Shown piece by piece: positions 1-64,000 of a stretch of 64,000 bases of DNA. Made by a program: the position numbers and the translations under genes. Each line of letters starts with the position of its first letter. Position 1 is the first letter of the stretch. This DNA comes from Octopus sinensis (Eukaryota), in contig NC_043007.1 in the NCBI RefSeq assembly GCF_006345805.1, positions 34,844,001 to 34,908,000 on the forward strand, given 5' to 3'. Under the pieces are notes generated by a model that searched no databases, was not told the origin of the DNA, and saw nothing but the letters and a program-made list of their open reading frames with translations.

Positions 1-820
1 CCTTCTATATTCACTTCCCATGTTTCACTACCATGTACACAAGCATCATTCATTCGCATCATGCAATCTGCATTTGACACAAACATCATATAATCTGCCT
101 TTCACTCTTTACCAACAAAGGTAATAGCTCTCTGATCTTACCCAAGCCAGCTCTTTTTCTAGCAACTATGCTTTCAGATCATCCTCCTCTACTGTTATTT
201 AGGTTACCTAAGTAACAGAAACTGTATACTACCTCTAAGGATCCTACTATTCAATTCAATTCAATTTTTATTGGCTCAAAAAGCAAAAGCAAGGCCATGT
301 AGGGGGACAGGGAGTTATGTACAGAGATGGTGGTCATACAAAGAGTTCAGGCCATTTCTGGTCAAGAGAGACTTTGAACCGAGCGGTCGTCGGCATCTTC
401 ACTATCTCGTCCGGCAGCTTATTCCACAGATCCGCAACCCAGACGGACGGAGAAAGCCCCTCTCCTTCGATTGAGATGAAATTGTCGTAGATAGAGCTTT
501 TCGGAGTGACTCCGCAGCCTACGCTCTGGAGCAGGAGTGAAGAACAGCTCTTTCGAGAGGTTACACTTTCCGCTTATGATGTTGTGAGCGAGAATGAGAT
601 CACCACGGCGTCGGCGTTTTTCGAGAGAATTCATTTGAGGAAATCTATTTCCCACGTGTTCTTAGAGTTTGTAGATCCTGCAGGTCTACCATAACAAAGA
701 CTACATTCTTGTTAACCTTTCTGTGATTCCACTGCACCTCTTATGTATCTATAGCTTGCAGTACGTACACGATATGAAATTTCTCTTTGTACCTACATCT
801 TTTCCAAATATTGAGCAGAT
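1..820 (-). mobile_element. Degraded RTE-clade LINE fragment, interrupted by a CR1-like insertion
   Basis: The reverse strand resembles the RTE post-RT region also seen at 32350-32960 and 54770-55360 (E-V-Y-S-F-C-Y-L-G-type motif near 200-235). Many stops. Confidence 0.55.
251..662 (-). mobile_element. 5'-truncated CR1/L2-group LINE 3' end with (ATTGA)n tail
   Basis: ORF 419-655 reads SLEKRRRRGDLILAHNII...RLRSHSEKLY...RRRGAFSVR, the typical CR1 ORF2 C-terminus. AATAAA and TTGAATTGAATTGAA lie at the 3' end (251-272). CpG-rich, so probably young. Confidence 0.85.
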
Positions 821-890
821 TAACCCTTTAGTGCTCAGATTAATCTGTCAAATGTAATGCTTATTTGTTCACATTATTTTGACTTATTCA
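821..890. mobile_element. piggyBac-type element terminus
   Basis: Starts TTAA-CCCTTTAG, the same start as the MITEs at 27921 and 30015. Confidence 0.55.
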
Positions 891-1450
891 GGTTCAAGAG
901 GGGTGTCCACAATATTTACTTGTAACTCGGTAAACGTTTTACATACAGATTGTAAATTTTGTCAGTGGATGCTTATATACCAGTGGTTTATAGTTATATA
1001 ATTTTAGTTGATCTTTCTGATTAAATTTGAATTTTTATGGGCTTGTAAATTTAATTAACAGGTGTAAAAGCAATAACATTATGGATAAACACTAAAATTG
1101 AAATTCTTAATGCATCTTACCTGTTTGATTTATTATTGAAACTAACACAGATGTCAAGCACCAACAATTTTGCCACTTTTCAAAATGAGGTACATTAATT
1201 TGAATTAATTAAAATACAGGTATAATCGGTACAAGATTTTTTCTTTCTCTATATTTCATTCAAACATTTTCATTGAAAATAAAGTAAAAAACTCTTTTAC
1301 TAGTCAATATACCATTGGCTATGTACTCTTATACAATTTGATAAATACATTTATATAACAGAATGCATCTAATAAAAAGCTCATTAATAGGTGTGACAAA
1401 GATGAATACAGGTGTGCAACATATTGAAACTTAATATGTATTTCTCACTT

Positions 1451-1813
1451 TCACATATATATAAACGGCAAAATGTCTGTGTGTGTGTCCTTTATACAAA
1501 TACACAATTTTTCAGTTAGAGGGCTTGCACTTTCTATGGTCATTCAAAACCGTCCAAGGGTGGTCATGCACATCTTTACATTTCCCCAGTCACCCAACAA
1601 AGCCATTAAAAAATCAATAGAAGTGACTTTTTTGTGAATTTTCTTTCCAAAACCCAATCAAAATGCCTGAAATTTGATACGCCAATTGAATGCCAGCTAG
1701 CTGTATGTGATTAGTCGGAGATTTGGACAGTACTCGCATGTATGTGAGCATGCCCGCAGCTGTATATGCATGCACTAGCACTATGACCAGGTGTTGCCAG
1801 GTCATAATGCTAG
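1451..1813 (+). mobile_element. Non-autonomous Helitron, family H2
   Basis: 5' TATATATAAACGGCAAAATGTCTG, subterminal hairpin, ends CTAG|T. Homologous to 59327-59790. Confidence 0.75.
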
Positions 1814-1867
1814 TTTGTAATAAAATGAAAGGAATATATAATAGTATTACTATCAAACAAAATATAA

Positions 1868-2600
1868 TTATGCCATATTTCTATCATGAAACTGTCCAAA
1901 GCACCCTTTACACAAGAGCACTTTGTAAAATGAAAACATATATGAGGTCTTGACCTGATATCCTTTCACAGTTTTTTGAGGTTTTTTTTGCAGCGAACAC
2001 AGTCTGCAAACTTTTTTCCTTCCATTTATTTTTTCCACTTTATAGAAGTCAATATTTTTTCTGTTGACACCCACCTCAGTTAATTTTGCCTTTCTCCTAG
2101 CTCTGTGTTTTCTGGGAGAAAAGCCCTAACATAACTGAGATGTGATGTCAACTCAAAATTTCAAATGGCCATAGTCATTTCATGGCAGAGGTAACTTGTG
2201 GTCTTTTACATAAACAATATTTGAATTAACCATAGTCGGACATAATTTTGGAGATATATGGATCACCATACCTTATATCAGGACTCCAGTAGTTCCACAG
2301 TTGAGGAAACTGCTTGATACCAAACATAATGTTTATAGTAAAAAGAAGCTTGCATTTCTGCTGTATCAGTTGTCTGCCATAGTGAATCAGGTCTTCCACA
2401 AATAGAAACTATGCATTGAGCATATTTATTTGTTTCCTCCATGATAGTTTCAAAAAATCTTTTCAGTAAAAATAAAAATAAATAGTCCAATGGTGGAGCA
2501 TCAGGAGGTAAACTGTTGTAGATTAGTCTTTTCTATGAAATAGGGAATTGTGGTTGATGCAGTAATCTTGAACCATGTTGCCATGTAGCTAATACCTGAA
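1868..2600 (-). pseudogene. piggyBac (PGBD-like) transposase relic, internally deleted
   Basis: ORF 2278-2490 (DYLFLFLLKRFFETIMEETNKYA...WQTTDTAEMQA) matches the PGBD N-terminal region. ORF 1868-2074 (KKVCRLCS...KTSYMF...LLCKGCFGQFH) matches the C-terminal Cys-rich domain. Confidence 0.7.
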
Positions 2601-2761
2601 AGAGGGGGCTTTGGAAAGCATGCTATTAAGTTATTACTTAGATGATATAAAATATATACATATATATTAAAGTTGACACTGGCTCACTGGATCTTGTCAA
2701 ACCATCCAACCCATGCCAGCATGGAAAACAGACTTTAAATAATGATGATGATGTTGTTGAT

Positions 2762-3153
2762 GATGCAGGACTGGCTGTGTGGTAAGTAACTTGCTAACCA
2801 ACCACATGGTTCCAGGTTCAGTCCCACTGTGTGGCATCTTGGGCAAGTGTCTTCTACTATAGCCCCGGGCTGACCAATGCCTTGTGAGTGGATTTGGTAG
2901 ACGGAAACTGAAAGAAGCCCGTCGTATATATGTATTTATATAAATATGCATTTGTGTGTCTGTTTGTCCCCTAGCATTGCTTGACAACCGATGCTGGTGT
3001 GTTTATGTCCCCGTTACTTAGCAGTTCGGCAAAAGAGACCGATAGAATAAGTACTGGGCTTACAAAAGAATAAGTCCCGGGGTCGAGTTGCTCGATTAAA
3101 GGCGGTGCTCCAGCATGGCCGCAGTCAAATGACTGAAACAAGTAAAAAAAGAG
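2762..3153 (+). mobile_element. tRNA-derived SINE family A (representative copy)
   Basis: A box TGGCTGTGTGG, B box GGTTCAGTCC, internal (TA)/(TG) tract, tail GACTGAAACAAGTAAAAGAG. Other copies at ~5079-5470(-), 10199-10610(-), 17875-18110(-), 18810-18965(-), 20377-20925(-), 22440-23100(-), 23625-24282(-), 38976-39383(-), 43925-44347(-), 45500-45850(+), 49885-50155(-), 58711-59100(+). Confidence 0.9.
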
Positions 3154-3234
3154 TATGTACATGTTTCATTCTCCTTGTCTTGACATTGTATCATAGCTGT
3201 AAACAAGTATCACTGTCAGACAAGTTATGTCATT

Positions 3235-3790
3235 TCATCATCATCACCATCATTGTTCAACGTCTGCTTTCCATGCTGGCATGGGTTGGACGATTTGACT
3301 GGGAACTGGCGAACCAGATGGCTGCACCAGGCTCCAATCTGATCTGGCAGAGTTTCTGCAACTGGATGCCCTTCCTAACGCCAACCACTCCGAGAGTGTA
3401 GTGGGTGCACAAGGGCCAGTCAGGCAGTACTGGCAATGGCCACGCTCAAATGGTGCTTTTTATGTGCCGCTTGCACAGGAGCCAGTCCAGCGGCACTGGC
3501 AACGAGCTTGCTCAAATGTTTTTTCACATGCCACCAGCACAAGTGCCAGTAAGGTGACACAGGTAACGATCATGTTCAAATGGTGTCTTTTACGTGCCAC
3601 CAGCACGGAGGCCAGCTTGTTGCTCTGGCAACGATCACGCTTGGATGGTACTCTTAGAGCTCCATTAGCACAGATCCCAGTCATCGAATTTGATTTCGAT
3701 TTCGATTTCACTTGCCTCAACAGGTCTTCGCAAACAGAGTTTAGTGCCCAATGAAGGAAAGGTACGCATAAATGGGCTGGTTACACCCCT
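3235..3790 (-). mobile_element. SINE family D, with (GAT)n tail and internal GGCACGTAAAAAGCACC modules (representative copy)
   Basis: Shared 3' part GGCGTTAGGAAGGGCATCCAG...CCAACCCATGCTAGCATGGAAAGCGGACGTTAAACGATGATG. Other copies at ~13330-14230(+), 15765-16085(+), 21820-22020(+), 30262-30870(+), 33060-33660(+), 44535-45085(-), 8875-9070(-). Confidence 0.85.
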
Positions 3791-4006
3791 GTCATTTGTT
3801 TCCAATAATTTACACAAACATGTCTGACAATTAGGAAATGCTACCTTGCTTGAAAACAGATGAGTGTTGTCAGGATGGGTATCCAGCCGTAGAAAATCTG
3901 CCTCAGTAAATTCTGTCTGACTCATGCAAGCCATGGAAAAGAGGGCATTAAAAACTGATGGTGATACAAACACACACACAGACACACACACACACACAGA
4001 CACACA

Positions 4007-4053
<47 letters not shown>

Positions 4054-4176
4054 TTTGCTGCCAGTTATGCAAACCACAGTATTTGAAGGTCAACTGATTT
4101 TATATTTTGACAAGACTAATAGTCAAAATATAAATAAAATTACTGCTACAACAACAAAAAAATAGCAACAAAAAAC

Positions 4177-4213
<37 letters not shown>

Positions 4214-4461
4214 GAGTAGCAGCAGTAGTAGTAGTAGTTCTTTCTATTAAGGTACAGTACGGTGGCCTGAAATTCAGGGGCAGGAGAAAGTCAGTTACAT
4301 CGACCCCAGTGCATAACTGGTATTTATTTCATTGACCCTGAAAGGATGGAAAGCAAAGTCAGCCTCAACAGATTTTGAACTCAGAATGTAAAGGTGGACA
4401 CAATGCTGCTAAGCATTTTGTCCTGCATGCCAGTGATTATGTCATTAATAATAATTCTTTA

Positions 4462-4795
4462 AGGCGCGTGGCTCAGTGGTTAGAGCATCGAGCTTACGAT
4501 CGTGAGGTTGTGAGCTCGAATCCTGGACCGGGCTGCGTGTTGTGTTCTTGAGCAAGACACTTTATTTCACGTTGCTCCAGTTCACTCAGCTGCAGAAATG
4601 AGTTGCGACGTCACAGGTGCCAAGCTGTATCGGCCCCTTTGCCTTTCCCTTGGACAACATCGGTGACGTGGAGAGGGGAGACCGGTATGCATGGGCGACT
4701 GCTGGTCTTCCATAAAACAACCTTGCCCAAACTTGTGCCTCAGAGGGTAACTCTCTAGGTGCAAACCCATGGTCAGTGTCTGACCGAAGGGGCTC
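4462..4795 (+). mobile_element. tRNA-derived SINE family C (representative copy)
   Basis: tRNA head GGCGCGTGGCTCAGTGGTTAGAGC...TCGAATCC followed by TTGTGTTCTTGAGCAAGACACT. Related copies at ~7287-7670(+), 18115-18440(-), 25400-25510(+), 29595-29900(-), 33830-34078(-), 52505-52755(+), 54470-54765(-). Confidence 0.85.
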
Positions 4796-5576
4796 AAAAA
4801 AAAAAAAAGTAATAATAATGATAATAATAATGGTTTCATAGAGCCAGCAGTTTTTGAGTGGACTGGTCAGTCAATTACATCAATCTCAGTTATTCAGTGA
4901 TACTTATTTCATCAATCCTGAGAGGATGAAAGGCAAATTCAGTTTCGGTGAAATCTGAGCTCAGAACACAAGTCTGACGAAATGCACTAAGCATTTTGTC
5001 AGGCCTGAAGACAATGTCCCGAAGAAAACAACGTGTGCTTGTTCAGCTTTTGCCAAACATCCTGCATAAATGATTTATTCTTTTACTTGTTTCAGTCATT
5101 TGACTGTGGCCACGCTGGAGCACCGCCTTTAGTCAAGCAAATCAACCCCAGGACTTATTCTTTGTAAGTCTAGTACTTATCGGTCTCTTTTGCTGAACCA
5201 CTAAGTTACTGGGACGTAAACAAACCACCATTGGTTGATGTTGGGGGGACAAACACAGACACACAAACATATACACACACATACATACACATATATATAC
5301 ATATATACGATGGGCTTCTTTCAGTTTTCATCTACCAAATCCACTCACAAGGCTTTGGTTAGCCTGAGGCTATAGTAGAAGACACTTGCCCAAGGTGCCA
5401 CGCAGTGGGACTGAACCCAGAACCATGTGGTTGGCAAGCAAGCTACTTACCACACAGCCACTCCTACGCCTATGTTTTTAGATTTGTTTATAGGTATGAA
5501 ACACTCGTGTTGCACATTAGCTCACTCTCCATCAAATCCACATTGTCTGAACAGGTGCACAGTGTGCCACATGTCA

Positions 5577-5716
5577 CGTCCTGTTGCTGGATGCCTGTAT
5601 CCCTGGAGATTACATCAGGGTAGGAGAATGTGCGCCCTCGCCATGATGGACCGTGAAGTCTGGCGTAGCATGGTAAGTTCCATTGTCTCGACCACGGTCG
5701 AACAATGATGATGATG
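5577..5716 (+). mobile_element. Short 5'-inverted RTE LINE 3' end with 8-bp target-site duplication
   Basis: Plus 5640-5708 encodes AMMDREVWRSMVSSIVSTTVEQ* followed by (TGA)n. Minus 5640-5578 encodes RGRTFSYPDVISRDTGIQQQD. ACATGTCA flanks both sides (5569-5576, 5717-5724). Confidence 0.8.
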
Positions 5717-6030
5717 ACATGTCAGGTGTCAAAGTGATCACAGAACAGTGTGAGATGAACTATTTTGCTCAAGAACACTATGTACCACCCAGTCTAAGAA
5801 TTAAAATCCTGATCACTATATCATAAGTGCAACACCCTAACCACTAGGTCATGAATCCTCAGTAGTAGTAGTAGTAGTAGTAATTATTATTATTATTATT
5901 ATTCTTTCTACTAAAGGCACAAGGCCTGAAATTTGGTGGGAGGGAACTGGTCAATTACATCCACCTCAGTGTTTCATTGGTACTTTATTTATCAACCCCT
6001 AAAGGATGAAAGGTCAAGTCAACCTCAGTG

Positions 6031-6070
<40 letters not shown>

Positions 6071-6389
6071 CATCGTCATCGCTTAACATCCACTTTCGAT
6101 GCTGACAAGGGTTGGATGGTTTGACTGAGGACTGGCGAGGCAGAAGGCTGCACCAGGCTCCAATCTGACCTGTAGCATGGCAGTTCGTACACATGCGTCA
6201 TAAAGTCTACTCTTTACTCTGAGCAAGAGAGTCCTTTGTCACCAGCAGAGGTAGGAGCACTCTGAACTTTGCCCAAGGCATGACATTTTGGGGGAGAGAG
6301 CTAGTTGATTATATTGACCCCAGTGTGTAACTGGTACTTATTCCATCAACCCCAAAAGGATGAATGCATGAATTTGGAGTATGAAAAGT

Positions 6390-6620
6390 GTAATGGTTGT
6401 ACCTAATGATTAGTGCACTGGGAACTGTAAGAAAAGATATAGACAATTGGTTGAAGGGGATTAGAATAGAATGTCCTGTTGAGCTTCTGCAGAAAGTTTG
6501 CCTCCTAAGGATAGGCAAGACTATCAGGAGGGTTCTAAGGTTACAGATAGTAACCCACTACCCACATAAATCCTGCCAAGAATAAGATCAAACCTGAGTG
6601 AAATCAAAGGTAATATTAAT
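6390..6620 (+). mobile_element. R4/Dong LINE C-terminal fragment
   Basis: ISALGTVRKDIDNWLKGIRIECPVELLQKVCLLRIGKTIRRVL is typical of the end of the RLE domain. Confidence 0.7.
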
Positions 6621-7845
6621 AATGCTTTCAGATTTGGCACAAGGCCAGCAATTCAATTACATCAACCCCAGTGCTCAACTGGTGCTTATTTCAGGGTTGA
6701 TAAAACCCTGAAAGGATGAAAGGCAAAGTTGACCCCGGTGGAAACTTGAACTCAGAATGTGAAGATAGACAAAATACCTATTTCTGCATTTTCAAAAATA
6801 TCCTTCATCACTTTATTTTCACTGACTGACCCTTTTACTGCCACTTTTCTTTGGTACACCCTCTCATCTTGCCAATAGCAGATCTCCCCACGTATGCTTG
6901 TTTTACTATTTCCTTATTTCTTTATTGCTCACAAGGGGCTAAACACAGAGGGGACAAACAAGGACAGACAAACGGATTAAATCAATTATATCAACCCCAG
7001 TGCATAACTGGTACTTGTTTAATCGACCCCAAAAGGATGAAAGGCTGAGTCGACCTCGGCAGAATTTGAACTCAGAACGTAGCAGTAGACAAAATACCGC
7101 TAAGCATTTCACCCAGCATGCTAATGATTCTGCCAGCTTGCCACCTTAATAATAATTCCTATGGTTAGGGGTCAGACTGAAATTTCCAATAACCAGCACA
7201 AGACCGCAAATACACTGAGGCAAAGGACAAACAAGAGTTCTTATGTACTTTTATATTTTTATTTATGTATTCTATATCACCAGTGGAGGCGCAATGGCCC
7301 AGTGGTTAGGGCAGCGGACTCGCGGTCGTAGGATCGTGGTTTCGATTCCCAGACCGGGCGTTGTGAGTGTTTATTGAGCGAAAACACCTAAAGCTCCACT
7401 AGGCTCCGGCAGGGGATGGTGGTGATCCCTGCTGTACTCTTTCACCACAACTTTCTCTCACTCTTACTTCCTGTTTCTGTTGTACCTGTATTTCAAGGGG
7501 CCGGCCTTGTCACTCTCTGTGTCACGCTGAATATCCCCGAGAACTACGTTAAGGGTACACGTGTCTGTGGAGTGCTCAGCCACTTACACGTTAATTTCAC
7601 GAGCAGGCTGTTCCGTTGATTCGGATCAACCGGAACCCTCGTCGTCGTAACCGACGGAGTGCTTCCATCCCTATATCACCAGCATGTGAACTATACCATC
7701 ATTAGTTACACACATCATCGTTAGTTTCCCATGGGCCAGTCACTTGTTCTCTGAATTTTTAACAGGGAGAATGACAAACGCATGTCTAACTCAACACAAA
7801 ACAAATACAGTATGGAATGCCATTTGTAAACACCATTTGTTTTAC

Positions 7846-8427
7846 ATTATTTACATCATTTACATTCGACAGATATTTGTCCTCGTCTTGTCCTCATCAT
7901 AACAACAAACACGATGAGGACAAATATCTGTTGAATGTAAATCTATACATATAAAGCTGAAGTTGTCTGTGTGTGTGGCAGGTTTGGTAACCTTCAACTA
8001 ACACTAACTCCTCCGAGACCCTGCGGCACAAGTTGACCAAAATTGAGAGTATGATAGAAGAAGGCTTGCTCTTCATTCCGTAGAAGAAAAAATTCAAATC
8101 AGACCATGTTAAGACCAAAAATTATTTACATCAAAAAGGTGCTTTTTTTCTATGAAAATCCCTGTTTTTTACGATTTTTGACTGCTGTCTCGCCATTTTT
8201 CAGTGTATTTCAACCAGAAAAATGTTCGCTTAAAGAGAATAACAAGCTACATAATGCAAAATTTTTACTTTTCAAAAAAGATTGAAACTATGTCAGAACT
8301 TTGTTAACTCGACATCAAAGTCTGCCGTTTTAAGCGCGACTAAAAAACAAACCCGAGCATCACCGGGCTATACTGCTAGTAATGTAAATAATGTACATAA
8401 TTCCTCATCTCTTAAATATAGAACTGT
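7846..8427. repeat. Palindromic repeat remnant with a Helitron inserted in its right arm
   Basis: TTTACATTCGACAGATATTTGTCCTCGTC versus GATGAGGACAAATATCTGTTGAATGTAA. The right arm resumes after 8379. Confidence 0.6.
7942..8379 (+). mobile_element. Non-autonomous Helitron, family H1
   Basis: Starts A|TC, subterminal hairpin CCCGAG...CCGGG, ends CTAG|T, no target-site duplication. Four copies in the window. Confidence 0.8.
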
Positions 8428-8619
8428 ACCATTTGTTTTCTTGACAATGACAGGTATGGTTGTTTCACTTGTGTCACACTACAGGGACAAACTGATTACA
8501 TTGACCCCAGTGTTTGACTGGTACTTATTTTATCTTTACATTCAGTGTTCAAATCTTACCATAATCGACTTTGCTTTTCATTTGTCCAGGTCAATAAAAT
8601 AAAATACCATTTAAATCAT

Positions 8620-8852
8620 CTATTTCTTTACTACCCACAAGGGGCTAAACACAGAGAGGATAAACAAGGACAGACAAATGGATTAAGTTGATTATATCGA
8701 CCCCAGTGCTTAACTGCTATTTAATTTATCGACCCCGAAAGGATGAAAGGCAAAGTCGACTTCGGCAGAATTTGAACTCAGAACGTAACAGCAGACGAAA
8801 TACGGCTATGCATTTCGCCCGGCGTGCTAACGATTCTGCCAGCTCGCCGCCT
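8620..8852 (-). mobile_element. SINE family B (representative copy)
   Basis: GGCGGCGAGCTGGCAGAATCGTTAGC...GAGTTCAAATTC...GACTTTGCCTTTCATCCTTTCGGGGTCGATAAA...TAAAGAAATA. Other copies at ~6915-7148(-), 14590-14818(+), 21240-21445(-), 23870-24100(+), 33080-33298(-), 41130-41830(+, three degraded copies), 43295-43490(+), 45160-45372(-), 50260-50492(-), 53248-53465(+). Confidence 0.9.
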
Positions 8853-9783
8853 TTTTCTTAAATACCATTTAAATCATCATCATAATTATCATTGCCTGAA
8901 ATCCTCCTTCCATGCAGGCATGGATTGGATGGTTTGATAAGAGCTGGCCAGGTAGGAGCCTGCACCAGACTTCTGTGTCTGTTTTTGCAGGGTTTTTTAC
9001 AGCTGGATGCCCTTCCTAACACCAAACAGTCCACAGAGTGGACTGAGTGTTTTTTACATGGCACAAGCACTGGTTAGGTCAATTCGATGCCCTTCCAAAC
9101 ACCAACCTGCAATCATTCAGTACTAGTTACAAGCTGTCACTTATAAACCCACGTGGGTTTATTTACATTTCTGAAAAAAAAAACCCTTCCCCCCACCCCT
9201 AACCCTAATCCTAACCCTCATTATATAAAAAAAAAAAGTTACAGAAAGTGACGATCTTCTTCGTCAAATGTAAACGGTACTCGTATCAAAAGAATGCCAC
9301 ACCAACCATTTTACAGTGTTGACTGAATGCTTTCTAAGTGGCACCTGCACTAACAGGGTCACCAAATAACATGCAAGACCAAAATCATTTGAAAGGGGTA
9401 GGGGTATTGGAGAAGGTGAACTTGTATCAGATGATGAAATGTTATTGTGAGACAGAGAGACAGAAACAAGCATCTTGTTGCAGGGTAGGTACATGGTTAG
9501 CTGACCAGAGAAAGAGAGAGAGAGAGAGTTGTTATTACTAGTGCATGACATTGTGTTTTATAGCCAGAATATGCAATGCTTTGTTTCATAAAAATATAGA
9601 TATATATGCAAGAATGAATTAAGCAAAATCAGGTAAAAACAATATTGAATTTAATAGATTAAAATACATATTAGTTTCTATTTCTTTATATTTCTATATA
9701 CAACATTTATTCATAGCAAACCACAGACAGGAAATTTTGACAAACAATGTCTGCATATGCAATCTTCCTTGTGAGATAAATGA

Positions 9784-9950
<167 letters not shown>

Positions 9951-10609
9951 ACATTTCCTATTGTAAAGAAGCTTATTGAAATTTTCCTGAGCAAACTGGA
10001 TATTTCTAAGTTTTCTTAAGATAAATTTAAATTCATCATTTTCTTTCCCTTTTGTAATAAACCTTTTTTTTTTTTTTTTTTTTGAAAAGAAGTTTGTTTA
10101 TTTTTGAATGTAGTAGTAGCTTAAAGATCATGTTATGAAGTATGTGTGTTTATCTGTGTACATACATTCATATGCATATACATACACACATACATACTCT
10201 TTTTACTCTTTTAATTGTTTCAGTCATTTGACTGCGACCATGCTGGAGCACCGCCTTTAGTCGAGCAAATCGACCCCAGGACTTATTCTTTGTAAGCCTA
10301 GTACTTATTCTATCGATCTCTTTTGCCGAACTGCTAAGTTACGGGGACGTAAACACACCAGCGTCAGTTGTCAAGCGATGTTGTAGGGGACAAACACAGA
10401 CACACAAACACACACACACGCATATATATGTATATATATATATACATATATATACATATATATATATACGACAGGCTTCTTTCAGTTTCTGTCTACCAAA
10501 TCCACTCACAAAGCTTTGGTGGACCGAGGCTATAGTAGGAGACACTCACCCAAGCTGCCACATAGTGGGACTGAATCCAGAACCATGTGGTTGGTAAGGA
10601 AGCTACATT

Positions 10610-10925
10610 ATTTCATCAAATTTGCCATGACGGCATTACAAAGAGGGGACGAACAAAGACAAACAAACATAAAAAGGTGAAGTAGCTGCTAATCGATTAA
10701 AAAACAGTTTTGGATGATAGGGGAATCATGAAACAATATATATATAGTTTAAAAATCTTTTTAAATTTTACGTTCATTGCAATTCACAATGTATTCCCTA
10801 AAGGCATCCGGCCACCTGGGTAGAACCTTTACTTTTCATCTTGAATGCACTTACTTGGTGCCAATCGCACCCAACTTACTTTCCACAGGTTTCCATCTTT
10901 TAACAAATATACCCGTGACAGACAC
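10610..10925 (-). mobile_element. Possible L1/Tx1-type LINE 3' end
   Basis: The minus strand reads GIFVKRWKPVESKLGAIGTK*, similar to the F-x-x-R-W C-terminal motif of L1/Tx1 ORF2, followed by a UTR-like stretch. Confidence 0.4.
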
Positions 10926-11114
10926 TTACCACACAGCCAATCCTGCACCATACATACATGCATACATACATACACACACACATACATACATGTTGACTGG
11001 ATGCTTTCTAAGTGGCACCTGCACTGACAGGGTCACCAAATAACGTGCAAGACCAAAATCATTTGAAAGGGGTAGGGGTATTGGAGGAGGTGAACTTGTA
11101 TCAGATGATGACAC

Positions 11115-11400
11115 ACACTAGTCAGATGGTTAATACTTTCATCACTTTTTCTACAGATTCAGCATTTACTCTCTGGCTTAGTTTTATCCATCTTTGCTCT
11201 ATCAAATTAGTTCTAATGGCTTTCTCCTGACTAGCTATAATCAGAGATTCAATTTCTTGTTTCAATTTTCCATCTGTTAGCCATAGCCAGCATTTTTTTT
11301 TTTTCCAAAATCTTTTATTCATTGCATGAATCGGCCATGTTATTCCTTCTCTTTCCAACTATCTGTCTTGTTATTTTTCTGAAGTAGGCTGAAATTTGAA
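11115..11400 (-). mobile_element. R4/Dong LINE fragment (region before the zinc knuckle)
   Basis: WLWLTDGKLKQEIESLIIASQEKAIRTN matches the R4/Dong W-L-x-x-G-x-L-K-x-E-T-E...A-A-Q-E/D-Q-A motif. Confidence 0.8.
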
Positions 11401-11799
11401 GGAGATTTGCCTGCTGATGCTAACATGTCGAGTAACTCTGTATCTTATTATTTGGCTCACTTCTTCGATTGGAATGAGATGATTAAGTACAGCTGTTTGG
11501 ACACTTAACAATTTTGGCACGGCTGACTGGACATTCAACCTGGCATGGATGGGGCAATCACAGACACACACACACACATACATTCATGAATGTACGTGCA
11601 TGCAGGAATATACATATAAACACAGTGTAGCTGAGAGAGAAAGAGGGAATGAGCGAGGGACAGAGACCTTACAATTGACTTATGATTACTTTGGTTTATT
11701 TCTTCAATGTTTTCCATTTGCTCAGTTCCTTCATTCATGACTGTAGATAGAGCAAGGGTATTGGTACTTGGAGGGAAAGTAGAGTGAAGAATTCCATTC

Positions 11800-12630
11800 C
11801 TTTATTGATTCAGTACTTCATTAGCTCATTCTCTGGTAACCTACTTCTTCATTGACTTATTCATTTGTCTATTCTCTCCTTCATTGACTCATTCCTTCAA
11901 CTCGCTCCATTGACCCACTCCATTCTTTCAATAACTCATGCCTTCATTGCCTCACTTCTTCGTCAACTCACTCCATTAACTCATTCCTTCATCAATTCAC
12001 TCCTTCATTGACTCATTCCTTCATCAACTCACTCCTTCAGCAACTCTCTCCATTGACTCACTTCTTCATCAACCCACTCCATTCCTTCATTGCCTCACTT
12101 CTTCATCAATTCAATCCATTGATTCATTCCTTCATCAGTTCACTCCTTCATTAAGTCATACTTTCATCAACTCACTCCTTCATCAACTTACTCTTTCAAC
12201 ATCTTGCTCATTCCTTCATCAACTCGCTCCATTGACTCACTTCTTCATTGACCCACTCCACTCCTTCAACAACTCATTCCTTCATTGTCTCACTCCTTCA
12301 TCATCTCGCTCCATTGACTCACTTCTTCGTCAACTCCATTAATTCATTCCTTCATCAATTCACTCCTTCATTAAGTCATACTTTCATCAACTCACTCCTT
12401 CATCAACTTGCTCCATTAATTTACTCCTTCGTCAACTCACTCCATTAACTCACCTCTTCACCAACTAACTTTTTCATTAATGCATTCCTTCATTGACTCG
12501 CTCTTTCATTGACTCCTTCCCTTATTGACTCACTCTTCACTGACTTATTCATTTATTGATTCCCTCAGTCATTAACTCATTCCATTCACTCACTGTTTTC
12601 ATTCACTTGGCTCCTTCATTGATTCATAAA
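11800..12630. repeat. Degenerate pyrimidine-rich minisatellite, unit ~TTCATTGACTCACTCC
   Basis: Recurring TTCATCAACTCACTCC and TTCATTGACTCA units. Confidence 0.85.
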
Positions 12631-13372
12631 CCTCAGATAGATCAAAGCTATCAGTACTTACTCAGAAGGAAAAACAATTCCAAAATTATTCACTTCATGG
12701 TATGAAGATGGTACTTATATAATTTTTTTTTGTCTGTATGTATTATATTTTTTACTTTATTTTTTCTTGTGTTTATATGTATTCTGTATTTTTCTTTTTT
12801 GCATCTTGTATATGTTGTTTTTATATGTTTATATGTTACCTTATATTTTATTATGCATTTTGTTTTCAAAATTTGTAAATGAAAACTGTGTGGAAAAAAC
12901 TCCCCCCCTTCATTTGGTTGAGCATTCAGCAGAATACCTTGTGATGTTTGGTGGCATCCACTTATATATATAAACAGGTGGTGGACCTCTTAAATCCCAT
13001 TCTAATCAATTTTGCCTTTCCTCTGCATCCTTGGGCAGTTAATAAAGTAAGAGTAACAAGTAAAATACTTGGGTCAAATATAATTTAATAATTTTTTTTA
13101 TCTCTTCCCAACTCCTTCCTGGCCACTCCTACCCTCTCTTCTATAATCTGTATAGCTATATAAAGGCGGCAAGCTGGCAGAAGCTTTAGCATGTCAGATA
13201 AAATGTTGTTCACCTGTATGTTCTGAGTTCAAATTCCGCCAAGGTCCACTTTGCCTTTCATCCTTTCCAGTCTGATAAAGGACCGAGATACCTGGTCATA
13301 CTCAAGAAAACCTATACCCTGCAGCTGAAGTGTTAAGACCAATCCTGCTGGTGGCATAAGCACTTGTGATTG

Positions 13373-14061
13373 TGTCACATAAAAGTGCTCATGCAGTGCC
13401 ACGTAAAAGCACCCATGTAGTGCCATGTAAAAGTGCTCATGCAGTCCCACACAAAATCGCCCATGCAGTGCCATGTAAAAGTGCCCATGCAGTGCCATGT
13501 AAAAGTGCTCATGCAGTGCCACATAAAAGCATCCATGCAAAGCCATGTAAAATCGCCCATACAGTGCCATGTAAAAGTGATCATGCAGTGCCATGTAAAA
13601 TCGCTCACTCAGTGCAATGTAAAAGCACCCATGTGGTGCCATGTAAAAGTGCTCATGCAGTGCCACGTAAAATCGCTCATGCTGTTCCATGTAAAATCGC
13701 CCATGTGGTGCCATGTAAAAGTGCTCATGCAGTGCCGCGTAAAATCGCCCATGTGGTGCCATGTAAAAGTGCTCATGCGATGCCATGTAAAATTGCCCAT
13801 GCAGTGCCTGTTTGGTGTGCCATGTAAAAGCACCCATGCAGTGCCATGTAAAAGAGCTCATGCAGTGCCATATAAAAGTGGCTATGTAGTGCCATGTAAA
13901 AGTGCCCATGTGACACCACTTAAAAGCGCCCATGTGGTACCATATGAAAGTGCCTCTGTGGGTCACATTGGAGCCATGTAAAAGCTCCCATACAGTGTCA
14001 CATAAAAGTGCCCACGCGATGTCACATAAAAATGCCTGTGCGGTGCCACATAAAAGCACCC
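13373..14061 (+). repeat. 24-bp minisatellite (GTGCCATGTAAAAGTGCTCATGCA)n, ~28 units, inside a family D SINE
   Basis: Clear periodicity that runs directly into the SINE D 3' body at ~14060. Explains the ORFs between 13229 and 14068. Confidence 0.9.
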
Positions 14062-15133
14062 AGAACACTCTGTAAAGTGGTTGGCATTAGAAAGGGCATC
14101 AGCTGTAGAAACCATGCCAAATCTGACTGGAGTTCAGTGCAGCTCCCTGACTTGCCAGCTCTGGTCAAGCCATCCAACCCATACCAGCATGGTCAATGGA
14201 CATTAAATGATGATGATGATTATGATGATAACGATCATGAACACTGGGACCACTGTCATTGACCTGCTTCTTCTGCCGAAATTGTGCCTTGTGCCAAAAT
14301 TTGAGACCGATGTCTATCTATTCTGTTTTAGCTCCATGTCTCATATATTAACCCCCACCCCCTACATCTAGCATAAAGCTACCTCCCTCTCTGTTGTAGT
14401 GACACTCAGGACATCTTAGTCTTGCAAACTGCTGCATGGCAACTTCACTAGTGCTGGTGCCAGGGAAAAAAAGCATCCAGTACACACTGTAAGGTGGTTG
14501 GGTTAGGAAAGGCATCCAGTTGTAGAAGCCATATCAAGGCTGACAAGGTTGCATGATGCAGTTTTCCAACCTGTCAGATCTTGTCAAAAGGCAGTGAGCT
14601 GGCAGAATCGTTAGCACGCCAGTGAAATGCTTAGTGGTATTTTGCCTGCCGTTACATTCTGAGTTCAAATTCCGCCTAGGTTGATTTTGCCTTTCCTCCT
14701 TTCGGGGTCGATAAATTAAGTACCAGTTACACACTGAGGTCGATGTAATCGACTTAATCCCTGTCTGTCTTTGTTTGTCCCCTCTATGTTTAGCCCCTTG
14801 TGGGCAATAAAGAAATAAGATCTTGTCAAAATATCTGACCCATGCTAACATCGAACATGGATGTTAAACAATGATGATGAAGATGATTTTTCTAATCTCT
14901 TAGTGGCTTCAGCAACTTCTGTACAGGGTTTCTGATGTGAATTGTATCAATTCCAATTCTGTAGCTCTCTATTTCAACATGTCCATCAAAAGTTGAAAGG
15001 CAAAATTCACACTTAGTATAAAGGAACATAACAATAATGTATTTTTGCCTAATGGCCAACCAATTCCACCCTCAAGTATACAGTGTGTGTGTGTGTGTGT
15101 ATACTTTTTTTATTAAAGCTGCAGAAACATCAC

Positions 15134-15174
15134 AAAATTACTCCGAGTTTCACATTTTTGTTCATCAGACAGTT
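15134..15174 (-). ncRNA. Type I hammerhead-like motif; core intact, 3' strand of stem I partly deleted
   Basis: Minus strand: AACTGT-CTGATGA-ACA AAAA TGT-GAAA-CTCGGAG-TA-ATTTT. Confidence 0.55.
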
Positions 15175-15297
15175 CTGATCAAGACTGGAATAAAATTGGT
15201 ACATGTAATATATGATTTGATATAATCTAATTTGATGAATAAGCATTTGAATTTGATTGGGTTATGTCTGGGGAGGGTCATTTTCTTTTTGTGCCTT

Positions 15298-15500
15298 ATA
15301 ATTTAACACACTCACCAGTAAAATTTCCACTCATTTCTTATTTTTATTTTCCGAAAATTTTCATTGTGTCTTGCAACCTTTTCAATAGTCTTTATCATGA
15401 TGGCAAATACTACTGAAAAGGTTGCAAGACTCAATGAAAATTTTCGGAAAATAAAAATAAGAAATAAGTGGAAATTTTACTTGTGAGTGTGTTAAATTAT
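15298..15500. repeat. Fold-back element: 92-bp inverted arms with a 19-nt loop
   Basis: 15298-15389 is the reverse complement of 15409-15500 with few mismatches. Confidence 0.9.
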
Positions 15501-16476
15501 GACAAAGATCAAGGTGTACCGGGCTGTTGTTCTCACAACACTGCTTTATGGCTGTGAGTCCTGGACGGTCTACCAGCGTCATGCCAGGAAGCTGAACCAC
15601 TTTCATACAATATGCCTCAGAAAACTTCTTGGCATAAAGTGGCAGGACAGGATCCCCGACACCGAGGTACTAATCCGTGCTAACCTGCCCAGTCTTGATG
15701 CAGTCTCAGCTTCACTGGGCAGGGCACATAGCTCGCATATCAGACGATTGATTACCAAGAAGATTGTGTTGGTGGCACATAAAAAACACCATCCGAGCGT
15801 GGCCGTTTGCCAGCCTCGTCTGGCACCTGTGTCGGTGGCACATAAAAAACACCATCCGAGCGTGGCCATTCGCCAGCCTCGTCTGGCACCTGTGTCGGTG
15901 GCACATAAAAAGCACCCACTACACTCACGGAGTGCTTGGCGTTAGGAAGGGCATCCAGCTGTAGAAACACTGCCAGATCTGACTGGCCTGGTGCAGCCTT
16001 CGGGCTTCCCAGACCCCAGTTGAACCGTCCAACCCATGCTAGCATGGAAAGCGGACGTTAAACGATGATGGTGATGATGATGATAATTGCTCTTTAGCGA
16101 GCTACAAAAGGGAAAGCACTCACAAGGCGGCCACAAGAAGCACTTTAAAGACACGCTGAAAGCCTTCAACATCGACCATGACACTTGGGAGCAGTCTGCT
16201 CTAGAAAGAGAAGGGTAGCGATCAGCTGTCCACAAGGGTGCCAACACATGCGAGACCAATAGGATCGCTGCTGCAGAAGACCGAAGACAAGCCAGGAAGA
16301 ACAGAGCTAACAACCCTGTAGCAGGCGCTACCATTCCCTGTCCACACTGTCAAAGACTTTTTCGGGCGCAGATTGGCCTCACTAGCCATCTGCAGACTCA
16401 CAAAACAGGCCAACCCCCACCCCAGGATGACTAGATGGTCTTCGTTGCATCGACAGACAAACTACATTCAGTAGTC
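15501..16476 (+). mobile_element. RTE (BovB-like) LINE 3' end, interrupted by SINE D at ~15765-16085
   Basis: TKIKVYRAVVLTTLLYGCESWTVYQRHARKLNHFHTICLRKLLGIKWQDRIPDTEVL. After the SINE: ELQKGKHSQGGHKKHFKDTLK and a terminal C2H2 finger CPHCQRLFRAQIGLTSHLQTH. Confidence 0.9.
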
Positions 16477-16797
16477 TTGATTGGGTTTCTCATTTTCAAA
16501 ATATAAACGGTGTTATATTTTCTAATGGTTGGGCAGGTTGGGGGTGTATAAATTGAACAGTAAAATATAAATATATTATATTATATTATATATCAACAAA
16601 AAAAACCTTGAGTGAAGAAGGGGGTAATGCATGTTCAATTTATACACCTCCAACCCACCCAACTGTTAGCAAATACAACACTGTTTAGGTTTTGAAAATA
16701 AGTTATCCAATGAAATCCAAATGCTTATTCACCAAATTGGATTATACCAAATCAATTATCACATATATCATTGCAATTTTATTCCCACCTTGATTAG

Positions 16798-16839
16798 AAC
16801 TGTCTAAGAAACAGAAACGTAAAACTCTGAGTAACAGTT
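16798..16839 (+). ncRNA. Degenerate type I hammerhead; stem I intact, core mutated; inverted paralog of 15134-15174
   Basis: AACTGT-CTAAGAA-ACAGAAACGT-AAAA-CTCTGAG-TA-ACAGTT. Confidence 0.45.
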
Positions 16840-16999
16840 TTATGATGTTTTTGCAGCTTTAGTATAAAAGCATATTACTCTACCTTTGGTATTTGAGTAC
16901 TATTTTTTCCACCTTGTTTTGCATTTATGTGCTTACTCGCATGTGTGTATGAATATGTATATATATGTATGCATGTGTGTGTGTGTGTGTGTGTATGTA

Positions 17000-17052
<53 letters not shown>

Positions 17053-17058
<6 letters not shown>

Positions 17059-17476
17059 AGTACAATGAACGTAAACAAACAAATGAAGTTTGCTATAGAA
17101 GCGTTGAGATGTCTTAGAAAGTTAAAGAAGTGATTTTAAATTCTCAAACGCAGGATAATGCTAACAATATAGCCTGGACAGGATAAGCTACCCATATTTT
17201 GCATAAAAAAGTGTTGGCGGCCAGCTATGAGACTCGAACTCACACCTCCATGATTACGTGTTGCAGTGCTCTGAACCAATTAAGCTAAACTGCCCACACC
17301 ACAAATTCTTCCGTAAATTTAAGATATATAGAAATCTCACTTTATGAGACACTATCATTTGTTAAATTCAAATTACGATGAATGTAAACAAACAAACGAA
17401 GCTTGCTTTAGAAGTGCTGAGATGTCTTAGAAAGTTAAAGAAGTGATTTTAAATTCTCAAATGCAGGACAATGCTA
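17053..17476. repeat. Partial tandem unit (period 313 bp): 111-bp direct repeats enclosing a tRNA-like sequence
   Basis: 17053-17163 matches 17366-17476. Confidence 0.8.
17219..17295 (-). pseudogene. tRNA-like sequence with downstream T6
   Basis: GGGCAGTTTAGCTTAATTGGTTCAGAGC...GAGTTCGAGTCTCATAGCTGGCC has A and B boxes but an imperfect anticodon arm. Confidence 0.65.
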
Positions 17477-18454
17477 TATACACGCGCTCATACACACTCA
17501 TACACATACACGCACATCTAGCTAAATATTTACATATTTATAACCTTAGAGGTGCCACAAAAATTTCTATTTACCAAATTTCATTTGTCTGGATTTGGTC
17601 AACTCATGTGCCCAAGGTGCCATGCAGTGATACCTTTGGCAACCCATTCTTTGCATCCTCTCCACCCTATTGATATGATCCAGAGACAAACTGAGGCAAG
17701 AAATCCAGTATCAAAATAGGTGACAGACTCAGAGATGTGAGTGTGCCACCATGATGTCATGTGTAAGCAGAAGATTCCCCAAAATGTCCAGTGCCATACC
17801 TGGCATATCTGGTTTTATATCAGAGTGACCTCCAATGGACATGCTTTAACAAAAGCTGAAGTGTCATTCAAACCCTTTTATTCTTTTACTTGTTTCTGTC
17901 ATCTGACTGTAGCCATGCTGGAGCACCACCTTAAAGGCTTTTCTAGTTGAAGAAATCGACCCCAGGACTTATTCTTTGTAAGCCTAGTACTTATTCTATC
18001 GGTCTCTCTTGCCAAACCGCTAAGGTATGGGGACATAAACACACCAGCATTAGTTGTCAAACGATGGCGGGTGGGATGAAAACAGACATACACACAAGCA
18101 CACACACACACATATGGAGCACTCCATCAGTTACAACGAGGGTCCCAGCTAATATGATCAACAGAATAGAATAGCTTGCTCGTGAAATTAACGTGCAAGG
18201 GGCTGAGCAATCCACAGACACGTGTACCCTTAACATAGTTCCTAGGGAGATTCAGCATGACACAGAGTGTGACAAAGCTGGCCCTTTGAAATTAAGGTAC
18301 AACTCATTTTTGCCAGCTGAGTGGACTGGAGCAACGTGAAATAAAGTGTCTTGCTCAAGGACACAGTGCTTCACCGGGAATTGAACTCACAACCTTACAA
18401 TCATGAGTCAAATGCCCTAACCACTAAGCCATGTGCCTTCACACACACATATAT

Positions 18455-18676
18455 ATAACTCCAAGAAAGTTAGGGGTTGTGGAGTCCAACCCACTAAGGG
18501 ATAATATCTATCCAATATACTGTAGGTATAATGCCCAATTATTAATACACAAGTGTATTTTATTGCATTGCAATTAACTTACCTAGTGTATTAAATGGGT
18601 GAAGGTAAAGAGATATTTTACCATTAATTTATATTGCAAATAAGAGAAAATGGAGAAGCACAATAGTTGGTTCATC
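18455..18676. repeat. Unclassified interspersed repeat abutting (TA)n; second copy at 28255-28480
   Basis: CCAAG(A/T)AAGTTAGGGGTTGTGGA...GGAGAAGCACA(A/T)TAGTTGGTTCAT is present in both copies. Confidence 0.75.
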
Positions 18677-19534
18677 AACTTTAGGACATTAAATATGTTA
18701 ACTTATTTATTTATTAAAATGATAAATATAATAACATACATATATATAGTATATTATTCTATAATATGCTATATGTATGTATGTTATAATTATCATTTAT
18801 ATATATATATCCAGGCTTCTTTCAGTTTCCATCTACCAAATCCACTCACAAGGCTTTGGTTGGCCCGAAGCTATAGTAGAAAACACTTGCCCAAGGTGCC
18901 ACACAATGGGACTGAACCTGGAACCATGTAGTTGGGAAGCAAACTTCTAACCACACAGCCACGCATGTATACATACATTTATGTATACACATATATGAAT
19001 GTGTTTGTATATTTATATTTATTTTTACGCCTTTATTGTATTTTGTTTATTTTTATGCTTTCCATTTAAGTTTTTATTTCTGTTATTTATGTTTTTTTGT
19101 TTATTATATTTATTTGCTTTCATTTTCTTTTTTCCTCCTGTTTTTTTCTTTTTCTTTTTTTTTCTCAGCCTCATATTGTGTCCATGTCCAAATCATCGTC
19201 ACCCTCACCGGCTCGTTACTCGCTAACCGCAAATAATTATTACGGTAATAATTATCACGAAGATAGCGACGACGATGGTGGTGGTGGTGTTGGTGTTGGC
19301 GGTAGTATTATCGGTGTCAATGGTGGTGGTGGTCGTGGCAATAGTGGCGTCGGTGTTTGCAATGATGATGATGTTGATAATGATGACAAGGATTACTTGC
19401 ATATGAAAATATATCCTGTGTTTTAAAAGCGCCTCTCCCCCACCCCCCGGAAGAATTACAGAAAAAAAAACAATTTAAAAACAAAAGGAAAAAACCATAA
19501 AATACATAGAATCAAGCATGAGGACGAGAAGACT

Positions 19535-20035
19535 GTCAATGATGATGATGATGATTCTGGTGATGATGATGATGATGATGATGATGATTATGATGGTTAC
19601 TGTTGCAGTGGTGAGGACTATTTACTTATGAGGTTGTACCCTGGATTGTCAGAGCCAGAAATAGATTTGGTGGGTGAGATTCAATAAAGGTGGTGGTGGT
19701 GATGATGATGATGATGATGATTATTGTGGTGGTGGTGGTGGTGGTGATGATGATGATGATGATTATTATGGTGGTGGTGGTGGTAGTGGATGGATGCTGG
19801 TGTGAAATGTAATTGTCTATGCAGAGAATGATGATGATGATGATGATGATAGTTATTGTGCTGATTGTGGTGGTGGTGGTAGTGATGGTGGTGGTTGTGG
19901 TGGTGGTGGTGGTGGTGGTGATGGTGGTGGTGGTGGTTGTGGTGGTGGTGGTGGTGTTGGATGGATGCTGGTGTGAAATGTAATTGTTTATGCAGAGAAT
20001 GATGATGATGATGATGACGATGACGATGACGACAG
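19535..20035. repeat. (GAT)n/(GGT)n compound microsatellite with a duplicated ~45-bp unique core
   Basis: TGGATGGATGCTGGTGTGAAATGTAATTGT(C/T)TATGCAGAGAATG occurs at ~19787 and ~19958. Confidence 0.85.
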
Positions 20036-20112
20036 TGACTGATAATAATCTAAATGTATTCTTCACAGAAATGTAAGTATGAAAATACCACAGAAGCCAA
20101 CCCCAAGAAACA

Positions 20113-20154
<42 letters not shown>

Positions 20155-20284
20155 TACACACACACACACACACAAATAAAATGCGTTAAATGATGAGAGT
20201 AACACTGCATTAGCAGCAGTGGTCAATTAGGGACAGTTATGCTTGTCAGTCCCCTTTGGTCAGTTATGGCCAAACACACTAAGT

Positions 20285-21082
20285 TAGTGGTTCTGGACCA
20301 GGGTCCGTATAACCCTTAGGGGTCCATGAAACATTTATGTACAATAAATTGCTTGTTCTTCTACAATACACTTTACCTTTTACTTTTTTACCTGTTTCGG
20401 TCATTTGACTGCGGCCATGCTAGAGCACTGCCTTTTAGTCGAGCAAATCGCCCCCCGGACTTATTCTTTGTAAGCCTAGTACTTATTCTATCAGTCACTT
20501 TTCCAGAACTGCTAGGTTACGGGGATGTAAGCACACCAGCATCGGTTGTCAAGCAAAGTTGGGTGGGGGGGGACAAACACTGACGCACAAACATATACAT
20601 ACACACATACATATATAAATATATATATATACGACGGGCTTCTTTCAGTTTCCGTCTACTAGATCCACTCACAAGGCTTTGGTCAGCCCGAGGCTATAGT
20701 AGAAGACACCTGCCCAAGATGCCACGCAGTGGGACTGAACCCGGAGCCATGTGGTTGGTAAGCCAGCTACTTACCACATAGCCACTCCTACGCCTCACAC
20801 AAGGCTTTGGTCAGCCCGAGGCAATAGTAGAAGACACCTGCCCAAGATGCCACGCAGTGGGACTGAACCCGGAGCCATGTGGTTGGTAAGCAAGCTACTT
20901 ACCACATAGCCACTCCTACGCCTCAAAATATTTTAAGAGTTTTTTTTAATACAATTCCTAATAATATTTAAGTGTAGGAGTATTGTAAGCCTTTTTTAAA
21001 ATACTGAATGGCTATGAGGGTCCACCTGATTGAAATAGGAATCAGAAGGGTCCACAGATATAAAAATGGCTGAGAAATACTG
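20285..21082. mobile_element. hAT-type MITE with a SINE A insertion
   Basis: Termini TAGTGGTTCT / AGAAATACTG. 8-bp target-site duplication CACTAAGT/CACTAAGG at 20277-20284 and 21083-21090. Confidence 0.7.
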
Positions 21083-22640
21083 CACTAAGGCATTATCTGT
21101 TGCAGTGATCATTTATGTTCAATCACAGGGGACTGAGTAAATAATTTGACCATCCAAATGCAGTATGTATATTATTCATGTCTACTGGAATAAAATACAG
21201 ATGTGAGACCACAGCAGTTACTGTTCTTCCTTGTATTTCTATTTCTTTACTGCCCACAAGGGGCTTAACACAGAGAAGTCGATTATATCAACCCCAGTGC
21301 ATAACTGGTACTTATTTAATCAACCCCGAAAGGATGAAAGGCAAAGTCGACATCGGCGGAATTTGAACTCAGAATGTAGCGACAAGACGAAATACTGCTA
21401 AGCATTTCACCCAGCGTGCTAACGTTTCTGCCAGCTTGTCACCTTTCTACCTTGTATTTCTGTGAGATGAAGGGGTTAGAACCACTTCATCAGGACTCAT
21501 GGAGAAATGGGAGATAATATAGAGGTGTTATCCCTTCTCAGATATGTGGCAGAGGTTAGTGACATACATAGACTTGCTGGTCTGCCTTATGTAGTTCTCA
21601 CGTGTTGTCCTGATGAAGGTGAGCTAATGCTGAAATATTGAAGTAATACAAAGTAAAACATTACCTGTTGCTTCATTTAGACATTTTTATTTTATTAATT
21701 CTGCACTGTTTTGGAATTTTAACAAGTCTTTATCTAATCTAATATCACACAATGCTTCACCCAAACCCTCTCTCCTCCCCCGTCTCTCTCTCGGAGAGGC
21801 ACAAGCAGCTGCACACACATGCTGGTGGCACGTAAAAAGCACCCACTACACTCTCGGAGTGGTTGGCGTTAGGAAGGCATCCAGCTGTAGAAACTCTGCC
21901 AGATCAGATTGGAGTTTGGTGCAGCCTTCTGGCTTGCCAGTCCTCAGTCAAACCGTCCAACACATGATAGCATGGAAAATGGACGTTAAACAATGATGAT
22001 GATGATGATGATGATGATGATATATATATATATATATATATATAAAGTTAATCCAAACAAGAAAACAAAGAAAAAAACACAGCAACGCGAGGACGTGGAA
22101 CAATTAAAGTATTATTTGACGCTCAGGAAAGAAGGGAAGGAATATATATATATATATATATATATAGACTGGGTGGTGTGTTGTGTTCTTGAACAAAATC
22201 ACATTATCTCCTGTTGCTCTGCGATCGATTTACACACCCAACATGTGGCACACAAGTGCACCAGTTCAAACAACATCGATTTTATGGAGAGAGTGAGCTA
22301 ATGTGCAGGACAAACATTTGATCACTAGAAACAAACCATTTGTGTAGGTTGTTCGGCAAAAAGCTGGACTCTCAGACATCTTCTTTGATAGGAGAGTTTA
22401 CTCTTTTACTCAACTGTCTGATGACCAGAAAAACTCTTCTACTCTTTTACTTGTTTCAGTCATCTGACTGCGGCCATGCTGGAGCACCGCCTTTAGTCAA
22501 GCAAATCGACCGCAGGACTTATTCTTTGTAAGCCTAGTACTCATTGTATCGGTCTCATTTGCTGAACCACTAAGTTACGCGGCCCTAAACACACCAGCAT
22601 CAGTTGTCAAGCGATGTTGGTGGGACAAACACACACACAA

Positions 22641-22689
<49 letters not shown>

Positions 22690-22856
22690 CATATGTACGA
22701 CGGGCTTCTTTCAGTTTCTGTCTACCAAATCCACTCACACGGCTTTGGTCAATCCCCAGCTATGGTAAAAGACACTTGCTCAAGTTACGGGGCCCTAAAC
22801 ACACCAGCATCGGTTATCAAGCGATGTTGGGGGGACAAACACACACACACAACACA

Positions 22857-22929
<73 letters not shown>

Positions 22930-22945
<16 letters not shown>

Positions 22946-23254
22946 CGACGGGCTTCTTTCAGTTTCTGTCTACCAAATCCACTGACACGGCTTTGGTCAA
23001 TCCCCAGCTATAGTAAAAGACACTTGCTCAAGTAGCTACGCAGTGGGACTGAACCCGGAACCATGTGGTTGGTAAGCATGCTACTTACCACACAGCCACT
23101 CCATCATCATATATACATATATCTGTCTATATTTCTAATGAACAATCCTAAAGGGAATCACACTTGGAAGTTGGTAAGAAAGAGTAGATGTCCTACAGTG
23201 ATTATTATCTTGGTATGATGCACACACACACACACACAACACACACACACACAC

Positions 23255-23319
<65 letters not shown>

Positions 23320-23593
23320 CGACGGGCTTCTTTCAGTTTCTGTCTACCAAATCCACTGACACGGCTTTGGTCAATCCCCAGCTATAGTAAAAGACACTTG
23401 CTCAAGTAGCTACGCAGTGGGACTGAACCCGGAACCATGTGGTTGGTAAGCATGCTACTTACCACACAGCCACTCCATCATCATATATACATATATCTGT
23501 CTATATTTCTAATGAACAATCCTAAAGGGAATCACACTTGGAAGTTGGTAAGAAAGAGTAGATGTCCTACAAGTGATTATTATCTTGGTATGA

Positions 23594-23620
<27 letters not shown>
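22930..23620. repeat. Near-identical tandem duplication (~370-390 bp) of a SINE A 5' half plus unique flank
   Basis: 22930-23235 matches 23305-23620, including the unique AATCCTAAAGGGAATCACACTTGGAAG stretch. Confidence 0.85.
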
Positions 23621-23626
<6 letters not shown>

Positions 23627-24431
23627 TCTTTTACTTGTTTCAGTCATTTGACTGGGGCCATGCTGGAGCACCGCCTTTAGTCGAGCAAATCAACGCCAGG
23701 ACTTATTCTTTGGAAGCCTAGTACCTATTCTATCGGTCTCTATTACCGAACCGCTAAGTTACGGGGACGTAAACTCACCAGTGATGTTGGGGGGACAAAC
23801 ACAGACACACAAACATACGCACACACTCATACACACATACATATATATACGTAAACATATATATGTAAAAAGGCGGTTAGCTGGCAGAAACGTTAGCACG
23901 CCGGGCAAAATGCGTAGCCGTATTTCGTCTGTCGTTACGTTCCGAGTTCAAATTCCGCCGAGGTGACTTTGCCTTTCATCCTTTCGGGGTCGATAAATTA
24001 AGTACCAGTTACGCACTGGGGTCGATATAATAGACTTAATCCGTTTGTCTGTCCTTGTTTGTCCCCTCTGTGTTTAGCCCCTTGTGGGTAGTAAAGAAAT
24101 ATATATATGTAAACATATATACGACAGGCTTCTTTCAGTTTCCGTCTACGAAATCCACTCACAAGGCTTTGGTCGGCCCGAGGCTATAGTAGAAGACACT
24201 TGCCCAAGGTGCCACGCAGTGGGACTGAACCCGGAACCATGTGGTTGGTAAGCAAGCTACTTATCACATAGCCACTCCTACACATATGTACTTTGTGAGT
24301 ATGTTTTATATATAAATATACCTAAAGACAATCAAATTTTAATTGGAGAAGCACTCGATACACAAAGCACATGACATTCAGAATATGTTGACATTGACTA
24401 CAACGTTTTGCCCATGTGTGTTGTGTGTGCA

Positions 24432-24464
<33 letters not shown>

Positions 24465-24823
24465 GTGTGTGTGTGTGCGTATGTATGTATACGTGAGTAT
24501 GTGTGTCTGAAGAGGGATGTAGGTGGGTTGGTAACAGGGCTACACAGCATCATCACGTCACTGGAATTCATCCACACCAGTTCTGAGTTCAATTCTTTCC
24601 AGGGTTAACTCACATTTGCAATTGTCGACAGCCAAAGGAATAACTACCAGTAATATACTGTGGATCATTCAATCATTTATAACCTTCCCCCTTCACCCCT
24701 ATTTACCTCATACACAGTTACTGGTCTTTAACAAAATAATAATAAAAAAATAAAAAGAATTACAATCACCATTGTTCCAAATTTTATTTTTCTGTTCTTG
24801 TGTGTTGTGTGTGTGTATACATG

Positions 24824-25272
<449 letters not shown>

Positions 25273-25289
25273 TATATATATATATATAG

Positions 25290-25320
<31 letters not shown>

Positions 25321-27169
25321 GAGCCACCTGAAATAGCCATAATGCACCAATACCTGGATATCCTTGTTTCTTATTTGCTACATATATATATATAAAAGGG
25401 TGAAGGTGCATGGCTCAATGGTTAGAGCGTTGAGCTTACGATCGTGAGGATGTGAGCTTGAATCCTGGACCGGGCTGCGGTGAAGGTGCATGGCTCAGTG
25501 GTTAGAGCGTCAAGAAAAAGCAAAGGCCAATACAGCTTGGCACCAGTGATGTTGCAACTCATTTCTACTGCTGTGTGAATGAGAGCAATATGAAGTAAAA
25601 AGTCTTGCTCAAGAACCCAACATACAGACTGGTCTAGGAATTGAACACACTAACTCATGATTATGAGCCTGACGATCTCAAATATATGAGTGCATGATAG
25701 TGGGTGTGGTGTATGTATGTGTGTGTGTGTGTGTGCATGGAAATATGTGTGCACTAGTGCCTGCTACATGCACATGCATGCACAAACATATTTAGGCTGT
25801 ATGTATGGGTGTATGTATATAAGTATGTACATTCTTGAATTTTTTGTGTAAACGTATGAGTGTGTATGTGTGTGCGTATGGTTGGAAGTGTGTGTATGGG
25901 TGCTTGTGTGTGTGTGCATATACTTTCGTTATCTGTGTGCACATGTGACAGATGCATGCTAGTGTTTCAAGAGCAATGCTGGCTGGGTGTGGGTGGGTGG
26001 GGTGGGGTGGACTGAGGTTAGGTGGCATGGGAGGGGGGGAGACACCTACATAGACATGTATGTGTGAGTGTGCACGCATGTGTGTATGTACATTTTTGAG
26101 TTTGTGTATAAATGTAAAGACAATGTGTGCACATGTTTTTGGCTGGTATGTGTGTGTATATGTGTATACACTCACACACACACGGACACTCACACACACA
26201 CGGACACTCACACACAGGCGTTAAATGATGATGATGATGATGATACATATATACACACACATATACACATGCACAGACATCATGTGTATGTTTTCCATAT
26301 TTATGTGTGTGGGTGTGACAGATGCATCTTAGTGTGATTGCAACAGCTTTGCTGGGGTGGGGTGGGGTGGGGTGGGGCAGGGGAAAAATGGGCGTTGGAC
26401 TGAGGTTTGGTGGTGCAGGGGCAGGAATGTGCATATGCATGCATATGTAGGCGTGTGTGTACATAGATATTTGTGTTTGTGTGCATATCACATTTACAGA
26501 GGTGAAAGTAGTGGTTTGTAGAGGGTGCATGAGGTTTACGTGTCAGTCTGTGGTCTGCATAGGCATTGGTGGTCGGGGAACAGCTGATGTTTAGGTAGGA
26601 TATCTGGGTTCTGAACAGCCAGTGGTTTGAAGTTCACCAGGGGGGTGCACACATAGACACCACATCTGTTACGCCTGCACACATGTTAAAAGCATATATA
26701 CATGTGCACGAACACACTCACACTCACCCACGCACACACATTCACATCCCTATATGTTCTTCCAGACATACATACATGCACTCATATATTTACACACAAA
26801 CGCAAGAGTGTATATACACACATCAAACACACACACACACACCCATACGTACATCCTAAATATGTTTGCAAACTCACATATGTGTAGCAGGCACTAGCAC
26901 ACTCATATTCACATGCACACACACACACACACACTCACACATAAAACCAATAACATACATCCATGCATTCATTCATCTGGTGCACACACACATGCACACG
27001 CCCACACTCGTAAAACCTGTAAGATACACACATATGCACACAAACACTCATAAAACCAATAACATACATCCACATATTCATCTGGTACACACACACACTC
27101 ACATGCCCACACACACACACACACGCACTGGCCTTGCTTCAGCCAGCCCCCAGAAATTGTTTTTGATCC

Positions 27170-27870
27170 ATTAACATATAGTTTGGATTTTTCTACAATT
27201 TGTCACTTAATTGTATGAGGTGTGGAGTTGGTCCCCAAATCTCATATGTGTTGAGCCAACTTAGTGATTTTACTTTTGTCCATGTACCAGAAAGAAGCTA
27301 AGTTGTTAGCTTAATGACTTTTGGAGTTGCCTTCGGACAAACGCAATGTAATTCTTTTCATCGGTTAAGTTATCATGTAGAATCATTGTAATATCTGCCT
27401 CATATATGATGGAGTTTATCATGCACCCTTGGTCTAGTGGACAAATAAATGCATGAAAGATAACATATCATTTTAAAATCAAAGAAGTGCACCGCATTGC
27501 TGAATTCCAGATCTGAAATTTTCAGTAAATACAAACACATGGATAAGTTCTCTTTTGGCAAATTGGAGATTACCACTTGATTGAGCAACTGTATTATAGA
27601 TTTTTTACCCCTTCTGTTGATTCTACACTATCTATCTAGCCTTATGGATCTACATTTAAAGCGGGTACAACTCCAAGTCATTTTTCTGTTTTCCTTTCTG
27701 TTTTCTTTTTTCTTTTCACTGTTCCACTTTTTGAACCCACTTTCATGTTGTTTTTTTTTTCATGATTTCTCTTGTTCTGTTGTACTGGTTTGTAACTTGT
27801 ATAGGCCATGTGCCCAAGAGCCTGATTACTTGGAGATACTAAGCATATTTTAAAACCTGCCTAGGTGACT
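27170..27870 (-). pseudogene. Penelope-like element, degraded GIY-YIG endonuclease region
   Basis: The minus strand reads FICPLDQGCMINSIIYEADITMILHDNLTDEKNYIA and, further on, TKLAQHI*DL. Confidence 0.75.
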
Positions 27871-27920
27871 TCTTCAATGTATGAAACTATTAGCAGCTCA
27901 TTACTATATTACTATATTCA

Positions 27921-28148
27921 TTAACCCTTTCGTTACTGTATTAATTTTGAGATGCTCTGTGTTTCTTTCAATTACTTAAAATATAACAAAGAATTTAGTA
28001 AAATAACTTAGTTATCATTCAGCTAGTATTAGGTACATAAATTGTGACTAAGGTTTGGTGGAAGATTTTAATTCAAAACTTATGAAAACAAGACATTTGT
28101 ACTCAAAGCCAGAGCTGCTTTCAGCCAGGTTGGTAGTGAAAGGATTAA
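27921..28148. mobile_element. piggyBac-type MITE
   Basis: TTAA-CCCTTTCGTTAC ... GTAGTGAAAGGA-TTAA. Confidence 0.8.
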
Positions 28149-28216
28149 ACAGAATTTATTTCTCACCAGATGGAATACATACATTTTTTTATTGATCTTA
28201 CCTTAATGGAAAAGTA

Positions 28217-28253
<37 letters not shown>

Positions 28254-28949
28254 TATAACACCAAGTAAGTTAGGGGTTGTGGATCCAACCCACTAAGGGA
28301 TAATACTTATCCAATATACTGTTGGTATAATACCCAATTATTAATACATAAACACGAGTGTTTTTAATTGCAATGCAATAAACTTACTTATTGTATTAAA
28401 TGGGTGAAGGTAAAGAAATATTTTACCATTAATTTATATTACAAATAAGAAAATGGAGAAGCACATTAGTTGGTTCATTAGCGATTTTAAAAGTGCAACT
28501 CAAAGTAGATAAAACTGCAAAATAATTGGGTATAAAAGCCCATGGGTGGCAAAAGTCGAAGACTGCCTGTAGAATTTGAATCCACATTTTCTTAAACATG
28601 ACAGATATTCCACCATATAAACAGTATATAATACATATTCAATACTGATCATTGATAAAAAAAAAAAGTACTATCCATAAGAAAAAAACACACCACTTTC
28701 TATTATTTCTCATTTTCCAAATTTCGTTAACTTAGAGGTTGAACTCATATATTCAGCCAATCATCATAAGTGTACAATGACCCAGTGAAGCAGCTGACCA
28801 ATCATGATTGACGTATTAAATGGATGAAGACCCAAGGTGTTAGTGCCCACAATTTCCTGACCTCAACAAAAGCTCTTCTATTTTTGTTAATTTCTAAATT
28901 TTTTTGTATAATGCATATTGTCTCTCAGTCTGAGTGCTACAGAAGGTAA

Positions 28950-29135
28950 TGCTATGAAATGAGAATTTACAAAATAACAAAAGACGAAGACAGATGTATA
29001 AACAACAAATAGATGTATTAGTTTAACGCTCAGGAAGTGAGAAAGTCTTTTACATTTCGAGCCTACGCTCTTCAACAGAAAGGAACACAGAAATAAACAA
29101 GGAGAGAAAATAGAAAAAGGTTTAGTGGCTTGCAA
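28950..29135 (-). mobile_element. (TA)n-associated pLTR-like repeat with a hammerhead-like variant; relatives at 35740-35910, 51340-51420, 58385-58450, 22045-22140
   Basis: Shared AGCGT(T/C)AAACTAATACA...CTGTCTTCGTCTTTTG sequence. Confidence 0.6.
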
Positions 29136-29139
29136 TCTA

Positions 29140-29550
29140 GTGCCACAGAATGTACTGTTATATAGTGTCACATAGTACCACAGAACATAATGTTACATTG
29201 GTCCACAGAATATTATGTTACACAGTGCCACAGAATGTTGTGTTATATAAAGCTATAGCTAGTAGTGTTACAGAGTTCCACAGAATATAGTATCAAATAG
29301 TACAAGAGAGTATAATGTTACATAGTACCACAGAATATAGTGTTACATAGTGTCACAAAATGATACATAGTGCCACAGAATGTAATGTTACATACTGTCG
29401 CAGGATATAGTGTTGCATTGTTCCACAGAATATATGTTACATAGTGCCATAGAATATAGTGATAAATAGTGTCACAGAATGTAATGTTACATAGTGCCAC
29501 TAAATGTAGTTTTACATAGTCACAGACAGTAGTGTTACAAAGTGCCTGAG
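29140..29550. repeat. ~25-bp degenerate minisatellite (CATAGTGCCACAGAATATAGTGTTA)n
   Basis: Recurring CACAGAAT...GTTACATAGT. Confidence 0.85.
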
Positions 29551-30014
29551 ACAGTAACGTTGCCTTGTGATACAGCTTCTAGGGTTATATTACTTTATTT
29601 ATGTGCCCTTTTCAAGCCTAGCCAGGCTCATGGGTCCGGTTTCCCAGTTGCTGTGGTATATGTGTTCCCTCCAGCTGGCCGGGATACCAGTCCATCGCAG
29701 CGTTACTCAAGAAACAGGAAGAAAGAGTGAGAGAAAGTTGGGGCGAAAGAGTACAACAGGGGTTGCCGCCACCCCCTGCCAGAGCCTCGTAGAGCTTTAG
29801 GTGTTTTCGCTCAATAAACACACACAACTCCCAATCCAGGAATCAAAACCGCGATCCTCCGACCACACGTCCGCTGCCCTAATCACTGGGCCATTGCACC
29901 TCAACATAGGGTTATATAGTGCTACAAAATGTAATGATAACACAAATACAAAATTTACACCAGGTACTGGGATGACATATTCTGTGACTGACACCAGTGA
30001 ACAATTTGATAGGT

Positions 30015-30200
30015 TTAACCCTTTAGTATTTAAACTGGCCACATCCAGCTCAAATATTCTGTTTTATGTTCAAACTGGCTAGATCTGACTACCCTACAAT
30101 GTCATTCTAAAAATATACAATCACATCTTTGAAGTGCCGAAACCGTGAGATAATGCATGATTAATTCTGAATAGTGTGAATTAAATCTATACTTACATTT
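30015..30200. mobile_element. piggyBac-type MITE, partial
   Basis: Starts TTAA-CCCTTTAG. The distal part resembles the reverse complement of 840-890. Confidence 0.55.
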
Positions 30201-30261
30201 GCAATCCAAACACAGCCCTAACAAATTAAGACCATGACACCATTTGATTCTTAGGTGCTTG

Positions 30262-30872
30262 AGGAGACCTATTCAGTCAAGTACATCAACATCAAAATAA
30301 ATATCAAATGGAATTTGTAGTTGTGATGCCTGTGCCGGTGGCACATAAAAAGCATCATCCGAACGTGGCCAATGCCAGCGCCGCCTTGACTGGCTTCTGT
30401 GCCGGTGGCTTGTAAAAAGCACCAATGATTGTGGCTGCTGCCAGCCTCCCCTGGCACGTAAAAAGCACCATCCGAACGTGGCCGATGCCAGCGCCGCCTT
30501 GACTGGCTTCTGTGCCGGTGGCACGTAAAAAGCACCAACCAATCGTGGACACTGCCAGCCTCCCCTGGCACCTGTGTGGGTGCCACGTAAAAATCACCAT
30601 CCGAATGTGGCCGATGCCAGCGCCGCCTTGACTGGCTTCTGTGCCGGTGGTACGTAAAAAGCACTAACCGATTGTGGCCGGTGGCACATAAAAAGCACCC
30701 ACTACACTCACGGAGTAGTTGGCATTAGGAAGGGCATCCAGCTGTAGAAACACTGCCATATCAGACTGGAGCCTGGTGCAGCCTCCTGGCTTCCCAGACC
30801 CCGATCGAATCGTCCAACCCGTGCTAGCACAGAAAACGGACGTTAAACGATGATGATGATGATGATGATGAT
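30262..30872 (+). mobile_element. SINE D with an internal higher-order (A/B) repeat array
   Basis: Seven GGCACGTAAAAAGCACC-like cores separated by alternating spacers. (GAT)n tail. Confidence 0.85.
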
Positions 30873-31453
30873 ATAAATTTACCAATACAGAACAACACAT
30901 GATGGTAATTGGAAATAATTAATGACTTTTGCGAAAATGCAGCTCAACTTTGAATGCAAATGGAATGGAATTGTCACCAAGAACATGATGAGGATGGGGA
31001 TCATTTTCCATTATGTAGAATTGTGCATTGTTTACACAACTTATAAATTCCAAAGTTGGCTAAGGCATTTGCTAGCTTTAGTTATTGTTGTTGCTACAAT
31101 GATTTCAGAACATTAAGAAGAAAACAGAGAAAATCATTCAGTGTCAGGTAGGTATGGATGGAGATGCAATTTAGAAGCTTACTTTTTGAGCCTATTTGTA
31201 TACTTTAATAGAAGCGATTTCATTTGACTATACCCATGGAATATGCAAAAAAAAAAGGTGAGCACGTGCTTTTGTGTTTACAGCTGAACATAATTATGCT
31301 TCTGCCAATTAGCAAGCTGTGAACACAGAACCATGTGACTGCCTGCTTTTGCGTCTCGCAGTTGTGTAGTCTAACAATATTGTATTCATTAAAAAGTATT
31401 TGCTGGTTCAAAGGTTTTAAACTGTACATTCTGGTTTGATAAACATGTGCTTA

Positions 31454-31843
31454 TCTCTCTCTATATAAAGCTGAAGTTGTCTGTGTATGGCAGGTTTGGT
31501 AGCCTTCAACTAACACTATCTCCTCCAAGACTCTGCAGCGCAAGTTGACCAAAATTGAGAGTATGATAGAAGAAGGCTTGCTCTTCCTTCCCTAGAAGAA
31601 AAAATTCAAATCAGACCATGTCAAGGCCAAAAATTATTTACATCAAAAAGGTGCTTTTTTTCAATGAATCCCTATTTTTTACGATTTTTTGACTGCTGTG
31701 TCGCCATTTTTCGGTGTATTTCAACCAGAAAAATGTTCACTTAAAGAGAATAACAAGCTACATAATGCAAAATTTTTACTTTTCAAAAATTCCAATTCTA
31801 AAGGGTCAAAACAAACCCAAGCAACACTGGGTGATACTGCTAG
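31454..31843 (+). mobile_element. Non-autonomous Helitron, family H1
   Basis: A|TC ... hairpin ... CTAG|T. Confidence 0.8.
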
Positions 31844-32349
31844 TTTATCATAAACATACTTTTATATGTTGTTCCAGAGCATCTCAAAATATATACGGTA
31901 GGAAAAGTGTTAATGTCCTTTGTCTGAAATTTTTCATTACATATCCTGTAACCTCTTCAGCTACCCTCCATCCCATGTGTCTCCAGTTCTGCTTAGTCCC
32001 ACATGTCTCCTCCTGTTCTGTTTAGTGCAATTTATTGTACCTAAACATTTACAAAAAAAATCTTACTTGGGCCCTCAAGGATCATATGAACCTCAGTTGA
32101 GAACTACTGCCATAGTCAGTGTTACATCCTATAAAGCAAGCAAAAGTCCTGTTGTCATTTCTGCTTACTACATGACTTGAATTTTGGGGTACTCTGGTCA
32201 GTTGGTGACAGACACCTTGACCTAGTGTAAATTTCTATTGCATAATATAATTTGTACCTTCACACACACATCTGCAGATGATATCCTGGAGCAGCTGAGG
32301 TCTAATGAACTCAAAATGATAAATTTTTCCTGCAAACAACACTAGGAAT

Positions 32350-32965
32350 GTGCTGAAAATAGACTCACTCAAATGTCTGGGGAGATCTTCAGGAGTAGTA
32401 GATCATTTCCATTACTTAGGTGACCAAATTAGCAGTGAAGGACGGAGCTCTGATATCATATTTGCTAGAATAAGAACAGGCTGGGCAAAGTTCAGAGAAC
32501 TCTTACTGTTGTTGGTAACAAAGGCCTCTCCTTCAGAGTGAATGACAGATTGTATGATGTCTGTGAATGAATAGCCATGTTATAAGATAGTGAGATATGG
32601 GCTGCACCTACTGAGGACATATGAAGGCTTGAAAGAAATGAAGCCAGCTTGCTCTGCTAGATGGGAAATGTTACTGTGCGTGTATGACAGAATGTAAATG
32701 ATTTAAGAGAAAAATTGGGAACAAGAGGCATCAGATGTGGTATACAAGAGAGATGACTGCACTTGTATGTGTCATATGATGTGTATGGATGAGGGCACCT
32801 ATGTAAAGAAATGCTGATCTTTATTTGTGGAGGGAACATAAAGAATGAGTAGCCCTAGGAAGAAGTGAGGTGAAGTGGTAAGGAAGAATCTTCAGATGCT
32901 AGGCCTCACTGAGAAGATGACAAAGGATCAAGACTCCAGGTAATTTGCTGTGCTTGAGAAGACAC
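32350..32965 (+). mobile_element. Degraded RTE LINE 3' region
   Basis: VVDHFHYLGDQISSEGRSSDIIFARIRTGWAKFRELL. Confidence 0.8.
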
Positions 32966-34126
32966 ATTAAGCTAAGTAAAATCATGGCCATCTGTTCATA
33001 TAGACATGTCCCTCTGTCAACTGAGAGGTCCTCATTCTGTGGGCTCATGGGTGCTGATGCTACCTAAAAGCACCCATATTTATTTCTTTACTACCCACAG
33101 GGGGACAAACAAGGACAGACAAACGGATTAAGTCGATTATATCGACCACAGTGCATAACTGGTACTTATTTAATCGACCCCCAAAAGGATGAAAGGCAAA
33201 GTCGGCCTCAGCGGAATTTGAACTCAGATATAGCGGCAGACAAAATACCGCTAAGCATTTCGCCTGGCGTGCTAATGTTTCTGCCAGCTCGCCGCCTTTA
33301 AAAGCACCCATACTAATGCCATGTAAAAAGCACCTGCACTGGTACTGGTGCCACATAGGAAGCACCTGTTCTGGTACCGGGTAAAAAACCCACCCATACC
33401 AGTGCTACATGAAATGCATTTATGCCCATGATCCATAACATGCACCTGTGTCAGTGTCACATATAAAGCACTTATGCTGGTGCCACATAAAACGCTTCCA
33501 GTACACTCTGTAATGTGGTTGATGTTAGGAAGGGCTTCCAGTCATGGAAGCTATGCCAAAACAGACAACTGACACCTGATGTGGCTTTCTTTCTAGCCAG
33601 CTCCTGTCAAACTGTTCAACCCATGCCAACATGGAAAACAGACATTAAACAATGATGATGACACACACACCCTGCACATGCATGCACACACACAATAGCC
33701 ATTTTTTGTTTCAGCTTTTGCCCATCAAATCCACTTAGGGCTACAGGAGAAGACACTTGCCTAAGGCACTACACATTGTTTACATACATGCATGCATGCA
33801 TGCATACATACATACATAAAATAATAAATAAATGCACCCTTTCAAAGCCTAGCCAGGCGCATGAGCCCGGTTTCCCGGTTTCAATGGCATATGTGTTCCC
33901 CAGCTGGACGGGACGCCAATCCATCACAGTGTTACTCATTTTTGCCAGCTGAGTGGACTGGAGCAATGTAAAATGAAGTGTTTTGCTCAAGAACACAATG
34001 CACTGCCCGGTCCAGGAATCGAAACCACAATCTTATGATCATGGTACTGACACCCTAACGACTAAGCCATATGCCTCTACACATACATGCATACATCCAA
34101 ACATACATACATACATCATACATGCA

Positions 34127-34157
<31 letters not shown>

Positions 34158-34164
34158 GTACGTA

Positions 34165-34700
34165 CAGCAGAGCTTGAAGCTGTCCAACACCACTACACTA
34201 AAAAGAGTGAAACAGTGCTGAGGATGAGCTACAGGGAGAGGCTGAAAAAACTGTAACTTTACTCCCTGGAGCAAGACATGACATATATGTAATAATCCAC
34301 ATGTGGAAAACTCTAGAAGGGCTAGTACCTAATTTAAGCATCGAGTGTTATACAAATGCCAGAACTGGATGCCATTGTATTGTACAAAAGTTACCATCCA
34401 CTCCATCTAAATTCAGGACCAGATATTGCAATAGCCTAGGGTTCAAAGGCCCACAGTTTTTCAAGGCCTTGTCACAAAAATTAAGAAATCTGCATAAGGT
34501 GAAAGTAGATGTCTTCAAAAAGGAACTAGACATTCTCCTCTCCACAATGCCAGATGAACCAACAGCCCAGCATGAGGTACAGACAAGGGAAGCAGAATCG
34601 GATTTCTTTACACACCAAATGGGGCCAACAGTTGGGACAAAGGCGCATATACGGGAGTGGTGATGTGAAACACCCCAAACTGAGGAAGTCAGAAAGACCA
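34165..34700 (+). mobile_element. CR1-group LINE 3' fragment
   Basis: ELEAVQHHYTKK...MSYRERLKKL*LYSLE and WKTLEGLVPN...SLGFKGPQFFKAL...FKKELDILLSTMPDEP. Confidence 0.85.
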
Positions 34701-34784
34701 TGGTGATGGTCAAGTAAGACTGCAGCCACATAACTGAAACAAGTAAAAGAGTATATATACAGAGAGAGAAAGTTTAAAACTAGC

Positions 34785-34834
<50 letters not shown>

Positions 34835-34975
34835 TATATATACACATACTTACATCATACATACATACATACATATATATACACATAAATGTGTGTGCAT
34901 ATATATATGTATGTATATATATATATATACATGCATGCATACATACATACATACATAAATGTGTGTGTCTATATG

Positions 34976-35027
<52 letters not shown>

Positions 35028-35043
35028 AATATATATATATATA

Positions 35044-35085
<42 letters not shown>

Positions 35086-35141
35086 ATATATATATATACA
35101 TACATATATATATATACACATATATATATATATAAATACAT

Positions 35142-35201
<60 letters not shown>

Positions 35202-36027
35202 ACACACAGACATTTATATTTGTGCATGCATGTTTCTAATACTTCTGATAAGTCAGATCTATGTTTGGCTAATGCATTTAATATTGACATGTACTTAGGA
35301 ACTGTGTTACTTTCCCCACTTATTAGTCAACAACTTCTCACACGTTTGCCACAGACAGACATTGACATCACCAACATTTCACCACAATGCCCATCACCAT
35401 ATAAAACCTTTTAAAGATTAACTTTCCGACTTTCCATTAAGTCTTTTGTATTTATTTAATGTTGTTAACTTGAAAGCTAGGAGAGAACTGCATCATGAAT
35501 CTTACACAGTCACAGAAGCTGTTGAAGCTTTTGTTTAGCCCTAAGTCAAATGGAGTCGAATAGACAGACATATGCTCGGTAGTGATTCAGCAATGCTTAT
35601 TTCATCTTTTTACCTTTTCTCTTTTCTTTTTTTTTTAAGATGTAGTATATCTAGGAATACATTATACAATGTGTCACAGCTATTTCCTTTTTCTCTTAAC
35701 CCTTACTTTATATATATACATATATATATATATGTATATATGTATATATATTCTCTCTCTGTTTATTTCCTCATATTCCTTTCTGTTGTTGAAGAGTGCA
35801 GGCTTCAAACATAAAAGATATTCTCACTTTCCCAAGCGTCAAACTAATACACCTGCTTGTTGTTCATGCACCTGTCTATGTCTTTTGATTTTCTGTAAAT
35901 TTCAACTATATGTATGTATATATAATATATATATATATATACACATGTATACATACATATATATATCCCATGCTAGCATGGAAAGCGGACGTTAAACAAT
36001 GATGATGATGATATGTATGTATGCATG

Positions 36028-36094
<67 letters not shown>

Positions 36095-36256
36095 ATAATA
36101 TGAGGAAATATTATTCCAAACTTACAGGGAAAAATTCACTTTAGAAATACTAAATCAAATTTCACAAAATATAATATATGTATATATAAGTTAGAAAAAA
36201 AACACCTTTTATCAATTCAATAATTGATAATGTTTTCTAATTCTTTTATATATACA

Positions 36257-36712
36257 TACGAGGGGAAGTCAAAAATTATCTGCACTTTCACCATAACATA
36301 TCTTTATTATCGTCATTCTGTCTTCTGCACATGCGTGCTTATAGTTGGTACTATTGTGGTCACGTGATCAAAGTTTGGGCCTGATCATGCTTGTTTTCTT
36401 TCTGGCTTTACAGTGTAAACATGGCTGCTCCACTAGCAATGTGCACCAAAGAACAAAGAGCAGTGATCTGAGAGATGGTAATGGTGAACCGGTTCACCAT
36501 TACCATCTCTTGAGCTTGCTGAATCTTCTCATCAGTGGTGTAGGTTGACAGGTGTCCTGCTCTCTCTTCATGTGTCACACTCGTCCAGCCACTTTTAAAC
36601 TTCTCAATCCACTCATACACACTTCTACACGGTAGTGCACTGTCTCCGTATTGTGCAAAAAAGCCTCCGATGAATGTCAGCACCTGACACCCTTTCAACC
36701 GGAGAAATCAGG
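36257..36712. mobile_element. mariner 5' end with an internal inversion
   Basis: Terminus TA-CGAGGGGAAGTCAAAAATTAT. Plus strand MAAPLAMCTKEQRAVI. Minus strand AQYGDSALPCRSVYEWIEKFKSGWTSVTHEERAGH (mariner HTH region). Confidence 0.8.
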
Positions 36713-36721
36713 CCATTTGAA

Positions 36722-37806
36722 ATGGATAACCAAAAATTTCATATTCACATTGTAATGCTTTTCTTTTTTAAATGAGGTAAAAATGCTGCAAAGACTTCCG
36801 AAAGACTGTGGTGATGATACTGTAAGTAAATCAACTGTTCAAAGGTGATTTGGAAATTTTAAAGCTAGAAAATTTAGCCTGGAAGATGGCAGTCGCAGTG
36901 GTAGATCTTCAAAACTGGATGAAGTTGTTCTGAAGGCAAAAACTGAAGAAAACTCAAATATCATGACTAGAGAACTTGTAGAGGAGTTGGAACTTTCTTA
37001 AAGTACAGCTCATGAACACCTAATGAAGCTAGGATACATTTCTCGCTATAATCTATGGGTCCCTCACAAACTCTCAGAAAGAATTGCTGAGACTCGTATT
37101 CTGTTTGTGATATTCTTTTGAGAGGGAATGAAAGCAGACCTCTTTTGAAACAACTTGTGACTGGAGATGAAAAATGGATTGCCTACGAAAATGTAGTGCA
37201 AAAAAGATCCTAGATTTTGCATAAGGATCCCCCGAAAAAACAACCAAAGACAAATACCCATGCCGAAAATGCTATGCTTTGTGTTTTGTGGGATCATAAA
37301 GGCATTATTTATTATTAGCTTCTCCCACAAAAACAAACCATTAATATGCTGTTGTCAGCTGTCTAATTTGAACCAAAAACTCAAAGAATTGAGGCTAACA
37401 ATTGCCAACAGGAAAGGAGTGATGTTCCAAAGAAGACAATGCCTGAACACATGTGCCTTTGGCTACCTGAACAAAGTTACATGAACTTGGCTAAGATCTT
37501 TTACCCAATCCAACATATTCTCTTGATATTGCGCCATCTGACTGCCACTTGTTTTTGTCTCTACAGAACTCATTGCAAGGAATAACATTTAACAATTTAA
37601 ATGGATTCAAAATGCATCTAGATAACTTTTTTCTTCAAAACTAGTCAAAATTTATGCTGATGGAATATTTAAATTGCCTGATAGATGGGCAAAGGTTATT
37701 AATAATATTAGAAATTATTTCATTGAATAAAATTTACTAAAAGTCAATTATTTATATCCCATTTTGCATATTAAATAATGCTCAGAACTTTCCAGACAAC
37801 CTAATA
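36722..37806 (+). pseudogene. mariner (DD34D) transposase pseudogene with 3' TIR
   Basis: WVPHKL (~37057), LVTGDEKW (~37155), YSLDIAPSDCHLF (~37515). End AACTTTCCAGACAACCTAATA. Frameshifts and stops. Confidence 0.9.
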
Positions 37807-37835
37807 TTTGCTCTATATGTTTGTATGTATATATA

Positions 37836-38090
37836 TCTTAATATATAAAACAGAATTTGTGTGTGTGAGTGTTCCTTATGGATTTGAAAACTGAGTTACC
37901 AATTTTTATATATGAGGTATCAAAAGATTCAGTAATATTTCAACTACCAAATAAAGTACGTTTTTTGTACAACTCTTTTTCACTACAAAAATAACCTTGA
38001 AAATGAGGTCAGGTCGCACAATTTTGAGGTCTTTAGCTAAGGGAGACAACTTTGCTGGACACTACTCAATTTAACAACAATGTAAACACA
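37836..38090 (+). mobile_element. Probable Helitron 5' fragment
   Basis: Start A|TCTTAATATATAAAACAGAATTTGTGTGTG resembles the H1/H2 5' ends. Confidence 0.45.
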
Positions 38091-38422
38091 CACACAGATA
38101 TATATTAGGTGCAAGAATGACAGTGGTTGAGAAATTTGCTTCCCAACCACATTGTTCCATGTTCAGTCCCCCTGCATGGTACCTTGGGCAAATGTTTTCT
38201 GCTATAGCCCTAGGCCAACCACAACTTGTAACTGAATTTGGTTGACAGAAACTGCAGCGTTGTTAATCAGAAAATGACTCCAAAACATGTTTATGAAGAA
38301 GAGTTGTTTGCTTTGTACTCCTTGTGTATAAATGCTGCCCATAAGAAAGGAACAAATAATACAATGTGGCTGTAAGTCATAACACCTGGTCAATGCTGAG
38401 GTGCATTGCTAGTCGCGCAATG

Positions 38423-38960
38423 ACTAAAGAAAATAGTCTGATAATGGGGCATGTAAGCCCTCAGCAAAAAAAAAGGTAGGTTTACCTGTATGCATGGGAT
38501 TCGAACCCACACCTCTCTGTTTACGCAACCAGGTGTGCTGATGATTACACCAGCACACCAACCTGCTTCTTTCTGTTAGATGTAAAAACTATAATTAGTT
38601 TGTAGTTGTTTCCATAAACAAACTTTCATGTGCTTTCACTGCAATGGTTTTGTTAAGCAGCATTGATTTTTTTACAATTCTGTAAATAATAATAATAGTA
38701 TTTTATAAGCTTATAGTGATCACCGCACTGTCACTAAAGAGAATGGTCTGAAAATGGGGCATGTAAGCCCTCAACAGAAAAAAGTAGGTTTTCCTGTATG
38801 TGTAGGACTCGAACCCACACCTCTCTGTTTACAGAGTGTGCTACCGATTACACCAATGCACCAACCTGCTGCTTTCCATCAGATTTTAAGAACTATAATT
38901 AGTTTGTAGTTGTTTTGTAAACATACTTTAATGTGCTTTCACTGCGATGGTTTTGTTATG
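38423..38960 (-). repeat. Tandem ~310-bp units, each with a tRNA-like cassette (38487-38559, 38795-38862) and an oligo-T terminator
   Basis: Units start at 38423 and 38733. Minus strand TGGTGTAATC...GGGTTCGA(A/G)TCC followed by T6-T9. Confidence 0.8.
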
Positions 38961-39174
38961 CTATTATTATATATACTCTTTTACTTGTTTCAGTCATTTG
39001 ACTGAGGCCATGCTGGAGCACCGCCTTTAGTCGAGCAAATTGACCCCAGGACTTATTCTTTGTAAGCCTAGTACATATATTATTGGTCTCTTTTGCCGGT
39101 AAACACACCACCATCAGTTGTCAAGCGATGTTGGGTGGGGGACAAACACAGACACACAAACATACACACACACG

Positions 39175-39220
<46 letters not shown>

Positions 39221-39492
39221 CGACAGGCTTCTTTAAGTTTCCATCTACCAAATCCACTCACAAGGCTTTGGAAGACCCAAGGCTATAGTAAAAGACACTT
39301 GCCCAAGGTGCCACACCGTAGGACTGAACATGGAACCATGTGGTTGGTAAACAAGCTACTTACCACACAGCCACTCCTACGCCTTTTTTTTTCAAGTAAG
39401 GGACCTCTTATACAATTGTTCTTAAAAGGTGAAAAACATGTAAGACACCCTTTAACAGCATAGATGACTACAAAATTACCACTTGTTGCTGA

Positions 39493-39563
39493 GTGGTGGT
39501 GGTGGTGGTGGTGGTGGTGGTGGTGGTGGTGGTGGTGGTGGTGGTGGTGGTGGTGGTGGTGGT
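39493..39563. repeat. (GGT)n microsatellite
   Basis: Seen directly. Explains the poly-Pro ORF. Confidence 0.95.
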
Positions 39564-39855
39564 GCTGATACTGAGTATGTACAACAGATGTCTTTCACTT
39601 TCCATCTATCAAACCCATTCACAAGGTATTGACTGACACAAGGACAGCGTACAAGACAACAGCCTAAGATGCCAAGCTGTGAGATTGAACTCATTACCAA
39701 ATAGCTGCAAAGCAAGCTTCTTAACTACATGACCATGTCTCACATAAGTTCAAACCCTGACAACTTCATCCTTTTAGTTCAATAAAATATATACCAGTCA
39801 TCTACTGGAGTTGGTTTAATTAATACCTTCCTTGTTTGTATATTCTAATACAGTT

Positions 39856-41036
39856 AAACTGTATACCCCTCCCAGCAAAAAGTGGTAGGAACCAGCCATT
39901 ATAAATAGAACAGCAGCCGGTCATTAAGAGAGAGTTGAGAGTCGACAGTTCTATTTGGTGTCTTTTAGAACTATCAGCGATAGTAAGACAGAAAAAGTTA
40001 GTGTATTACTATTCCAGTACAAAGAAATACAATGGTGTCCAATGACTATAACTATTGTGGCCACTAGCATAAAATAGCAACTATCGTACAATGGCAGTCA
40101 GATATCACACCAGTGGAAGGAACCCACTTTACAACAGTGGTGATGAGGAAAAACAAAAAAACATTCACACAGTGAGTTTAAACTAAATCACATTGAAAAT
40201 TTAATACCTTGACAAAAAAGAATAAAAAATCATGTGCAAAATTACGAAAATCATAAAATATAGAAGACTTGTTAGCTGGGATATTTGAGTAGCAACAACA
40301 ATAACAGCAACTCAAGAAACAATGAGAACAACAAGAATTACAGCAGCAAATGTTACAACTAGTGAAGTTGATAACCAAACTGGAGAATATATTTTTGCCT
40401 GACCATGGAGCAAATTTCATAAGCAAATTCAAATATGACCCTGAAGAAGGACTAACCTTTGAGGCTTACTTTCAAAAACTTGAACAAATTTTTGAAAAAG
40501 AATGCCAGGATTGGACTGACAAAATGAAAAGGAACCAACAAGAATAGAAATACCAATGGATAAGACACTTTTCAGGTTCCAACACTGTTACAAGAAGTCG
40601 AAACCACATCTACAAGGAAAAGGAAGAACATGGAATTCCTAAAAGAAGACTCTTAGAAGAAAAGATATTGAGTATATATGAAGAAAAAAAGGAGGAGGTG
40701 GGGTGAATAAAAGAATTGATTGTTAAATAATATAATTAAAAGGGAAGATGTATTGTGAAACTGTATATCCCTCCTGGTAAAAAGTGGTAGGAACCAGCCA
40801 TTATAAATAGAACAGTAGTCAATCGTCAAGAGAGGGTTGAGAGTTGACAGTTCTAGTCGGTGTCTTATGGGACTATCAGTGATAGTAAGACAGAAGTTAG
40901 TGTATTATTATTCCAATATGAAGAGATACAACAGTATCCCATGACTAGTACCTATATTGGCTACTAGCATAAAATAGCAGCTACATTACAACAGCAGTCA
41001 CATATCACACCAGTGGGAGGACCCCACTTTACAACA
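39856..41036 (+). mobile_element. Internally deleted Ty3/Gypsy-type LTR retrotransposon
   Basis: LTRs ~39856-40136 and 40749-41036, both ending CCACTTTACAACA. PBS TGGTGATGAGGA at 40138. gag fragment FKYDPEEGLTFEAYFQKLEQIFEKECQDWTDKMK. PPT AAAAGGGAAGA before the 3' LTR. Confidence 0.85.
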
Positions 41037-41070
41037 TATGTTTATTACAAATCATAAAAGATTATTAGTG

Positions 41071-41113
<43 letters not shown>

Positions 41114-41855
41114 TATTATTATTATTATTAAGAAGACAGCAAGCTGGCAGAACCATTAGCTCACTAGGTAAAATGCTTACTGGTATTTCATTCATCATGA
41201 TCTTCTAAGTTCAAATTCTGTCATGGTCAACTTTGACTTTCATCTCCACAGGGTCAGTAAAATATGTACCAATTGAGCACTTGGGTGGTGGGGTTGATGA
41301 AATTGCTTTATACCCACTTACTCAATATTTCAGACCCTGTACCTATAGTAGAAAGTATTGTTATTGTTAATGAAAAGGTGGCAAGCAGACAGAGCCATTA
41401 TAGTAAAAATTGGTAAACTGGCTGAATGCAAGACAAAATGCTTAGTGGCATATTGTCTGTCTTTACATTCTGAGTTCAAATCCCGCCAAAGTCAGTTTTG
41501 CCTTTCATACTCTTGGGGTTGATAACTTAAATAACCAGTTGAATACCAGGGTCAATGTAACTGACTAACCCATCCTCTAAAATTGTTGGCCCTATGCCAA
41601 AATTTGAAACCCTTATTATCATTTCTAGTGAGCTAGCAGACTTGTTAGCACACTCGGCAAAATGCTTAGTGGCATTTTGTACTGCCTTACATTCTGAGTT
41701 CAAATTTCACCGAGGTCAACTTTACCTTTCATCCTTTCAGGGTCGATAAATTAAGTACCAGATGAGTACTGGGTCGATGTAATTGACTATCCCCCTCCCT
41801 CAAATTTCAAGCCATGTGCCTACAAAAGAAAGGATCATTACTATTACTGTTATTA

Positions 41856-42247
41856 TCTCTCTATATATAAAGCTGAAGTTGTCTGTGTGTGGCAGGTTTG
41901 GTAGCTTTCAACTAACACTATCTCCTCCGAGACCATGCGGCGCAAGTTGACCAAAATTGAGATTATGATAGAAGAAGGCTTGCTCTTCCTTCCATAGAAG
42001 AAAAAATTCAAATCAGACCATGTTAACAACAAAAATTATTTACATCAAAAAGGTGCTTTTTTTCTATGAAAATCCCTATTTTTTACAATTTTTTGACTGC
42101 TGTGTCACCATTTTTCTGTGTATTTCAACCAGAAAAATGTTCACTTAAAGAGAATAACAAGCTACATAATGCAAAATGTTTACTTTTCAAAAATTCCAAT
42201 TCTAAAGGGTCGAAACAAACCCAAGCAACGCCGGGCAATACTGCTAG
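41856..42247 (+). mobile_element. Non-autonomous Helitron, family H1
   Basis: A|TC ... CCCAAGCAACGCCGGG ... CTAG|T. Confidence 0.8.
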
Positions 42248-42257
42248 TTATTGAATA

Positions 42258-42640
42258 CTAGCAGTATCGCCCGGCGTTGTTCAGGTTTGTAAGGGAAATA
42301 ACTATAAAGCATTTTTAGAGAGTTATAGCCAAAAAATAGCAAAAAAATGGGGAAAAAATGATGGTAAATTTTTTTGAGAGTTAAAAAAGGTGGAGTTGCG
42401 TCCCCTAGACGGTCTGTGGTTTGGGTTTCTGATTCTCGACCCCATGTTGAATTTATCGATTTTTTTCAGAACTGGGGGAACTTTTCAAAATTTTCGCTGC
42501 GTTAGTTTTGAATTATGACATTGGGCTATGTGTGTGTCAAGTTTCATCAGAATCGGTTGAAAGCCGTGGTCAGAGTGAGGGTACGAGAAAACAGACACAC
42601 AGAAAACGCACAGACAAACTGCCGTTTATATAGAGAGAGA
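42258..42640 (-). mobile_element. Non-autonomous Helitron, family H3 (H2-like 5' end, H1-like 3' end)
   Basis: Minus strand A|TCTCTCTCTATATAAACGGCAG ... CAACGCCGGGCGATACTGCTAG|T. Confidence 0.8.
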
Positions 42641-42757
42641 TAGATTGACTGTTTATTGAAAATTGTTCAATAAATCTGTACTTATTACATAACGTATCAC
42701 ATTCTTTTTATTGTATATTTACATGTATAAAGAGTTAATCGATCTTCATAATTTATT

Positions 42758-43110
42758 ATCTCTGCCTTAGCAAAGGTGGAGGTATTGTTTTCAGTCATGC
42801 TTGTTTGTTTGTTTGCTTGCCTCTGGACAAGATATCTCAAGAACCACTAGATGGATTCAGATGAAACTTTCAGGGATGTTTGGCCTCATAATTGGCATGA
42901 ACTGATTAGATTTGGGGATTGATCCACTACTGGACAAGGATTCTAGATTATTTTTCCTGTTCTTTTCACTTAATTTTTGAGAGCGGTCAGGTTCATTTTT
43001 TAGTATTCTCATTTGTGAGAGCAGTTGAGTTTATTTCAGATATTCTCTAATCTCTGAGAGGTTGTCAGTGTTGCCTTGGCAGAGGTTTGTGCTCTCTGAG
43101 TGTTCTTGTT
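42758..43110 (+). mobile_element. Helentron-associated/HINE-like short element
   Basis: 5' hairpin CTCTGCCTT...AAGGTGGAG, (GTTT)n, and a subterminal inverted copy GGCAGAG near the 3' end. Confidence 0.5.
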
Positions 43111-44128
43111 ATTATTATTGTTATCGTTATATCATTGAATATAGATTGACTGTTTATTGAAAATTTTTCAATAAATCTGTATTTATTTTATAACGCATCA
43201 CACTCCTTTTATTGTGTGTTTACATTCATAAAGAGTTTCATCAATCTTCATAATTTGTTATTATTAGTATCATTATTACAGTACTCAAAGGACCGAGCTG
43301 ACAGAACCATCACCACGCCAGGCAAAATACATAGCAGTATTTCACCCATCTGAGTTCAAATTCCACCGAGATCGACTTTGTCTTTTATCTTTTCGGAGTC
43401 GATAAATTAAGTACCAGTTGAGTACTGGGGGTCAATGTAATCGACTATCCCTCTCCCCCAATTTCAGGCTTTGTGCCTATAGTAGAAAGGTTTACTACAT
43501 TACCCAAGCTGTCAGTAACAATGGAGGTATTCTTAAAATATGTACATGATGATGAAAGTCGCTAATGCAAATATTAAGTTGTAAATAAAAATGCCAAAAT
43601 AACAGGAAAATTAGAAAATTTTACTTCTCACTCTTCAATATATTATGCAGGTTTGATTCCTTTCAATTTGTACAATATGTTATTGTACACTTATTTTCTA
43701 CAATAAATGTTCTAATAGATGCACATATGGATTCAAAAACTACCAAAATATTTGCATATTTACACATAGGTTCATGATCTTGCAAACAAGTTTCGAACAA
43801 TTTCTAAAAGTTTCAAGGAACAATAGATTGAGTTTATGCAAAAATTGCACATTTTCAGCATTTTTGACACATTTTGTGCAAAAGCTGCAAACGTACATAA
43901 TAAACATTATTCTTTTTTTTTTATTCTTTTATTTGTTTCAGTCATTTGACTGTGGCCATGCTGGAGCACCACCTTTAGTCGAGCAAATTGACCCCAGGAC
44001 TTATTCTTTGTAAGCCTAGTACTTATTCTATCGGTCTCTCTTGCTGAACTGCTAAGCGACGGGGACGTAAACATACCAGCATTGGTTGTCAAGCCATGTT
44101 GGGTGGGGACACACACAAACATTCACAT

Positions 44129-44164
<36 letters not shown>

Positions 44165-45849
44165 TTATACACATATATACAACGGGCTACTTTCTTTCAA
44201 TTTCCGTCTACCAAATCCACTCACAAGGCTTTGGTCGGCCCAGGGCTATAGTAGAAGACACTTATCCAAGGTGCCACACAGTGGGACTGAACCTGGAACC
44301 ATGTGGTTGGTAAGCAAGCTACTTACCACACAGCCACTCCTGCGCCTACATTATTATTCATATTCACTGAATAAGTCGCTGAAGAACAATAGATCTGTTA
44401 TAGACATGAGGAGACCTTGTCCTTCTGAAACTCTAGTCTGTAATTTTAAATCATTTCTGCTTTTTGTTCTGCTTACAACAAGAAATACTTGTATATAATA
44501 AGCAAAAAAGGGTGAAGGTGAATTCAGGATAGCTCTCATCATCATCATCATCATCATCCTTTAACGTCCGCTTTCCATGCTAGCATGGGTTGGACGATTT
44601 GACTGAGAACTGGCGAACCAGATGGCTGCGCCAGGCTCCAATCTGATCTGGCAGAGTTTCTACAGCTGGATGCCCTTCCTAACACCAACCACTCTGAGAG
44701 TGTAGTGGGTGCTTTTTACATACCACCTGCACGAGGGCCAGTCTGGCGATACTGGCAACGGCCAGACTCGAAATAGCGTTTTTTACGTGCCACCTGCACA
44801 GTAGTCAGTCCTGCGGCACTGGCAACGACCTCACTCAAATGTTTTGTTCACGTGCCATCGGCACAAGTGCCAGTAAGGTGACACTGGTAACGATCATGCT
44901 CAAATGGTGCTTTTCACATGTCCACCGGCATGGAAGCCAGACAGCTGTTCTGGCAGTGATCCTCCTTGGATGGAGCTGTTAGCACTCCACTGGCATGGAA
45001 TTTGGTTCCATTTCGATTTCACTTGCCCCAACAGGTCTTTGCAAGCAGAGTTTAATGTCCAATGAAGGGAGGTTGGCATGGGTACCAATGGTAGTAGTGG
45101 AATATATGTATAAAATCAGCGTATATACAAATATATATAGCATATGAAATATATTGGTTTCAAATTTTGGCACATGGCCAATGGTTTCAGAGGAAGGAGA
45201 TATCGATTATATCAACCCCGGTGATCAATTATATCGACCCCCCCCCCCCCCAGTGACACCAAAATAATGAAAGGAAAAGTCAACCTCGGCAGGATTTGAA
45301 CTCAGATTGTAAAGATGGATGAAATGCCACTAAGCATTTTTCCCAGCATGCTAATAATTCTGCCAGCTTGCTGTCCCAGGATATTAAACATATTGATAAC
45401 ACATAGCATATTATATGTATTGATTAGATTTACCAATGAGAAAAAGAAGAAAATTAATTTGATCTTAAGAATTTATGAATATGGCTGTGTGGGTTAGTGC
45501 AGGCATGGCTGTGTAGTAAGAAGCTTTCTGCCCAACCACATGATTCCAGGTTCAGTTCCACTGAATGGCACCTTGGGCAAGTGTCTTCTACTTTAACCAT
45601 GGGCCGGTGAAAGCCTTGTGAGTGGATTTGGATAGACAAAAACTTAAAAAAGACCATCATATATGATATATATATATATATATATATCATATATATATTA
45701 AACCAGTGTAATTGGGATGATTTCATCCCTATAAGAGGAGTACATATCCTTGCAGTGAAAAATATATGTGTGTGTGTGTGTGTATGTATATATATCTATG
45801 TGTGTGTTTGAGTTTGTTTGTCCCCTGCCCTTGACAGCCAATGTTGGTA

Positions 45850-46120
45850 TGCTTGTGCATTTGGACTGACTATCAATATTATGAAGGTTGAAGTTTTATT
45901 CCAACCAAGGGCTGGGGCAAGACAAACTCAAGACTCAAACGTGATGATAAACAACAATCCACTCAAATGGGTCATGTCCTTTAAATATCTTGGAAATACA
46001 GTAAACTTTAAGAGTACTCATGCTGGCGAAATCAGTGTTAGAATAGCTAAGGCTACAAGTGCTTTTGGAAGACTTTCCCATCGTTTGTGGGATGAAAATG
46101 ATGTCAGTCTGCAAACTAAA

Positions 46121-46125
<5 letters not shown>
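45850..46125 (+). mobile_element. RTE (BovB-like) LINE RT fragment
   Basis: ACAFGLTINIMKVEVLFQP...FKYLGNTV...EISVRIAKATSAFGRLSHRLW. Confidence 0.85.
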
Positions 46126-46155
<30 letters not shown>

Positions 46156-46299
46156 ACGCATATTCTATGAGGTCGACTTTGCTTTCCATCCTCTTGGGGT
46201 TGATAAAATAAGTACCACTTGAAAGCTGGGGGTTAATCTAATTGACTTACGCCCTCTCCTGAAACTGCTGGCTTTGTGCCAAAATTCGAAATCGTCATT

Positions 46300-46668
46300 A
46301 TTATTATCTTTTATTTTTTTAAAACTCAGGTTTTGTTGCAACTCCTGGAATCTTGCATGATTTACAAGTTTGCTATATGTAGCTTACAGTAACATGTTGT
46401 TTGTTGTCTTCAACTATCCAGTACTTGCCCGATAATTCTGGCTGTGCCAAGGAGGCAAACATTTTACAACAGCTCTGTACCAAACCATTGAAATTGTATG
46501 CAAGTTTATTGCCAAAATTACGTTTCTAGCATCCAACTTTGACTCCTATATCTTCCTCTATCATCACAGATACCCTTTTCTTTGTCTTTACTTTCATATC
46601 ATTATGCTTAATTATATCTGTGCAAATTATTCTCAGATATTTATATCCAGATTCAGGTTGAAATGCCT
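46300..46668 (-). mobile_element. Internally deleted R4/Dong fragment
   Basis: SGYKYLRII...KHNDMKVKTKK is joined almost directly to the C-terminal VCLLGTARIIGQVL. Confidence 0.65.
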
Positions 46669-46749
46669 TCATCATCATCATCATCATCATCATTATTATT
46701 ATTGTTGTTATTATTATTAATATTATTATTATTATTATTATTATTATTA

Positions 46750-46822
<73 letters not shown>

Positions 46823-46832
46823 TATTATTATT

Positions 46833-47387
46833 GAGTAAGAGAGCAGTGCATGCCATCAAAGTGACACTGGGGTAAAATATACGAAGCCCAATATACCCAT
46901 CATGACTACCTGTCTGATAAGAGTACACCAGGCAGATGCATCACAACCATATGTGCGCAACATCGTGATCTCATATCAAGATAAACAGCACATGACCTTG
47001 CAGGTGGGGCCCAGTTAGAATTTTCTTCTGGTCGAGTAGCCCATCCCGCTCAAAAGGTCCCTGAATAAGGGTTGTTTAAGGATGTTGAACGAAACACCCA
47101 TGTTTCCAAAGGTGAATTATTCAAACCCCCAAGAATTCCTCTCAACACATGGCTATGATGCTCCCCCACTACTTCTGCTCATGATCAGAGATGCACATAT
47201 CATCAGCCACTAAGGGACATGCTCAACTGGTTACGGTCAAACAACTGACAAGCAAATCTGTGGTATTGAGCAGAATATTTGCTGTAGCCCATCTTTTATA
47301 TGAAGACAAAACAATGTGCATGATAACACTTCCAATCAGTTAAGAGGAGAAGCCATGAGAGCTACTGCCTGGTACTGCATCAGGGCA
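46833..47387. mobile_element. ~555-bp non-coding element inserted in (ATT)n
   Basis: Complex sequence sharply bounded on both sides by long (ATT)n tracts (46669-46832, 47388-47460). Confidence 0.65.
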
Positions 47388-47400
47388 ATTATTATTATTA

Positions 47401-47459
<59 letters not shown>

Positions 47460-49880
47460 TTCATTATCACCTTCTTTCAATTCTCTTTCCATTTCTTGCC
47501 AAGTGTCTTCCTGACACCTAAGGCAAAGAAATGCACTGTATCTATTTGTAGGCCATTAAAATAAACATATAAGATTGTTTATTTACAAAGTTATGTGATA
47601 GAGAAAAAGAGGAAGAAAGACAGAAGGAAAAAAAATAAAGAATTAAAAAGTAAACAAACAAAATAAACGGGAAAAAAAGAAAAGAAAAATTCACAGCAAC
47701 AATGCTCTTTTCAGTACATGTGACATACCAGTTAAGGCAATCTTTTGCACTTCCTGCAGGAATGGTAAGCCAGTGATCATTCTTAAATGATTTTCAGTTC
47801 CTTGTTTGATCATTCCAAATGCTCCTACAATCACTGGTATTGTAACCGTTTGAGATGCCACATCTTTTCGATTTCAATTAGCAAATCTTCATAGTTTCTG
47901 AGTTTATCAAATTCTTTTGCCTGGTCATGGTGTATGCATATGTTAATCAATAAACAGACTTTATTGTTTTGGTCTTTCACAACAATATCTGATTTATTTT
48001 TCTTTGATAGCCCTGTCTGTACATATTAAGAAGTCCCAAAGAATAGTTACATTTTCTCCTTCAGTTACATCCTGAGGGTGGTGCATGAAACATTTGTCAG
48101 CAGTTTTGATTTTATAATACCAACACATTATCCAATGTAGATAATGGCCAATTTTGTCATGCTTTGATTTGTACTTTACAGGTGCTAAAACCTTACATCA
48201 AGAGATTAGGTGGTCCACTGTTTCAATCCCATCGTTGCAAATTCAGCACTTTGGGTCTACACCATTTTTCATCACTTTGGCTTGATAGTTCTGTGTCAAT
48301 AAGTTCTGATCTTAAGCAGCCAAGATAAAGCCTTCACTCTCTGCCTTTAGCTCTGAACTCCATAGCCACTGGCAGGTGTGCTTCTGGTCTACATTAGTTC
48401 ACTTGCAACAGGCCTCATATTTGCCATGCAGAGGTTTTTGTTCCCAACTATCTGCCAATTGTTCAAATGCATTTTCCTTTGCTATTGATTTAACCTTCTT
48501 TGCAACTACAGTTGCTGCACTTTGATCGCGCTGTTCAACCTGAGTATTATGCATAAACTCACTTGAAAATTTTTTGCTCTCCTTCATAACAGAATGAAGC
48601 TTCTTACATTTTTTATGGTTTTCAACGAGCTTTAGCATCCAGTCGTTTCAAGATATTTTGCCAGTCCATTTGTAGTGGTTTTGCAGGAGATTTCAAATCG
48701 TATCAAGCCCTGACACCCTTGTGCTCTGGGTAGGTAAAAACAATCTGCGTCAACCTTTGAGTGGCGCATCTTACGGATTTTGCTGTCACTCTTCCTTATT
48801 TCGCTCATATTCCAGTTCAACATAGTGAAACTGTAAATAACAACCGGAACTGCTAAGGAATTTTTAGCTAACACCTTGTTGCATGCATTTAACTCATATT
48901 TTAAGACTGCCCGAACTCTCCTGTAACATTCCTGCCTCATCTTCTCTTTCATGCTTGCATACTGAATGCCAGATCCCTGATTAATTCCAAGGTATTTGTA
49001 AGTTTGTTTCTGCTCGAGTTCTTTTATGACTGTCAACATCCAACACCAGTGAATGTGAGATCTTCAATTTTCCTTTCTGGAAAGTGGCCTTGGCACATTT
49101 ATCAAGACCAAATTCCATCCCAATGTCATCACTAAATGCTTTCACTGTATGTAGTATTCCTTCAAGCTCATCATCGTTTTTACCAAAGAGTTTGAAGTCA
49201 TCCATATAAAATAGATGACTTATTTTCTTGTCGCCAATTTTATGCCCAAACCCTGTTCTGTTAAGTTCATTTGTAAGGGGTATTAGAGCTATGCAAAAAA
49301 TTAAAGGTGAAAGAAATTTACTTTGTAAAATGCCATAACTGATATTAATATTTTTTGTGGTCAGTACTCCATTAGTATGTTATAACTGGAGATTTGTATT
49401 CCACACTGACATGTTGTGCTTCAGGAAGTTTGAAATCACAGGAGAAATTTTGAAGGTGTCTAGCAATTTCAAGATCCATGAATGTGGTATGTTGTCAAAG
49501 TCCTTTTTATAATCAATCCAAGTGGAACTGAGATTTCTGTATTTGTTATGACAGTTCTCAAGGATCATGAGATTAATTAAAAGTTGGTCTTTGCATCCAT
49601 ATGTGCCTCATGTGCACATTTTTTGTTCAATAGGGAAAATATCATTCTGTTCCATAAATTTATATGTTTTCTCCACGAGGATGGATGTTAAAATTTTATA
49701 CGTTGTAGATAGACATGTTATGCACCAATAGTTTTGGGAAAATTTGGTTTCATTATTCTTGGGGAGTAGGTAAGTATTACCTCTTGCTAACCAATCAAGT
49801 GTTCTCGTAGGTTCTCTCATAATTTAATTGAATAACTAGACTAACAGGAGTGATACAAGCCAGAAATTTGGTATCCTATC
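47460..49880 (-). pseudogene. R4/Dong-clade non-LTR retrotransposon (RT, CCHC and RLE domains), 5'-truncated and frameshifted
   Basis: WLARGNTYLLPK, ITCLSTTYKILTSIL, WIDYKKDFDNIPHSWI, FYMDDFKLFGK, DIGMEFGLDKCA, YKYLGI, KPLHGKY, knuckle C*IC...ETVDHLIS*C, KSDIVVKD. The 3' end abuts (AAT)n. Confidence 0.92.
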
Positions 49881-51147
49881 ATTATTCTGTCGGTCTCTTT
49901 TGCTGAACCACTAAGTTACAGGGATGTAAACACACCAACATCAGTTGTCAAGCGATGTTGGGGGGAAAAACACAGACACATAAACATATACAAAAACTAC
50001 ATATATACGACAGGCTTCTTTTAGTTTCCGTCTACCAAATACACTCACAAGGCTTTGATCAGAATGAGGCTATAGTAGAAGACACTTGCTCAAGGTGCCA
50101 CGCTGTGGGACTGAACCCGGAACCATGTGGTTCTTACCACAGCCATTCCTATGCCCCTTTACAGTTTCAGCTCAGTTCCTGTCTAAGTTACCATTGGCTT
50201 TCATCCCTTCAGGATCAATGTGATAAAATACCAGTTAAGTACTGAGATCAATGTAATCCTATTTCTTTACTACCCACAAGGGGCTAAACACAGAGAGGAC
50301 AAACAAGGACAGACAAACTGATTAAGTCGATTATATCGACCCCAATGCATAACTGGTACTTAATTTATCGACCCCGAAAGGATGAAAGGCAAAGTCGACC
50401 TCGGCGGGATTTGAACTCAGAACGTAACGGCAGATGAAATATGGCTATGCATTTTGCCCAGCATGCTAACGATTCTGCCAGCTCGCCGCCTTATAAACAA
50501 AATAAATACCAGTTGAGCACTGGGGTCGATGTAATCAACTTGTCTCTTCTCCCGAAATTGCTGGCTTTGTGCCAAAATTTGAGGGGATTATTAGTATAAG
50601 CATTAAGGCAGATATCTAGTAGAATGCTTAGCGGCATTTCGTCTGTCTTTACATTCTGAGTTTAAGTTCCACTGAGCTCAACTTAGCCTTTCATCCTTTC
50701 AGCATCAATTATATAAGTACCAGTTGCATACTGGGGGTCAATGTAATTGACTTGCCTCCTCCCCTGAAATTGCCGGCCTTGTGCCAAAATTTGAAATCCT
50801 TATTAGTATCACTATTAAAATAGTTGTAACTGTTTCAGGTTTTTAGTCTACTTCAAATGGTTTAATGAGACAGTGTTCTGCAATAACGAGATTTCTGAGT
50901 GAAATTCTAATTACCCAAAGTCTCTTAAATATTCATTAGTGTTTCACGAACGAATTTTCATTACTGAGACACACGTGACATTCTTAATTGTGAATATTGA
51001 TTAATTTATACTCTAGGATGTGATGTCTGCGCTCTATAAATACTGCACCATTTTGATTTTGTGAAAATGTTCACATTCATATGTATGTCTTTTATGTATG
51101 TATATACATACACACACACACATACATATATACATACATACATACAA

Positions 51148-51199
<52 letters not shown>

Positions 51200-51514
51200 G
51201 GATATGTATATATATACATACACACATACATACAGTACATATATGGACAACACACATGTATATGTATGTAAAGATGTGTATGTAAGTATATATGTGTGTG
51301 TGAGTATGCATATATATATATACACACATACACATACTTTTCCATTTCCCAAGCGTCAAACTAATACACTTGTTGTTCCTACACCTGTCTTCGTCTTTTG
51401 TTTTTCTATAAATTTGAACTATATATACACACACACACAGTCTTCAGTCAAATTGCCCAACCCATGCTAGCATGGAAAGCAAACGTTTAACAATGATGAT
51501 GAGGAGGAGGATGA

Positions 51515-51715
51515 TATAGTATGCGATGGGTAAATTGTTGCCACTTTATATTTTTAATTTCACATGTGCGCATTGTTTGTTTTTGATTGTGTTGACTACA
51601 CAGTATAGTAGGATCAGTTGGGCACCATCTATGAGAAAAACCGCCCCATGACGCAATTCACTCTGCCAGGAATTTGGAAATCACATGCTGTACTACTTAG
51701 AATTGCCTACAATAA
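51515..51715 (+). mobile_element. Possible Tc1/mariner 5' end fragment
   Basis: TA-TAGTATGCGATGGGTAAATT terminus-like sequence followed by an ATGACGCAATTCACT start-like segment. Confidence 0.35.
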
Positions 51716-51863
51716 AATGTGTTATTCTTGGAGATTTTAAGGTAATAAAAAAGACTTTAGTGTCTATTTCTTACAGTGTGTGGTGAAGCATAAAGCCAAC
51801 CCCTTGTTATAATTATGTGTATAATTATAAAATATTTTATATGTGTGTGTGTATGCATGTATG

Positions 51864-51950
<87 letters not shown>

Positions 51951-52836
51951 CTGTGTGTCTGTGTATGCATAGGAAATAAAATTTAACTGTGTCTCCACAC
52001 ATGAATATACAACCTGGGTAAGACTTCTGAGGATGACTAGCAGTTATCCATGCATTCTAAGTTTCACTTCTCCACTCAGAATGTAAAGACAAACGAAATG
52101 CCGCTAAGCATTCTACCAGCTTGCCACCTCGATGCTTATTCTAATAATCCTCTCAAAGTTTGGCACAAGGCCAGCAATCTCGGGAGAGAGGACAATTTGA
52201 TTACTTTGACCCTTGTACTCAACTGGTATTTATTTTGTTGATTCTGAAAGAATGAAAAACAAAGTTGACCTCAGTGGAATTTAAACTCAGAACACAAAGA
52301 CGGATAAAATGCTGCTAAGCATTGAATACTTTTAAAAACCAATTTTTAAAAAATTTCTCAAGTCGAAGGGATAACTGACGGTTAAGTAAAAACTAAATTT
52401 GTATTTGAAAATTCATTCACATCCTTATTTGGGATTCCTCATCGTACATATAGATACAGTCTGACCAGTAACATAATTCATTTAAGGAGCTTTAAATAGA
52501 CACACATGGAGGTGTGTGGCTTAGTGGTTAGGGTGTCAGCATCATGATCGTAAGACTGTGGTTTCGATTCCTGGACCGGGCAACGCGATGTGTTCTTGAG
52601 CAAAACACTTCATTTCACGTTGCTCCTGTCCAATCAGCTGGCAAAAATGAGTAATGCTGCAATGGACTGGCGTCTCATCCAGCTGGGGAACACATATGCC
52701 ATTGAAACCGGGAAACCGGGCCCATGAGCCTGGCTAGGCTTTAAAAGGGCACAAATATTTTTTTTTAAATAGACACACACATAGGATTTCATAGAGAGAA
52801 TGTCAGTTTTTAATATTACATATATTAGCACCCAAA

Positions 52837-53229
52837 TCTCTCTATATATAAAGCTGAAGTTGTCTGTGTATGGCAGGTTTGGTAGCTTTCAACTAACACT
52901 ATCTCCTCCGAGACCATGCGGCACAAATTGACCAAAATTGAGAGTATGATAGAAGAAGGCTTGCTCTTCCTTCCGTAGAATAAAAAATTCAAATCGGACC
53001 ATGTTAACAACCAAAATTATTTACATCAAAACGGTGCTTTTTTTCTATGAAAATCCCTATTTTTTACGATTTTTTTTACTGCTGTGTCGCCATTTTTTGG
53101 TGTATTTCAACCAGAAAAAGATTCACTTAAAGAGAATAACAAGCTACATAATGCAAAATTTTTACTTTTCAAAAATTCCAATTCTAAAGCTTCGAAACAA
53201 ACCCGAGCAACGCTGGGCAATACTGCTAG
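52837..53229 (+). mobile_element. Non-autonomous Helitron, family H1
   Basis: A|TC ... CCCGAGCAACGCTGGG ... CTAG|T. Confidence 0.8.
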
Positions 53230-53996
53230 TTAATATATACTTTTTAGTCGGCGAGCTGGCAGAAACGTTAGCGTGCTGGGCGAAATGTTTAGCGGTATTT
53301 CGTCTGTCGTTATGTTCTGAGTTCAAATTCCGCCGAGGTCGACTTTGCCTTTCATCCTTTCGGGGTCGATAAATAAAGTACCAGTTTTGCAACTGGGGTC
53401 ATTGTAATTCCCTTGTCCTTGTTTGTCCCCTCTATGTTTAGCCCCTTGTGGGCAGTAAAGAAATATATATTTTTTAATCTTGATTCAAACAAGCATGACT
53501 GCAAGAATGAATACATTAATCCTAAAATGGTAACTAAGAGAAAATCTATGTACTTCTAACGTCTTTTTTTTACTTTTATATCAGCTACTGAGAGTACAAA
53601 TATGACTATTACAATTTTCTGTTTATGAATACCTGAGTCTTTTTGTATGAAACAAATTGTATAGCAACATGAAAAATAAAAACTATAATCCATTTTAACA
53701 TATAATCTCCTCCATTACATAAATATGAATGAATTTGTTGAACTGTGTGATTAATAAGTTAAATCATATACTGATTATTTCTATGCAAGTTTTCATACCT
53801 GTATAAATTTATATAAGTAAATTCAAAAGTAAAATATGAAGGAAAGACATTAGAAATCTTTGGAAATAACTCCAATTAAAGAACGAACTCACATTCATCC
53901 TATAAAAATATATGTAAAAAAATATATATAATATATAAAAATATGTGACAGACAGACAGATATTTATATAAGTATGTATGTATGTATGTATATTTG

Positions 53997-54385
53997 ATGA
54001 AAATGTTGATATTCACTGATTAAATCATTTACAGAAAATTGGCAAATTTTGGTTATCGTCTACACGAAAAGTTCGTGAATTTCTCTCATTCAAACTTCTC
54101 CGATCCATTACAAATAAGGGGAAATAATTTCCTTGATGCCTGTCACTAACAGACGTACCTAACATTTTGCAAGATTAAAAATAGTTGTCGTCTTGTAGGT
54201 GCCAAAAAACTTGGTGAAAATGTTGATGACTTTCATTGAAACAGGCTAAAACATGTTCAGAAAATTTTGTGCTTTCTTGTGGAAAAATTAGTTGTCATTT
54301 CCATGGAGAGTTCTTGAATTTTTCCCATTCAAACTTCTTTGATTCATTTCTAATAAGTGTAAGTAATTTTCTTGATGCCTGGCTT
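53997..54385. repeat. Diverged tandem duplication, period ~220-240 bp
   Basis: TGAAAATGTTGAT, CAGAAAATT, CATTCAAACTTCT and CTTGATGCCTG each occur twice in the same order. Confidence 0.65.
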
Positions 54386-54769
54386 TACCCAATATGTTAG
54401 AAATGTGTAGGCAGGAATTTCATTCTGTGCTTTTAATGCAAGCTACAGACACAAGAATTTGTTGTTGTTTGTTCCTTCTCGAGCCATGCCCGGCTCATAA
54501 GGGCCGGTTTCCTGGTTTCTTGGTGTATAGGTTCCCCACTTGGACGGGACGCCAGTCCGTCGCAGGTGAGCTGCAAGATGCAGGAGGAAAGAGTGAAAGA
54601 AAGTTGTGGCGAAAGAGTCAGCAGAAGTTTCACCATTACCCTCTACCAGAGCCGCATGGAGCTTAGGTGTTTCACTCATAAACACACACATCGCCCAGTC
54701 TGAGATTCGAACCCACGATCCCTCGACCGCGAGTCTGCTGCTCTAACCACTAGGCCATGTGCCTCAACA

Positions 54770-55360
54770 GACACAAGTGTTGCAGTGGAATCACAGGAAA
54801 GTCTACAGATATATGGGAAATTGATTTCCTCAACTACCCCAGAGGCTCTCTAGAGGTAGTAGAAAATTTCTGTTACCCAGGTGACCTAATTAACAGGGAA
54901 GAGAATGTTTCTGAAAGTATAGCTGATAGAATAAGAATAGGATGGAGAAAAATCGGAGCGCTTTTACCTCTGTAAGCAACCCCCAGTCTCTCTCTCCATC
55001 GCATGGTAGTGAAATGTGGGGCCTAAGTGCAGGAGACATGCAAAAACTATAGGGGAATGAAGCTAGTATGCTCTGTTTGATGTGTAATGTCTGTGTACAT
55101 GTACAAGGGAGTAGTGAGAGAAAAGTTGGGCATAAGAAGAATTGGATGTTGTGTGCTGGTTTGGTCTTGTGATGCATATGGACAAGGAAAGTTGCATAAA
55201 GAAGGGCTGGTCACTTAAAGTGGATGGAATTTGTGGAAGTGGGAGACCCAGGAAGACATGAGATGATGAAGGCTGATGTCAAGACACTGAGCCTTATGGA
55301 GGAAATGACAAAGGACCAAGGTGGCTGGCGCTCTGCTGTGCTCAAGAGAACCTGTCCACC
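54770..55360 (+). mobile_element. Degraded RTE LINE 3' region
   Basis: SLEVVENFCYPGDLI...ESIADRIRIGWRK and, downstream, GRPRKT*. Confidence 0.8.
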
Positions 55361-55589
55361 TCTTCAGAATTGATATATTAATATCACCTCAGTAAATGCT
55401 TGTACATGCAAGGCTCTGCCCCATCTCCATTCTCTCTACCTCATCAAGCATTTCCTCCACACCTCATCCCCTAGCATTCATCGCTTCTCTAACTACCTTA
55501 ATCACCTGAGAGCAGAACAAGCACATGCTACACCCCCACCCTTTCTTTACCTCCCTCTTCTTTCTCCCACCCATAGAACCACTTCCAGT

Positions 55590-56175
55590 CTCTCTCTCCA
55601 ATTACACTAAAAATAAGATAAATAGTAATAAAAATATTTGGTTAATTCTTCCATACAGGAGACAAATTAAATCTAATCTCCCATTGCTGTTTCATGAAGC
55701 TATTATGAGGAATTTTGCAAAGAATTCTAGGTATTACTCTATTATCAATTCACATACGGTTAGAATTGGTTTTTCCAACACAAAAAATCTCTTACAAATT
55801 ATCTCTTCACATAATAACAACCTGTTAAATATTAATACATTTACTAATACTAACATTAACTTAGCTAATAACATCCATTCCTCTAGAAATATTGATAACA
55901 AGGTTATTGTATCTGAAGTCAATTCCAAAAGAATTAAGTTTATGTCAAGTAACTCTAAAATTAAAAATTCTATATACCAGTGTAAAATAAGTACCCATAA
56001 TAAAGTAAGATTTTACATTGGAAGCACGTCATTACAGTTATCTAAAAGAATTTCTATCCATTACTCAATATTTAGGGATAGAAATAAACGTAACAGTACA
56101 GGGCTCAGTAAATTAATTTGGGATCTAAAAGACCATAATGAACAATTTAATTTAGAATGGTTGATTCTCTCAATC
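55590..56175 (+). pseudogene. Penelope-like element C-terminal region with GIY-YIG endonuclease
   Basis: Open frame: IINSHTVRIGFSNTKNLLQIISSHN...SIYQCKI...FYIGSTSLQLSKRISIHYSIF...STGLSKLIWDLKD...LEWLIL. Confidence 0.88.
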
Positions 56176-56284
56176 TTGATAAGTGCTGGGGTTGAATTGT
56201 TCGACTAAAGGTGGTGCTCCAGCATGGCCACAGTCAAATCACTGAAACAAGTAAAAGAATAAAAGTATAAAAGAATATGTGTGC

Positions 56285-56344
<60 letters not shown>

Positions 56345-56346
<2 letters not shown>

Positions 56347-57622
56347 GGAGGGGAGAGGGTGGGGAAATGTTTTTAGTCAATGAGGAGAAAGAAAATATAC
56401 ATACGTAAAGAGAGTAAGAAAGAGAGGGAAAGAATTGTGGTGGCTACTATAAGTTTTGTCAATAGAGGACTATATAGTGTGTGATCAGCATGTTTATGAT
56501 ATGAAGTGGTGGAGGTCTATGTTGGCGTATGTACTTGTAAGTTTATGGAGAGAGTGGGGAGGCAATTGGAATAAAAATGAAGTAAAATTTTTTTTAATGG
56601 TGAAGAAAAATACGGAGAAGTGTGTAATTGACAATAAATGAATTAAAGGGGAGAAATGTTGTTGGTTTATTTATTACATAGTGGTAGTGAGGGTGGATAA
56701 GAGGGAAATTTATGAAGGTTAGGGTGAAAGAGCATGGTGAGGTAATTATTTGTATTTTGAGAATAGATTTAGTGACCAATGTTTGCAGGTGAATATTATA
56801 CAGCTGCGTTCATTAAGACAATCCATGGATTGCAGAATAGCCAAGACCTCGGCTATGCAGAGATCAGACTTGTTATTATAACTGCTATAAGGTTTGGCGT
56901 GGGTGAATATGGACCATTTGAGAGTGTAAGGAGTTGAATCAAGAGTTAGTTTACTGATAAGTTGAGATAATGATGTACTGTTGGATTTTTGTTTGTGACT
57001 TGAAGCTGGAGTAGTGGTTGTTCATTCTAGCTTTGAAAGTGGTGCTACATGAGCCAATATAAATGTAGTTACAGTTATCAGTTAATACTGTGCACCTATA
57101 AGCTATGTTTTTTGTGAAACAGTAGTTATCTAAAGGGCAGGAGATTGGGTGTCTGAAGCTGCATAGGTTTGTAGGGGGTGTTCCAGATAAACCTGTGGGG
57201 AATTGTTATTTAGTGAGGAATCAGTGTTATGTTCATTATTATTGCTTGTGTTAAGATTAGTATTATTAAGGAGTTGAGGGTGGTGTTGTGGAGTTGTATA
57301 ATAAGATAGTTATTGTGTCTAGTGGTATCCTCTGTGTTGTTCTTTATTTTTACAGGAAGTATTGTTGGGTGTTGTGGTAAATTTAAGGATCAGGTGTTAG
57401 CAGTGCAATTATAGTTAGAGTTATGAGGGTTAGTGTTGCTAAGGAGGTCAGTTGGTGTTTTGGGTTTATAAGTATAGAGCTGGGGGTTATTTTGAGTTAA
57501 CTTTTTAGGGTGGAGGTTAGCTGGTTGTGGATTTCTAAGTTTCTTGTTAAGATGTTGGATAACTCCAGCAATGTTGGCAGTGGTAGAATAGGACAGTTCT
57601 ATAGATTGGGGGTTAAATATTG
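56345..57622 (-). pseudogene. Penelope-like element 3' end (GIY-YIG and UTR) abutting (TA)n
   Basis: Minus strand NPQSIELSYSTTANIAGVI ... CSFRHPISCPLDNYCFTKNIAYRCTV...YIYIGSCSTTFKARMNNHYSSF ... LKWSI. Confidence 0.88.
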
Positions 57623-57853
57623 TGTGTGTGAGTAATAATATCTAAATTCATTTAGTATGCAAGCAACTACAGACAACTACCAAAATGTATCTTGATGGAA
57701 ATAAGCAAAACAGAGATTTAAAAAATGAGGTACATTTTGATAAGTCACCTGACAAGACATGTCTGCAGCATTGATGCACCACAAATTTCACCCATGAGGG
57801 ACTGATACCTCTTAAGTGAAAATGACCATAGTGATTAATAAATAATCTCGTGA

Positions 57854-57910
<57 letters not shown>

Positions 57911-57934
57911 GTAAATCAAATTTCACAATATATA

Positions 57935-58215
57935 ATACATGTATATAAATTAGAGAAGAATCATCATTATATACTATTCAACAATGATATACTTAAATCA
58001 TACCATATAGAAAAAAATTAAAGATACGATGAAACATTTATTTAGAACTAAATAAAGTACAAAATAATAAATAAATAGTATATAATTAGTAAATAGACTA
58101 CACATTTATTTCTATTTAAATGTTTTATTGCATCTTAAATTTTTTTCTATATTGTATGATTTAATCATATCATTGTTGAATTGCTACATGGTGGTTCTCT
58201 GATTTATATACATAT
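57935..58215. repeat. Diverged AT-rich fold-back element (~115-bp arms) in (TA)n
   Basis: TTCAACAATGATAT..TTAAATCATAC..TATAGAAAAAAATT versus AATTTTTTTCTATA..GTATGATTTAA..ATATCATTGTTGAA. Confidence 0.75.
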
Positions 58216-59109
58216 ATATATGGCCTGCTCGCATAGCCAGCGGGGTGGTGTCATTCGAAGGCTAAAACAATGCGAAGCACATTGTGACCAGCGATGTGTA
58301 ACAACATCTGATGGTCTGATCGGTCACGTGATCACGTGATATATATATATGTATATGTATATATATACAGTTTATATGTGTGTGTGTATCATCTGTTTGT
58401 TTTCTACACCACCTGTCTTCGTCTTTTGTTTTTTTCGTGAATTCTTGCTATATATATGTGTGTGCATATATATAAATGTATGTATGTATATGTACATCTT
58501 TACATATCCATATATAGTTCTTCAGTAATTTTAATAAATCAATCGATTAAGTACTCTCTTTCATTATTCATAACTTCTTGGCAATGAATTCTTTCACTCC
58601 CTTGTCAATACCTGTTTAGTTTCATAAGACGCACATGATTAAATATAACACTAAAAACATTAAAATTATTAATTTGTATTTACAAATTTTAAGAAAAATG
58701 TTCAAATAATAGGCGCAGGAGTGGCTGTGTGGTAAGTAGCTTGCTAACCAACCACATGATTCCGGTTTCAGTCCCACTGCGTGGCATCTTGGGCAAGTGT
58801 CTTCTGCTATAGCCCCGGGCCGACCAATGCCTTGTGAGTGGATTTGGTAGACGGAAACTGAAAGAAGCCTGTCGTATATATGTATATATATATATATGTG
58901 TGTGTGTATGACAACCGATGCTTGACAACCGATGCTGGTGTGTTTACGTTCCCGTAACTTAGTGGTTCGGCAAAAGAGGCCGATAGAATAAGTACTGGGC
59001 TTACAAAGAATAAGTCCCGGGGTCGATTTGCTCGACTAAAGGCGGTGCTCCAGCATGGCTGCAGTCAAATGACTGAAACAAGTAAAAGAGTAAAAGAGAA
59101 AGAGTAAAT

Positions 59110-59632
59110 ATTCATTACAACCAGTTTACGTTGCACTAGGTGACAGAATTCTCAGGGTCTTGATCTGAGGAATTCATTGAGCCATGTTTTCACCTCCCTG
59201 TTGTTGCTGAACAAGACACCTCACAAACCGTTGGGGAGCAAGTGAAAGAGGTGATAATCTGAAAGCATTATATCTCAAGAATTTGGTGGATCTGATAGAA
59301 CTTCCTTCTCAGGCTCTTGAATGGCATCTCTATATATATAAACGGCAAAATGTCTGTCTGTGTGTGTGTCCTTTATACAAATCCACAATTTTTCAGTTAG
59401 ACGGCTCGCACTTTCTATGGTCATTCAAAACCGTCCAAGGGTGGTCGTGCACATCTTTACATTTCCCCAGTCACCCCACAAAGCCATTAAAAAATCAATA
59501 GAAGTGACTTTTTTGTGAATTTTCTATCAAAAGCCCAATCAAAATGACCGAAACTTGATACGCCAATTGAATGCCAGCTAGCTGTATGTGATTGGTCGGA
59601 GATTTGGACAGTACTCGCGTGTATATATATAT

Positions 59633-59691
<59 letters not shown>

Positions 59692-60402
59692 TATCTTTAC
59701 ATATACATATATACATACATATATAGTTCTTCAGTAATTTTAATAAATCAGTCATTTTAAGTATGACCCGTTGCCGGGTCATAGTGCTAGTTTTTCATAA
59801 AATTTGTGATGTGAAGGAAAGCATTGTGGTGTTGAAGACACATGTCTCACTGGTCAGGTTATTTTAGTTGGCTTTCCAAGTTTTTGGACATTATATCCAC
59901 TGAGTGAAAGTGGTGGGTGACAGTATCATGAGAACATTCCGTCTGTTGGGCCAATTCCTGAGTGAACTGGCATGGATCCTCATGGATAAAATTCTTCAAT
60001 TGGTCATCAATGAACAGAACAGGTCAGCTGTAAAGTGGAAAGTCTGTAAGGTTGAATTTTTCCACTTCGATGTGTCCAAACCATTTCTGTATAGTTCTTT
60101 TAATAATAGCATTTTCACCATACACATGACAAATGTCTCAAGTGGCTTTGTCAACATTGGAACTTTGGTAAAAAGCAATAAGAAGCAGATGTTGAAAATG
60201 TTCAAATTTTTAATACTTGACATTCCATTGTCATGTCTGAAAAGAGGAAAAATTTATTCAAATTTCAAAAACAATAAACAAATAATTATGGAGGAAGAAT
60301 ACCTCTAGGAAAAGAACGATAGAAAATACTATGATAGAAATATTTTTTGTTTTAATTTAAATAACATTGCAAAGAAAAGAACAAATTCTGACAACCCTAT
60401 AT
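59110..60402 (-). pseudogene. mariner transposase relic, internally deleted and split by Helitron H2
   Basis: Terminus TATAGGGTTGTCAG at ~60400. N-terminus DICHVYGENAIIKRTIQKWF...QFTQELA. C-terminus PPNS*DIMLSDYHLF...VKTWLNEF at 59160-59325. Confidence 0.8.
59327..59790 (+). mobile_element. Non-autonomous Helitron, family H2
   Basis: A|TC start, hairpin TATGACCCG ttgc CGGGTCATA, ends CTAG|T. Confidence 0.85.
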
Positions 60403-60468
60403 ATGTGTGTGTATGTGTGCGTCTGTGTGTGTGTGTATGTGTTATATGTGTTATATTTATATATGTTT

Positions 60469-60502
<34 letters not shown>

Positions 60503-60580
60503 AAACATATATAAATATATACATATATAAATATATATATATATATATATACATATATAAATATATACATATATAAATAT

Positions 60581-60630
<50 letters not shown>

Positions 60631-60774
60631 AGAGCAATAAAGATTCAAGTTAATTTAAAAAAATTTACTTGAATATGGTACCTAACTTAGATGCACCAAA
60701 AAAAACCATACTGATTTAACAATACAGTAATGTGGGGTGATTATAAGCGAGAAAGAAGCAACAAGAATGGATAG

Positions 60775-60869
60775 GTATTTAGTACGATCGTTCATACAAG
60801 GACAGGTTTTATTAAAAGTTGCAAAGATTACAGCATATAAACGAGTCCCGTACTCATCAGCTAAAATAC
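60775..60869 (-). ncRNA. Type I hammerhead motif, left-arm copy (GAA instead of GAAA)
   Basis: Reverse complement of 62898-62993 lacking one A of the conserved GAAA. Confidence 0.6.
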
Positions 60870-62897
60870 ATGTAAGTTCTCTAGACATCCTAGTGTTTGA
60901 GGCTATACTCATGAAGTAATGTAGATAATTAAACAGATTTCTAAAGTTCATTAAAGTTCTTTAAAGATGATGTACAGTCTTATCACAGAATTTTAAAAAA
61001 GTTTTGATAGCATCACAGAGAAGGTGACCTAATCCATATGAATTTCCATAGATATGATGAGGGATTATATACTCACAGAAGACAAATTATCCATTGTTAA
61101 TTACAACGAGGTGGGTCTCAATTCCTGCTTATTAGCATTACAGAGAGGGTGAATTAATCCTTTGTATGTATGCACAGATTCCAATGGTGTAGATGTAAAT
61201 TTCCAGAGAAATGGAGATGAATTTCATATTCACAGGCGATAAATTTTACAATGGTTGAACACAATGAGGTAGGTATCAATCCTTGTTATATGATTAGGTG
61301 TTTGCCACATTAATCACATTACTGCTATTCACAAGAGGCTGTAGCTATTTAACTCTTAAAGGCTGAAGGGCTTACTAGATCGGCCAAGAATAGAGAAGGG
61401 AATAGAAGAAAAGAGAGAAAATAATGGAGGAGGGAGCAAAAAGGGGGGGGGAAGGGGGACTAAAAGAGAAGAGAAAAGGAAACAGAGAATAAGAAGAAGA
61501 AAAAGAAAAAAGAGAAAAGAGAAAGAAATAGGGAAAGAAGGGAAAAAAAAGAAAAGGAAAAAAAGAGGGTTCTAGTTATACAGAAGAGTTCGTAGACTGT
61601 AAGTCTGGTTTTAATCAGAGGTTAATTGAGGCTTTATTTAATTTCAAACTCACAATTTTTAAATTCTTAATTTTAAATCTTAATTGTAATATTTAATTTT
61701 AATTCCTAACTTAATCTAATTTAAATAGCATAACTCTAATAAATTATAATTAGTTATTGTAGCCCCATAATTCTATTTCATAATTAAATAAATAAGGCTA
61801 TTCCCTCGGTGATAATATGATTATCTTCATTATGATAGACAATCCCCTAACACCTTGTAAATGATCTTATAAGATTTGACCTGTAGTCAGTCAATGTATG
61901 AATAATAACGACAACTCCTTAAGACAATAAAATGAATAAATTAAATAAGTAAATTTTTAATGACTTTTTGATAAGATTATACTTAGATTTTCCTAATGTA
62001 TTTTCTGGTGATTTTAGCATCTGACCCCTTAACCCCTGACTGTGTTATCTCTTTAGATTCTCTTTAAACTCATAGCTGATTTCAACAGCAATAAATTAAC
62101 GGTTTACTGGTCAAAGAATAATATTCTCCTCTAGTTCCTAGATGCCTGTTGATTAAAACCAGACTTACAGTCTACGAACTCTTCTGTATAACTAGAACCC
62201 TCTTTTTTTCCTTTTCTTTTTTTTCCCTTCTTTCCCTATTTCTTTCTCTTTTCTCTTTTTTCTTTTTCTTCTTCTTATTCTCTGTTTCCTTTTCTCTTCT
62301 CTTTTAGTCCCCCTCCCCCCCCCTTTTTGCTCCCTCCTCCATTATTTTCTCTCTTTTCTTCTATTCCCTTCTCTATTCTTGGCCGATCTAGTAAGCCCTT
62401 CAGCCTTTAAGAGTTAAATAGCTACAGCCTCTTGTGAATAGCAGTAATGTGATTAATGTGGCAAACACCTAATCATATAACAAGGATTGATACCTACCTC
62501 ATTGTGTTCAACCATTGTAAAATTTATCGCCTGTGAATATGAAATTCATCTCCATTTCTCTGGAAATTTACATCTACACCATTGGAATCTGTGCATACAT
62601 ACAAAGGATTAATTCACCCTCTCTGTAATGCTAATAAGCAGGAATTGAGACCCACCTCGTTGTAATTAACAATGGATAAATTTGTCTTCTGTGAGTATAT
62701 AATCCCTCATCATATCTATGGAAATTCATATGGATTAGGTCACCTTCTCTGTGATGCTATCAAAACTTTTTTAAAATTCTGTGATAAGACTGTACATCAT
62801 CTTTAAAGAACTTTAATGAACTTTAGAAATCTGTTTAATTATCTACATTACTTCATGAGTATAGCCTCAAACACTAGGATGTCTAGAGAACTTACAT

Positions 62898-62993
62898 GTA
62901 TTTTAGCTGATGAGTACGGGACTCGTTTATATGCTGTAATCTTTGCAACTTTTAATAAAACCTGTCCTTGTATGAAACGATCGTACTAAATAC
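62898..62993 (+). ncRNA. Type I hammerhead ribozyme motif
   Basis: GTATTTTAG-CTGATGA-GTACGGGAC...GTCCTTGTAT-GAAA-CGATCG-TA-CTAAATAC. Palindromic helix III ACGATCGT. Predicted cleavage after A62985. Confidence 0.82.
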
Positions 62994-63067
62994 CTATCCA
63001 TTCTTGTTGCTTCTTTCTCGCGTATATATATATATATTATATATATATATATATGTATATATGAATG

Positions 63068-63119
<52 letters not shown>

Positions 63120-63125
<6 letters not shown>

Positions 63126-63420
63126 AAAGTGGTCTTTTGCCACTGTTGTATCTGTCTTTTGACAATGGTGTCACTCTGACAGATATTGTTTTATTCCAAA
63201 ATTGTTGATAGAATGGTTCTATCTGGCACTGTACAACCTCCAGTCATACAATATTAATATCCTTGACGTCCACTCAGTATCACAGTATAATTACTATATC
63301 AGCACAAACACGACTATCAACACAGTCTACACATACTGTCAACCTTCCAACCTTTTTCCTCAGTCGATTGTCTATTTATAATGGCTGGCTACTACCACTT
63401 TTTATATAAATAAGGATAAG
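63120..63420 (-). mobile_element. Solo LTR related to the 39856-41036 element
   Basis: Minus strand AAAAAGTGGTAG..CCAGCCATTATAAATAGA ... CCACTTTACAACA. Confidence 0.7.
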
Positions 63421-63639
63421 ATCGTTAATTTAAATATCGATCTTATCAAGTGGCCAGCATGGAAATAAAAACCTTCAAAGGTAATAATTATTATTAAAAT
63501 TATAATTTAGGGTATCTAAGAGATACCTCCACGCTGGAAATAGTAGCCAAAACTTGACTCTAAAACCACATTAAATGTTCATACAGCACCAGGAGAGAAG
63601 ACAAAAGGACAAAATAAACTACCAAAAAATTACTGGATA

Positions 63640-63697
63640 ATTCCAGATCCCGGATTTCTGGCTTTGCATAAGAAATGCTTTGCCTCATCAGTGGAAT
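63640..63697 (-). ncRNA. Type I hammerhead ribozyme motif (variant)
   Basis: Minus strand ATTCCA-CTGATGA-GGC AAA GCAT ttctt ATGC AAA GCC-A-GAAA-TCCGGGA-TC-TGGAAT. Perfect 6-bp stem I. Confidence 0.72.
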
Positions 63698-64000
63698 ATA
63701 CACAGATAATAGCATAAATGCACATATATACATATAGCATACGAATACTTACATATACGAACGTATACATATATATATATATGCACGTATGCACACAACC
63801 AGTTTAAATTGCCCACCTATAACTCCTTGTGCAATATGGTCAAAACAGCACCGCAGTAAATACAATGATGAAATAAATATAAAATTTATATAAAGTTTTG
63901 GCTGCTATTTCCAGTGTGGCATCAAATTGTTGGAAATTGATGGAAAGTTACAGAGAGAGCCAGAGTCAAACTAATTAGGGAGAGAGTTAGTCTAGATGTG

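Follow-up and report, generated by a model that had tools for sequence, protein, structure and literature searches.

A head-to-head pair of truncated Penelope-like element copies in the Octopus sinensis genome, and a one-tail rule among the inverted insertions of its family

For Penelope-like elements (PLEs), 5'-truncated copies in inverted orientation, with one end bearing a tail, have been described (PMC8557442; PMC3846280), and opposite-strand ribozyme pairs in truncated copies have been noted (PMC4209133). PMC8557442 calls the origin of the tandem and inverted structures an open problem, gives the defining features of the Hydra clade in its section 11 and lists Hydra-1_Obim as a Hydra family of Octopus bimaculoides (Craig et al., 2021). 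In O. vulgaris, recently active Penelope-like families have been counted (PMC13282606). Biochemistry close to our case is that of a Poseidon PLE, for which reverse transcription is reported to start internally at two tail-bounding sites and to be primed on both strands, a dimer being predicted (PMC11167929); since the start sites in vitro showed no difference between the strands, these data by themselves do not predict that an insertion should use one site of each kind.

The window analysed here, a stretch of 64,000 nucleotides, contains an inverted repeat for which a preliminary description had given dimensions that direct alignment bears out throughout. The arms at 60747–61617 (871 bp) and 62150–63021 (872 bp) differ by three 1-nt indels, each inside a homopolymer run, and by no substitution; the spacer between them (61618–62149) measures 532 bp, the left arm extends outward by 118 bp (60629–60746), (TA)n stands on either side (60452–60628 and 63023–63119), and there is no recognisable ORF, the largest ATG-independent frame in the element reaching at most 92 aa. 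The Penelope-like origin suspected in that description can be substantiated, the arms being 98.7–99.1% identical to the 3' end of a full-length natural copy (L031), and its recent activity likewise, with copies 97–99% identical. Judged by these alignments, the element almost certainly consists of two 5'-truncated 3' UTR copies of a 4.6-kb protein-coding PLE, joined head to head in (TA)n.

The shorter copy, on the minus strand (60629–61617), ends at the outer of two 3' end points of the family, and the longer one, on the plus strand (61622–63021), ends at the inner. Because they correspond to about 3067–4470 (longer copy) and, reversed, about 3595–4589 (shorter copy) of the L031 unit, both are pure 3' UTR. 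The longer copy begins about 170 nt past the ORF stop, and its first 528 nt are what had been called the spacer; by alignment, the spacer is just the part by which one copy exceeds the other. The 118 bp of the extension represent the PLE "tail", which lies on the minus strand between the inner and the outer end point, is contiguous with the arm in other copies and is found on one arm per inverted pair. The copies meet at a head-to-head junction of 4 extra nt (61618–61621), which belong to the family sequence of neither side. The (TA)n tracts, to which no strand is assigned, are the two halves of the target array, within which a target-site duplication would be masked; elsewhere, too, the ends of the family abut (TA)n. 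A G directly precedes (TA)n at most ends in loci L051–L088 and also in the window (63022 and 60629). At the inner site this G is non-templated in 23 of 37 ends; slippage, or a bias towards dC as the first nucleotide, may be the cause.

The preliminary description had further proposed a non-autonomous ribozyme retroelement, and this part has to be given up. That a self-standing 2.4-kb unit of two arms and a spacer spreads as such would agree with its being non-coding, young and ribozyme-bearing. However, a search of the organism's own genome (2.72 Gb) returned 96 matches from the 40 candidates scored out of 1,630, and among these the window alone matched the 2,393-nt query end to end. The 2.4-kb unit itself is unrepeated, and 28 of the 29 other best loci run upstream into family sequence that leads to a frame for reverse transcriptase (RT) and GIY-YIG endonuclease. 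The window junction occurs in none of the 29, and we found neither a non-coding unit that is repeated nor direct tandems with a ribozyme in each unit, as a retrozyme or other non-autonomous element would have. Such a unit is therefore extremely improbable. Arm and spacer lengths differ at every locus examined, and to judge from these alignments arms and spacer are by-products of truncation. The 29th locus (L021) stops at the same base as the window (61622) but carries a different, shorter inverted arm, so that this truncation base is shared by two different insertions; other truncation points recur near unit position 4244 and at 4081–4149.

The parent has the insertion structures characteristic of PLEs, namely partial tandems (pLTR), an inverted 5'-truncated copy and a tail at one end. 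In L031 the unit measures 4,581 nt and is preceded by a partial copy (pLTR); its ATG is found at unit position 58 and its stop at 2900. In two other natural copies the frame is open to the stop over 845 codons (L036) and 814 codons (L046), and both show YRDD of the RT and VIY..YIG..R..H..E of a C-terminal GIY-YIG domain. At the start of the L036 frame, the antisense ribozyme region of an inverted stub lies in frame with the truncated ORF, which results in a chimeric open frame. Sequence searches of Pfam and PDB did not name any domain of this protein, so that RT and endonuclease are identified by motifs and alignment. RWK and DKT are present in L031 (RRIRWKTY and PADKTGN), the CxCx5C linker reads CKCRIKSKC, CxxC is CQLC and CxH is CVH; CCHH is absent, only a single Cys standing between VIY and YIG. 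A canonical hammerhead lies near the 3' end, and insertion is into (TA)n. By these motifs the parent is a Hydra-clade PLE, the named Hydra references having been compared by eye. A Naiad element was considered and rejected, the endonuclease being C-terminal here. A length below 3 kb, which is a descriptive rather than diagnostic feature of the clade, is exceeded by the 4,581 nt of L031 because of asparagine-rich inserts and an extended 3' UTR.

Of 8,000 candidates scored, 51 were homologs of the protein, the best at 43% identity; two homologs from O. sinensis match parts of the query at 68% and 86% identity. Fourteen homologs align throughout save at the two asparagine-rich inserts, which are in frame in L036 and L046 (about 93 and 145 aa, with 39% and 24% N) and absent from these 14. 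When variants common to at least 3 of 39 copies are counted, the RT core has 18 synonymous and 7 non-synonymous ones (pN/pS 0.11) and the endonuclease 8 and 7 (pN/pS 0.22), against pN/pS of 1.25 and 0.45 for the inserts in the same 39 copies. This pattern of variants points to purifying selection on the RT core and the endonuclease. The start site has 19 exact matches genome-wide, and none of 20 start sites examined opens a frame from ATG to stop, the longest frame being 657 codons; assembly indel errors may account for the absence of such copies. The window also contains, at 55510–56208 on the plus strand, a 232-codon thumb/endonuclease fragment of another Hydra-like PLE family, 38% identical to the element protein over 126 aa and devoid of the linker cysteines, and, at 48984–49379 on the minus strand, an RT fragment from a different retroelement (Pfam RVT_1, E 6.6e-09). 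Minisatellite arrays, degenerate and built of units of 16/32, 24 and 25 nt, lie at 11843–12618, 13372–14056 and 29160–29546.

The family is abundant. Genome-wide, 2,372 exact matches were counted for a 20-mer of the ribozyme, 2,146 for a downstream 20-mer, 914 for a 24-mer of the young subfamily and 457 for a tail 22-mer, the reversed probes giving 0 in all four cases; the ratio of ribozyme to tail probe is 914:457. That the downstream matches outnumber those of the young-subfamily probe was considered as a sign of ends made by ribozyme cleavage, and this was rejected because a second subfamily explains the surplus. Three subfamilies can be distinguished, whose identity to L031 is about 97%, 92% and 80%. 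Contigs of two runs with two other organism labels (X3 and X5) contain the family 3' UTR at 95% identity or more, so that the family is common to close relatives. For the analysis of ends we used all 38 loci on contig C1 that carry the young probe, 37 further ones from the downstream-probe matches listed and, because these first 75 loci had been chosen with probes lying across or behind the hammerhead cut, 18 additional loci found solely with an upstream probe.

Because the tail is unusually long, the two end points, 118 nt apart, are easy to score. The 132 arm ends of the 75 loci of contig C1 are all accounted for by two sites, 67 being at the inner and 65 at the outer one, and both sites carry a TATA-like template motif. 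Inverted pairs are present at 56 of the 75 loci (34 of the first 38), and each of the 56 has one tailed and one tail-less arm; the 18 further loci contributed 12 pairs, counted by eye, all with one arm of each kind, which brings the total to 68/68. In 17 of 56 pairs the 5' truncations of the two arms lie no more than 10 nt apart, where permutation leads one to expect 1.8 such pairs (maximum 8 in 20,000), although palindromic microhomologies can inflate this symmetry. The longer arm is the tail-less one in 22 pairs and the tailed one in 17. At the junctions there is microhomology or there are a few extra bases, some junctions being palindromic or locally duplicated. At one locus (L096, 558–9659) a tailed and a tail-less copy, both full-length, are joined head to head into a palindrome of 9 kb that is nearly complete. 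Substitutions private to a locus occur in both arms in 39 cases and in one arm only in 60; two of the 39 belong to the window. When the arms of the window were compared with 34 others, none of these came as near to either arm as its partner (nearest 0.35%, median 1.65%), though over all loci the partner arm is nearest or tied in only 19 of 31 cases.

These data also bear on the question of whether the inversion could be a long-read chimera or an assembly artefact. The arms of the window differ purely by homopolymer indels, and the junction at 61617–61622 is bridged by none of the 32 short-read contig pieces listed, which may, however, come from other individuals; both facts would suit an artefact. 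Against it, the inversion halts at the element boundaries and leaves the flanks unmirrored, and the tail asymmetry holds in 68/68 pairs, including those of older subfamilies with diverged arms. We therefore regard an artefact as scarcely credible. Taken together, it is very likely that the window shows truncated head-to-head PLE copies, which were likely made in a single insertion event with two reverse-transcription starts, and the strict rule of one long and one short end likely records how such elements insert.

For this event we consider a mechanism with two primers to be probable. To judge from the end pattern, the shared variants and the biochemistry of the Poseidon element, the endonuclease would nick both strands of (TA)n, and on an uncut read-through RNA each DNA 3' end would pair with the short TATA-like motif of one site, inner or outer, so that reverse transcription would start once from each. 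Both cDNAs would stop early and then be joined via microhomology or a few added bases, and a protein dimer on a single RNA would give rise to the one-of-each rule. Weighing against this mechanism are the 60 private substitutions found in one arm only and a locus (L152) whose 42-nt inverted stub falls short of a 3' end. We found neither a published account of double priming nor a count of the one-tail rule in the open-access literature.

The shared variants and the symmetric truncation would also fit with fold-back copying or with later gene conversion. In a fold-back, for which a related self-priming idea exists for the rotifer Penelope (PMC3846280), the cDNA started at the outer site would fold at its end and be copied into a second arm that becomes fixed at the inner site, and a later deletion at the centre of the palindrome would leave the spacer. 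The 17 near-perfect palindromes among 56 pairs, the 39 shared private variants, the palindromic or locally duplicated junctions and the inverted stub at L152 are all in keeping with such a course. In its plain form, however, it cannot give a tail-less arm that exceeds the tailed one, as is the case in 22 of 56 pairs, with a surplus of as much as 3.4 kb, and it would need a secondary deletion in every one of them; moreover, the non-templated G at the inner end (23/37) resembles a slip in priming more than an end made by cutting and annealing. A fold-back, although the chief alternative, is therefore rather unlikely. The two-primer mechanism might even be general, and we tentatively propose, with somewhat more doubt than confidence, that a single protein dimer on a single uncut RNA produces every head-to-head insertion of the family, one subunit priming at the inner site and its partner at the outer, 118 nt apart and from opposite target strands. 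If so, the 68/68 one-tail rule, the coincident truncations and the shared variants would be the record of an obligatory asymmetric double priming, double priming would explain the inverted repeats of PLEs, and the conserved ribozyme would act at another step.

As to the ribozyme, the preliminary description had placed a hammerhead in each arm, which stands for the right arm and fails for the left. The right arm contains a type I hammerhead on the plus strand (62902–62990; predicted cut 62985/62986) with a 5-bp stem I, CUGAUGA, a 60-nt stem-loop II, GAAA and a palindromic stem III, and thus the complete core (CUGANGA, GAAA and UH) with three stems. In the left arm (60778–60865, minus strand) one indel removes an A of the invariant GAAA, between 60790 and 60791, so that the core is short of one base and, as written, broken. 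When the entire 64-kb window was scanned on either strand with a descriptor, the right-arm hammerhead was the sole match; Rfam at E<=1 returned no hammerhead for 58000–64000, only chance microsatellite matches. The broken variant has 30 exact matches genome-wide as compared with 914 for the intact form, and the intact core with the extra base is the majority form in the short-read contigs of 4/4 runs. For these reasons the loss of the A is probably a sequencing error in a homopolymer; a real inactivating mutation is less likely.

That the hammerhead is conserved among copies, on which the preliminary description depended, can be affirmed. Counting variants common to at least 4 of 131 copies, there is none in the 13 core and 10 stem I positions, and there are 13 in loop II, at 11 of 41 positions; the one-sided P for this contrast is about 0.004 in a hand calculation, the copies not being independent of one another. 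In the same 131 copies one stem III pair changes across subfamilies between G-C (53), G-U (53) and A-U (16), stem III being palindromic in the G-C and A-U forms, and two changes in stem II retain the pair as G-U. The distribution of variants indicates that the ribozyme is kept by selection and that the stem III change is compensatory. The minimum-energy fold computed for the monomer differs from the active fold (z −1.17), and through the palindromic stem III a dimer is predicted at −12.0 kcal/mol. In read-through RNA, the sense ribozyme would be predicted to pair with its own antisense copy and not to cleave, since this pairing is computed at −162.7 kcal/mol and the hammerhead fold at −8.9 kcal/mol.

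It might be thought that hammerhead cleavage makes the ends of the element. This was rejected: none of the 132 arm ends at the 75 loci lies at the cut, nor does any among the 18 loci found solely with the upstream probe, and the two 3' end points are 36 and 154 nt behind it. The absence of cut-site ends agrees with the finding for PAc, the Poseidon element, that cleavage is protein-dependent and dispensable for insertion (PMC11167929).

There remains the reading as a functional hairpin RNA gene, whose read-through transcript would form an 870-bp duplex for ADAR/Dicer or for the regulation of host transcripts. The duplex would follow if the locus is transcribed, and antisense small RNAs are known from rotifer Penelope copies (PMC3846280); on the other hand, no promoter or host gene was identified in the window, where the long frames are repeats, and the locus is one of hundreds of similar young loci, so that this function is quite improbable. 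No report of PLE hairpins in cephalopod editing was found in the open-access literature. The family as a whole would supply of the order of a thousand long inverted repeats, which are potential sources of dsRNA if transcribed. The locus, as one of hundreds of dead truncated insertions, matters little in itself. What matters is that the octopus genome harbours a high-copy, recently active Hydra-type PLE whose one-tail rule and correlated truncation make a quantitative prediction fit for the existing in vitro PLE assay (PMC11167929).

Compared with described systems, the family shares with the Hydra clade the C-terminal GIY-YIG, RWK, DKT, the CxCx5C linker, CxxC and CxH, the lack of CCHH, the 3'-end hammerhead and the (TA)n target, and its ribozyme layout matches the one given for Hydra ribozymes in a supplementary table of PMC8557442. 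For Penelope-13_HM, from the Hydra list of the same paper, a 5'-truncated inverted copy with ribozymes on both strands is described, as found here. The octopus family differs from the clade in its 3' UTR of about 1.7 kb, its two asparagine-rich ORF inserts and its 60-nt stem-loop II; the clade is described there as generally below 3 kb with a tail of 30–40 bp, as opposed to 4.6 kb and 118 nt here. Its ribozyme and protein, compared by eye, differ from those of Hydra-1_Obim, and it is therefore a separate family. PAc from Anolis carolinensis (Frangieh et al., 2024; PMC11167929) is similar in its two tail-bounding internal RT start sites, its AT-rich target and ends that are not marked by the hammerhead cut; it belongs, however, to another clade, its start sites lie within the ORF whereas here they lie upstream of the ATG in a tandem transcript, and a one-of-each rule is not reported in the part of that paper considered. 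The Penelope of Adineta vaga (Arkhipova et al., 2013; PMC3846280) has head-to-head inverted pLTRs with an optional tail on one of them, palindromic junctions and N-rich ORF inserts in common with the octopus family, but is of low copy number, whereas here the ribozyme copies run into the thousands and belong to three or more subfamilies. The metazoan non-LTR retrozymes (10.64898/2026.07.22.740005) resemble the locus in being non-coding and PLE-derived and in having a type I hammerhead, but their units, each with its ribozyme, form direct tandem arrays, whereas the octopus locus is an inverted pair of truncated copies. Measured against these systems, the locus itself is ordinary and the family is probably a new one within a known clade.
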